From the NCBI GenBank assembly GCA_001244265.2, contig CDLV01000006.1:1798001-1862000 (forward strand): 64,000 nucleotides of DNA, read 5' to 3'. The notes below the pieces were generated by a model. The model was given only the letters and a program-made list of their open reading frames with translations. It was not told where the DNA came from and searched no databases. Below, piece by piece: positions 1-64,000 of this stretch (within the stretch, counting starts at the first letter, position 1; each line of letters begins with the position of its first letter). Origin of the DNA: Microbotryum violaceum (Eukaryota). A program made the translations under genes and the position numbers.

Positions 1-1407
1 GGCACTTGTCAAGGCTTTGGTTCTGTCGCCTAGGAACTCACCCTTCGCGTATTGACTGCATCTAGGCTTGTCCATCCACGACGGACTTCAAGTCGGCGTT
101 CCCCGTGAGATACTCTGATGTGGGTCGCATCGGCACGCGTCCCACCCCTTCATTTGCAGACACTGAGCTACCTCATCTCACTCACTAACTAACTTGTCTC
201 TCCTTCCCGTGGGCTCCATGCCTGGCGACAGCATTCTCAACCTCGCGCGCACGCACCTTCCGCTGACTCCCACTGCACCCCCTCCCCGACTAGATCCCAA
301 AGGCCACTTCTCCGAGGAATACGATGATCGAACCGGTGGACAAGGTTCGAGCAAGATGCATATGAAAGTTGACGGTGCTTTTGCTAGGAAGAATGGTGCG
401 GTTCGAGTGGCGAGGCGGGGGAGATATCTTCAGGGTTGAGGAAGTTGCGTTCGTGCGGGTCAGGGGAACTTTTGGTTGGATCGGGGGGGATGCTGATGAT
501 GAGCGTTTCGCTGGTTGTATTAAAGAACTGAGATTTTCTCTACGAACACTTCCGGAAAAGTGCAGCCAGCCCCTCGCGCAGACGAGCTTGATGATGAGCG
601 AGTTGAGTGCGGTTATCTTTCCACCTCATATCCGCAAAACTGACACAGTTGCTCAACTCAATTGCAACAGCCCTACCCTTCTCAAATCGTCTTCCCGACC
701 AAGAGCTCGCAAGGCAGCGCTTCAAAACCGAAGGCGTCAAGTCTTTCCGTCTTTGCCTACGGCCGGAGGAAGGGGTCCCAACACCAGCTAGGTCAGTCCT
801 ACGAACAAGGGATGGGGTGTGGCAGACGCCACACTGCGCATGTCTGTCTGCTCTGTGTTGTACAATGGATATTCTGGCCAGCAGATATTGTTATAGGAAA
901 TGCATCTATGCAATCGTCAGATGCGAGGGTAATACAAGGTGGAGGAACAACTCTTTGACAATCACACGGACGACACTCAAGATGAATTGGAAGGCATGGG
1001 AGACGGCCGACGCGATTTGAGAACTAAAACGTCCTCTGCCGCAGCCCTACATGCGAGCCTCACTGTCTTCTCATAGGGTAAATCATTTTGAAGCCCATTT
1101 GGCTGTCGAGGAAGATGTTGCTTATTCTCTCAACAAGCCTTGTGCCCTCTTGCACGCCTGGTTCTTCGATACTAATTTCACTCAGTCGGCAACAGATGGG
1201 CCACTGCAACTGCCAGATGTCCTCCTCGACGTCTGGCACAAGGCGCCCGCAATGCCAGTGATTCGGGGCTCTTGGCGAAAGTTTTGAAGTTACCGGGGTT
1301 TTCGCCTCATAACTATCGTATTGACCTCGCCGCCAAGTAATGTTGGAAATCGCTCTTCTACCCGAGGTATCTCGGCGGGCTTGGTCTAAGACCTTTTCGG
1401 AGCGGAC

Positions 1408-1462
1408 GGGGTGGGAAGGGTGGGGGGTGGGGAGGGGGGGACGCACCTCTGGCTATATATAA
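1408..1462 (-). promoter_or_regulatory. TATA box plus G-run/C-rich tract; probable leftward promoter with G-quadruplex potential
   Basis: TATATATAA at 1454-1462 sits next to GGGGTGGGAAGGGTGGGGGGTGGGGAGGGGGGG (1408-1440). On the minus strand this reads as TATA followed by a pyrimidine-rich leader. Confidence 0.4.
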
Positions 1463-1922
1463 GCATGCTAAAAAGTGGCGCGCGCCGCGCGCCTCCGACC
1501 CTCGCTTCCGCGCGACGTAGCCATACATGTTGCCCCCCCCTGCAACCCGGGTTGCTGGATGGCCCGAGGACTAGCGCAACACGGAGGCTGGTGTGGCCTT
1601 CAACACGTTCATCTCAGGTACGTGCGAGCTCGTATCGGGGTAATCCAACCTTATAAATGCTGCCATTGCGTATAGTGTCCCTCACTTTTGCATGAATGCG
1701 CCTACTTGCCAAGTTACAGAGAACCACCCCAAAATGGCCCTGAAATTTCGGAGGGCAACTGGGCCAAGCGCGCTGATAACTCGTAAGCCCCTCCCAGAGG
1801 GAGGGCTTAGTTGAGCTTACTCAGTACTCGTACTCAGTGCCGCGCTCCGCGTCAGACCGCGTCCACTCGAAGCACCGTCCTGGTTCTCTACTCTCCGCCT
1901 CAAAAGCTCCTTTACATCCGCC

Positions 1923-4030
1923 ATGGCACCTTCCAAAGGAGAACTCAAGGCGCTCATTCTGGTCGGGTAAGTGCAGTTGCCTCCTCCGTTTGTGGGATCC
2001 CACGTCGCTCGCCGTCATTCGGCGTAGTCGTGGTCGCGTTCAGTTCCGCCATCGTTGGCAGTCGACCCAAGCTCGCTGGCTTGATTCGTGGCTTGGCGAA
2101 GGATCCAGCTCGACCGTACTCACTACACCATTCGTCGGGACTTAAAAATCTGCTTTCAAAGTGCTCCTCGCGTCGCTTCGTCTCTTCGATTCCGATTGAT
2201 CGGCTACCATCTGGTCTCGCATCGACCATGCGAGGCACCCCGCTGTCTCGTCTCGGTGAATGCTGCTCCTTCGCAGACCCAGACTGACCTCTGCAACCCT
2301 CTACGTTTTCATTCCACAGTGGCTTCGGCACACGACTGCGTCCCTTGACGCTCACCTTGCCCAAGCCGCTCGTGCCTTTTGCCAACCAAGCCATGATGTG
2401 AGCTACCGCCTTGGCCTTGATTATTTACCCCGTCATGTCCCTTCACTTTGGCTGATCATACCTCTTCTCGTCCAACCAGCATCCACCACATCTCGGCACT
2501 TGCAGCGGCTGGCGTCAAGCATATCGTTCTGGCCGTCAACTAGTACGTTTCGGCGCCGCCCTTGCACGCGCCGGGACAAGCGCACGTTCGACCCCCTCAA
2601 GTCGCGCAACACATTATGCTCGCGTTCAACCGATCTGCATCTGCCAAAGAGACGAAGTAAGTTAACTCGTGCTGAGAATTGTTTGTCTTTGTGCGCAGCC
2701 GACCCGAAGTCATGTCGGCTTTCTTGGCCAAGGTCGAAAAGGACTTTGACGTTAAGGTGCGCGCGTAATCGAGAATTTCAACTCTGAATACGCCCCTTTC
2801 GCCGAGGAAGGAGAGCTAACCACAAAGTTGCGTGCCGCTGCAACAGATCACCTTTTCGATTGAGAACGAGCCTCTCGGAACAGGTAACATCACCTGTGCT
2901 CTCACTTGGTGAAGACCTCGATCCTGACGAACCCCTTGCCTCCATCTTCTCAAACACAGGGGGACCGCTTGCTTTGGCCCGAGACGTGCTTGCCAAGGAC
3001 GACGCACCCTTCTTCGTGCTCAACAGCGACGTGACGTGCCAATTTGCTTTCCAGAGCCTGCTCGACTTCCACCTCAACCACGGCGGCGAAGGCACGATCC
3101 TCGTCACAAAGGTCGAAGAACCGTCCAAGTACGGTGTCGTATTGACCCACCCTGGAGAATCGACGATTGAGCGCTTCGTCGAGAAGCCCAAGGAGTTCGT
3201 CGGGAACCGTATCAACGCCGGTATTTACATCTTCAACCCCGCCATCCTCGAGAGGATTGAGGTCAAGCCGACTTCGATCGAGAGTGAAATCTTCCCCGCC
3301 ATGGCCGCCGATCGTGAGCTGCATTGCATGGACCTTGAGGGGTTCTGGATGGATATTGGACAGCCCAAAGGTACGATCCCATCGAGACAGTCGTATTTCC
3401 TCGTCCGCTGGTCCTGATCGGCTCTCTTTTGACCTGACCATCGCAGACTTCCTCTCGGGCACATGTCTTTACCTGACGCACCTGAGCCGAACAAACTCGC
3501 CGCAATTGACCTACCCGTCGCAACAACCCTACATCGTGTCTGGTAACGTCCTCATCGACCCATCAGCCACGATCAACCCGACCGCTTCGATCGGCCCCAA
3601 CGTCGTCATCGGTCCCGGTGTCGTCGTCGGCAAAGGTGTTCGTCTTCAACGCTGCGTCATCATGGAAAACACGAGGTCCGTCCATTGCACTAGTGCGCAA
3701 AGCGAAGAGTGGAGAACTGACTCTTTTCGTATCATCGGCCTTTGGCCGGGATAGGATCAAGGACCACGCTTGGATCCAATCCAGTATCGTTGGGTGGAAC
3801 TCCACAATCGGACGATGGGCGCGTCTTGAGAACACGACCGTTTTGGGTGACGATGTCCAAGTCGGTGAGGAGGTTTACATCAATGGCGCGAGCGTCTTGC
3901 CCCACAAGAGCATCAAGTGAGTCACACCTTCCTGTGGGCCTGGCTGGACATTGTCGTCCTTTGCTTTTGCTGATGAGATGCTTCTGAGTGCATTAGGGCC
4001 AACATTGTCGAGCCTTCGATTGTCATGTGA
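1923..4030 (+). CDS. MPG1: Mannose-1-phosphate guanylyltransferase (GDP-mannose pyrophosphorylase), multi-exon
   Basis: Spliced translation [38 protein letters not shown]..., [46 protein letters not shown], a beta-helix C-terminus ([23 protein letters not shown]) and the end [14 protein letters not shown] introns keep frame. Confidence 0.95.
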
Positions 4031-4268
4031 ACACCATAGAGTGCAACATCCGACGACGCACGGAATGTGCAGCCCGGGGAAGCTTCTTGAATGCCACCCG
4101 CACTGGTGTGTGCGATGTAATCTACCTCGACCAAACAAAACTATTCAAACTATTCAAAGCCAAGCCGATGAGTTTCTTGAGGAATTGCAACACCATAGAA
4201 AACAAGTCATCGCATCCTCCCATCTTCCTTACATCCTAAACAATATGCACAAAGCCCCTTTTCGTTCC

Positions 4269-6142
4269 TCAAAGCTTGGACTTGATCAAGTAACCCTGGT
4301 TCTTCTGAATCGTCTCGACCGCCTCCTTGATCATCTCCTCCATGATACTCTTTGCCGGTCTAACGTCCTTGATCACGGCGGCAACAGCGCCCATCAAATG
4401 AGGCCTGTTCTCGACGTCCTCCATTCCGACAGGGATCTTGCCAGCGGCGAGAAGTTTCTTTTGCTCTTCGGCCTTCTCGGTTTCCCATCTCATGACGAAC
4501 GGAGTCTTACGAATGCGCAAAGGGCGACCGGTGTAGATGAGCGAACGGATCGTGTCGTTGTGGTCGGCGGTAAGGACCGCTTGTTGGTGTGCTTTCGAGG
4601 CACCGGCCTGTACCGAGGAAGGGGCGGGGGGGAGAAAAGAACGGACTTTGGGGTTATTCTATTTGACTCTTTTGACAAGCTCGAAAGACGAGTCAATTGT
4701 CTCTGGACGCGTACCTCCTCAGCGCAGACGAAGCGAGTCCCAACCCAAACCCCGACAGCGCCGAAGGAAAGCGCGGCGGCGAGCGATCGACCGTTGTAGA
4801 TACCACCGGCGGCGACGACGGGGACTTGCTTGCCCGTCAGAGGTGACTTGCGCCCCTTGACGATGTCGACGCAGGCGGGCTGAAGCAAGGGAGGGGTTAG
4901 AATCAGTGACCGTTCTCGAGTCGAGCTAGGCAGAGCCTGTTTGTAAACTTACGATGAGGATCGAGGTCGGGACATCGCCGGTGTGTCCACCACCCTCACC
5001 ACCCTGGGCGATGATGACGTCGGCGCCGGTTTCGAGCGCCTTGAGGCAATGCTTAGGGGCTCCGACCTGAGTTCCGAAATGAAAACACTCCAAAATCAGC
5101 GCGCGTCACAGCCTTCTCAAATTTTAGAAACAGTGTACATACCATGTTGGCGCACACGATACCGGCTTTGTGCAACTTGTCGACGACGTCCTTGGGGGGA
5201 ACACCGACGGCGCAGACGAATAGGGCGGCCTTCTCCTCGATGATGATGTCGACCAACTCATGCAACTTGCCACCGGTGTAATCCTTGTTGGTCTTGCGGG
5301 CACTACCACCGACCTGAGACACAGAAGAGCGAGTTTCAAAAGGTCAGCAGTGAAACTTTATGCAGCTCCTGAGCGCGACTTCGGCTTCGGCTGAAGTTAC
5401 TTGAGGCAATAAAAGATCGATACCGAACGGCGCGCTCTTGTCGTTGAGGTACTCCTTCAACTCGTGGATCTGATCACGCAAGAACTTGGGCGTGTAACCG
5501 ACACCACCGATGACACTGCACGATCGAAAGCGAGGGGAAATGGGTGGGATGGGGTGGGGAGGAAGAGGTTTCAGGTGTAAGAAGGAGAAGGGGTTAGGGA
5601 GGAGATCGTCGGAGACTCGGAGGGATGTCGGGTGTGAGGTCTACCCACCCGATTCCACCGGCGTTGGTCACGGCAGCGGCGAGTTCAGGACCGGCAGCGA
5701 CGTTCCTGTGTTCATCATCATCAAAGCGAGCGCATGCGCCTCATCAGTGTGACGTTTCTTGGTGCTGAAAGCAGCTCAGTTCCGGGGGCCGAGCGTCGCC
5801 GCGATCAAAATCCCTGAGACTCCCAAGTTCGTTTTGATGTTACTCACATGCCAGCAAGCATGATGGGGTGCCTATGAACACGAAGATAGCCATAGTTAGT
5901 ACGGGTGATCAACCCAAGACTATCTCGGCTTTGATCTTGAAGGCCGAGCGTTGGCCACTTTCGACCTCCTTTGAGATGCGGGGGAAACGCCCCCACCGGC
6001 ATTTGTACGGCCCGGCGGGAAGAACGATCGCGGTGTCCACGGCTTCCCCGGCGACGACGTGCAGCAAAGCGTCTGCACTCGTAGAAAGAACTACCACTCA
6101 CTTGATTTTGAACAGGTCGGTGAGGGGAGTTTGGAGGGACAT
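4269..6142 (-). CDS. Nitronate monooxygenase / 2-nitropropane dioxygenase family flavoprotein with C-terminal PTS1 (SKL)
   Basis: Exons give MSLQTPLTDLFKIK|HPIMLAGM|NVAAGPELAAAVTNAGG..., LFVCAVGVP, QGGEGGGHTG, PVVAAGGIYNGRSLAAALSFGAVGVWVGTRFV, ending YLIKSKL*. Confidence 0.9.
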
Positions 6143-6862
6143 GACGGGATGCGAGTATTTAAGGTGGGGAAGTTGAGGGGTGTCGGTGATGGGTTTCCGT
6201 TGAAGAAAGGTAGGTCGATCGGTCGAGAGAAGCGAGAGGCGCTCACAGGCGCGCGTCAATCTGCACCAATTTGGCAAAACGTACGCGCCCGCCGCGCCAA
6301 AAGAAGGAACGTCGCCGTCCGTTGGGTAAGGTATGCGCCTCTGATGTGCATAAAATACAATCTGTCGTTCTTGACCACTAGACTAAAAGCAAGTCGTAAC
6401 TAGAACGCGGCAGTTTTAGCTACTCAGAGGCTACCTATAGGGCTGTTCTTAAGGCATCCCCTTACAGGTTGGGTCTTTCGGCGATGCGAGGCGCTGCTGA
6501 GTCACTCTTCTTCAAAGGGTTCGGCAAACAGGCGAATGCCCCGAGTATCCGCTACAGAAAAGAAGAAGACAGAAAATTTGAAATGTACACATTTAAACAG
6601 GGAACACAGAGCAGTAAGGAGAAGACGAGAAGAAGCCGTCGTTCCCGACAAACGGACTGCATCTCGGAAACCACACAAAAAATATATAATAGTGAGCACA
6701 CACAGGTTCAAAAACAAGTGAAGCTACATGCCCAAAAAAGAAAGAAGTGACGAGAATCTATTCTACTTTTGCTCTGTTTCCGTAACGCATTCCACTGGGC
6801 GTACATCATCATCATCATCCCGGGCATTGTGCATACATCGAGCCATCGTCCGGCCCTAATCC

Positions 6863-8725
6863 TCACCGCGTCCCATTCAAAGCCTTCCCCTTGTGCGGAT
6901 ACGCCGTCCCCTGCCCATCATCCGCATCGTCCTCCTCAAACTCCTCCTCGAACTCCTCCATCGGCAAATGTAGATCATTCGCATGGTTCATCGGCTCGAC
7001 CCCACCGACGACGACTCCACCACCACGGAAGAAGTTCGTGCTCTTCCTTGCGTCGGGGTTGCCGTCGACCTCACTGTTCATCGAGTAACGGTTCGAGGCG
7101 AGCGAGGTGCGGCCGAGGATGCCGTTGTCGAGCATCGAGTGCGAGTGGCGATTCAAGCGCGTCAAGCCCCCCGACGAGTTTTCATTCTCGGATCGCGACA
7201 GGTTCTGCGAGTGGAGAGTCTCAATGGGTTAGCCGTCGACGTTTTGTGTTGGGCAGATGGAGCGATCCGGGAACTCACGAGAAGATAGACGCCCAGAGAA
7301 ATGACATAGAGACCACAGAGAAGGGAGAGCGTGTCCTTTCCTCCCGAGGTGTTGAGTCCATGAAAGAGGATGATGGAAGCGATCAAGGTCGAGGTCGAGA
7401 AACCAACAAAGTAACTCGGGTTCACGACCGTCGTTGGGAAGAGATCCAACGCCTGGATGCAGAGTCGAGCGCTTAAGAAAGTTAGCGGAGAGCACCTTGC
7501 CACTCTTCTACAAATCGGTCAACCCCCACCTTATTGAAGTAGTTCATCTGAACGGCGATGCAGCCGACGACGGTGATAGCAAAGACCCATGTCCCCGGTC
7601 GCCACAATTGGTTGTTGCCCGCGATGGTCAACTTGAGCGCAACGCCGAAACCCTTGACGGCCATGACGCTGACGGATCCGACGAGCGAGCAGATGGAGAT
7701 GTACACGAGCGGGTTGCTGGACCCGGACACGGGCGCGACGCGGTAGATCATATAGACGGAGAAGACGATCACGAAGAAGCAGTAGAAGAGGAAGCCTGTG
7801 ATCCTCCTCGCGACAAGACGTCAGTGATTCGACTGTTTGTCTGACTGACATGTTGAGCAACTCACCTGGTTGAAGTGCATAAGCAAGCACCTCGTCAACG
7901 GTCTCGATCGCCTTGTCCTCGGGCGCATGGAGCACGATGATGAGACTGCCGACGAGACAGAGCGAGCAGCCCGAAATGCCTATCCGACCGAGTTGTTCTC
8001 CGAGGAAGAAGGATGCAAGGACGGCCCTGAGGGAAGAGCATTTAGCGCGTCAGTTCAGTACTCCGAGGTTTAGTCCGCAAAGTGAGCGGCGGTCGGCCTA
8101 CCCAACGAGCACGGAGCCGGCTCCGAGAGGCGTGACCAAGATGGGAGGCGCAAAGCAGTACGCCGCAAAGTTGGCTACTTCTCCTGCGACCACTGTGGAG
8201 GGACAAGTCGAGGAGGTGTCAATATTGTCGTCTAGTACAGCGTCAGGCAGCTCGTGGCCCTGGTGGAGGAGGGAGGAAGAAAATTCGGCGAGTGGACTGA
8301 AACTGACTGGTGATCATTCCGGCCCACCAGAGGCCATTTTTGAGATACGAGTAGGTCGCCGAGCTCGAAAGTCCATCGTGCCGATCTGCGGCGCTGATGA
8401 GGCCCTGTGGGTTGGGGGGGAGGCAGATGTCCGAGAAGCGACGCGTCAGTGAGGGTGGTGGTCGCCGAGTTGCGCAGTCCGAAGTCGAGCGGCGACCGGA
8501 AACGTGTGGGTCGTGTACCTTTTTGGTGATGATGCTGAGAAAGATCATCGGGAGGAGCGGAAACGCCGGTGTGAGTCGAGGGAGTTTGATGGATGAGAAT
8601 GGGCCTGCGGTACGCTGTACTGACAAGGATGTGCCAATCGCGATCGAACTCGAGATGGCCAGCGCGAGGCCAATGTACTTGTCGCGCGTGCCGTCCGGCG
8701 TCTGAACGAGCGATGCATCGTCCAT
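6863..8725 (-). CDS. NIPA-family (DUF803) magnesium transporter
   Basis: [85 protein letters not shown]; multiple TM segments across exons. Confidence 0.92.
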
Positions 8726-9348
8726 AGCTGAGGGATGAGTGAACCTCGGAGGAGATGCAGCCGTCGAGGGTGTGGAACGTTCACGGCGAGGTGGCTGCGG
8801 TCGCAGCTGCACCGCGTTGAGACAGGTGGCGATGCTCAGCAGCGCACGCGGTCGAGAGCGCGCCCGCAAAGTCACGTCCGTAAGGGCGAGCGCTGTGTCT
8901 CGAGGACCGTGGCCGGAGTGGTGGGAAGAGCCAACTCGGAGGGAAGCTCAGCTCGATGCTCTGGGAGGAGGACGCGGGGAGACACACGCGAATGGAGCTG
9001 TGATGAGAGCAAGCGATCGGGGAGACGTCAACGTGCCGAGACCAACACGAGGCACGACTCACCGCCGCGCTGTGTGGGGCGGGGCCTGGCGGGGCATTCG
9101 GTATTGTCGGCGCAGGGGCGTATGGGCGTATAAGGGCGCGTATTAGCGTAAGCGCGCGTAAGGCACTCGTAAGGCCTGGGATCGGCTGTTAACCGCCGAA
9201 CGTAGTCGGCTCTTAATAAGGTTCTAGAGAGGCGCCGCTCGATCTCTCTGCTCTGTTCTATCCAAACTCCTACTTCTCCTCCCCACGCCTACCCACCATT
9301 CACTCCTCCTTGCGACGGTCCTTCTCGTCGACCTCGCTCAGATCCAAG

Positions 9349-11306
9349 ATGGCCGCCTTCAACACCTACTTGTCAGTTGCCCACTTCCCTCCCTCACCTC
9401 GGGCGGGTACTCGTCCGGACCGAGTTCCCGACGTCATCCCACTGCCCGCGACGATGGCCCCCACCCACCCCGCTGCCTCAAGAGACGAGCTGCGCAAGCC
9501 ATCATCTCCGTTTCTCCGTAGGACTGACCCATTCCTACTCCTCATCCTCTAGTTCAGGCAACCCTTTGAACCGCTTATCGTACCTGCGGAACTCACCGGC
9601 GTTCCTCGCCTCCGCGCTCTCCTCCCCCAAGGCCCGATTCCTCCTCTACGACCAATTATCGCCCCTCCTTACCTCGATCCAACGGACCGAACGTCACCTC
9701 CACCTTCTCTCATGGTATGACGTCAAGGCCCATATTGGTGAACCTCAAGACATCTTCAAGGGTGTCGATGGCCAGGACCAGGAGGCGTTGAGGCGTATCG
9801 TACGAAAAGATGGCAAGGTCGAGGCTGCCGCTCAGGATGATGTTCAATACTACATCTCTCAGGTACTTTTCGTTTTCCGGAAAGTAATCCATCCCCGTAC
9901 AATGCGTAAAGCTGACCTCCTCTACGACCGTTCTCTCCCTTCCAGCCCGCCCTCGTCTTTTTAGGAGTCGACGAACGCGACGCCCCGGCCTCCGCCAAAT
10001 CCCTCCCCCTCTCCAAACCCACCGCAGAATCGACCCTCGAATCCCACAGCCCCCACGGAATTCCTTACTGGAGTCTCGACGTATCCAACAACGCCGAGTT
10101 GAAAGAATTCGCTCTGGCTCAAGCCAAAGGGCTCGAGTTTAGCGACTTGAGGTCGGGGATGGCGTCGATCCCGGCTCCGGAGGCTTCGATTGCGGCGCAG
10201 GGGAGGGCCATGACGGATTGGAATACGCGGAATGTGTACTGTGAGGTGGTGACCAACACTGTACGGGCTTCGATGAACCAGACTGACTGAGTTTCCCCAC
10301 TCGAATGCCCATCGCCTCATAGGCCCCTCATGCTCCCGACCGGTCAAGAGCGTCTGGGCCGGCTGGAAACGAACCTGTATCCCCTCCTCCTCCTCACCCT
10401 CGACCTGCGCATCCAAAAAGGGCGTTCACAACTTCTGCTACCCCCGTACGGATCCCGTCGTGATCATGGGAGTGGTTAGTCCCGATGGGGAGAGCATCCT
10501 TCTGGGCCGACAAAAGAGTTGGCCGAGAGGGTTTTACTCGGCTTTGGCAGGCTTCAGTACGCCATCTTCTCCCCGTCTTCCTCCTTGGAGAAATCCAATC
10601 GCAAATTCCCTGATTTCTTCACTTTAACCTTTTTCTTCAAAAAAATACCCCGCACAGTTGAATCGGGGGAAACGTTCGAAGAAGCCGTTGCGCGCGAAGT
10701 TTACGAAGAAGCCGGGATCGAAGTCGAGCACGTCAAGTTTGTCGCGAATCAAGTTTGGCCCTTCCCTTCGAGTTTGATGATGGGTGGGATCGCCAAGGCC
10801 AAGAAGGGGTATGAGATTAGGTTGGATTTGGATAACGAGTTGGAAGGTACGCTTTGGGAAGGGTGATGGGTTTCAAGGAAGCGCCGTGCGAGAGAGAAAA
10901 CTCTTACTCACTTCACTTATTCACCTTTAGACGCGAGGTTCTTCACTCGCGCCCAAGTCCTGCACGTCATCGAAGCGAGTGGACCTTCGCATTTCACCAA
11001 AGAGGAAATCAAACAGATCGATCAACAGGTCCAGCAACGCGCGCCGAGGTCGAGGAGTCCGAGTCCTGGAAGAGCGGGAAGACCGGCTTTCAGGATGCCG
11101 CCTAGGTGAGTGTAGGGAAGCGAGCGGCGAAGTTGGCGGTTGCGGCGTTTCTTTCCGGAGTTGATAGGAGCGGGTATATCATCTTCTGCAGTACCGCGAT
11201 CGCGAACACGCTCATCACCGCTTGGGCGACCAACACCTGGTCCGATGCGCAGCCCCAAGTTCAAGGGACCGAACAGACAGGGAACGCTGGAGCGGGCAAG
11301 CTCTGA
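9349..11306 (+). CDS. NPY1: NADH pyrophosphatase (NudC/Npy1-type Nudix hydrolase)
   Basis: SGNPLNRLSYLR, zinc-ribbon CPSC...RTC...C, YPRTDPVVIM, Nudix box GFIESGETFEEAVAREVYEEAGI, NQVWPFPSSLM (SQPWPFP-like), TAIANTLITAW; ends AGKL*. Confidence 0.92.
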
Positions 11307-11649
11307 TCGATGCAAGGCTCACGCGCTCACGGATCAAAAGATACTTTCCTTGGGAGGTTGTACGAAAATGGACGAGATTGGAATTGTCATACAAAAGGGA
11401 CATGAACGAGGGTGGAGTGAGGGGTGGTTATGCAATGTACTATGCGAGCGAAAGGAAGAAAAGAGGAAAAGTGTCTCAAAAAGACGCGTAAGGAAATTGT
11501 GGATGCGAGCAAAAGGATAGGTGGCCGTAGCTTATGGGGTAGGAGAGTAAACAAAGGTGGACTAATGGATGCATGGAAAAGGGAGGTATACAACACGTGA
11601 AAAACAAAGACGAAAGGAGGTAGTCGGGGTGAGGCAAGAGGTAGAAAGA

Positions 11650-13315
11650 CTAAAAGGATGCTCTTTCGCCCATTCGTTCATTCGTCCGGGGCAATGGTGA
11701 AGGGTTGTGAGAGTCCGAAAGGAGCCTCGCGCGGAACTGATTCACATTCGCCCCTTCGACGGGCCAATCGAACGCCATCGTAGAAGACGACGAAGCGGAA
11801 GAGACGGCATCGGGCGAACGTTCAGGGGCCAGGGCCGTGTCGATGGCGAAGGGGATCGAAGCGGCCGAGGCGATGTGCGATGCGAGCGAAGGGACGACGG
11901 GCCTTGAACTGCGGCTTGCCTTGTGCGCTCGGGTCGGGGACGTTCGATTCCTCGACGAGGTGCGCGAGCTAGGAGGCGACGACTCTGGTGTGCGATGCGC
12001 CGAAACAGTTGAGTGGGCAGAGTCCGAGATTGCCGAGGCTGAGGTGATGTGTTGCAGCTGCACAGACGAGGAATACCTCGGAAGCGGCTCGGCCACCGCG
12101 GTGGTGTTTCGATCGAGGTAGACGGGAACAAAGACGAGTCGATGTCGCGACGATGGCGACGACGAACTTGCAATTCCTGAGCCTTGTTGAGCGAACATTA
12201 CCGGAAGCGTGTTGGCGCGGGTCGGCCTCGTTGACGTCGACGGAAAGGAGGACCGGCGTCGTTCACGGTGTGCGGCGTATCGGCCTTCTGTCGTTGGGGA
12301 CCTCTTTCTTCGTCCACTCTCCTCGTCAGATTGGCCTCCTCGCAAGCCCTTGAAGGCAGATGACGATGTGATGGATTCCGCGTCGTACCAGCCTTGCTCC
12401 TTTCGGGTGCCGAGGGGTTCCCCATTCTCGATTTCCTGGAGCCAAAGCTTCTGCTTGACGAGCGTCGAATGGTAGTCCCACGTTACGATCGTCCCAAGCG
12501 TCCTCAAAGCCACGGCGATGATGGCTCCGAGAATAAGCGCCACCATCCCTCCTCGCCAGTGTTCCTCGCACGCCTCGATGCCAAAGTTGAGGAGCTCGAT
12601 GCCAAACCCTTCGGGGCCTACTTGGGATTCGGATTCCCACATCTTGAGCGTCGAGACGGAGGCGAACTCGCCCGAGGTCAGGGCGCTGCAGAGGAACGAC
12701 GAAAAAGGTTCGGCCAAGGTCGGGGAGAAGGTGACGAGCAGGAATACGAGCAGGAGCACGATCGTGCACACGAGGTCGAACGAGGTTCCGACGGCAAAAA
12801 TTCTGAGCAAAGGGGCTCGTCTCTGTTCAAGCCGAACGCACGAAGGGGTGCTTCGTCAGCACAGACATTTCTCTACGGAAAAAAATGGAGCAACATCGAT
12901 GACGTTCACCCACCGTCAGAGTCCCCGCTACGCCAATGGCCGAAGTCATGGCCGAGATGATCGTCCAGCGCCACGTGAGGTGCGCGAGCGTGTACCGGAT
13001 CGTGCCCGTCTGGGAGTAGTTCATCGAATGGCGATCCATCATCGCAAGCGCACAGTAAGCGCCCATCGCCAAACCACTCGACAGGAGGAGCGATGACCCT
13101 GAGATGAGCAGAGTGGAGGCTCGTTGGGATTTGCTGCTTGTGCGACGATAGGTGCTAGTGCTTGTGGCATGACTCGACGAGTTGCTGGCGCTGCTGGCGC
13201 TGCTGCTTATTGCTGCTGCCGCCGGGCTTGGCCTGGTTGACGTTGAGCTCGAGCAAGTTGTCAATGCTGGAGGCGAGGCTCTGGAACGTGGTTCGGCGAT
13301 GCAAGCCATGGACAT
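11650..13315 (-). CDS. Hypothetical membrane protein with four TM helices and a long Ser/Arg/Pro-rich C-tail
   Basis: ORFs 12827..13351 and 11650..12810 join in frame through a GT-AG intron (~12912-12822). Four hydrophobic stretches, with two Cys in the loop between TM3 and TM4. Confidence 0.65.
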
Positions 13316-14267
13316 CCTGCACCAATCCAGACCGTCCCGGGTCGTATACAAGTCGAATCAGAGCGTTGTTTAGAGGGGAAGAGGTCTCTTGAGAGGTCGA
13401 TCTTGCCCGGCTGATAAGGTCGCGGTGGATAGAACAAGAGGCTCGGGCTTCGTGCGTTGTGTCTGTCGTTCGACCCCCGACCTCGACTCGCGCGCCGGGA
13501 ACAAAGCGTCTCCCGTAATGGATTATTGTCTGCTGAGTCACGAGTTCATTTTCGATCAGCACTTTAGGCCCTCTGAATCGCTCGAGAGGCAAGTTGACTG
13601 ACAATGCCCGTGCACTCACCAGCACCTAAAAGCTGTCGCTTCGAAGAAGGGATGGCTGAGGTTGGAGAGTAAGAAATGGGAAAAAAAAAGGCAAGGACTG
13701 AACAAGTGCGTCACACGACCGAACCCTGCACAAGCCTTTCTGGTCATCGAGGCTTGGAAAGCAAAGCTCGGTCACGTTCAAGTCGATTACGTAGCCAAGT
13801 GAGCCTCAGCTAGCTCAGCCCGCGCGTCCCTGCCGACCGGACCGCGGGGGCTGCCTGCCTGAGCGCCTGAGCGGGGGCTCGGCATGATCGTAGCAGCGTT
13901 GCAGCACGACGTCAACTGATCTGAGCGGTACCCACCCCAAGTGCATAGCACTCTTGCATATCGGCATATCGAGGACTACTTGCCTGTTCTTTTTTCATTT
14001 CGTAATGGCTAGCTTTGTTTCCAGAGTTTCGAAATGAAACATGGCCCGACACGCATCGTCCTTGACGATCGCATCAGCTCACATCGATCGCTACTACCGA
14101 GCTCCAAGCTACGAGGCACCGCGCCCGCTTTGGCAACTCAGCAAGGAACGAGCAGTGTAATATGATGCGACAAGGTTCATGACAACGCTTGAACGGAAAG
14201 AGAATAATCTCACGACATATCAAACACATGCATCTCAAAAAATCCAGCGGGTTTAGAAACTTGCGCT

Positions 14268-15902
14268 TTAGGTCCTAGCTTCCGTGAGCGGGTATTCGAA
14301 CTTGTTTCCTGAGCAACGACGAAGCCGATCGAGAGAAGTTAGCGTTTCACCCCAAAACATGAGAGATCGGTGAAGATCGGAAGCAAAGTGGGATTTGCTC
14401 CCCCAGTGCTCCTTTATCCTCCCTTTGTGAAGAGTAAGACATCACGTACCCTTCTTACGCCAACGCTTTTGCCTGATCGCAAGCAAGCAAGAGCCAAGGA
14501 TGTCAGCCCATTCGAGTCGAGACGCGATGTGCATCAAAAGATCGAGAACAGTGCGCCAATATCGGCCGTTGTTCGCCAGAGATTAAGGACAGTTTTGTTC
14601 GTGAGCTCGACTCACTTCTTCTTGGTCGTCACGTGCTCGGTCCACACCTCGACGCAATGCTCGGATTTGTATTTGCGGATGAACGAAGGATCCCTGGAGG
14701 AAAAGTCGGTAGGGCGAGCCCTTGAAGGTGTCAGGATTTTCCGCAGGTCGCCGAGCATCCAGAACTCGATATAGCCCAGTGAGATGCGCGGCTTACCATA
14801 GCTCGCTAGCAATGCCGAGGTCCTTGCAACAACGCATGAGGGCGTTGGATTTACACCCCTCGGTCGCGGTCGCCAAACCCGACGGGTCAAAATAGGCTTG
14901 TTCTCCACGAGCGACCGAGACGAGACTGAAGAAGATTTCCGGCCTCCACGGATCAGTCGTTGTTTTCGCCTTGCCTTTGACATAGCGTTCGGAGCATCTC
15001 AACTAACCGTCCACCGGCGACGAGGCCCCACTCGCGCGAGACCATCCTGTTCATGACGGTCAATTCGCCACGGGGAACCATACCCCATCCACCGGGGCCG
15101 AGGGCTTGGTTGAGGAATCGACGGTAGAGGATCTCGGGGAGGTACAAAAGACCGTCTGTTGGAGGAAACTTCCAAAGTCAGTTCGATCGCCTCGAGTCCG
15201 AAGGAGCGAGATGCCCAAGTTTCATCTCCTGGGCGGGTAAATGAGACATGCTTCATTACTGTCTCGGCACGACGAGAATTGCAACTGACCAGGTTTGATC
15301 TCAACCTCATGAACCTCGAGCGGCCTCATGAACACCTTGGCGGCCTTCTCCGAAAAAGGTTGCGCCGACATCCCATGGAACGAGGTCGTCCAATCGATGT
15401 CCCTCGCTTGATCGCCGATGGCGCCGAAGGAAGAAGCAGCAGCGGCCGAAGGGATCATCGAGTCGAGTGCCGAGGTCGACATGGGAATACTGGTGCTTGA
15501 AGGGATGGCATTATTGGAAGGGAGGGTCGAGGAACCGAAAGAGGAGGAAGAGGAAAATCCAGCTGCCGAGGTGGAGCTTGCGGGCAACGCGGCGCGTTCG
15601 GCAGAAGGGACGGCAGGTCCATCGAGCATCATTTCCCCCATATCAATGTGCGAATCAAAGAACGCATCAGGGCTCGAAGACGAGCCGCCTGCGACGGGTG
15701 TAGGGACAGCACTCGAAGCGGCCGTCGCATTTGGAGCAGCAGCCGGAGCGGCAGCCGGAGCAGGAGTAGTGGCGGCGGCTGTCTTGGCCGACGCTCGGAC
15801 GTACGGGCGTCGAGCAGGCGCACTGGCCGAGGCCGTCGAGGCCGATCGAGCATGCAAGAGACCCCATTGGAGCGCCCTTCTGGCGAGGTGACTTGTAGGC
15901 AT
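14268..15902 (-). CDS. MGM101: Mitochondrial genome maintenance protein Mgm101 (Rad52-like)
   Basis: Six exons give [14 protein letters not shown]...[35 protein letters not shown]...[33 protein letters not shown]...[15 protein letters not shown]; presequence-like N-terminus. Confidence 0.95.
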
Positions 15903-16368
15903 GATGTATGCTCGGAGAACCGATTCGATGGGTGCGAGTCGGGGCGGGAGGCGAGACGGTAACGCATGCGGTCCCTGCGCTTAGGTCACCAACGGGCTGG
16001 GCTAATCGACAATTTCCGACATAATTTCGTTGCAAGCGATCAAGCGATATCCAACCTGATCCTCCGCTCGTACGCTCGTACGCTCGTACGTATTTTGGGG
16101 TCAATGTAGACAACCTGATTCAGACGAGAAAGTGCCACTATCTGCGCATCTTCGGGCACTGAAAATCCTCCCGGCCGCTGCTTTCGGTGATCGAGTCCAG
16201 CGCCGACATCGCAGCGCGCCGAAGCACCCACGTCGGACAGCCAGAGACTTACAGCCAGAGACTTCGCAGCCGTCAACGTCGGCGCGATCGGCGAACCCGT
16301 TCCAGCCTTCGCACTCTCCACCACAGCCGCACCACGCGAGCGCAACCACACACCGTTTCCCGTCAACC

Positions 16369-18273
16369 ATGTCGACCGTGCCCAAGCTGGACCTCTCGGG
16401 GATTCGCAACAAGGTCGTGCGTGGTCAACTGCTCGCCAAGCAGAAGCGCGACAAGGCGCAGGCCAAGCTGAAGCGTCGTATCGCGAGGAAGGAGGCCGAG
16501 AATCGAGGGGAGGAGGTGGGGAAAGGTACGAAATGTTTGATATTGCTTAGTTTGAAGAGATTACAGAAAGCTGACGCTATATGAACTCCTTTCATTCGCC
16601 GTGCGCCGTGCGTCTCCTTGGACTTCCATCCTGGATCGGGTTTCGGTCCCTCGTCTTGTTCCGATCGCTCTTCCCTCATCCACAGGATGGACCCGCACGA
16701 TCGAAAACACTCGTGAATGGCTGGGAGACTCGGAAGAATTCGCCGACGCACGCACGCGTCCCGCGCCCGTCAAGGTCGACGACGCAACAGGGGACGTCAC
16801 CGTCGACCTCGGCACACTCGCGACCCTCTTCCCGGCCTCGACGGCCACCCCTCACGTCGAAGGGCAACCCGTTCCTAGGGAACCCAAGATGTTGATTACG
16901 ACCAGTCCGGGAAAACCCCCCGCACCTTTTACGAGGGATTTCTTGGCCGATTTTCAGGCTTTGATGGGGGGCAAAAGTAGGGCCGATATCGTACCTCGCA
17001 AGAGTCCAAAGTTCGAACTCGGTCGAGTCGCTCGATGGGCTCGTAAACGTGGGTACGGGGCCATCGCCGTCGTAGGGGAGGACCATGCCAAACCGACGAC
17101 CTTGACCCTGTCGTTGTTACCGCATGGTCCGACGGCGCATTTTCGTCTCACGGGAATCACCTTGGGCAAGGATATTCCCGGCCACGCCAAATCGACGTCC
17201 CACCCACCCGAATTGGTCCTCAATCACTTCTCCACCCCCTTGGGTCTTTCCCTCGCTTCGTTACTCTCCCACCTCTTTCTCCCCCCTTCGGCGGCGGACC
17301 TGCTAGCTCGACAAGGTTACCAAGGTCGTCAAGTCGTGCTCGCGCAAAACTCGCGCGACTTTGTCTTCATCCGAAGGTATCGCTACATGTTCGCACTCAA
17401 GGGGGAACGGTTGGGCAGTAAGAAGAAGGTCGGGTTGGAGAGGCAACAACCTGAGGATCAGGAGGAGGATGATACGATCAAAACGAGGTTCCAGGAGATT
17501 GGGCCGAGGATGACGGTCAAGATGAGGTGGATTAGGAGGGGGGCTTTGGGGGAGACGGGAGATGAGAGGAGTGAGAGGGAGCGGAATGAGAAAGCTGCTG
17601 GGGTGGGCGAAGGGGAAGGCACGTTCGGGGAGGTTGCGCAGGGTGAGGATCCGAATTTGGGAGAGGTTGGAGGGTCGGGCAGGAGGAACAAGGGCAAGGG
17701 AAGGGCTGGGGATGATGACGAGGACGAGGACGAGGACGAGGACGAGCAAGAAGCCGAGGCAGCTCGAGCGATCGGTTTAGGGGAAGGTGAGCATGCGGGA
17801 ACACTGTCCATCGATCCTGAAACGGGTGCAGCAAGATCCCAAGCCAAAGACATCGCCATGGCCGATGGGGAAAGCGCGCCGACCGAAGCCCCTCGGAGAA
17901 AGAAGCGACCTTGCACGACCCCTCGCAAGCGCTCGAAACCTTTCCACCCCCTCTTGCGACCTCGCGCCAATTCGGCCTCACCACCACCAGGGGAACTAGC
18001 CGAACCGGAGCCAATCCCTCTTCCGCCCAAGAATGGGAAGAAGAAGGACGCGAATAATGCGAGCGTGTTGAGTTCGGTCGGCAAGACGTGGCATGCTGGG
18101 CGAGGCGAGGGAGGTGTGAGGGAGGCCAAGAAGCGGCAGGAATGGGGATGGGAGGTGAGTGGCCAGGGGTTTTCATTTTTCATCTGTTGGTGTTATATGT
18201 TCTCGCTTGCTCATACCTCACTCGCTTTTCTCAGGCCAAAATGCAAGTCAGTCGTCGCAAGTTCTTCCTGTGA
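16369..18273 (+). CDS. RPF1: Brix-domain ribosome biogenesis protein Rpf1
   Basis: IRNKVVR...RTIENTREW, PKMLITTS, LPHGPTAHFRLT, HPPELVLNHFSTPLG, GRQVV..NSRDFVFIRRYRYMF, FQEIGPRMTVK and terminal SRRKFFL*. Confidence 0.9.
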
Positions 18274-18714
18274 TCAACTCGTTCGGGCGTTCTGGGCAGG
18301 CGACCTTTCCTCGGATTCTGGGTGCGCAGGTGGAGTTCTCTACCGTGTCCCATTTTTTCTCTTTTGCAATTGATTAGCATGCTCTTCATTCGAGTCACCG
18401 CAAAATCAAAAGACGTTGCGGTCTTGGCTTGCAAGGCGCACTCATCCGTATCTCGGCCACTTGTAGTGGGATTTTCCCGACCCCCGTCCGGAATGCAGTC
18501 CCGGCGCAAAGCACCATTCGACGAATGTTTCTCTCTCGGGCCAAATTCGTGCAGACAACTTTCCAGGGTCTTGCAGGATTCACAGTCTTGTTCCACCCCC
18601 CGTTGACGATCCCTCGACTTGTCGCACACTGAACTACTCGGACGTGCTCTCGTCTCCTCTGAAGCAAGCGTAGCCTTCTCCTCCCCTCCGTTCCGGTACG
18701 GATCGATCGACATT

Positions 18715-19428
18715 TTAATCCTTCTTGCCCTATGCACGTTCCAGATTGAATGCGCCGGACATGAGACGCACGAGTCAGTCGCTGTTAAAGCTGACCGCGC
18801 GGAACGAGTCGAACGCACCCTCATCATGTTGAAGGTCCCCCTGGCGATGCCGACGGTGCCGATGGTGAACAAGGTGAGGAACGCACCTGAACCAGACGCG
18901 AGCAAGGTCAAAGTGCGTGTTATTCGTTAGTGGTCGAGTCCTTGTGGAGAATAGCAGGCTTGTGACATGTGCTGGGTTGGGTCTGGAACGCACCCATGTA
19001 GAGACGCGCGCGGGGCATTTTTTGGTACACCGGTCGCGGGTCGGCCTGCGTGACCGTTCGCGAAGAGTCGAACAGTAACAGTCAGTGGAAAGCGGAGGTG
19101 GACCAGCGGGGCGGGGCGGGAAGGGGAGGGTCTCGGCGTACCTGCAAAGCGGCTTGCCGGGCGTGGATCGTGTTGGGGCGGTTGACGAGCGAGTCCACTG
19201 GGTGGTGCAAGAGGCGAGGCCACAAGCGATATGAATCGGATCGTGTACGAGTGACGAGTGATGATGGGGTCATGGATGGCGAGGGAAGGGTGGGCATGGT
19301 CGATTGTATCCAGCGTGAAGCGGGACAGGTCGCAGGTGGATGACGGAGGGGTGAGAAGCGGGTAAGGAGGAGGGACCGTTGATCAGCTCGAGTCAAAGAG
19401 GGTAGCGTAGCTCGAGAGTGGACATACT
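18715..19428 (-). CDS. COX7: Cytochrome c oxidase subunit VII/VIIa-like small protein (~63 aa), 5 coding exons
   Basis: Spliced MDSLVNRPNTIHARQAALQ|ADPRPVYQKMPRARLYMG|AFLTLFTIGTVGIARGTFNMMR|GKKD*. Single TM helix and a pattern recalled for basidiomycete Cox7. The ATG forms only across intron 19427-19198. Confidence 0.75.
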
Positions 19429-19623
19429 GTTGATGGAGGTGGTGCGTGGTGCGGGATAGGACGGTGTAGGGGCCACGGCGAAAGGGGCGAGACGCGCGCG
19501 CGCCTAATGAGACTAGTTGGAATTTATATGACTTTTAAAACCCAAGACTGATCATAGCCAGGACTATTGGCAAAAGCTGGTTTGTAACTGACCGGCGCGA
19601 GGCCGACGCTCTCGACGCTCTCT

Positions 19624-19680
19624 CCCCCTGCCTCCCTGCCCCCCTGCCTCCCTGCCCCCCTGCCTCCCTGCCCCCTGCCC
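19624..19680. repeat. Tandem 16-bp C-rich repeat (CCCCCTGCCTCCCTGC) x3.5
   Basis: Read directly; lies between the divergent COX7 and CWC15 genes. Confidence 0.85.
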
Positions 19681-19750
19681 CACTCCCCCACTCCCTCACC
19701 ACCTCATCTCACATCCTCCACCCTTGACACCGACTCACCCAGTGTGAATC

Positions 19751-20376
19751 ATGTCCACAGCCCATCGACCAACATGGGATCCCGCACAGGGCAAGGACAG
19801 TCGACTCAACTCGCGCGTCTACTCGAGTCGTGATCTCGCGGCTCATACTCGGCTCAAGTTCCGTCAGGTCAGTTTCACTCCATCACGACACACTGGCACG
19901 ACACATTTGGGCCCATCTTTTCGAAGCATAGCCTTTGGTCAACGTCCTTTGAGGAGCGAGGAGACGGCAAGCGCTGCAGGAACACGGCTCGAGCCTGGCT
20001 CCGCACTACCCTCGTCTTCCCTTTCTCGACCTCAAAAAACAACTAACCGATTCGATCCGATCCTACCTCCACAGCCCGGCCAAGGCAACCAGACCGACGT
20101 CGCCCGTCGAGACCTCAAGCTCGAGCTGCTCGCGGCCGAACGCGAATCCTCGGACCGCAAAGCCAAAGGCCAGTCCGGCTACGTACCCGATCGACCACTC
20201 TTGTTGCTCGAGAACCAGACGCAGCAACAATATCAAACGGACGAGACGAACCAGCGACGTAGGTTCTTGGCTGATCTGGCCAAGCTGGATCGGGATGATG
20301 ACGACGACGACGACGACGAGGAGCGACCCAAGGATAAGGGCAAGGGCAAGGCTGTCGAGGACAACGACGAGCAGGA

Positions 20377-20412
<36 letters not shown>

Positions 20413-21064
20413 TGAGGAGAGTGATAGCGATGATGACGACGAGGACGAGACGGCCGAGTTGCTGCGCGAACTCGAAAAGATCAAACGGGAAAGGGCCGAG
20501 GAGAAGGAGCGACTGGTCAGTTCCCATCACTCGCGGCAGCCAACAGCCCCCACTCTTCTCTGCCACTTTATTACCCGCTTTTGTACTGAGTCGCCCTCTC
20601 GTACTTCCTTGCATAGGAGCGGGAACGAGCAGCGAACGAGTCAACGACTCGCGAGGAAGAAATCGCCGTCGGAAAGTAGGTTGGCCGCGACGACATCGGA
20701 CTGAGTGCTCAGCCCAGATCCCAGACCCTGACCGTTGTCTCCATCTTATCCCGCAGCCCCTTGTTGAACCTGCAAGCTGCACTCGGCGCCTCACCGACCC
20801 CTTCGGCCATGTCGACCTCGACGAGCGCCTCGACGTTCGGCGTCAAGCGGCGCTGGGACGACGACCTCATCTTCAAGAACCAAGCACGGGACACGAACGA
20901 GACGCCCAAAGCAGAATTTGTCAATGATTTGCTTCGTACGGTCAGTTCGGCGCGCAGTGTTGCGATCAGCCTGTTCGCGAACGTGTCCTGGCTGATTCTT
21001 TTCCTGGCTGGGCTCCCAATCACAGAACTATCATCGCCGCTTCATGAAGCGTCATGTTGGTTAG
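19751..21064 (+). CDS. CWC15: Pre-mRNA splicing factor Cwc15
   Basis: MSTAHRPTWDPAQG...SRDLAAHTRLKFRQ|PGQ, poly-Asp tract, EDETAELLRELEKIKRERAEE, GNPLLN, FGVKRRWDDDLIFKNQAR, EFVNDLLRT|NYHRRFMKRHVG*. Confidence 0.95.
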
Positions 21065-21431
21065 AACAGCATTTGATCTCGGAGCTTTGTTGTTCTCTCT
21101 TGGAAGTGTGGATCCACCACAGTGCAGGAGGAACGGGATCCTTGGGCCAGATTCCCCAGAGGTCGTTGGATTGCCGAGGAAGTATCCCGGTCCGCGATGT
21201 AATATACACAACAACTGTACACGCGGGAAAGTTTGACATAATAGGGAGTGTACAAACCTGGAGGTCGCTTCTCCTTTGAACATTGCTGGTTGACTCGATC
21301 AGCCTTCGCCGTCGTTTGATGAGGCCAGGTTTGATGTCCGGCTCCTCCCGGCTGTGGCCGAGTCGAGTCGCCTACCCGCGCACTTCTCTCGCGCGCGTGT
21401 TGCTCTGGCCATCCACGTACCGCGGCTAACC

Positions 21432-23248
21432 ATGTCCGATCCGACGAGTGCGTCACTGAGCCGACCGCGCTGAGGCTCTCCAGCGATACTGACCCACCTA
21501 CCCCAACCTCCCACAGTCCGAATCTTCCCCCCTGGAGCTCCTCCCGCCGCGGCGTCGAACCGGTTCGCGGCGTTGATCCCTTTGCAGTCGATCGCGGTCG
21601 TGTCGTCCTTTACACTCGAGTCTGGCGTCACTTTGGAACAGGTCCCTGTTGGTTTCAGGACATGGGGGAATTGAATGCCGAGTGAGTTGTTCTCTTTGCT
21701 GTGATTGTCTCGACCGGCGAGCATTAATCGAGTCAACGAGGAGCTAGGCTCGCTGAGCTGCAGTGTCCACGCGGTATCCTAACTCTGAACGATTCCTTTT
21801 TTTGTTTGTTTTTGGGGCGGGCAGGAAGGAGAATGTCATGGTCCTCTGTCATGCTCTGACCGGCAGCAGTGATGTCGAAGACTGGTATGTTATCCGCTGC
21901 AACATATTTCCTCGACGCTCTCCTCTCGCTCGAGTAGTGGTGGGAACCCCTAAAGCGTAGCATTAACGTTCGACGAGCACTCTCTTACAGGTGGGGACCT
22001 CTGCTCGGTCCGAACCTCGCCTTCGACCCCACGCGCTACTTCATCTTTTGCGCCAACGTCCTCGGATCTCCTTACGGCACCGCCTCCCCTACGACCAAGA
22101 ACCCCCACCGCGACGACGGAGGGAGATGGGGCCCCGAATTCCCCGCGACCGTCGTACGCGACGACGTGTGCCTGCAAAAGTTGCTTTTGGACCATTTGGG
22201 CGTCGCTCGTGTTTCGGTCGTCATTGGCGGTTCGATGGGCGGTATGCAGTGCCTCGAATGGCCTTTGTGTACCCCACCAGGTTACGTCTCCAATATTTGT
22301 CCCGTCGCGACGAGCGCTCGTCATTCCGCTTGGGGCATCTCCTGGGGCGAGGCGCAGCGGCAAAGCATCTACTCGGATCCCGATTACCAAGCGGGCTGGT
22401 ACGCCGAGGATGGGCAAGGTCCCGAGAGGGGTTTAGCAGCAGCGCGGATGGCCGCCTTGTTGACCTATCGATCGCGCGATTCATTCGAGTCCCGCTTCGG
22501 GAGGAAGGAGAACCCCTCCACGCCTAGGGAAGGCTCACCCAAGATCGATGGGGCGAGCGGTTTGGGAAGGGGCAAAATCACGGATGCTTGGGGGACGCCG
22601 AGAACGCAGGCTGAAAGAGCTGAAGCGGCGCATAACGATGGGCATCGTCCAACGGTTGCGACCAGGCCGGCGTCACCTACTTCGAGATCACCTTCGACGA
22701 TGGCACCTGGGACGAAAGGGGGAGACTTGCCCTTGACTGAATCGGGCGAGCCTTTGCCTCCTCCTTCGCCACCTCCGATCTTCAGCGCCCAATCCTACCT
22801 CCGTTACCAAGGCGACAAGTTCGTGCGTCGGTTCGACGCCAACTGCTACATCCACCTCACGCGCAAAATGGACGCCCATGACGTAGGCCGAGGTCGACCG
22901 TCCAACCCACCTCCCTTGTCGCTCGCTCCACCAGGAGCTCTCGTGATCGCCATCTCGACCGATGGGCTCTTCACCCTTTCCGAACAGCGAGAGCTCGCTT
23001 CAGCACTCCCCGAAGCCGATCTCATCGTCGTCGATTCCCCCGATGGGCATGATGGTTTCTTGCTCGAGTTTGAACAGATCAATACGCACATTTCGAGGTT
23101 CCTCAAGTTACGTTTGCCGGAGATTTACGAACGCGAACCTGTTGCACCTGTCGATGAAACCGAGGGCGCAAATGGATCGAACGGGTTCCAGGTGCAACAC
23201 ACATCTTTGTTTGGCGAGGCTGAGGCCGGTGATATTACGAGGTGGTAG
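21432..23248 (+). CDS. MET2: Homoserine O-acetyltransferase; apparent 1-nt frameshift at 21664-21670 as sequenced
   Basis: FTLESGVTL, NVMVLCHALTGSSDVEDWWGPLLG, IGGSMGGMQCLEW, GLAAARMAALLTYRS, SYLRYQGDKFVRRFDANCYIHLTRKMDAHD, SPDGHDGFLLEFEQIN, GDITRW*. Confidence 0.93.
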
Positions 23249-23743
23249 AGCACCCGCTTTCCTTCTTCCACCTTGTTTTTTTGGGGGTTTTTCTTCTTCT
23301 TCTTTTCTTTCTTTTACTCCGGTCCGATTTCTTCAAGCTATGTCCAACCATGACATTTTACCCCGTTGTGTTATAGTGTTACCTTTGTCTTCTTGTCGCT
23401 ATAGCAACCTGCATCCCCAATCGCAATTTCAACATTGTCGTCGTCACCCCCATGCTATGGGCCGCAGTACTCTCAAAACCCGTATTCCTGTTCAGTTGAT
23501 TGTGTGGACAGGTGTGTCTCTCATTTTAATTGCTCAACACGGTCAAGAGAACCCCAGTCATATAAAAATTAGGTTTGGTCTCCCCTTAGTAGCCCCCAGA
23601 AAATTGCTACGGTACAAGTCGTTGAGATTAAACCCCCCCCCCCCCCCAAGGTCCGACGGTCCCTGATTTGTGACCCTGCACGTCCCCATCGTCTCCCCCG
23701 CCCGGGTGTTGTTGTGGTTCGAATTTGCTTGTTATGCTTGTTG

Positions 23744-26159
23744 TTACTGTTGGTGGTGACCGCCCTCACCTTCCCCATGACCACCTTGTTCGCCGCGTTT
23801 GCCACCGCCGTTGCTGTTGGCGTTCTGTCGGTTCTTGGCAGGACACGGGTTCTTGATCCTTTCGTTCTTGTTTCCGTGGGTCTTGCCAGGTCCCTTTGGG
23901 TGAAGGAATGCCAAACGCCGCATCAATATCGCGGTGATGAGATGTCACAAACTCAGACAAAAACCTGAGCTCACTTTGTTGAAGTAGTGCTTCTTCCAGC
24001 TGCTTTGCTCAATGACAGGACTCTCGGGGTAATCGCCGGTGACGAAGCGCTTCTTCTCGTCGGCGCTGAGGATCCAAGGCGCCTGAATCCGATGACTCGG
24101 TACGTTCGCCAACTCGGGTAACCATGTCTTGATGTACGTTCCCAAAGGGTCGTAATCATTCGCTTGCTTGATCGGGTTGAACTGCCTCGACGCGCGAGGG
24201 TCGTTACCGACCCCACCAACGTACTGCCAATTACCGTAATTCGCCGTCGGCTCGTAGTCGACCAGATGCGATTCGAAAAATTCAGCGCCTAGACGCCAAT
24301 CGACTTGAAGGTCTTTGGTCAGGAACGAAGCGACGTTTTGACGACCTCGGTTCGACATGAAGCCCGAGCCTCGGAGTTCGGCCATGTTGGCGTCGATAAA
24401 GGGCACGCCCGTACGTCCTTCGAGCCAACGAATCGCCGGTTGATCACGCGGACCGTCGTTGTCAAGACTTTTCCACCATCCGGGCTTGGTTTTGATCTGC
24501 GCTTGCTTGGGGTCCGTCACGGACTCGAAACCACCGAGCGTGAAGAGCTTGGAGCCGTACTTGCGCGAGATGAACATGAAGTAGTCGCGCCACAGGATCT
24601 CGAACCGGACCCAGTACGTGTTTTGCGACGAACCGAACTTGGCCTCGTGTTCGTCCAGCGACTGCATCACCAGACGGGGGGACAGCATGCCAAAGCACAA
24701 GAAAGGCGAGAACTTGGTGCTGTACTCGTGGCCCAACAAGCCGTTGCGGGTCTCCTTGTAGCGCGCAACGGGGGGAGGCTTGCCTTGGTGGAAATACCAG
24801 TCCATACGTTTCAGCGCCGACGTCTCACCACCTGCAAATGGAAACGCGCTCTTGTCCGAGGGGGTGTGTGACGGTGCGGAGTACGCGGTCGCCGAGGAGC
24901 TATCGAGTGGCTTGAGCAAGTGCGGCAGGATCGCATCAACAGTGTTGCTCTTGTCGAACTTGTCGCCGTACCCGGGGAGCGGTGCTGAGTTCTGCTCCAG
25001 TGCCGGGAACGGCTTGAACTTGCTCAGCATCTCGAGCGGTGCGCGTCCGAGCTGTCCACGACCCTCAACACGCTTGCGGAAGGGCGTGAAGACGTCGGGG
25101 CACTCCTGGATTGAGAACGGAAGATCGCGGACGTCCAAAAGAGGGGACGTATCAAAGGTTTGCACCTGCACGCTGTTCTTGCCGAGGAGCTTGGCCGTTC
25201 GTCGCTCGACTGCCAGTTCTTCCGTGCAAAACTAACGGGTACAAGAGGGGGTGATCGCACGATGAGCGTCTACTCTGGATTATGCTTTGTGGAACATCAA
25301 TCAGGATATAAGTCTAACTTCTTTCTGCATCAACACCTTCTTGACTTCTGCGCCATCGTCCTGCAGCGACTGCACGATCTGCGCAATGACGTGTTCGGTC
25401 TGTCCAAAGCGCACGAGCAAATCCGAGTTGCGCTGCTGCAACGACTGTTTGAGGTCGTACACGGCTTCGGTGATGAACCTGCGGTAGAAACAAGATTAGA
25501 TTCCCAGTCCAGCAGCTCGGTTACTATGGATCGTGAGGCGATTTGAGACTTTAACATCGGCATCGCTGGGCATCGCCGATGACTGAATCGAGAGCGCAGC
25601 GTTTGCGAATCGCAATTGCCGTGAAAGATATGGCTCGCCTATGCTCGCACTCGATGCCCCAGTGGCGCATGATCTTCACGGGTATAACTACTGATTCCTC
25701 CTCTGTACATCACACAGTGTATTCTTCTCACTCACTTTGCTCTATAGACGCCTGTTCTCCAAAACTTGTAGATTCGGGTGCGCGCTTCGGGTCCCTGTCG
25801 CTGATAGTCAGGGAGCGCCGAAAGCTCGATCTGGCGCTCATCGAAGACGTAGAGCGGTAACAAATGCGTCACATCGGTGTTGTTTTGCGAGTGGGCGGCA
25901 TGGAACAGTGCTTGGTCGTGGATCCTGTCGGAGTAATTTCGTTGTGAAAGCTGTATCAGCTCCGAGAGCAAGGTTTTGCGCAGGCGGCGATGCGCCGACC
26001 TCCGAAAGCTCGGGGCGTCGACGTCACGCGATAAGCTGCAGCTCGCTGTGTCGGACGAGGCAAGCGACGTCTCCTTCCTATAAGGAGCTGGTATGGGACG
26101 ACAAGCGACACTCACCGCAAGTCATTGCGCATCAAAGCGACGATCACTTTTCTCGCCAT
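23744..26159 (-). CDS. Cryptochrome DASH (photolyase/cryptochrome family)
   Basis: VALMRNDLR|IHDQALF, LLPLYVFDERQIE, PDVFTPFRKRVE, GGETSALKRM, YKETRNGLLGHEYSTKFSPFL, FEILWRDY, GRTGVPFIDANMAELRGSGFMSNRGRQNVASFL, NYGNWQYVGGVGNDPR. The last exon is less certain. Confidence 0.93.
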
Positions 26160-26824
26160 CTTGTGCGGTCCTGCCCGGGTCGGAGCTGTAGTTGTATAGT
26201 GACGAGCTCCTCGTGAAGCAGGCAAGCAAGGGACCAGCGGTCGACCGCTTGCGACGACGGATCGGAGAGCAAACGTCGTGTTAGGTGGTGATCGGTTTCG
26301 AGACTATTTGGTGGTCGGAGAAAGCTGATTCCTCTGGCTTGGTGTGGACCAAGAGAAAGAGTGCTACCGGGTGGGCAGGCACACCAATAATCGCCTGCCC
26401 CGTCGGGTCGAGAGAGGTCGACAGACGAGGCCGCTACCGGGCAATTCGCAGCGCATGCGCGCGCGATGACCGGTGACGCGGTGACGGGTGACCGCACAGG
26501 ACAGGCTGCCTTGATAATCGCTGCGATCACTCGATCACTCGCAGACGATGCTGTCATGGAGGCCGATGGATACGTGACCTATTCGGGCTCTTATCGGATG
26601 TGAATTCGCCATGGCAGAGTTGTGCTTTGCGGCAGATAGTCAGGCAACATTAGTTCAGATCAGCTAGTCCTACCACGTCGTTCCTGTCGAGCCACCACCC
26701 TGTGCGAAGACGAGGTGATCGACGGGAGATCGGCGGCGTGCGCTTATCTCCGAGGCTTGACGAATCAACCCCCGCCTGTGAGATGAGGCCATCTCGGGTG
26801 ACGTGCTACGACAGTATCCATGCC

Positions 26825-27678
26825 TCAAATTCTGGGCAACCGAACCACCTTTTTACAATACACGTGCGGTGTGCCGGCCTGTAGGGGGTACAATCATTCG
26901 CGAGAGAGCGCAGAGAAACAAAAATTCAGTCCAATGCAATTTACCAGTTCCCGCAGATCGCGATTGAGGTGTCGACGCACCTCCTCATAAGGCTGCCCTT
27001 CGATTTCGTATCCGAGCCGAGTGTAGAATGATATGGCGGGCAACTGTGACGAAACGTTGATCGTGCATTCGGACTTGTCTCGATTTTCCACTCCAGCTCG
27101 GCCTTCACGGCTCTTGAGGTGGTCCTCCAATCCCAACACCAGGATTCGTCCTGAAAGGTAGGGCCATTCGACGCGACAGCATGTTTTCTGAGTTCGAGAC
27201 GTCTTGTTGTACAAGCTCGGGATCAAGACTCCACTCGGATCCGGCTGAACTCACCACCTCCAGTGCCGCGATACGCCTTGCTCACGGCGACCCGTCCCAG
27301 TTTACACGTCGTCGCTATCCATCGGGCGACACCAGCAACCTCTTCCGTCTCCTGGTCGATGAGCAAGAGTTGATCCGAGACATCGTCCTTCCTGAAGAAT
27401 GGGTCAAAGGCCAGTGGCCGAACGTGCGTCGGCATTGCTCGCTCCACCGGCGGGAACGATCCAGGGTGCATTGCAGGAATCACGTGGCCGTTTCAGGAGA
27501 CTCACCCGTCCCTCTCGATCAGTAACGAGTAGCCTTGTTCCACGCAGAAAACATTGTACCGCAGCGCAGTGGCCTTGGCCAAGTCCTCGGGAGTTCGGGC
27601 GAGTCGGACCGAAAACTGCTTAGACCCGGATGATGTGGGTGTCACTGTTGAAGGAGCTGCCTCGTTGGTGGTCATCAT
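26825..27678 (-). CDS. GNAT-family N-acetyltransferase (ElaA/YjcF-like)
   Basis: ALRYNVFCVEQGY..ERDG|KDDVSDQLLL...KLGRVAVSKAYRGTGGG|RILV...SQLPAISFYTRLGYEIEGQPYEE|AGTPHVYCKK. Confidence 0.85.
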
Positions 27679-27993
27679 AGACTTTGTGCTCGATTCTAGA
27701 GTGCTCAGGTCCAACCCCGTGTCGGATCGTTGCAGAGCCGGGGCGGTGGTGGTGGATGGGAGAGAGAGAGCGCGAGACGGGCGTCGCGCCGTCTTGGGGG
27801 AAGGGCCGAGGAGAGGACTACATGTGCCTACAAGCTCCCTTTAGTATCCACTATGAGTCGAGCACCTCGCTCATAAACCCCCAAGTTTGTCTCATCTGAC
27901 ACAGCCAAGTCTCAGCGAACCAGATACCGTGGTCCTAGTGTGCACTACGTTGCAAGATAATTGCACAACGAAACCTCGAAGAAAGGATGCCGT

Positions 27994-30900
27994 CTACAAC
28001 TTGAGCCTAACTCCACTAACTCCACTCGGCCCTCCAGCGTCGTCGTCACCACCTTCAGACCGCTTCCTCTTCTTGCCGTTGACGGCCTCGACCTTTTCCC
28101 CCCCTTTACCCAACACCGTCACGCCCTTTTGACCGACGAGCATCTGTGTCGCCATCTCCTTGTCCTTCTTGGCCCCCTTGGCCCCCTTGGACTCCTTGAT
28201 CCTCTCGACTTGCTCGGCCATCGCGGCCCGGGCCTTGCGTCGCTTTTGTCGCGCTGCCTTCTTCTGCGCCGGGGTGAAGTCGCTACGGTCCTCGTTCGTC
28301 GGATCGGGTACAAACACCTCTTCGGGCGCCAACATGGAAGTCGCTTTTTGCGTTGGGGGTAGAGCTGACTCGAGGGATAGACTTGGTGCGTTGGTGATGG
28401 TCGAGATGGTCGATTTCGGGGGCTTAGGGGTGAAGCGCGCGTTCGACAGGGCGTCGAGTTTGGCCGCGAGGTCATCGAACAGCTGTTCAATCTCTTGATG
28501 CTTGGCTTCGAGAGCAGCATCCATCTCGTGCACGACCTTCTCCCCCGTCTCCTTGGCCCTCGCCGATTGGTAGTCGTCCTCGTAAATCTCAGCAAGCGAC
28601 TTGTTCGACTTGGTGTCTTGCAATTCCATGAAACGAGAGGGCAAGAAGGCGTGAGGGTCGACCGCTCTCCGTCGTTCGACATCGTCGAACTGATTGTCGA
28701 GGATACGCTTCTTGATCAAATCTTCAATCGACTTGGTCGTTTCTTCCGTGATAACGGGCACGACCTTGCCCATGCGTTCGAATTCGAGATCCTCCTCGAG
28801 CAGACTGTTCGCCGGGCGATTGCGAGCTTGAGCTTCACCGAGCGTTGCCCATTTCTTCGGCCCAACGTTCTCAGCTTCGAGCGAGGCGATTTGAGACGAG
28901 AGTTGCAGCAACCGTCGCTCGTGTCGTGACAGCTTTTCACCTACAAGGAGCGGAAAGGTTAAGCTCCAGCACAGGACGACGGGAGTTCTGTCATGAATAA
29001 CCCACCTTTGGACTCGCCCTCGACCTCGTCATCCTCGTCATCGTCAAAGAGCGATGAAGAGACGCGTTGCATCGTCGCTTGTTCCTCCAACTGACTCTCT
29101 TCCTCTTCATCTTCCTCATCGTCCTCGCCCTCCTCTTCTTCGCCTTCCTCTCCTTCTTCATCCTCGTCCATCTCTCCATCGTCTACACTTCCCTCCTTAT
29201 CCTTATCGTCTTCATCATTCTCTTCCATTTCCATCCCTCGCTCACTTTCTTTCAGCTGTTCAAAAGCGATTACGGCCTTATCATACCCTAACGCCTCGAC
29301 CAACTTGGCGAACCGCCCCCCTCTTGACGGGATCAGCTTGACCTTGACCTTGTCCGCAAACTTGACCCGGTCAGTGCCCTTGCCTTTGTCCTCCCCAGCC
29401 GCGGCGTCCCCGTTCGCCGTCGGTATGGGGTTCGTGACGATGGTAATGGTAGAAGCCTTGACTTCGTTCGCTTTCCACTTCCCCTTCTCCTTGGGCTTGT
29501 CATCTCTTGGCCCCGACCCTCCTCCCTTCTTGCCGTCCTTCTTACCGCCCAGAGGTCTCGACGGCGGATCGAAAAAGTCGGAATACATGATCCCCGCAAC
29601 ATCGAGATCCTCTTCCTCTTTGTCCTCGTCTTCATCGTCCTCGTCTTTATCCGCGCCGTCGACAGGTGCAAAGAGGTCAAAGTTGTCCATTTGATCGTCC
29701 CCGTCGTCCGAGTCGGCTTCGCCTCGGATCATGCGGTCCATCTCGGCTTCGCCCTCGTCGACGTGTTGATGGAAGTCGTGGAGCGAGAAAAAGGCGTCGT
29801 CGACGGCAGAAGCGGGGCCGGTTCTATTCAAGGAATGGGAACCTTAGTCGATACGAATTCGTCTCTAGCAAGATATTCACTTGAACCCACCTTTTTGGCC
29901 CCTTGCTCTTCCTCCCCGGTCTATCGAAGTTCTCCAACGACAACTGTTTGGTCTCGTCCGCTTCGGGATCCTCGTCCTCCTCTTGTGCGTGTTCAGGCAG
30001 CTCGGTCTCCTCCCCTCCTCGAATGATGTAGGTATTGGGCCATCCCGGCGTAGGCTTGCCGAGATCGGCTTCGAAAGGTTCCATCTCGACGAAACGCTCG
30101 ACGGCGAGTTCATCCTCGGTGTCTTGGGATTCAGCATCATCGTCTTCTTCTTCATCATTGTCGTCCTCGTAGGATCCTTCGCCATCCGGGTCTTCATCTT
30201 CTTCCTCGTCTTCGTCCCCTTCCTCTTCATCACTCCCCTCTCCCCGATCGTACCTGTAAAAAGCACTCATGTCAAAGTCGTCCTCTCCGTCGATCCCCGC
30301 GTTCAAAGCGTTTTCGTCCGAATCCTCTTCCTGCTCCTGCTCCTGCTCCTGCTCCTCCTCTTCACCTTCACCTTCCTCTTCCTCCCTCCCTTCACCACCA
30401 AACATCTCCTGCAGCACCTCATCGACGACCGAATTACGCATCTCGATCTGTTCCCAAATCATCTCCGGTTCCATACCCCGAGTCGTCAATTCGGACAACG
30501 GCGTCGGAGGGAGGATCGTCTCCGCCTTGAGGCGCTCGGGTTCTTGGACTTGTGATGAACGAGACTTGGATCGGGTTGAAGGTGCGGAGGATGGGGTGAG
30601 GGAGGTGATGAGGGTCGAGAGATGAGGGAAGGCAGAGGCTTCCGAAGTGAGGGCTGGGGGAGATGAGCGGGGTGAAATAATCGAAATAATCGAGCATGAG
30701 TTGACAGCCTTCCTTGCCATTTTTCAGTGGGCGGTTAGAATCTCGTCAACTCTATCATGATCCGTCGAGTGCGCAATGCCACACCCGACCCGACCCATTG
30801 CGAACCACTCCCGGTCACAAAAGCGAGACTCGGACTCGGGACCCGCCCGCAAAGTCATCCCCGACTCGTCTGTTGCGCTCTCTCAAACCCACCACACCCG

Positions 30901-31097
30901 CGACCCGCGACCCGCGACCCGCGACCCGCACCCCACTCACCTCGATCAAATCCCATCTTGAGCGCATCCTCGCACTTGGCTCTCAACTCAACATCCTCCA
31001 ACCCCTCGACGAAGAGGTGCGCTCGTTCGGTCAGCGCCGCGGCGAGTGCGATGATGGAATCGGCGTACGCGGACGCCTCGAGGGGGAGGGAGGGCAT
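27994..31097 (-). CDS. MPP10: U3 snoRNP / SSU processome protein Mpp10
   Basis: EMIWEQIEMRN, acidic tracts, VDDAFFSLHDF, IMYSDFFDPP, LEAENVGPKKWATLGEA..RPANSLLEEDLEF, IEDLIKKRIL, KSLAEIYEDDY, LDALSNARFTPKP, LAPEEVF, RLKL*. An in-frame upstream exon from ATG 31279 is possible. Confidence 0.93.
30898..30929. repeat. 7-bp tandem repeat (CCCGCGA) x4 in an MPP10 intron
   Basis: Read directly. Confidence 0.85.
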
Positions 31098-31767
31098 CGT
31101 CGGCCCCTTGTCGGGAGGCAGGGATCTGGTGCGAAGTAACCTTCGAGTTCAAGCTTGGCCCAATCTTTTAAAGCGGTGAGACGACCAACGCGGGGGTGCG
31201 AGTCGAGTAGGAGGCTGATGAGAGAGGAGAGCGAGAGCGGCGAATGAACCCACCGCGCGAAGCTTCGCAGCTCGAACATTATTGAGCGCTAAAGCGAGCT
31301 AAAGGAGCTAAAGCGCTAATGAGGCTAAAGCGCTAATGAGCCATGAGCGCGTGAGCCAAGACGACCCACCGACTTTTCCAAAGGGTTTTTAAGTATCAAT
31401 ATTCATTGAAATCTATCAAATAGAAAAATAAAAAATAAAGGACGGTCAATGTGCGGCCGGCGATTGTCAGCGGCGAGCTCGGCCCGAGCACGCTCGGCGG
31501 GCGCATCTCGTCGAGACTGCTCAGAGCGTTAATCTCATCGCACGTCTTGCGGTGTATCGGGGCCCATATCATCCGGAGCTCTTGGTATACCCTCGTTTCA
31601 CGCTCTCTTCACCTCTCAACTCGAACCGATAGCCCATAGGTAGGGAATAGCCAAGTCCAATCGATTCGGCAACGAGCAGCTTGAGAACTACCACCCGAGA
31701 GCGCTGATGCAACAACCGACGACCACCAAAAGAAAGAACTAGAGACAAAAAGAAGACGTTTCTTGCT

Positions 31768-32493
31768 TTAAAGTCGGTCACGCTTCCACGAACCACCCTC
31801 GAACCTGTAGGAGGAGATCGATTTGAAATCAAGCCAGGTTTGCGTGTTGAGAAAGGACAGTCAGCTTGGTGCGAAGCGATCGATTGAACTGTCAAAAGAA
31901 GACTGGAGATCTTGTACTCACTTCTGGTTGACGGCGTGCAGCTTGGTGTTCTGGTCCGGCTTGACCGAGTTCCAGGGCTCGGGGTTGCCTCGCTTGTCCC
32001 AGACCACGTCGGGGTCTGGAGAGCGAAGAGAACGGGAACGCATGAGCATCGTCGACATTGGATCAAGCGCAAAAAGGAAGCATGATAAACTCACGACGCA
32101 TCAAGTGGGTCAGGTCTGGATGAAAGGGCAAGATGGGTAGTTGGTGTGAGATCAGCGATCTAGTCCGAGGCGGCATTTGGCCTGTGAGAGGGGTCCACTC
32201 ACACCATCCGGCACCGGCGCAAGCGATACCAACAACGGCGTCTATATATTTTTGAAACAAAAGGTGGTCAGTATACGGTCTCCTCACGCCATGTCATCCC
32301 GTCCCGCCACTACGGGAATGGCGTCCCCCGTCCCCAGCCGGGAGGCGCATCTCCTGACGTTCAATACGGCCAGCGTGACTGCCCAGCCATGAAGCGACGA
32401 CGGATTGAGAAACGCACAGATGGGGATGGCCGCGGGCTCATACCAGATCTTGGCGGTGTTACGGAACGACGAAGCTCCTCGTGCGACGACCAT
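31768..32493 (-). CDS. NDUFA4/MLRQ-family mitochondrial subunit
   Basis: Five exons give MVVARGASSFRNTAKIWYEPAAIPI|YAVVGIACAGAGW|YLTHLMR|HPDVVWDKRGNPEPWNSVKPDQNTKLHAVNQK|FEGGSWKRDRL*. PDVVWD..NPEPWN is the MLRQ signature. Confidence 0.88.
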
Positions 32494-33173
32494 GGTGTAT
32501 TCGAGATTAAGCGGGTTGCTTGGGGCTGAAGGGAATGATATGAGGAACAAGGTGTGTAAATGAAGGTTTGGAATGCGTTGTGTCAGTTGGCAGTCAGCTG
32601 TGATCCCGAGGAGGTGACAACTCACAACTGGGAATTGGGTTGGCGGCGGATGTTGTGCGGTTGGCGAAGGAGACGCGAGCCGGCTGGCGCGCACGGGCGC
32701 ATCCGCACTGCCGCACTGCCGCAGCGCGCGGGCGGAGGCTGGCGGAGGCGGGCGGGCCTGGGCGGGCTCGGGCGGGCTGGATTTCGAGGCGAAGCGACAC
32801 CAGTAGGCTAGTAGGCCCTTCGCCACTGGGGTTCTTGGGAGAAGCGCCGGTGGCGATCTCTCAAATGGCATCTAAAAGTTTCGTGAATTTGAATCTCACA
32901 CCGAGCACAACAGAATTGCAGCCAATTTCGAGACAGGCTGGAGATGTTGAGGATGTTGGTATTGGCACAAGGAGCCGGGAAGACTCGGACGGACTAGGGA
33001 CCTGGAGCGGGGCGCGAACGGGCAAACAAGATGGGTGATGGACCAAGGAGAAGTAAATAAGGGCAACAAGGTAGTAAAGATATGGCAACACATATCATAA
33101 TATGCGGATAAGGCCCCAACACAAAAATCCGAGAAAGTCTGCATTGTGGAACGATTTATTGGCTGCCGATTGC

Positions 33174-36100
33174 TTAATGACCCCTCTCTTTGAGCAACGA
33201 CAGCGCCGAGTTGGATCGCAAGACGGCCATGTTCTGTTCGGAGAAGCACGTTGATAGGAGGCGTCAGCGGCGCGGCTCGTGAGTCAACTTGGGCGTACGA
33301 GTCGAAACTTACCTGGAGGGACACCTTGCCCTTGGTCTTCTTGAGCGACAACTCGAGGTTCTTTCCCGACATGACTTTCTCAAAATGCTCGCGCGCCTTA
33401 GAGAATTGCCCCATCGAGTCGTACAGGCGACCTAGCTCGTAGTCTGTCGACAAAAGGAAGCGTCAGCGCCTGAAAGTACTATAAGCTTTTACGTGACACG
33501 TAATCATTCACTCACGGGTGAACCAAACGAGGTGGTGGTCGTGTTGCAGATCGCGCCCGTGCTTGAGGACGTTGTTGAACGAGATGAGCGCCTGCTCGTC
33601 CGCCTCCTTGACCGGGATCTGCGACTTTCTAGGTCGCGGATCGACATGCGGTTGAGGGTGCGCGATGAAGTGCAGGACAATACCGCGGAGCAGGTGCGCA
33701 AGGCAGTAGTCTATGGCGCCACGAAAGAGGATCAGCAATCCCTTCCGTTCGAGCTCTCAGAACGGTAAAGTGGACTGACCATCCCAGAATTCGTCACCAT
33801 TCCCGTATCGACTAGGGTCCTTGACTTGATGAAGGTCGGACAACACGGTGGAAATCTGGTCAAGGTGGACCTCGAAGAGGTTGAAGCTAGCATATCGCAT
33901 CTAGGGTCAGTCTCGCGTTGACGGACGCGCTTTCGCTCCTCGACACGAGCGGGCACTCACCGAGGCGAAAGACCCAAGCAGTTTAGGACGTAGGCCAGCT
34001 CAATACCAGGCAAGCAAAGGTGATTGCCTTGTGCGACATACTTGCGAGAACGACGAGCAACGAATTTCTGGAAGATCGTTTGGGTAGCGCGTTAGGTGAG
34101 GGGCAACCACGCAAATAGTTACCCTCGCCGCTAGACTGACCTCGAGAGGGATACTTTTGCCGGCGATGCGTTGCATCAGGTCAGGGACGCCTTTCATGAT
34201 CTTGTTCGCCTTGGCAATATCTTGCCCTTGCTCGTAAATCGACGTCGCCTACGACATAGGGGAATTTTGATGCGTCAGTGTCGGCACCACCACGAGGCAA
34301 TCAGACGGAGGCTCACCTTGGCATAGGCGTAGATAGCCTTGGACCAGTTCGATTCCTTGTCGAGGATGTTGAAGCATTCGTAACCCTTGATCCAGTCTCC
34401 ACTCGCGAGAGAGACAAGTCCAAGGTCCCAGTAGCAAATGTGACCGAGTTGAATGTATTCTCGCTGCGCCGCAATGGCCAAGTGAAAAGATTTGACCGCC
34501 GACTCGAGCTGCGTCTCGGTGGAATGAAGCCGACCGGCGAAGTAGAGGAAGAAGATGCCGTTCGGGTACCGGTCAAGGTTGTAGTGGAGAATGTGCGCTG
34601 CAGTCGGGACGTCAACGCCACCCACGGGAAGATAGTTGGCAATGACCAAGTGGTGCATCAGCAGGACCATGTCGCAAATGGGGCGACGGATTCCTTCTTG
34701 CTCAGGCGGCATCCCCGGTTCGGCCGTGCGAGGCTTCCATCGACCACCGAGCATGAGCGTCTTGAGCGCATACTCGCGGTCGCCCGTGAAGCCGAACACG
34801 GTCATGATCTTGAGCACGGCACTCGGCAAGAGCGAGAGGATAAGCGAGATCAAACCGTTGCCGAGGTAGACGCCGGATCGGAAATCCTCGTCGATGGAAT
34901 CGTCGTGGCCGCCAGCGGACTGGTCCATCGCCTCCACGTAGGCCGCCAGGGTTCGGTAGATGGCATAGGCGTTACGCATATTCAGGGCTTCCTTGAGGAC
35001 TGTGGTTTGTGATCACGAAAGAGTGGTGTCAACAGCTAGCATAACGGGAGACGCAAAGACTGCCTAGCTTACATGCGACAAAGTCGCCCGAGTAGATGAT
35101 ACCCAGGACGGCCTGTCGTTGAAAAACGGCACGCAATCATTAGGATCGATAACAACGACACGGGGAGTTCAAAGCAACAATACTCCCCTTCAACAACGTG
35201 CATTCACTGAAGACAAGCTCCGCGTGTCGCTGTACAGGCGTCATGGCCTTGATGGAGCTGACCGAGGTCGAGCCCTTGGCGAGGCGGCCGACATTCTCGA
35301 ACAGGCCGTGGTCCTTCTTGCGCAGCAGTTGGGCAATAAGGATCGAATCCTGCAGTCCGAGAAGCAATGCAATATCTGGTCAGGGAGCGAAAGAGGGTGT
35401 TCAGGAAGTAAGGCAACTCGGACCGAGAGCCCCAGACATACCTTGCAGCAAGAGATCGCAGCTTCAAGATCTTCAGGCTCAAAGGTGGCGAGAGACTTGA
35501 TCGATTGAATGAGCGCATATCCGACGGCGTAGTACAAGCGGTTGTCGCATGCGGCCAAGCAAATGTCCTGTGTTTGTGTAGACGGTCAGCAAGCAAATCT
35601 TAAGCTAGCTCGGGCTCGAAGCAGCGCGAAGCCCCAAAACCCACCTCTGCTTCGATCATGCGGCTGGACATGAACAGATGCATCGCTTTCCAAACGGTTG
35701 CGATATCCTGAAAGCCCAACATACCGACATCAGTACCTCGAATAGAATGCGAGGCTACACGCGATCATGTGGGGTGACTTAACCTCCTTGACATCTGACT
35801 CCTGGAGCGCAACATCGTCCGAAGTCAACGAGGAAAGCGGTTTGCCGAGCTTGGGGCGCAACTTGACGTCCTTCTCCATCGCTTCGGTCGCTAGCTTGGC
35901 CGCACGACTCATGTTCTGTCGTTTGGCCGGATTCTTGGCCTCACTGGAATTGACCTTGTTGCGTTGACTCGGGCCTCGCTTCTGTGGTTCAGCGGCTCGC
36001 TTTGGCGGTGCATCCGAATCGTCAGAGTCGTACGAGTTGGTTCCGGCGGCAACAGGAGCGCCTTTGACCGGGTGAGCGTACTCGTCGTCGGTCGAAACCT

Positions 36101-36676
36101 CCTCTGCATATTCGTCGTCATTCTCGTTGCCAGCCTTGCTGGTACTACGCTTGATATTGTTGGACTTGGCCGAGCCGAAGGTGGTCTTGCCTCGGAGAGC
36201 GGCGCCTCGCTTGGGTGCATCATCCTCACTTTCCTCCGAGTTGTGTTCGGATGCGCTGTCTTCTTCTTCGGACTCAGAGGTCACGGCGGGTTTGGGCAAA
36301 CGGGCGGCACCGGCACCGCCGTTGGACTTGTTCGAGAGGGAGCGCGACAGGGAGGCCCCACCCCCGCTTCGATCGTTCTCGAGCGACAACAGGCGGGAGT
36401 TGGGCGAGGCCGAACCGGCGAAAGAAGCTGTCAGGTCCGAAGCCTTGACCTTGCCTCCTCTTGAAGATGCACTGTGGGACGTGGACCGTACAACATGGTA
36501 CGGGGCAAGCGCAAAACTTAGCTGCCGGCTGCACGAGCTCGGGTGGGGAAAACGGAGATGGAGCCTGCTGCTCACCTGAGGAGAGAAGCCGAGGTTGCCG
36601 ACGAGGTGTCGGACGTACCTCCGACCGAAGACGACGACGATACACTGCGACTCTTGTTGCGTTTGAGCAATGGCAT
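33174..36676 (-). CDS. IML2: Iml2/TTC39-family TPR protein
   Basis: HAELVFSECTLLK|AVLGIIYSGD, DEDFRSGVYLGNGLISLILSLLPSAVLKIMTVFGFTGDRE, YPNGIFFLYFAGR, ESNWSKAIYAY, RIAGKSIPLE|KFVARRSRKY; disordered N-terminus. One intron has a non-canonical donor. Confidence 0.9.
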
Positions 36677-37225
36677 TTTGTGAGCTTGCTGGATGAAGAA
36701 GGGCAAGAGATGGAAAGAAGGCAGGCGGGGAGAGGGAGACGGGAGGAACGGTCACGGACGACCGTACTTTGGCGCCAATCTCCGCGACAAACGCTCTCAA
36801 GCGCCAAAAAGTCGCCGCCCGTTCGCCGAGGCCGTTCAACGTTCAACGGCCAGTTCGTATACAATCAACTTCAAGTCGGTGCTAATAGGCCGTCGCACCT
36901 GGCGGTTCCGGTTGGGTGGCGGGTCTACATTCGTTAGGCGGTGATGTAACACATGTTATGCTCTCAAGCCACAGCGCTTTTCTAAGAGGAATAGATGTCT
37001 AACAGAGCAGCAAGTGTGCGGCAGCACGGACTACGGCCGGAGCTCACCGGCCGCCCGGCCGCAAGCGCCGGCGGCGCTGTTGCCCCGGGCCAATTCGCAC
37101 CAGTCAGAGCACTACGCGGACGGCGGGGCACCACAGCGGGGAAGTCGACCGAGCCGCCCGGTCCGTCGTCGGTCGCAATGAGTGTCTGTGCATCGGTATC
37201 TGCAACCGGCACAGACCCTCTCAAA

Positions 37226-37669
37226 CTACCACACCATAGTCTGAGCTCGAAAATCTGATCTCTTTGGGACTTGCTTTGAGCTGAGACAGGGGTCTCGTAA
37301 AAAGACGTTTCGCCACCTGTCTCGGTCACGTGATTGCGCCACACGTTGAGCTCGATCCGCCAGCTGAATGTCGAGCATGCGGACGACTTGCTTGACATCC
37401 TCGACCCGAGGCTGCAACAGGCTATCGCTCTACCTGAATTGATCAGTCCCCAAAGTAACAAACCTGGGGCAATCATAGAGAGAGAGAGAGAAAGTGTTCA
37501 TCGGTGGGTGGAGCGTTGAACCAGCAGCGACGGTGGGTTCGGACTCGCCATCGACGGTGCCTACCAGCGAAACCAACGCCTGTCGCACGTCTTGATGCTG
37601 ACCCAATAGGGCTTCCAGAACGGTGAGGAGTTCCTGGTCGAGCAGTTTGTGTGCGTGTGCGATCGTCAT
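37226..37669 (-). pseudogene. Possible small or degraded hypothetical gene
   Basis: ATG ORF with helical character (LLDQELLTVLEALLGQHQDVRQALVSL) and a downstream protein-like frame (VEDVKQVVRMLDIQLADRAQRV). No family recognised; splicing unresolved. Confidence 0.25.
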
Positions 37670-38257
37670 GGTCGGTGAGAGATCGAAAGATGAGGGAGTG
37701 CGAGGGCAGTACCCGAGGTGTTTGTCGCGTCAGAAGTGAACAGGTTGCGCGTGACGGGGACCGGCGCGCTCCTGGCTCATCAGCTCGATCTTCTGACCCC
37801 TCAACATGACTCCCACCTCTCTCTCTCTCCTTCCTTCTTCTTCGTTGATGAGTACCTCTCACATGGCTCCTCCACCACTGGGCCGAAACCGACTAGCGCA
37901 TCGACGCAGCACCGAGGCGGTAGGTGGTGGAAGTCGGCAGTAGTGTACCATCAGCCACCGTGAGTTCACCCCTCCCACTTGTTGCAAGTATGTACCACCG
38001 TCGCTGACTTGGGCACTGCCCTCCTCTGGTCTTCACTCGGCCTCCGATCGCACGCTCTTGATCGAAGAGGGGCCCACGGCAGTCCTGGTCGTCTTGCGAG
38101 GTATAGAGTTTGGGAGAGGTTTTTGGTTATCATTGTATCGGGTCAGTTCCGCTTGTGGCCACCTCCGAGCATGCACTGCCACCGCCAGCGCAGCTCAGCC
38201 TGCGGCATCATCGGCCGGACCCGACCTGTACACCGGGCTTGGGCTGACCTTACTCTC

Positions 38258-38730
38258 GCCTTCACCTTCACATGCCCGTTCATCTTCATCTACCTTCACA
38301 TCACACCATCCCCACCACATCATACCATCTTCACCATCACCATCTTCACCTCTACATCCGATTCTCGTCTTCACCGTTCACCGTTCACCGTTCTCACCGT
38401 TCACCGTTCACCGTTCACCGTTTACCCTTCCCCCTTCTCATCCTTCACCCTTCTCACCCTTCACATCCTTCACCCTTCACCCTTCACCCCTCATTGTTCA
38501 CCCCTCACCGTTCACCGTTCACCCTCGCTTCCACCTCGAAACACCTCCACCTTGATCCCTTGTCTTCACCTCTACATCTGTTCCTCCCCATTGCACCTCC
38601 ACCTTTGACTTACCCTCATTTCATGCTGCTCTTTCTTTGACCTTGATCTTGAACGCCAACCTCGCCTTCACCGCACCGTCAACCTCTTGCTTACGTCATG
38701 CACCTTCACCTCCACCTTTGCCTCCACCTC
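38258..38730. repeat. Degenerate TTCACC(G/C) minisatellite / pyrimidine-rich tract
   Basis: Many TTCACC units, with near-perfect (TTCACCG)n at ~38370-38420 and ~38505-38524. Confidence 0.8.
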
Positions 38731-40253
38731 GGGATTTGGCGTTACAGGGGGTTTCCTTGCCGCCATTCGGCCGTTCAAGACGTCATGACTGGTATCAATG
38801 ATGAATCAACAACTTTGTCCACAAAAAGTGAGTTTTATGCACACCAAGTGTGACTGCCTACTAGTAGTTCCGTCTGCTCGAACGTAAAGTTGCGAGCTGC
38901 TGCTAACGTGGTCACCCGCTGCCAACAGCTGCTTCAACTGGCAATGCGGCGGGACAGGTCAGACTCGAGGAGGGGATGATGGAGCGGAAGTGTGTGGGTT
39001 CGCTGTGTTTGCTTTTTCTGTTTTTTTCTCACGTGCACGTATCAGGCCGCGTTGCACAGCGACTCCGACTGGTGTCCTCTTCTTTGTTTTCTCATGGTTT
39101 GGGTAGAACAGAGTTCGAGGATTAACCGTACTGGAATGTCGAGCACGCCGAGGGTGTGGACAGGGGACCGTGCACCCCACGTCGAGGTTAACGATCCAAC
39201 CCTCTACCCTCGGAAAGACCGAATATCTTGTTGATCAAGCTCGGTCAAGCCTTGGAACATTGTGTGGGCACTGAGAACCACCCCAGTCTTGAGACCACCG
39301 CTATCGATGCAGTGGTTGCTGCTCCAGCAGCGTTGTTCGGGCCGGGCGACCTCGCCTCAACCTCGATTTACTGCGAGGTCCGACATGGAGCTGGGTTGCG
39401 GTGCGGGGCTCGCCGTGACTCGATAGCTCCGACGTGGCGAGTCAATGGGGAGAAAATTCAAGATGGATTCCCGAGTACACTACTAAATGGGATCTAGATC
39501 GAGTGGACAACTTCAGTTTCATAGGTAATTCGGTTGCTTCGGAGAAAATCGGTCTCGGCTGTTGAAATAGTAACTCGACTCTTCGAGTGCCTCGTGCTTG
39601 TGTATCAGCATGCGTGACTGCGAGTCTCGGATGCATGGCCCATTTCATCGAATAGCACGGGTGCACACCCTCATGCCTCGTAATGCACGCTGGTGCATGG
39701 GCTGGAAACCCAAGTGTGCCGCGCTCAATCTCCCGCGGTTCGCAGGGTGTGCAGCCGACGGCGCTGAGACTGCACGGGGGTGCATACGCGCGCATGGTTG
39801 TACATCAGTGTGCGCACGTATAATCCTAGTATTGTGAACGATTCTACACGAGTAGGGACTGGATCTGACTTCATCTCAGCCGGCTCCGAACGTGTTTGGT
39901 CGACCGGAGCTTGAGCTTCACGTGCCCTTCAGTTGATTCACCCATTGCACCCTTCCTCTGCTAAGTCTCACACACTCTGTCGCTCATTTCCAATACCGCC
40001 TACGGGTCTAATAATCGCTCATGCAGTACTTGACGCTGGTCGTAGATCTCGTCCAGTTCCTCCTCCAGATCCGAGACTCGACGTGCACTCGGCGATGGGC
40101 GAAAGAAGGTGTTTGCAACGAAGCAGGCTGCGCCAAGAGGTCGATTCGATCCGGGCGTGCCCGAGAGTGCATACGCGTGCAACGTCGTACAGAGACGTTT
40201 CAAGGAGATAAAACTGAGTAGATACGGATGCACACGTTTATATGAGAAATAGT

Positions 40254-40370
40254 GGCCGGACGGCTGCCAGCGACGGCGAGTCGATCCGTGATTTGGCCCG
40301 GTTTCACGCCGAGTGGGGGCGGGGGCTGCACGAGTCAATTGTCGGCGTGCTTGCTGAAGCAAGGGGAGGG
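40254..40370 (+). repeat. Dispersed repeat copy A (matches 57328-57450)
   Basis: Manual alignment: 18 mismatches over 117 aligned nt plus one 6-nt indel. Confidence 0.85.
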
Positions 40371-41673
40371 CATCGATGGCTCATTCGATCAATCATCCGG
40401 GCCAACATCGCCCAGAATCCAGAATCGAGAAACCAGATGCAATGGTGGTTATTGTTATTCAACGCAAAGTCTGACCGGTACTCATACGGTGTCCACAAGG
40501 TTATTTCTGCCTCTGCGAGCCTCTGCGCGTGCTCAATTGCCGTGTCACCGGAGTGATTAGACCTGTTTCTCTCCCGGTACGTGATCAGAGTGATCGGCAA
40601 GGCCCGTGCGAGTCGCGCGGCGTTAGAGAAGCGCACCTCGAGAATCGCCGGCAACAAAGGGGAAGGAGGAGCTTGCCTGATCGGTCCCACTCACACCAAC
40701 CTTCGTCGTCTCCTTCAAGTGCTCGAGTGGTCGTCAAATCGAGCTGTCGACGCTTGCCCCGTGGTCAGTTTGTGAGGTACGTCGTGTTGTGCTTCATCCC
40801 TCAAGTGGCAGGCTAGTGGCTACGTAGGGGGGCTCGCCCGTCGATCATTGAGGACGACGGGAGAGTGCCGTGGGCCTGGGGGAAGGCCTGGGCAGGCGCG
40901 CCTCGTTAGCCCTCGTTAGCGCTGGAGGGGTGGGGGGGCGCTCCCACGCTTGTTGAAAGGAGATAAGGGGGGCCTGTGCTGCCGGGCGTGTGTAAGAGGT
41001 GTTCGTGTGCCGGCGTGTCTCAGACGACGGTTCAGCCACATGGCGAACGTGCCTCCTCTCCCTTGCCATGTGTGCCCTCTGACCTCTCGCGTCTGGTTAG
41101 TGTCCGTGGTATCGCCTCCCGCCCCCGAACGCTACCGCCGCTGCCACGACCCGGTAGCGCCTCGCTTCCCTGATCGCACCCATTCAAGCCAACGCCTCTT
41201 GCTGGCCGCCTTGTGTTGCTCAGTCCTGACCTCTCCCGCCTCTCACGTTGGCTGCGCCCCTTTCGAACGTACCTTTTCTATCTCGTCGCAGGCGAGTTGA
41301 CGAAGCAACCGAGTCTCAACACCGGACCCGCTGTACCAGCACCGGTGCTGTCAACCCACACTGCGTGCTCCGGGGCCGAAGCGCTCATCTCGCGCACGGA
41401 ATTGATCCCGACGCCGACTTGCTCTTCCACACGATATCGCGCCTCTATATCCCCCTACCGAATACTTTCTCTTCCCCATCACCCCGACAGTCCTCTCGCT
41501 ATACCTACTGCCCGCCTCTGCATCCAGTAATCGACAGCCCCGAGAGGGTCAGCGACTACGAGACGACGATCGACGAGCGCGTCTGCAGCCTGTCGCGTTC
41601 CTGACGGCGATCTCACACTCGAGTGTTCAAGTCAACCGGTCTTTCTCTCATCCCCCCCGGATTTGCTGTCGAC

Positions 41674-44173
41674 ATGGCCTCCACTGCTTCCAGTAGTCAG
41701 CCTACTGCGGGGCGGCAGCAACAATCGAGTCACATGTGAGTTGGCAGCGGCTCGCCCGTGTCACCTGTCTTGTGCGGATCGTGCCCGCTGCGATGGTCCT
41801 CCACCCCCTCCGAGCTTCCTCTGCGGGGTTGCTGGCCCTCGTATAGCATGGGCAATGTCATTAGCATGTGTATTGACACAAGATATCGATTTGGCCACTC
41901 ACAGGCTCAAGACGGGACGAAGAGGTAACCCATTCTGCAAGGTAAGCAAGCTCACCTGCCCCCGTGACCCTGCTGGACTCGCACCCGGCCGCGCTTGGTC
42001 GCGCACTGGCAGCGGTGACGGCGCAGGCTCGATCACCGCTACCTGCTTTTATCTGAACACCTTTCTCGACTGACGTACGGAAGATGGCTGTATGCCGTGT
42101 GTCTTGTGCTGACCCCGCGTCCCCTCCCACTTGTGCGTCGTGGCTCTACAGGACACGCACGATTTGTTCGCGACGCTCATGGTTTCGCTTGACCTTTCGG
42201 ACCGCACGCGATTCTTCCGGACATACCCGAATGCGTTCACAACCGACGACGCCGCGACGAATCTCTCCTCTTTGCGATTTTCGCAGTCAAATCGAACATC
42301 CGATCCCGTCGATCCGCAGCGCATCGTGACGACAACGACGACGACGACGTTCTCCATGTCGCGGGACATCGCCAAGGGCATCTGCCAACACTTTATGGAC
42401 GCGCGCCTCATCGAGAACGCGGCCGACCCCAGCTCGCTCAACTTCAAAGACCGGGGCATCTATCAAATCACACCCAAAGGGCTGCACATTCTCGAGCGGT
42501 TCATCACAAAGAACGGCATCTCGGCCGACCACCTTGTGCCCGTTTTCACGTCGCAACCCATTTGCATGAAGCTTCTACACCTCGAACGTCGCACCTCCGA
42601 TGACGAGATCCATATCTCTCGGTCCGTTATCGATGTCGTATTTAGGAGATTCGCCGGCGGTCGACACCCAAATTACATCAATGAGCCGCATGACCCAAGG
42701 CCGGTGGTGGGGTCGATCGTGCCTAGACCGTTCGTGGACAATGCCAGACCACCGCCAGGGTTCGATCGTGCCGGTGGAGTCGAATTGCAGGACGTGACAG
42801 AAAAGTCCAAGGCCGGACAGCCCGTGGTCGTCAAGCAGGTTTTCTTATCGACGCATGGAATTGATTGGCTCGTCGACTATTCGACATGTTGCTGCCGAGA
42901 GGAGGCGGGCGAATTGATGGCCCACTTTGTGCGCTATGGCCTCATCACCCTGTACCTCGACCGCTCCAAGACAGGGGATCGAGTAACTGCTTCGGAAGCC
43001 AAAGGGACGATTTCGGGTGAGGCAGAATACCGACAGGGCGCCAAGATCTTGTACCGCATCACCGATGACGGCCGCCGAGCCGCAGCTACCCCGGGGCCGG
43101 TGTCACAGCCGGCGGCGGCGTCCTCGACGCACTTCATACCGCTCAATGAAGCTGCTCCCCCGCTTAGCAAACCCGCTTTGTTGAAAGTTGCGAGCACGAA
43201 GATGGAGCCCAAGGTGTCATCAGAGGGGAAGAGCGATAGCGACGTGGATTCACAGACCGATTTCGACCGGGTCGTCGACACAACGTTCGTTGGTGGCACC
43301 GGTCTGAGCAACGTCTCCGAGTCGGCATTTGTGGGCAAGAAAGCGCTGGCCGACCTCTTCAAGTCCGACACCTCCGATGCGGCCGTCGCCGGCTGGTCAA
43401 AAGATCAACACTCGACGACAACCCGGCTGCGAGCGATTCTCGACGAGCCGGCCTTGCGGGCCCTGTTCCGTGATTTCTTGCGCGCGAACTATTGCGACGA
43501 GAATCTGGCCTTCTGGATAGATGTCACCGACTTTAGACGACGGTTTTCGACCACCTCGTCGGCCGTCGGCGGAGCGGCGCAACAAGCTGCCAAGCGGAAA
43601 CAAGGCGCGGCATCGAACGCGATGGAGACCCATCAGCAGAACCTCGTAGCTGCAGCGCTGCACATCTATCACACGTACCTCGCTCCCCTTTCGCCGAGTG
43701 AACTCAACATTGATCACAATCTGCGCGCCGACGTCGTCAACTACGTGAACCGGGCCTTGGCCGAAGTTGCGCCTCCGTCCAACCGGCCGGTGACGTCGAG
43801 CGGCAGCAGCGGAGATGATCCCGATATGATCCCCGCTCTGCGAGCCACCCAGGTCCAGACGTTGCTGCGGCAGTACGAGCGGATACAGGAGCACATCTTC
43901 CGACTGCTGGCCACGGATCAGGTTCCTCGGTTTGTCAGGTAAGTCATAACTTTTCGCCACCTCCATTCATGATACCGCAGCTTCCCTCATCTGATGCACG
44001 CCCTATCCACATTCTGTCCCGCACATAGAACGGAACCGTTCTTGGCTTTAATGGAACCCGAAGCCCTTAAAAACGATGCACCAAGCTCGACCACAAACTC
44101 GCCAGACCTCTCGAAACCCCCCCTTGCTGCCAGTCCTGCTCTTGGTGTGGGCCCACCCGTGCCACCAGCATGA
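41674..44173 (+). CDS. DEP-DEP-RGS regulator of G-protein signalling (Sst2/FlbA/Crg-like)
   Basis: SSHM|LKTGRRGNPFCK|DTHDLFATLMVSL...FFRTYPNAFTTDDAATNLSSLRFSQSNR...FSMSRDIAKGICQHFMDARLIE...YQITPKG. RGS domain ILDEPALRALFRDFLRANYCDENLAFW...YLAPLSPSELNIDH...LATDQVPRF. Confidence 0.92.
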
Positions 44174-45866
44174 TCAAACATGGGCGCGCATAGGTTTATT
44201 CAAATACCTGCCTCCGTATTTGTTTTTTGAGCAACTGCATTTATGCGCCGCGTACTGCTCGTTGGACCGGTATCGTCAAGTTTCGTGGCCACCGCCCCAG
44301 TTGTTCGCGCCGTTTCGTTGTGTTCGTAACCCTCCAGCCTCTGAAGCCCCTTCTCCGCGTTGATCCCCTCTTCTGTCCAACACGAATCAGTCTTGATCGC
44401 ATCCCAGTACCTCTCGACTTTCGGTTCCCGCTTCCGCGCATTGGTCTGTCACCCCTCGCGACGGCGGTGGCCAATCGCACCCCCAGTCTTGTTTTGTCAT
44501 TTTTGCATACCACCTGTTTGCTTCGCCCTATTTCCTCTTCTTCCTCTTGTCCTCTTTTTTTCGTACATTCTTATGCTGGCTTTACCCTTTGCATGACCGA
44601 TGAAATTGCCAAGTTTTCTTTGAAGCCCATGGCACAAGACGACAATACCGCTAACGGACGGACGTTGTCCAAGCGCTGGGAAGTGTGTTGCGCACGTCGC
44701 CCCGAGCTGCACAGCCTCATGCCGGAATCAGATGCTGTGCTTGCGCTTAGCGTCCCATGACGCGGATTGATATTGCTGCTATACCTACCTATGTAACTGG
44801 CGGCGACTCGTTGCATCTTGAAGGAGAGGCAGTGAGGCCAGTGCAGTGGCCGCGTTGGAAAGTACTAAAACTCGTTCCCGCGCTCATCAAATGCATCAAC
44901 CCCGGCCCGAGGTATGCAGTGCTGCGCTGTAGATTCATGGTCCCGAGGCACCCAAATCTCACGACCATGCCGACCATCACAAAATCTGCCGGTTCCCTTC
45001 TTAGAACCTCAAAAGGGAAAAGGGCTAAAAAAAATGAACCTATCGGGAATCAAAACCGGGTGTACAAATAATCTTCTACCGATGCGAAAAATCCTTACTA
45101 AATCATGAGATTCAAGTGTAGGTAAGGTTATGCGCGGGTTCTCACATTAAGCGTCATGCTTAGTAACTACGGGTTTTCGAGACCGTCTAATCATTTGGTG
45201 TTCTGTCGTGTGACTGGACTTTCCAGGCCGAGTGTTTTATTGCGACTGCCCAGAAAAGACCTTCAACCTGATACCGCAGTGAGTCGCACATGCGTAGTGT
45301 CGAAGCTAGCTCAAAGGTGCAACCCACGCCAAGAAGCTTGCAAACGACCGAGAGTCGACGTCGACGACGTCGCCGACCAGCCGGCTCGAGCTCCGAGCGG
45401 CAACTCTTTCCGGATCATGGGCCTGACGTTGTTGCTCGAAAGTGGAACGCAGCCCAAGCGCCCGCGCCGGCCTGCGTCGCCTGAACTTGACGAGACGACG
45501 CGCGGGGCCTCACCTCGCAAATCCTCACAGCGGCCCGCCCGCGCGTCCCCGACGTGGGCCCGTCCAAGCCCGTCCTTAGACTACAACTAGCACCTCCATC
45601 ACGATCGTCGATATACCCCGTTTCTCACCTCTGGTACGCGACTCCCGGCTGGTCCATTCTGTCATTGTACCCGAGTGGCGAAGCATTCGTGCATTCATGT
45701 GAGTGCCAATGGCTGGTTGTCTCTTACGACGTGCACCATGTCACGTCGTCGAGTAGTGCCCGACTGACGACTGACGCTGCTGGCTGGCCCTTGTCTCGAT
45801 TGTCTCACCGACTGTCCTGCCACCCCTCCCTGTGTGCGCGCGCAGACGGCACGGACGACGGCGACG

Positions 45867-48800
45867 ATGCCCGACCCGACCTCGGCGGATTCGTACTACC
45901 TGACAGGCAAGGATGCCGCCGCCAAAGAACGAGAACAACGTCTGCTGGCTGCGAAGCGCAAGGTGCGTACTTGATCTCTGTGTGCTCAGCACAACCGTGG
46001 GGTCTCCTCTTGCGCGAGGAAAGGAGATGCCCGTTGCCGCCACGCGCGGCTGTCGCTTGGGAATGCAAGGCGACTGACGCCGTGACGGAATCGACCGAGA
46101 CCCCCGCAAAGGTCGTGGTGCATGGGGTGCGCGACGCTGGAGATGTGGGAGCTACTGTGGGATGACGACGCGAGGGATGAATGCTGTGTGTTCTCGTACT
46201 GACGGACAGGCTCGTTACGGCGTTCCTCACAGCTCAAGAGCTATCGCGCGCGACAAGCGAAGGGGAGCTCGATCGCCTCGTCCGACTCGCTCGCATCACG
46301 ATCGACTGTCGCAAAGCGAGAATCCGTGCAATCCGTCGCGTCGTTGACGGCATCTCTTGAAGGCCCGGGGACACCGCACAAGCACCGCCGATCCATCTCG
46401 AAGTCGGCGCTCTTGGGCGAGCGCGTTGCGCCGGCGCCGACGCTGCCGAGCGCCATGGGCCATGGCCGGCGAGCGTCGAAATCCCGGCACTCGAGAGGGC
46501 CTTCCCTGACAGCACAGATCACCCAGATCAAGGGACACAGCCACCAGCGATCCCGGTCTCGCGCCTCCATCTCGATCAACAGCACGTCCCGCGTTCACGC
46601 GCCCCAAGACAGCTTCAGTGGCAGTCTCAACCCTTTCGACCCCTTTGCCTCCGCGTTTCCGCGTTCGACATCGCCATTACCTCCCGGGGCCAAGACTCCA
46701 AATACGACAGCGAATCCGAGCGTAGGCTGGATCACGAATCCGTTTGTAGGTGTGACCCCCGCTCCCGAAGCGTCGACCTCGAAACTCCCACCGCCGACCT
46801 TGTCTCCGACGCGAGACACCTACACGACGTCCGCGCCCTCGCAACCCTCGCAGCCCTCGCAACCGCCGCACCCGCAGCATTCTACGACTTCTTCTTTGTC
46901 GTCGATAAGTGGCAGGATAGCTCACCACGAGCGACGAGCTTCGAGACACGCACGGCAGAGCTCCGTCTCAAACTTTCGCGAGTCGCTCGAGATTGTTTCG
47001 GGCCAGGGACAGTATTCAGCCATGGGACCTCTTGGCTACAGCCCTGCGGTGTCGTCATTCGCCGCAGCACCGTCGTCCGTGTCTTTGTCGCCTTCGAACT
47101 CGTTTCAGGGCGTTGCGATCCCAATGATCCCCATCACTCCATCGAGCACATCGCCGCGCCCGAACACCTTGATGCCCTGGGAAGCCGACCCGGCCAAGGT
47201 CCTCGAGGCCTTGAAAGAACGCGGACGTCGTGAATCTGACTTTGGTCTGGACCCACAAACAGACCGACGGAACGCTCTGGAGGCTCTGGAAGGACGAGTA
47301 GCTGCGCCGTCGGAGATGATCGATCTCGGCAATGAGGAGCAGGGCCAACTGATGAGGGCACCGAGAAGCCCCGGTTTCACGGACACAGGAAAGCCACTGG
47401 CACCTGCCGGACCACTCGGGGCGCCCTTGATTGGAGCGGGTACATTGTCAAACGCTTCTCCGTCGTCTCTTCCATCCTTTGCGCACTCACCAATCATCGG
47501 CCTGGGCGTTTCAGGCAAGAGGCGCGACAGCTGGAACCCGCCAGGACCGGTCACCGCAGCTGGCGCAAAAGGCGCAATGGATTTAGGCATGCTTGTAGAG
47601 GAAGAGGAAGAGGAAGAACACAACGACCCGCTCATCTCCCCGCGGCGACGCACGCCCCGAAAGGTGCGAACTGCCTCCACGAAGAGCACGAAATCATCTC
47701 CCGGAGGGCCCATCTCCCCGACGCCCCGGGCCCGTACGTCCACGATCGACTCGGTCGTGATCCCGATGATGGAAACTGTCGAGATCGATGACAGTCGGTC
47801 ACCTCCACCGCCACCGCCACCCCCGGCTTCCTCGGTATTCACCCCCCGGCCCTTGCGCACGCTGTCGTTGACCGGCTCGATCATTTCGTCAGGGTCTCCC
47901 GGTGGGACCCCTTCGTCTGCGGCCCCCTCCCCGCCCGTCACTCGTCAGACGCCTTTGTCGTCCGTTGCATCGCCTCCGTTGGCACCCGTCGAAGATGCTC
48001 GCACGTCGCCGACTCTCGAGCGCAGAGTGAGCATGTTCCATAGTGCAGCGGTCGCGACGGCGAATGGCCACGACATGACTCCATCGCCGTTGACGTCTTC
48101 GCCGAACAGTATGCCGCGTTCTACCACGGGTGGTGGCCTCCGTTCGCTGTCGATCGGGTCGAACACGTCGCCCCCGCTTGACCGCATGCCGAATCGTAGC
48201 CATTTCGGACAGCGACGTGTTGTCTCGGGACCGAATCAGGCCTCTCCCTCGCCGGTGGGCGCCTCGCCCAGCTGTGGCGGCGACAACACGCAGAGACGTT
48301 CTTCAATCACGTACAAGACGGCCTCACTCTCGTCATCGTTGGGAGCTCAGGACGCTCCGTCTTCTTATGCACGAACGCAGAGTACGCGCGGGCATCAGTG
48401 GCAAGTGAGCACCGGTGGAGGGGGCGGAGGAGCGGCATTGGCCGGCTACCCCTTCCCGGCCTATGGCGGCTTCGGAGATCTTCATCTTGACACCACCGAC
48501 GATGAGGATAACCATTCGCCCTCGGCCGCTTCGCCGCTAGGTTCGGTCTCGGCCATCTCACCAATCGCCGCCCCTCGCGCCCTGCCCAATGTCTCAACCG
48601 CCAGCTCCATCTCCAGCTCCGCCTTTTCGGCCTCGGCAGCAAGCCAAAAGAACAGCCTCGAAAGGGACCGCGACGAGTCGTCGGGGCTGCGACAACAAGT
48701 CGCATCGCTGCAATCGCAAGTCGAGCATTTTAAGGCGTCGCAAATGCAACTCACGTCAACACACGCACTTGAGATAGCCGACCTCGAGAAGAACGCGGCT

Positions 48801-50523
48801 GGCGAGGTCGGAGAGCTTCGGACGCGGATCGAGGAGCTCGAAAAGTCACTCGAGGCCGGCACGACAGCGCGACGCTTCGAACTTGAAGGGCTGACCCGTG
48901 AGATCGAGCAAGCGCGCGAGGCTCTGCGCGATGTGATCGAGGAGCGCGACGAGTTGCGCGAAGACGTCGATGGGTGGCGGAAACGGTGTGCCTCGCTCGA
49001 AGTGGCGCCGAGGAAAGATCGCGAGGACGAAGCGTTGGCCCAGGCGCAGGCCAAACTGATTGGCGAAATGCGTGATCAGATCCTCAATCTCGCCGGTGCG
49101 CTCGAACGCGAACGCAAGCAGCACGATGAGACGCGCCAACTACTCGAGCGTTCGCCTGCAAATCGTGCTCCGACGGCGCAGAGCAATGCAAAGCCGTCAT
49201 CCTTTGGTCAGCAGCGCAAGCCAGCCCCCGCTCCTGCGCACTCGGCGCACATGATCATCGAGCCTACCCCGGTGACACTCGAGATTGGCGAAGCTGATGC
49301 CAAGGCGTTCGCCCGCGTCCCCCAACATGGCTTCAAGAACGCCTCCGACGGGTCCGTCCTCTCTGGCTCGTCGTTCGGACGCTCGTACTCGGGAACGACG
49401 ACCGAGGGCACGTCGGTCGACGACTCGTACTCGATCAGGATGACCTCCTCGCCTCCATCACATAGCAACTTCGGCTCCAAAGGTCGAGAGAGCGATTTCG
49501 GCAGCGCGGCTGCGCTCAACCAGTTGCAGACGCTCGCCGAGGAGGAGGAAGAAGAGGACGCCGCCATTGTCGAAGCGAACCGCATGCAGCACGACACCGG
49601 GTCAACAGGCTCGGTCAGCAGCGTCGCGATGCCCCTGACACCCAACAAGGAGGACTTGCCGACCTACCATCATCGATCGCACTCGTTTGTTCGGCACTGG
49701 AGCGTGAGCGCTGCTCACTTATTATGCGCGGACTGTGTGAGCGAATACTGATGCTTCTTTGCCTTTTGTCTAGTTCCCCAAGGGCAGTGTCAGCTCGGTG
49801 CGTATGTCGCTGGAAGAGGATCATTCCTTCTTCGACTACAACCGTCACACGTCCTTGCCGCCCCTTCCGCTCGATGCGCAGTTCCCGCCATTTATCACCG
49901 CGGACCTCACCGTCGAAGAAGATGATCTGCACGACACTGGCTCGCCTTCGCTTTCGCAGTCTGCACCCGCGCATGGTCGTCGACCATCTTCGCCCCGCCC
50001 ACTCAATCGCATGAACCCCCACACGCGACAGTCCTCGGGCCAGTACACCCGAGGTACACCCCCTGTCGCACCCTCGGCGCTGATCCATGCTCAGCTTGCA
50101 TCGTCGACCTCGTCGACCCGCTCCGAACCCAACGGGAACGCCCCTTCGAAGCAAGGGCTCTCCCGTTTCGGTTTCGGCATCATCGGTTCCCTTAGCGGTT
50201 GGTCACCGGCGAGCTCGGCCCCGGCGACCACCCTCCCAAGCTCGCAACCCAAGGCGCCTTTCTCGCAACCACCTCGCGAACAAGACAAGATCGACGCCCC
50301 TCCATCGCGACGACGAGCCTCGTCGTCGGCTTCTCGAGCCCAGATACCCATTCCGCCACCACCCATGTCGTCCAAGTATTCGGCGGCGATGAAGGGGCTC
50401 GCGCCTCAGTCGGCACCGCGCTACATTAAGGCTTCGGAGGTCAAGCGGCCGCGTGCGTCTCGTTTCGCCGTCCTAAACTTCGATCCCGTCTGCTGTGCAG
50501 ACGAAGATGTGTTCCACGTCTAG
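45867..50523 (+). CDS. Large (~1,440 aa) Ser/Pro-rich protein with a coiled coil; candidate GRASP-binding golgin
   Basis: Exons 45867-45962, 46233-49703 and 49773-50523 join in frame. Coiled coil encoded at ~48680-49150; N-terminal RLLAAKRKLKSYRARQ; C-terminal CCADEDVFHV*. The gene is well supported, the golgin call is inference. Confidence 0.7.
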
Positions 50524-50800
50524 AAGTGCCAATTTTTCGACGCGCGCCGACCACCCGCGCTTGAACCGATCGGAGAGGACTCTTCTTGTATCTTGTCTGT
50601 TCGTTCCATATTCTTTTCACGATTTCTAGTGGTTGCTGCACGCAGCAACAACGACACCGTCCTGTATATATGGAACCATTTTATTCGTTATAATTGCAAC
50701 ACGCAGCTTTTCTCTTTATTCAACCTACTGGACCGGGGCCTCGAGGCAGCTCTTGAACACGATGAGGGACCTAGGTCAAAGAAAATGTCCTTAATTGCAA

Positions 50801-53178
50801 TCATGGCGCACTGTGTCTCGCGGGCTCCATGAAAAGGTTTTCGTCGCTCAAGAGTGTAGTCAGTCTGAATATTCGGTCGCTATCGGGTGAGGGGTTCTTC
50901 GCGCCTTTGAGAAAGAGCGCCGCGGCCGAAGGGTCGAAGGTAGGTGAGAGCGAATCGCCGACCGAGTTGACCTGGTGCGTTCCTCGCGTCTGTTGAAAGG
51001 AAGTGGTGAAATTTGAAGGCCCTTTAACCTTACGGTAAAGCAAAGCCGATCGATATTCTTTGGCATGCGAGATTGTCCCACTCGACAAGTCGGACGAGTC
51101 GGAGAAACTGAACCTCGACACGAGCGGTGCCGTATCGCACGTGAAGCTGGAGAGATCATCAGGGATCCGATCCCAGCTCGTCGTTCCTGTTGAAAGCGTG
51201 GCTTGCGATCCGGAGGAGGGGGTAGAACTTTCGGAGGCTTCGGGTACGGAAAGCAGGGTTTGCGTGAACTCAGGGAACTCGATCTGTGCAGTCGTTTGTT
51301 CACAGGTTGCGCCATCTTCGACTGGACCGTCGCATGCTGTCTGGAGTGATGAGGCTCCACTATGCCGCTTATTCGCGAGGAACCGGTCACCGAATACGGT
51401 CGTGGTCGTCGAATCGAAGCTGAAAAGATCCCCTTCGGCCGGTCGAGGGGGTCGCCTCGGGGTTTTTAAACTCGAATCGAAGGAGGGACGTAGCCGGATC
51501 ACCGGCCGGGAAGGAGGCGGGACTCTGTAGCGAAGATGGCAGATCTGATCTTTCAGGGGATTCGGATGCGACTCGTTGGCTTGAATGAGCTTCCGTTTTA
51601 CGGCGCTACCTACAGAGCCTCGGCCGCCGGGCATCAGAGTCGGTCAAGCGGGGTCACGAGAGAATTATCTGGTCGGGCTTACGGATGACTTGGGGAAATG
51701 ATAGTTGTGAAGGGGAGGATAGTGTGGGTTGTTTGCCTGGACTAGGCAAAGACGACTCGAGTTCAGTGGCTACCGCTGCGAGGATGTGGTGATCGTGCTC
51801 TGGGGTCGAGCGAGCTGATGGCGTCACGATTCGATGGTTCCTTTTGCCCGGTGTCGACTAGATGGGGGTGAACTCTTTGATGCATCAGGTAGTGCCCACC
51901 AGTACACTGGGCATTACACTGTTGACCTACCCTCAGTGAGGCTCGAGCCTGTTGCAATGTAGTCAGCGCGGCCGAGCTCGTCGACCTGATTTCCGGCGAT
52001 TTCGGCTCCGTGGCGACCCCTGGCCGGTCGACTCTGGGAGCGGCAAGCGGGCAGAATATAGCTGCATTTCCCCCCGCCTCTCTACTCATGCAGCATTTCT
52101 TCGGTGTTCTCGAAGTACTGCTCTGTGATCTGGTGCGCATTTCTACAGCCTGTGCAGGTAGAATGACCAACTACGATGCATCAGCTCGTAGTTTCATCGA
52201 AAAGCCGGCACTCTACCTCCACCCACTGACCTGATCCGCAAGACATTTTGACAACTCCCTACTTTTCCTCAGCTGCTCATTTTCCTTCTCTAACGCTTTG
52301 AGTCTCGCCTCGAGGACCTTGATGCGTTCGCGTTCGGTCATCCTACGCTCGTGTACCTTGGCTTCGTGACCTTTGCGAGTCAGTTCGGAAGCGATGGGGC
52401 CGAGGAGGATCGCTTCGACTCGAGAATGGGGGCGATTTTTCCGTGGGGATATTTCAGTCGAATTTGAAGCTCTCAGAGATGGTGAATGTGATGTCCGACT
52501 TTCGAGACCTGGTTGGCTGGGTTTGGTTGAGCTGGGAGGCAATGCAGCGAATCGGACGGTGGTCCGTCGGGAAGGGGTTCCAGCTTGGCCCTCGTGCACA
52601 CCCCCTTGACTTCCAGCCGTCCTTCGTGGAGACCTCGAGTTGTCTTTGATGAATACACCTCCCCGTGGTCGTGGACGATTCCGATGTCGATGAAGCTGAT
52701 CCTCGATCTCGGCGACTTCCTCTTCCACTCTCCGAGTTGGGCTCATTCTCGGTCGTTTCGAGCGTAGACTCGCCTCATCTAACACCTCTTCCTGATTCTC
52801 GTACTCCACGCTTCCCAGGTCAGTGAGAACTCTCGATGGTGTGTTTGTGCCACTAGCGGCGCTCATAAACGCGGATGCCTCGTCTCTGAGACTTCTCCAC
52901 ATGTGGGAGAAGAACGACAATGACGGTTCGTCATCAACCGCCGTGTGCTTCATCGGGTTTGAATCGTGTTCGATCCAATCATTCTGCCGCCTTGAAGGGA
53001 AAGTAGAAGCTTGCCGCAGAGGGGAGTTTGTCGTCGTCGGCTTGGTCGTGGATGTTGATCGACCGAGGTCTCGATCGCTAGCTCGCTGGTGCGCGTCAGG
53101 GGTCGTCAACGCCAGACCGATCAAGTTGTTCGTAGCGCTTTGGAGTACCTCGTTCCGCAGTGGGGGGAGTGGGAACAT
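50801..53178 (-). CDS. Hypothetical disordered protein with a short coiled coil (4 exons proposed)
   Basis: ORF 52213..53178, part of 51763..52170 and ORF 50801..51634 join in frame through three GT-AG introns (donors ~52230, ~51931, ~51682). Coiled coil ERERIKVLEARLKALEKENEQLRK. Confidence 0.55.
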
Positions 53179-53626
53179 CGTTGAGTCTGGTGGGTGGTCG
53201 GAGGGCCGAAGGAAGGAATTGATGATGGGAAGGGGAGGTGGATAGGGTCAGAACGGGCTCAGGGGTATCGGGGCTTTAGCTGCGGCGCGATGAGACAGGG
53301 GATACGTGACCCCTCAAATTTCGGGCAAATTTCGGAAACGTGGAGGCACTCTGAGCATTAGATCCTATTGTTTCTTCTACTGCAGAGTGTGGCCTACGAT
53401 ACGTGTCCTCAAATCCGAGTCTGCGAGTCAGTTATTCCGACTCGATCGATCGCTGTCGAGCGAAACGGTTTGAGCTTGAGCCCCAACTTGGAAGTCGCGA
53501 GCGAGCGAGCTCTCCCTCAAGCTCTCACCACGTCTCGACACTTTGAGCGTCGCGCGCCTCGCACGACCGCTGAGTAACTTGAACCGGGCGGAAGAGGTTA
53601 TTCGGAGAGGCGACGAAGACGTCAGC

Positions 53627-55066
53627 ATGTCGAGCGAAGACTCTCTCGCTCCGACGACGGCTGCTCCCGACCCGACTTCGCAACCGACATCGTCGAAGGT
53701 CGCTGTCGCCGGTCCCTCCGTGCCTAGCAACGAGCACACCCCAACATACCCAACACACCCACTTCAACCCTCGACATCAACCCCTTCAGTACCCGTGAAT
53801 GAAAATGGTCAAACCCTCTCCAAGAACGCGTTGAAGAAGCTCAAGAAAGCCGCGGCGCGGGAAGCGACGAAAGCGTTCCGACGCCAACAAGAACGAGCCT
53901 CGCGTAAAGCCAAACAAGCTCGCAAACGAGAACTCGTCGCCGAGGGGGTCTTGGACAAGGAAGAATTGGAGAGCGTGGCGAGTCGCAAAAGGAGGAGGCT
54001 GAGGGAGGCGGGGGGGAGGGTCGTGCCGCATGGGGCCAAGGTGATTATTGATTTGGGGTTCGATGAGCTCATGACGGAAAACGTAAGTCACGTGCAACGT
54101 GGGTGGCACCGAATGGGGCAGAGAGTTCAAGTCATCGATTCTCGTTCGCAGGAGGTCAAATCCATGTCATCGCAACTCGGGTTCTGCTACTCGGCGAACC
54201 GCAACGCTCTGAAACCGTTCGACCTCATCATGACCTCGCTCAGTGGGCGACTCAAGCAACGCCTCGATTCGACCAAGGGGAGACCGCATGAGCATTGGAA
54301 GGGCGTGAGGTGGATGACGGATCCCTATACCGCACTATACGATCCTTCGACTGCGACCGCACCGGCCACTACGAGCTCGACGACGGCCTCAACCAAAGCC
54401 TCGACTTCGACTTTGAGCCTCACTGCGGCCACAACGGCTACCCCCACCGAGTCCGAAGCAGCTGCCCATGGACCCACTCCCGTCGAGGCAGACGCACTCC
54501 CTGCTCTCGACAAGTCCTCCTTCATCTACCTCACCGGCGACTCAACCAACGTCCTCACCACCATAGACCCAACCAAGACCTACATCCTCGGCGGCATCGT
54601 CGATCGCAACCGCTACAAATCCCTCTGCCTCGACAAAGCGCTCCAACACGGCATCGGCCATGCCCAACTCCCCATCGGGGAATACCTCGCCGAAATGCCG
54701 ACGAGGAAGGTCCTGACTGTGAATCAGGTGTATGATATCATGGTCCAGTTTGTCGAGTGCGGCGATTGGGAGAAGGCTTTGAGGGATGTGATGCCGTTGA
54801 GAAAGATGACGCATGGGACGCCGGGGCATACGAAGACGGGCGAGAGGAAAGTAAAGATCAAAGAGGCTGAGGCAAGAGCCGAGGCGGTCTACGTCGCAAA
54901 GGATGAGATGGCGGACGAGGATGATGGGGTCGACGGTGCACAGGACGATGAAGATGACGACGACGACGCGAGTGACGCAGTGCCGAGTGATGAGGAGGGA
55001 GGAGAGGGAATGTCGGGCGTATCAGAAGCAGGCAACGACGACGTGGAACCATCAGTAGCAACATGA
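53627..55066 (+). CDS. TRM10: tRNA (guanine-9-N1)-methyltransferase Trm10
   Basis: LSKNALKKL, IIDLGFDELMTEN|EVKSMSSQLGFCYSANR, YLTGDS, YILGGIVDRNRYKSLC, AQLPIGEYL, RKVLTVNQV, DWEKALRDVMPLRK. The exact start is uncertain. Confidence 0.93.
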   Translation: MSSEDSLAPTTAAPDPTSQPTSSKVAVAGPSVPSNEHTPTYPTHPLQPSTSTPSVPVNENGQTLSKNALKKLKKAAAREATKAFRRQQERASRKAKQARKRELVAEGVLDKEELESVASRKRRRLREAGGRVVPHGAKVIIDLGFDELMTENVSHVQRGWHRMGQRVQVIDSRSQEVKSMSSQLGFCYSANRNALKPFDLIMTSLSGRLKQRLDSTKGRPHEHWKGVRWMTDPYTALYDPSTATAPATTSSTTASTKASTSTLSLTAATTATPTESEAAAHGPTPVEADALPALDKSSFIYLTGDSTNVLTTIDPTKTYILGGIVDRNRYKSLCLDKALQHGIGHAQLPIGEYLAEMPTRKVLTVNQVYDIMVQFVECGDWEKALRDVMPLRKMTHGTPGHTKTGERKVKIKEAEARAEAVYVAKDEMADEDDGVDGAQDDEDDDDDASDAVPSDEEGGEGMSGVSEAGNDDVEPSVAT

Positions 55067-55099
55067 CATAGTTTGTATTGCCACATATAAGGGCTATTG

Positions 55100-56895
55100 C
55101 TAGTCTAGAGGTGTGAGCTTGGGACCCGATCCGAGAGCATCGGCCAAAGAGACTTGTCCCGAGCCTCGTTTCGCCGGTTTGGGCTGCGAAGGGTCCGGTT
55201 TCCATCCGATCTACGTGTCGAGTTCTCATCAGTCAACGACGCCACGATCGAGGAGAAGCTGAAAATCACTGCTCACCATGTGCATGATCTGGAACGTCGC
55301 CGGGATTGTCCCGTCCTCATGCCCGTGCAATTCTGTCATAGTAAGGGGACGTTTCCCGTTGAATTTCGGCCGCGAGAGAGTTTAGGGGAGAACGGCGACT
55401 GACCTCGGTAAATCGAAGCAGCGGCCAGCAAGGTGTCTGGATTCAACTTCGGCCGTCTGTGGGCGAAAAACATTGAATATTTAACTCTCTGGCTTGACAT
55501 CACCTTTCACTCCCGAAAGCACCTGTTGATGACGGCATTCGATTCACCCATCCACTTGAGGTCCTCGACGAGCTCGAACATGCTAGGATAGCTGATGTCG
55601 ATCTCGTCGACGTCGACAGTGGCCAAATTGAATCCAGCTCGGTTCAAGATTGAAGTGATGGATTGTGAATCTAGGAATGACAGGGTGGGTTAGGTGGTCC
55701 CCCTCAAATGGGATCAAAAGGAGGACTGACTTGTCATGGGAGAGATACGGGGCGAGATGCCGCCTTCTCGTTCGATCTCGGCCAATTGCAGTGAAGTTCT
55801 GTGAAAAGACCGTCATATTAACGCCCTAACTTGCAAAATACAACGAGCGTCAAGTGGCGCACCTGAGTTCAAACAGCGTGTCGCCACCGAGCATACTCCC
55901 GATGAAGACTCCATCGGGCCTCAACGCTCTCCGAATCTGAATCAAGGTTCCTGCGTCGCCGATGAGGACCCCGCGAGTCAGTTCAGCAGGGTTCGAATGT
56001 CTCTGGGCAAATCTCCGACCGACCTGGGAGGTCGTTGACCCAGTGCAGCGCAAGGCAGGACATGATGGCGTCGTGCGAGTTTTCCCCGAACGGCAGCGCT
56101 TCTTCGTCGCATACGATCCTCTCGATCGGCACTGGGATGAATAAGCAGTAGCTTCAGTCATGATCAGCGGGGAGTCGTGTAACTTTTTAATTCGTCACTG
56201 ACCATCAAATTCGTGACCTTGGTCCCTGTAGAGCATGTCCCCTGTTCACGCATACAATCGCCGATCGCCGAGCGGAGGACGTGAGCGAGAGAGCGAGGGG
56301 TGAACAAGTCGAATCAACGATGTCGACTGACTCGATGAGTCGGTCATGACGACCTTTTGCGTGATTTCTGGGTCGAGATGCTTGGCGATGTAGCCAGGCC
56401 CGGAGCCGATGTCGAGCACGAGAGGGAAGCGACGCTTGATGTCCTGCGAGCATCGACGTCATCCTCGGAGCCGAATCAGTGGTCGAGAGCTCCAAGCTGC
56501 ATTCATCTTGGCTCGAGAGCCGAACGACTCCGAGTTGGTGCGTCTTGATAGTTTCTAGTATAGCCACCTGGCCATGCTTTACCACCTCTCTTTCGAACTG
56601 GCCGATCAATTTTGAAGCTGAACGAAATCCAGATCGATCGAGACTTGGCAACGCGTGAACTGACCAGCAATCGATCGACCATATTCGCGGCGACCTCATC
56701 CTTGATATAATCGGTCAATCTGCTCTTCTCGGGATCCCTAGCGGCCCGATCACGTTGCAGTCGCTTGAGTTGGCGATCAAAGACGACGAACGGCGAGGCG
56801 GGCGAGCCGGCGCCTTGCGAACCGGGCGCGAAGGACGAGGTTGCGTACGAGCGAAGACTTGGCAAGAGGCGAGAGGTGCTTGGCTTGGGAGGCAT
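55100..56895 (-). CDS. NDUFAF5: Mitochondrial complex I assembly SAM-dependent enzyme NDUFAF5
   Basis: [15 protein letters not shown]...[88 protein letters not shown]. Confidence 0.93.
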
Positions 56896-57327
56896 GGTCG
56901 GAGAGGGCGTGGGTGAGGATTGGCTGGTCCGAGGTGGGCGAGGTGCGCAACACCGAGGCTGCGAGGTGGAGTGGGGTGTGCGACCGCGGTCGGCTCGAGA
57001 GCCAGTGTCGACGACAACGGGCTTGGCGCGCTGGCACGAGGTGGCACGCTCGGGGGAAGAACGTTCAAACTCGTACGGCGGGAGGCTGGACCAGCTGCTC
57101 GGGTACCAACCGTGCCCCGGGTGGGCCGACAAAAAGTCTAAGACAAAAAGGTGACTACGGACAAAAAGAAAAGGGGACACGCGCACCAGGATTCGCAACG
57201 AAGCAGCTTGCGGGAGATTGATTCGGTGATATATAGCTGTGCAATATCGTGCAGAGGTGTTTGGAACGAGCCGGAGAGGAGTATGCATGATTAAACACCA
57301 ATGTGTCACGCATGCACGGCCGACAGA

Positions 57328-57450
57328 GGCCGTACGGCTGCCGGCTACGGCGACTCGATCCGCGATCTGCGCCGGTTTCGCACCGAGTGGGGGTGGGGGC
57401 GGCGCGAGTCAGGAGTCGGCGCGCGTCAAGTTACTGAAGCAAGGGGAGGG
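57328..57450 (+). repeat. Dispersed repeat copy B (matches 40254-40370)
   Basis: See copy A; lies in the NDUFAF5-KEX1 divergent intergenic region. Confidence 0.85.
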
Positions 57451-57861
57451 GTGGGCTCTACCCCATCAAAAGGGTTCAGAGGATCGATGATGTAATCGAT
57501 GAGATTTTGGGCGTTTGATTGATGGTTCCTAGGGTTGATGACTCGAATACCACGCCATGTCCAGCCTTGACTGTGGGGAGACCGGGAGACCGGGAGACCG
57601 GGAGATCTCTTCCGAGTGAGGCTGTCTCCCCAAAGTGGCCACCACTAATCCTGAAAAGCGATTTGGGCGCGGCCTGGCGCGGCCGAAAACCCGCCGTCAA
57701 ATCCGAAGCGCCAAAACGAGGCGGGGTGAGTTCGCCTCCTGACTGTGACTGCACTGCTACGGCGCACGGGTGACTCACAGGTGCACATCTCGTGACGTCT
57801 TTCTCGTCGCGGCTTTGTTCGCACCTCCTTCTCCGGCCAGATCGCCCCCCCTCAACGCAAG

Positions 57862-60835
57862 CATGGTCGCTGGTCCAGTACGCAACCGATTGTCGTCGCC
57901 TCCAACTGTCTCACCTCGCCAGGTTGAGCCCCGGACCAACGATCGCGCTGCTGGTGATGATGCGACGACGAACAAGACCGCCCGATCGCCACGTCTACGG
58001 CAACGACGCGTGTTCCCGAGGGCACCCATCACAGAACTCGACACAGGCAAGTCACCTGTTAGTCTATCGTGTGTCGTCGAACTCAGCACTGACCTTTGCA
58101 CGCTCTCATACCGTCGATCATCTCTCGTCACCCACCCACCGACCAACCTCTCACGTGTCCGTGGGCCCCGTCCTCGTCCCCGTCCCCGTCCCCGTCCCCG
58201 TCCCCGTCGCCGTCCCCATCCCGGAACATCGCTCAATTCGCGATCGCCCCGACTTCCTCAGCCATGTCGGCCGCCAACTTTTACATCCCTACCCTGCCTG
58301 GTCTATCCGCCGACTCGACCCTGTCCATGTACGGTGGCCACATCCCCTCGTTACCGTCCACCCCGCAGGTCGGCGCTACCTCGGCCACCAGTTCAGAGTC
58401 GGATGCGCACCTCTACTTCTTCATGCTCAAGGCGCGCCACATCGCAGACAAGGAGCGCACTATATTCTGGTCAGTCGAGCGACGCGGTCTACGCAGTGCC
58501 TCTGCTCACTCTTTGGCCATTCTGTATTCCGACGACAGGTTCAACGGAGGACCGGGGTGCTCTTCGTTCGATGGAAGCATGATGGAGGTCGGTCCTTTAC
58601 GGCTCGAACCGGGGAGTAAGGGAACGCTCAAAGAGATCGACTCGGCATGGAATGAGTATGCCAATGTCGTATTCGGTAAGCCGCCTTGCTCCCACTGCCG
58701 GCCACATCTTGGTCCTCGAGCACCTCAAGGCTGACTCGTGGTTCACGCAGTCGATCAACCTGCTGGGACAGGCTATTCCTACGTCTCGACCAACAAATAC
58801 GTACACGAGTTGGACGAGGTCAGTTAGAACTCAGCTTCGACTTGTCGTGCGTCGAGCTTGTAGAGCAAAGAGTAACCCTCGCTGACCCTTGTCTTGTCGT
58901 GTCCAGGCTGCGAATCACGTCGTCGAATTCATGACTCGGTTCTACACCGTCTTTCCCGAGTTCCAACGACACGATGTGAGTTTGGACTTGAAATCGCCAA
59001 CGTCCCATCCCCGATATGCTCATCATGTGCTTTCTAAACCCGCAGACCTACCTTGCCGGCGAATCTTACGCGGGCCAATACATCCCCTATATCGCACGAG
59101 CGATCCTCGATTTGGCTCGGTTTAAGACCCCTCTCAAAGGTGTTCTCATCGGAAACGGCTGGATCGACCCGTATTCGCAATACCCGGCCTACCTCGACTT
59201 TGCACTTCAATCGGGCGTCATTAAGAAAGGGTCGGCGGCTGAAACCCAAGTTCGCCAAGCCGTCAAGGAGTGCATGGACGCGCTCGAGTCCCGCGGGGGT
59301 AAACTGAAGGTCAAGGTCCATACCGGGTTGTGTGAAGCCATTCTGCAGGGCATTACCGATGCGACGGTGACCAGGTGAGTCGAGCCTATAGTGTCGGCCC
59401 TTCCCTCTCGTAGAGCGGCCTTCACTAACGCCGAACTTGCGAGTTCAGTGTCAATGGCTTGGATGTATGTGTCAACAACTATGACGTGCGATTGACCGAC
59501 TCGTACCCGGCATGCGGCATGAACTGGCCTCCGGACCTCGCGGATATTACGCCATATCTTCAGGTGAGTCGCAAGACCCTCACCAACCTTCCTCTTCCCC
59601 GACGTGAACTTGACTCTAATTCTCTACGTTGACGTGACGTGTAACAGCGAGAGGATGTTAAAAAGGCTTTCCACGCGTCGCGTCACGACGGAGGCTGGAC
59701 GGAATGCAACGGTGGCGTCGGTTCCAACTTTTGGGCCTCGGAATCGGTCCCGGCGGTGCAGTTGCTGCCCAAGCTCTTGGACGAGATTCCCGTATTGCTG
59801 TTTGCTGACGAGATTCCCGTATTGCTGTTTGCTGGTGACCAGGATCTGATATGTGTGAGTGATGCGTGGGTTCATCGACTCTAGACCGGATAGCTTATTC
59901 TGACGGTGTGTGACGTGTGCCTACAGAATCATCTTGGTATCGAACGATTGATCGAGGGGCTGACTTGGAAGGGCGAGACTGGATTCGGGGTGAGTGGTCA
60001 ACTCGCACAACCCAAGTCGCGTGTGGATCTCCTGACTAAACAAGCGCTTGCCGGCTGCTTTCTGCAGACCGAGAAAGCCAAAGATTGGTCCGTGAACGGC
60101 AAACCCGCGGGGCAATGGACGACCGCACGAGGTCTGACCTACGTCAAGATCACCGATGCGTCCCACATGGTCCCTTACGACCGACCCTTGGTCGCGCACG
60201 ACATGTTGTTGCGTTTCCTCGATGTCAACCTTCTTGGTGCGGCGGGGTCGAGCGCTCGAGTCCCTTCCAAGGTCGGAGATGAGGTCGAGGCTGTTGTGGG
60301 AGAGACCAAGATCGATGGAACGGCTGTTACTGGATCCGATGGCGTTCGACTCGAAGAAGGAGGGACGGGTTCCAAGACCGACGCATTGGACAAGACCAAT
60401 GTCGGTGTAGGTGGGAGCGACTTGGACAAGTCTGCCGGATCGGGTCTCGGAATGGGAGCAGGTGGAACGAGTCCCGCCGCGGTTGAAGGTCTCGTCAACG
60501 TCGGCTCCGCTTTGGTCATCATCATCATCATGACCTTGTCCCTCGGTGTGTTCCTGCTCGTTCGAAGTAGAATGCGTCGACATTTGCATGGTATCGGAGG
60601 GAAGAATGGCGCTGCACCCGGGTTAGGAGGTCGAAGAAAGAGTATTGGGAGGGGCCAAAGTCCCTCGGAACGGACGCACGAGATGGACAACCTCGTTGTT
60701 CCAGGGGCGAGTGGTCATGCGGAGGATGATGAGGAACAGTTCATTGGGGGGAGAGGGAGGTCCGCGAGTGAGGTCTTTGGGGTCGGCGAGTACGATGAGG
60801 ATGAGGATGTCGAGGATAGAAAGTTCAAAGATTGA
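57862..60835 (+). CDS. KEX1: Kex1-like membrane-anchored serine carboxypeptidase (S10)
   Basis: [51 protein letters not shown] (catalytic Ser), [18 protein letters not shown] (Asp), ASHMVPYD (His), C-terminal TM helix and acidic tail. The N-terminus is unresolved. Confidence 0.9.
58166..58222. repeat. (CCCCGT)n microsatellite inside the proposed KEX1 GC-AG intron
   Basis: Read directly. Confidence 0.85.
59780..59833 (+). repeat. Perfect 27-bp tandem duplication in a KEX1 exon (DEIPVLLFA x2)
   Basis: GACGAGATTCCCGTATTGCTGTTTGCT at 59780-59806 and 59807-59833. Confidence 0.95.
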
Positions 60836-61263
60836 TTGGGAGGGCTGTTCGCATCTACCATGCATCGTGGTCGTTTGTAATACTTCAATCAGAGTGATGC
60901 GGACATGATTCACCCACGCCATATTTCAGATACCCCATCGTGCATCTGTCACTCGGGAAAGAACAGACACGTTGACAACCACCGCCGAATTCGAGGTGGA
61001 CGCCGAAGTTGTAGTAGTGATCGTCATTATCGCGGGTTTGCACAGACCCACGCAGTGGTGCCTGTAAGTGATGTGATTTTTAGCGTCCCCGCAAACTCGC
61101 AATTGCAACCGACTTTTTCAGTCTGCTCTCTTCTTTCAAAGCCAGCCAAAGGCGGTAAACCTCTCGGCCCATCCGTAGACGACTGGTGTGGCGCATAAAC
61201 GATGCAATGCATTTTAACAAAGTATATCATCGACACATCCCCTACAAGAAACCTCGCACACGT

Positions 61264-62330
61264 TTACCAGTCACCGGAAGCGGCGGGGGCTGCCTCAGCG
61301 GCGGGAGTCTCAGCCTGGGCGGGAGCGGCCTGGGCCGGGGCGGGGGCCTGTTGTTGGGCAGGGGCCGCGATCTCGGCGGCACCACCACGGGCCTCGGAAA
61401 CAGGTTGGCCGAGCGTGGCCGAAGCCGACTCCTCCTTGGGCTCGACAATGGTGACGACATCGGGTAAGGGCTTGGCGGGGCCGGTGATGCCTTGGGGGTC
61501 CCATGCCTTCATGATCTTGACCTTGATACCGAGGACACCTTGTCGGAGCAAGACGTGGCGGACGGCAAGGCAAACGAAGTCGCGAGCGGGCTAAGAGAAG
61601 GAAAGATGGGGTGCAAATCAGTACAGTGTCCCACTACCTGTTCAGGAGGTGGGTGGGCTGGCACTCACTTGGCCGGAGTGGATCATGTAGCCGTCGGTGA
61701 ATTTCATCGACTTGGCACGGGCGGCACGCAGCTTGCCCGAGACAACAACCTCGCAACCCTTGGCACCGGACTCCATAATGAATCGGAGCACACCGTAGCA
61801 AGCACTGTGGGCAGGCAGAACTAGCTAATCAGCGGCAGCGCTCGTCAAGACATTCCAGCACGCTCTCGCGACTGACCGTCGGACGGCAAGACCACCGAGA
61901 AGCTTGTACCTCAACGACTCGCACTGAGCAACAGCATCAAGACCACGGTTCTGGACCTTCTCGGCGTAGAGCTCGACGGCGCCCTCGGGGAACTTGAATC
62001 GCTTCTGGACGAGCGAGGTGAGCTCGCGGATGCGACGTCCCTTCTCGCCGAGGACCTCCTGGGTGTGGGTCGCGCGGATGATGATCTCGGTGCGGGCGTG
62101 AGTGACACGGACCTCGCATCCCGAGTAACCCTCGGACGAGAGCGATCGAGTGAAGAACTCGGAGAGCTCGGCGCTGCGGATTGGAAAGAGAGAGGAGTAG
62201 CGCGAGCCAAGACGCGGGGTCAGCCACGGCGTCCTGGGGTGTAGTTTCTCGAGGTGGTGGACGCTCGAACTTACTTGAAGACACCGTCAGCCACGAACTT
62301 TCTTCGCTTGGAGATGTTGGTCGAGGCCAT
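61264..62330 (-). CDS. RPS3: 40S ribosomal protein S3 (uS3)
   Basis: [93 protein letters not shown]. Confidence 0.97.
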
Positions 62331-64000
62331 GCTGTAGTGTGAGGTAAGCGAGAGAGAGAGGCAGCGGAGTGGTCAGCGAACGCGGCCTGCGGAGAGCGCG
62401 AGCCCGACTCGAGAGCCAAAGCGGGACAGTGAGCGCAGGCGTGGCCGTGGGCCGTGGGTGTGCGGCGGGCTGGGCTGCGAGCGAGCGTGGAGCGTGGGAG
62501 GGGCGAGGGGCGATCGGCGGCTTCGATAGGTCGAATACGTAGTGATGATGGTGCCCGTGATCGAGCCAACGGATCAATGACAACCCCGGCACTCCACAAG
62601 TAGCATCTCGCTAGCCATAACAGCGTCATGCTACTGGGTTGGGAGATGCGTCCTGCTGCCTAGTTGGTGCTGATCTGGCATGCCGTCGCGTGGGTGCGTG
62701 ACACACCGAGCTACGACACCCCCAGCCCCAGCCCTCATCTTTTACATCCTGTTCTACTGTCCACTTGTGCCCACTGGCCTCCACGAACGTCACCAGCCGT
62801 GAGTGGCGGTCGGCGCAGTTCGCCGTCGGGTTCCTCGCCGCGGCGGGGGTCGTCGTTGCCGCCGTCGTCGTCGAGCTCGCGGCGAGCGGGGTGGACGAAA
62901 TTCTGCCCGTCGCAAGGGCCAGCCTCGAGCGGGGCGAGTCGTCGAGGTCGTTCGGCGTGGGTCGAGGGGTGTACGCTGATCTCGTCGGATTCGGATGGTT
63001 GTCTCCACAACGGCACTCGGCACGGTAGGGTAGGGCGCAGGCTATACTCACATGTTGTCGATGGGTAGGAGGCTGAGCAAAACTCGAGGCGAGGCGCAGG
63101 CTTGACCCTAGCCTCTCAGCGCTCTCAGCCTCCGCCTTTGCCTTTTTGCCCCGGCGCATTGCCCCCTCCAGCCCAGCCCACCCGCCCAGCACCAACTCGT
63201 CGAGAAGCAAAATTGTTAGCCGCCCCCTCGCGGTCCTTACCGCCAGGCTCAAAACGCAAGAAGTAGCGTTGCAGCAAACTTCATACATCGTTCTGGGAGA
63301 TTTTTGAAAGGGTCCATAAATACATTGAAAATTCTGCTTCACAAGGCTCGTAAAAAGCCTACAATTTTTCGCCTGTATGGTGAGACGCAGGCAAACTTGA
63401 AGCCTTGAAGCGAATCGGCCGCAGGGAGGAAAACTGCAGGATCCTGGTTCGTTCCCGTTTGCTTCCCATCCCTCCACCTCCACGCTCCACGCTGATTCTA
63501 CTCTGGAATCCCCAACTCCTTAATTTCTCTCTCCTCCGCCATGCTCGTACTTCAGTACCCATCTTGAGTTCCCTCTTTCTGCACCACCGCCCTCGAGGTG
63601 CAACAGCCTCTCTTAAAGCCGCCGATGCAGCTGCGAAGCTTTTCCTTCGAGTTTCTTCACGTCAGCCCGTTTTCGATCACAGGCCTCGTCGATTTGTCTG
63701 CTACCGCCAGCACGAACAGATGTATTGCCGATGATACCACAGGATCTGACCACCTCTTCGTGACTGTGACCACTGGGGCACGGGAGGAAACGGCTTTCCC
63801 TTTTCCTCGCGAAGGAGCTCGAGATCGTGAGAGTCGACCCGGAAGGAGGGGGGGACCTTGCGGTCTCGGCTGTTACCACGTGAGCAAATTTTTCATACAT
63901 TTCCTTTCTTCCCAAGCCTTTGTCTCGTGCTCGTCCGGTCTCGATTATATCTACCTGAGCCGCTTTCGACAATCAAGTCCTCTTTGGCTTTTCCCCTTCC

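What the first reader, a model, noticed from the sequence alone, without database searches (positions are those of the whole stretch)
35113..35190. IML2 intron that must be spliced has no canonical donor: GGGAGT sits in a 7-bp hairpin
Seen (minus strand): ...TTG AAG|GGGAGTATTGTTGCTTTGAACTCCCCG...CCTAAT...GACAG|GCC GTC CTG. The protein needs ECTLLK joined to AVLGIIYSGD, and retention hits a stop at 35140. The junction donor (35187) reads GGGAGT, one base off the GTGAGT common in this window. GGGGAGT pairs perfectly with ACTCCCC 13 nt downstream, including the odd +2 G, which argues somewhat against a simple base-call error. The nearest in-frame GT is a weak GTTGCT (35178) in the hairpin loop, which would add GSI. 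The rest of the gene looks intact. Inference: a rare GG-AG intron, or a structure-presented weak donor that may be regulatory.
Basis: partly seen in the sequence, partly recalled or inferred. Interest (0 to 1): 0.7.

Follow-up and report, generated by a model that had tools for sequence, protein, structure and literature searches.

The report
Real GG-AG intron in fungal IML2
One intron of a conserved anther-smut fungus gene begins with GG instead of the near-universal GT, yet transcript assemblies show it cut out exactly, so it is a rare but known kind of non-canonical intron, and the public gene model is wrong by three amino acids.

Summary
On the minus strand the 75-nt intron 35187-35113 of the IML2/TTC39 homologue starts GGGAGT and ends CAG. 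It is in frame with a TAA at 35142-35140, and its donor sits in a perfect 7-bp stem.

Contigs of two runs from two studies (X17, 0 differences in the 8 pieces listed; X20, 37 differences listed) lack all 10 introns laid. They skip exactly these 75 nt. None of the four equivalent cut registers gives GT, whereas the other nine joints are GT..AG.

Contigs of two other runs that keep the introns (X15, X18) show no difference at 35186, so the G is not a base-call error.

The public protein, 100% identical over the exon queried, carries an extra GSI from a forced GTTGCT donor. No other homologue checked has an insert there.

The intron position is old, and every relative seen has GT, so GG is derived.

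Best reading: a spliceosomal GG-AG intron, tolerated because every other donor position fits the consensus. A predicted clamp of 16 paired nucleotides across the donor is only suggestive (z about -2.2). This is a new member of a known rare class, of moderate interest.

The parts
33174..36676 (-). Coding region of the IML2/TTC39-family gene. The exon queried is 100% identical to the public protein that its source names MVLG_04622 of Microbotryum lychnidis-dioicae.
   Evidence: Pfam PF10300 Iml2-TPR_39, E 5.2e-48, on exon 34317-34997. P0001 is 100% identical over that exon. tblastn of P0001 runs from 36676 to 33177.
35188..35349 (-). Exon ending ...ECTLLK, upstream of the odd intron.
   Evidence: Contig pieces 35187-35348 in X17 and X20, with registers set.
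35113..35187 (-). The 75-nt GG-AG intron, phase 0, removed in the transcript contigs.
   Evidence: Joint 35111>35187 skips 75 nt with 3 ambiguous letters in X17 (depth 160.7) and X20 (depth 201.8). No GT-AG register exists within +/-3.
35182..35187 (-). Donor hexamer GGGAGT, preceded by AAG. The +2 G is at 35186.
   Evidence: No other letter is listed at 35186 in X15 or X18.
35139..35143 (-). Candidate branch site CTAAT, with its branch A 27 nt before the 3' end of the intron. It overlaps the TAA that stops the retained frame (35140-35142).
   Evidence: Read from the sequence. The consensus CTRAY is recalled, not tested.
35113..35114 (-). Acceptor AG.
35182..35188 (-). 5' arm of the 7-bp hairpin, covering donor positions -1 to +6.
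   Evidence: pair probabilities 0.95-1.0 in the isolated RNA.
35162..35168 (-). 3' arm of the hairpin (ACTCCCC).
35189..35197 (-). Last exon bases (-10 to -2), predicted to pair with the intron's 3' end.
   Evidence: 9 bp including one G-U, probabilities 0.78-0.98.
35115..35123 (-). Intron bases just before the AG, predicted to pair with the exon end.
35173..35178 (-). In-frame GTTGCT in the hairpin loop. The public model uses it as donor, which adds GSI. It is not seen in the contigs laid.
   Evidence: P0001 reads TLLKGSIAVLG. The joints do not include it.
35073..35112 (-). 40-nt mini-exon (AVLGIIYSGDFVA plus 1 nt) between the GG-AG intron and the next GT-AG intron.
   Evidence: joints. Record letters 355-393 (X17) and 1196-1234 (X20) fill it exactly.

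Best explanation
This is an ordinary U2-type spliceosomal intron whose donor dinucleotide is GG instead of GT, a GG-AG intron. It is removed as the main, and probably constitutive, form of the mRNA.

A T-to-G change at donor position +2 arose in the Microbotryum lineage, in an old intron that has GT in every relative seen.

Inferred: the change is tolerated because every other donor position matches the consensus (AAG|G.GAGT), so U1 can still pair at 7 of 8 positions. A CTAAT branch site and a CAG acceptor are also in place.

The public gene model inserts GSI only because its pipeline had to find a GT.

Shown: the DNA letter, the exact mRNA junction, the age of the intron position, and GT in relatives. 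Inferred: spliceosomal chemistry, U1 pairing, and that the RNA-source strains carry the same G.
For. X17 (1997-letter record; 0 other letters in the 8 pieces listed) and X20 (2992-letter record; 37 differences listed), from two studies, lack all 10 introns laid.
- Nine joints read GT..AG on the minus strand.
- The tenth skips exactly 75 nt. Its possible ends are GG..GG, GG..AG, GG..CA or AG..AC.
- Record arithmetic shows no extra letters at this joint.
- No X17 or X20 contig covers the intron's interior. The bin depths of 25.3 and 31.7 equal the spliced contigs' share.

One search, the DNA letter. X15 and X18 contigs run through the intron with no other letter listed in those pieces. X18 differs elsewhere (34021 T>C), so it is not the same sequence as the window.

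The exon join taken from these contigs translates without a stop and equals P0001 minus GSI. Of the 37 X20 differences, 33 are synonymous and 4 are not. Of the 37, 31 lie downstream of this intron, so that frame has been under selection.

Of the 77 of 120 homologues that a motif search caught, 76 read ...LLK directly followed by AVLG-like residues. Only P0001 has an insert.

The same phase-0 intron is present in 9 of 24 metagenome loci (6 distinct sequences, plus L017, which differs from L008 by one letter). All have GT donors.

In 8 of 11 short read-through ORFs a V (codon GTN) follows TLLK.

GG-AG introns are a known rare class.
Against: - The DNA of the strains behind X17 and X20 was not seen at the intron. 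For X17 the G is inferred from the absence of any difference in the listed pieces. For X20 it is open.
- X15 may be the same strain as the window, so it excludes a base-call error rather than a private mutation.
- Contigs cannot give isoform ratios. A minor GTTGCT or retained form would be invisible.
- No lariat or branch point was seen.
- The junction has a 3-letter direct repeat and lies at the foot of a stable predicted structure. These are the features that favour reverse-transcriptase template switching (passages of PMC4176328).
- In human reporter and RNA-seq work GG ranks next to last among non-canonical donors (abstract and discussion of PMC6280755).
Confidence: 0.8

Rival explanations
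1. Polymorphism. The spliced transcripts come from strains with an ordinary GT donor, and the GG allele of the window is itself poorly spliced or unspliced, that is a hypomorphic or dying allele.
For: No X17 or X20 contig covers the intron, so their own donor letter is unseen. X20 differs from the window at 37 listed exon sites.
Against: The X17 pieces listed show 0 other letters, while other runs already differ at a few sites. G was seen in the window, in X15 and in X18, and X18 is not identical to the window. The rest of the gene is intact.
Confidence: 0.08
2. Structure-assisted splicing. The GG donor is usable only because a predicted clamp pairs 16 consecutive nucleotides across the donor. 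The first 9 pair with the intron bases just before the AG and the next 7 with an intronic 7-mer, which places the two splice sites side by side. Alternatively the clamp acts as a switch that tunes splicing.
For: Fold of 13 exon nt plus the intron: -25 kcal/mol, z -2.18 with 3 of 200 shuffles as good, and z -2.30 with 18 of 1000. Pair probabilities are 0.78-1.0. It is the most negative z of the 11 introns of the gene folded the same way; the others run from -1.52 to +1.23. The 6 orthologous introns give -1.48 to +1.50. The +2 G is itself one of the stem's pairs.
Against: With 11 introns compared, p of about 0.015 does not survive correction. There is no covariation data. A paired donor should hinder U1. 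Four ascomycetes show a preference for weak folding around donors (abstract of PMC4574748). The stem was noticed after the fact.
Confidence: 0.12
3. Reverse-transcriptase template switching. The mRNA keeps the 75 nt and the deletion arises during cDNA synthesis across the structured region.
For: A 3-letter repeat at the joint ('both' = 3) and a stable structure. Both are named as favouring such artefacts (PMC4176328 passages).
Against: The deleted form is the only form assembled, at depth 160.7 and 201.8, in two studies. It restores exactly the junction found in all other homologues checked, at an intron position shared with 9 loci. Canonical joints of the same gene also show 'both' of 1-3. 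Retention would truncate a protein whose downstream frame is under purifying selection.
Confidence: 0.03
4. Base-call or assembly error. The true donor is GTGAGT.
For: GGGAGT is one letter from the common donor.
Against: No other letter is listed at 35186 in contigs of two other runs from other studies (X15, X18).
Confidence: 0.02
5. The public model is right. The GTTGCT donor at 35178 is the main one and the protein carries GSI.
For: P0001 is annotated so. It is the nearest in-frame GT.
Against: Neither transcript contig uses it. No other homologue checked has an insert. The genome paper's methods passage describes an automatic EVM/PASA pipeline (PMC4469406). That such pipelines accept only canonical ends is recalled, not read there.
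Confidence: 0.03

Closest known systems
GG-AG introns in curated or RNA-supported catalogues. Ganoderma lingzhi 'golden' annotation: 20 of about 92,107 introns, 0.0217% (PMC11590231, Table 1 passage). Human CPSF3 testis-specific GG-AG site (PMC4176328 passage). 222 GG among 341,386 Ensembl introns with AG (PMC6280755 discussion).
   Same: G at +1, G at +2, AG acceptor and a U2-like context, in a basidiomycete in the first case. Rare.
   Different: Here it is the only form assembled for a conserved coding intron, not a weak or tissue-specific alternative. It is tied to a dated substitution in an old intron. FlyBase release 6.04 lists none (PMC4528330).
GC-AG introns, the commonest non-canonical class.
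   Same: One change at donor +2, with the rest of the donor close to consensus. That GC donors show this compensation is recalled, not tested here.
   Different: C at +2 can form a C.A wobble with U1 (PMC6280755 discussion). G at +2 cannot, and it ranks far lower in use there.
Introns whose internal pairing brings splice signals together, such as yeast RPS17B/RP51B (PMC2536676, only the start of the abstract seen in the search listing).
   Same: Predicted base pairing shortens the distance between the two ends of the intron.
   Different: In the yeast case the pairing lies downstream of the donor and near the branch site. Here the donor itself and the last exon bases are paired, and nothing has been tested.
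Spliceosomal twin introns (stwintrons) of fungi. Recalled; no paper read.
   Same: They explain apparently missing donors in fungal genes.
   Different: An internal GT-AG intron would have to begin at +2, but +2/+3 read GG. No nested canonical solution exists in any of the four registers.

Membership tests
U2-type spliceosomal intron | GT (or GC) at the 5' end | tested here: not met
   GG in every register that fits the mRNA joint.
U2-type spliceosomal intron | AG at the 3' end | tested here: met
   CAG at 35115-35113. Met in one of the four equivalent registers.
U2-type spliceosomal intron | Donor positions other than +2 fit MAG|GTRAGT | tested here: met
   AAG|G.GAGT. The consensus is recalled. 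Three of the gene's other donors read GTGAG.
U2-type spliceosomal intron | Branch-site motif CTRAY some 10-40 nt before the acceptor | tested here: met
   CTAAT at 35143-35139, with its A 27 nt from the end. By sequence only.
U2-type spliceosomal intron | Size like its neighbours and exact removal from mRNA | tested here: met
   75 nt against 68-92 nt for the other nine introns laid. Removed in X17 and X20 contigs.
U2-type spliceosomal intron | Lariat formation, dependence on U1/U2/U6 | not testable with these tools
   No raw reads or lariat data. No genome is held, so the organism's U1 could not be read. The window has no Rfam match.
GG-AG non-canonical intron, RNA-supported | GG in the DNA and the joint in RNA of the same strain | tested here: inconclusive
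   GG was seen in the window, X15 and X18. The joint was seen in X17 and X20. No single run showed both.
U12-type (minor) intron | 5' end RTATCCTT and a TCCTTRAY branch site close to the 3' end (motifs recalled) | tested here: not met
   The 5' end is GGGAGT. TCCTAAT resembles the branch motif only loosely and lies 27 nt from the end.
IRE1-cut (HAC1/XBP1-type) intron | Both cuts in 7-nt loops of twin stem-loops with CNG|NNGN (motif recalled) | tested here: not met
   The cuts lie at AAG|GGGA and CAG|GCCG. In the predicted fold the 5' cut is inside a helix junction, not in a loop.
Stwintron | An internal GT-AG intron whose removal rebuilds a GT donor | tested here: not met
   +2/+3 are GG. No register allows it.
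Iml2 / TTC39 protein family (host gene) | Match to Pfam PF10300 above the curated cut-off | tested here: met
   164.4 bits against a cut-off of 22.2, E 5.2e-48.

The most novel reading that the evidence does not exclude
The GG donor works only because the pre-mRNA folds into a clamp. Sixteen consecutive nucleotides across the exon-intron border pair with the intron's last bases before the AG (9 bp) and with an intronic 7-mer (7 bp, including the odd +2 G). The two splice sites then lie side by side at a helix junction. The structure would compensate for, or gate, a donor that the spliceosome would otherwise ignore. That would be a natural case of RNA structure rescuing a +2 donor mutation in a fungus.
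Probability: 0.12. Interest if true: 0.7.

Novelty: new member of a known kind. Interest (0 to 1): 0.4.

Why it matters
It is a clean natural example of a GG donor serving as the main 5' splice site of a conserved coding intron. The ancestral state is known (GT in every relative seen), and the rest of the donor is perfect.

It shows how canonical-only annotation pipelines hide such introns. The public protein of this gene carries three residues (GSI) that the transcripts do not encode.

It also offers a small, testable system (75 nt, one odd base, two predicted helices) for asking whether RNA structure can offset a +2 donor defect.

It does not open a new class, because GG-AG introns are already catalogued at about 0.02% in another basidiomycete.

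Tried and rejected
**Steps that gave nothing**
- No whole genome is held for the window. The organism's U1 snRNA and other non-GT introns of the genome therefore could not be examined.
I could not see whether other public models of this gene carry the right junction.
- The look-up of sequencing runs: no RNA holder listed on record. X17, X18 and X20 are '?' or guessed. X17 and X20 are treated as transcript-derived only because their contigs lack all introns. X18's contigs run through introns and are treated as DNA-like.
- Parts of the stretch that X18 does not cover carry no meaning.
- Earlier findings of this scan: nothing by place, by words or by sequence.
- Rfam at gathering threshold: 0 matches in the window.
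- The search with the read-through ORF found 11 short ORFs, none from a close relative. The donor letter of sister species stays unknown.
- The metagenome scan gave 24 loci. The best segment identity is at most 72%, so none is close either.

**Slips that I corrected**
- Wrong frame (redone).
- Term syntax (replaced).

**Readings considered and rejected**
- Base-call error.
- U12-type intron.
- IRE1-type or tRNA-endonuclease-type excision.
- Stwintron.
- An antisense canonical intron: the + strand ends read CT..CC.
- A retrocopy in DNA: X15 holds only the intron-bearing form.
- Template switching is kept as a low-odds rival.

**Literature searches**
- 'MVLG_04622' gave 0 papers.
- 'Microbotryum' + splice + RNA-seq + intron gave 19 papers. 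I opened one of them, the genome paper, by passages, and the passages shown say nothing of non-canonical splice sites.
- PMC7072748 (fungi-wide survey) has 0 occurrences of 'GG-AG' in its main text. Its supplementary tables were not opened and may list GG-AG counts per species.

Full report
**What is there**

On the minus strand the window reads TTG AAG (35193-35188), GGGAGT (35187-35182), 62 more bases including CCTAATG, then GACAG ending at 35113, followed by GCC GTC CTG from 35112.
- The stretch 35187-35113 is 75 nt long and in frame.
- If retained, it is stopped by TAA at 35142-35140.
- GGGGAGT (35188-35182) is the exact complement of ACTCCCC (35168-35162), across a 13-nt loop.
- The nearest in-frame GT is GTTGCT at 35178.

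**The gene**

The large exon 34317-34997 matches Pfam PF10300 (Iml2/TTC39) at E 5.2e-48. It is 100% identical to P0001, an 859-residue protein that its source names MVLG_04622 of Microbotryum lychnidis-dioicae. The next hits are other Microbotryomycetes. The coding region runs from 36676 to 33174 on the minus strand. Of its introns, 11 were examined here; the other ten all begin with GT.

**Is the G real?**

No whole genome is held, so I used public runs. The look-up of sequencing runs listed 24 runs, 20 of which hold the stretch or part of it, from 8 studies. I laid four of them.
- X15 (DNA?, another study) gave one contig over 33150-35622 with 0 other letters.
- X18 gave a contig over 34932-35209 that runs through this intron and the next, also with 0 other letters. 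X18 differs from the window elsewhere (T>C at 34021).

A base-call error is therefore excluded, and the G is not confined to one sequence. X15 may still be the same strain as the window.

**Is the intron removed, and where?**

X17 (record of 1997 letters, depth 160.7; 0 other letters in the 8 pieces listed) and X20 (2992 letters, depth 201.8; 37 differences listed) come from two studies. Each has one contig that lacks all 10 introns of the stretch laid.
- Nine joints are CT..AC on the + strand, which is GT..AG on the gene's strand.
- The tenth goes from 35111 to 35187 and skips 75 nt, with three letters that fit either side.
- The four equivalent cuts read GG..GG, GG..AG, GG..CA and AG..AC on the gene's strand. 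None gives GT (checked again over +/-3).
- The table marks 'between: not known' for this joint. The record letters 355-393 (X17) and 1196-1234 (X20) are exactly the 39 letters of the mini-exon between the neighbouring pieces, so nothing is inserted.
- The bin depths over the intron (25.3 and 31.7) equal what the spliced contig alone contributes.

Contigs drop rare variants, so a minor GTTGCT or retained isoform cannot be excluded.

**Consequence for the protein**

Joining the exons as the contigs do gives an open frame whose translation equals P0001 with GSI removed.
- P0001 reads ...ECTLLKGSIAVLG..., so the public model used the GTTGCT donor.
- The five other homologues fetched read ...ECTLLKAVLG....
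- A motif search caught 77 of the 120 proteins held. Of these, 76 have no insert and only P0001 has one. Of the 43 the motif missed, 12 were printed and also show no insert.
- The genome paper's methods passage describes an automatic EVM/PASA pipeline (PMC4469406, passages). That such pipelines reject non-canonical junctions is my recollection.

**Is the downstream frame in use?**

Of the 37 differences between X20 and the window, 33 are synonymous and 33 sit at third codon positions. Of the 37, 31 lie downstream of the intron, including all four replacements. The frame behind the intron has been under purifying selection. That fits a spliced, translated gene, not one truncated at the TAA.

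**History**

A scan of metagenome contigs gave 24 related loci, none close.
- In 9 of them a phase-0 intron sits at exactly this place, between K and A. That is 6 distinct sequences, plus L017, which differs from L008 by one letter. L001 equals L002 and L012 equals L014.
- All begin with GT: GTGAGA, GTGCGT, GTGCGC, GTAAGC, GTAACG.
- Most of the other loci have no intron there.
- A protein search with the read-through ORF found 11 short ORFs. In 8 a V (codon GTN) follows TLLK, in 2 there is no intron at this place, and 1 has an intron elsewhere.
- Some of these ORFs probably come from the same contigs as the loci, so the two counts are not independent.

The intron position is old, GT is the ancestral donor, and GG is derived somewhere in the Microbotryum lineage. 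The M. intermedium model (P0002) has the plain K|A junction. This hints at a canonical donor there, but its DNA could not be fetched.

**How it most likely works**

Apart from +2, the donor is a perfect AAG|G.GAGT. A CTAAT lies 27 nt before a CAG acceptor, and the length equals that of its neighbours. I therefore read it as a U2-type intron that survives a +2 T-to-G change. The spliceosomal steps are inferred, since no lariat or snRNA data were available.

GG donors are known but rare:
- 20 of about 92,107 introns in the curated Ganoderma lingzhi set (PMC11590231, Table 1 passage).
- None in FlyBase release 6.04 (PMC4528330, Table 3 passage).
- A testis-specific one in human CPSF3 (PMC4176328, passage).
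- In human cells the usage ranking is GC > TT > AT > GA > GG > CT, with non-canonical donors mostly in weakly used junctions (PMC6280755, abstract and first part of the discussion).

A GG donor that is the only assembled form of a conserved coding intron is thus at the unusual end of a known class.

**The hairpin**

Folding 13 exon bases plus the intron gives -25 kcal/mol. The z-score is -2.18 with 3 of 200 shuffles as good, and -2.30 with 18 of 1000 in my own control.

Sixteen consecutive bases, 35197-35182, are paired:
- the first nine with 35123-35115, just before the acceptor AG (9 bp, one G-U);
- the next seven with 35168-35162.

Pair probabilities are 0.78-1.0. This would place the two splice sites side by side.

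Folded the same way, the gene's other ten introns give z from -1.52 to +1.23, and six orthologous introns give -1.48 to +1.50. This intron is the most structured of the set, but after allowing for 11 comparisons the excess is not significant.

A perfect 7-mer hairpin with a loop of 3-30 occurs at 0.21% of window positions, and it was noticed after the fact.

A paired donor would be expected to hinder U1. Four ascomycetes show a preference for weak folding around donors (PMC4574748, abstract). I rate a functional role at about 0.12.

**Rivals**

- Template switching by reverse transcriptase deserves mention, because the joint has a 3-letter repeat and sits at the foot of a stable structure. These are the features named for such artefacts (PMC4176328, passages). 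Against it: the deleted form is the only one assembled, at high depth, in two studies. It restores the junction of every other homologue checked, at an old intron position. Canonical joints of the same gene show repeats of 1-3 letters too.
- Polymorphism, meaning that the RNA strains carry GT, cannot be excluded for X20. It is unlikely for X17, given 0 other letters in its listed pieces.
- U12-type, IRE1-type and stwintron readings fail on their defining motifs. These motifs are recalled, not read in a paper here.

**Verdict**

It is a new member of a known rare kind. The public model is wrong by three residues. The structural clamp is an open, testable extra.

What stays open for lack of data is listed under the next steps: DNA and RNA from one strain, isoform ratios, the intron in sister species, the branch point, and the organism's U1.

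Noticed in passing
window 35173-35187 (minus); protein P0001: The public protein model of this gene carries GSI between TLLK and AVLG. The transcript contigs do not encode it, and no other homologue checked has it. This is an annotation error caused by the non-GT donor.
   Followed up: yes
P0002 against window 33711-33779 (minus): The M. intermedium model has eight extra residues (GHLPRWFS) exactly where the window has a GT-AG intron (…DEFWD|DYCLAH…). This is probably a mis-set splice site in that model.
   Followed up: no
L001 792-850 (identical in L002): In this relative's orthologous intron the donor GGUGAGAU is predicted to pair with AUCUCGCC next to the acceptor (z -1.48, 25 of 300 shuffles as good). 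It is a second case of end-to-end pairing at this intron position, here with a normal GT donor.
   Followed up: partly
window 35728, inside intron 35708-35783 (minus): A low-depth X17 contig (3.4 of 21.9) lacks 3 letters here. X17 also has some cover inside this first intron, so an unspliced or variant form exists in that run.
   Followed up: no
window 34021: T>C (His to Arg in the protein) is shared by X18 and X20 but not by the window, X15 or X17. It is a segregating or lineage-marking replacement.
   Followed up: partly
P0121, P0123, P0131: Some relatives lack the intron at K|A altogether (continuous TLLKAVLGIIYSGDFVAC). One has an intron a few codons upstream instead, so there has been intron loss or shift at this site within the group.
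   Followed up: no
window 35784-36676 (minus): About 270 residues rich in S, D and E precede the Iml2 domain. Similar long low-complexity N-termini are present in the other Microbotryomycetes homologues fetched.
   Followed up: no
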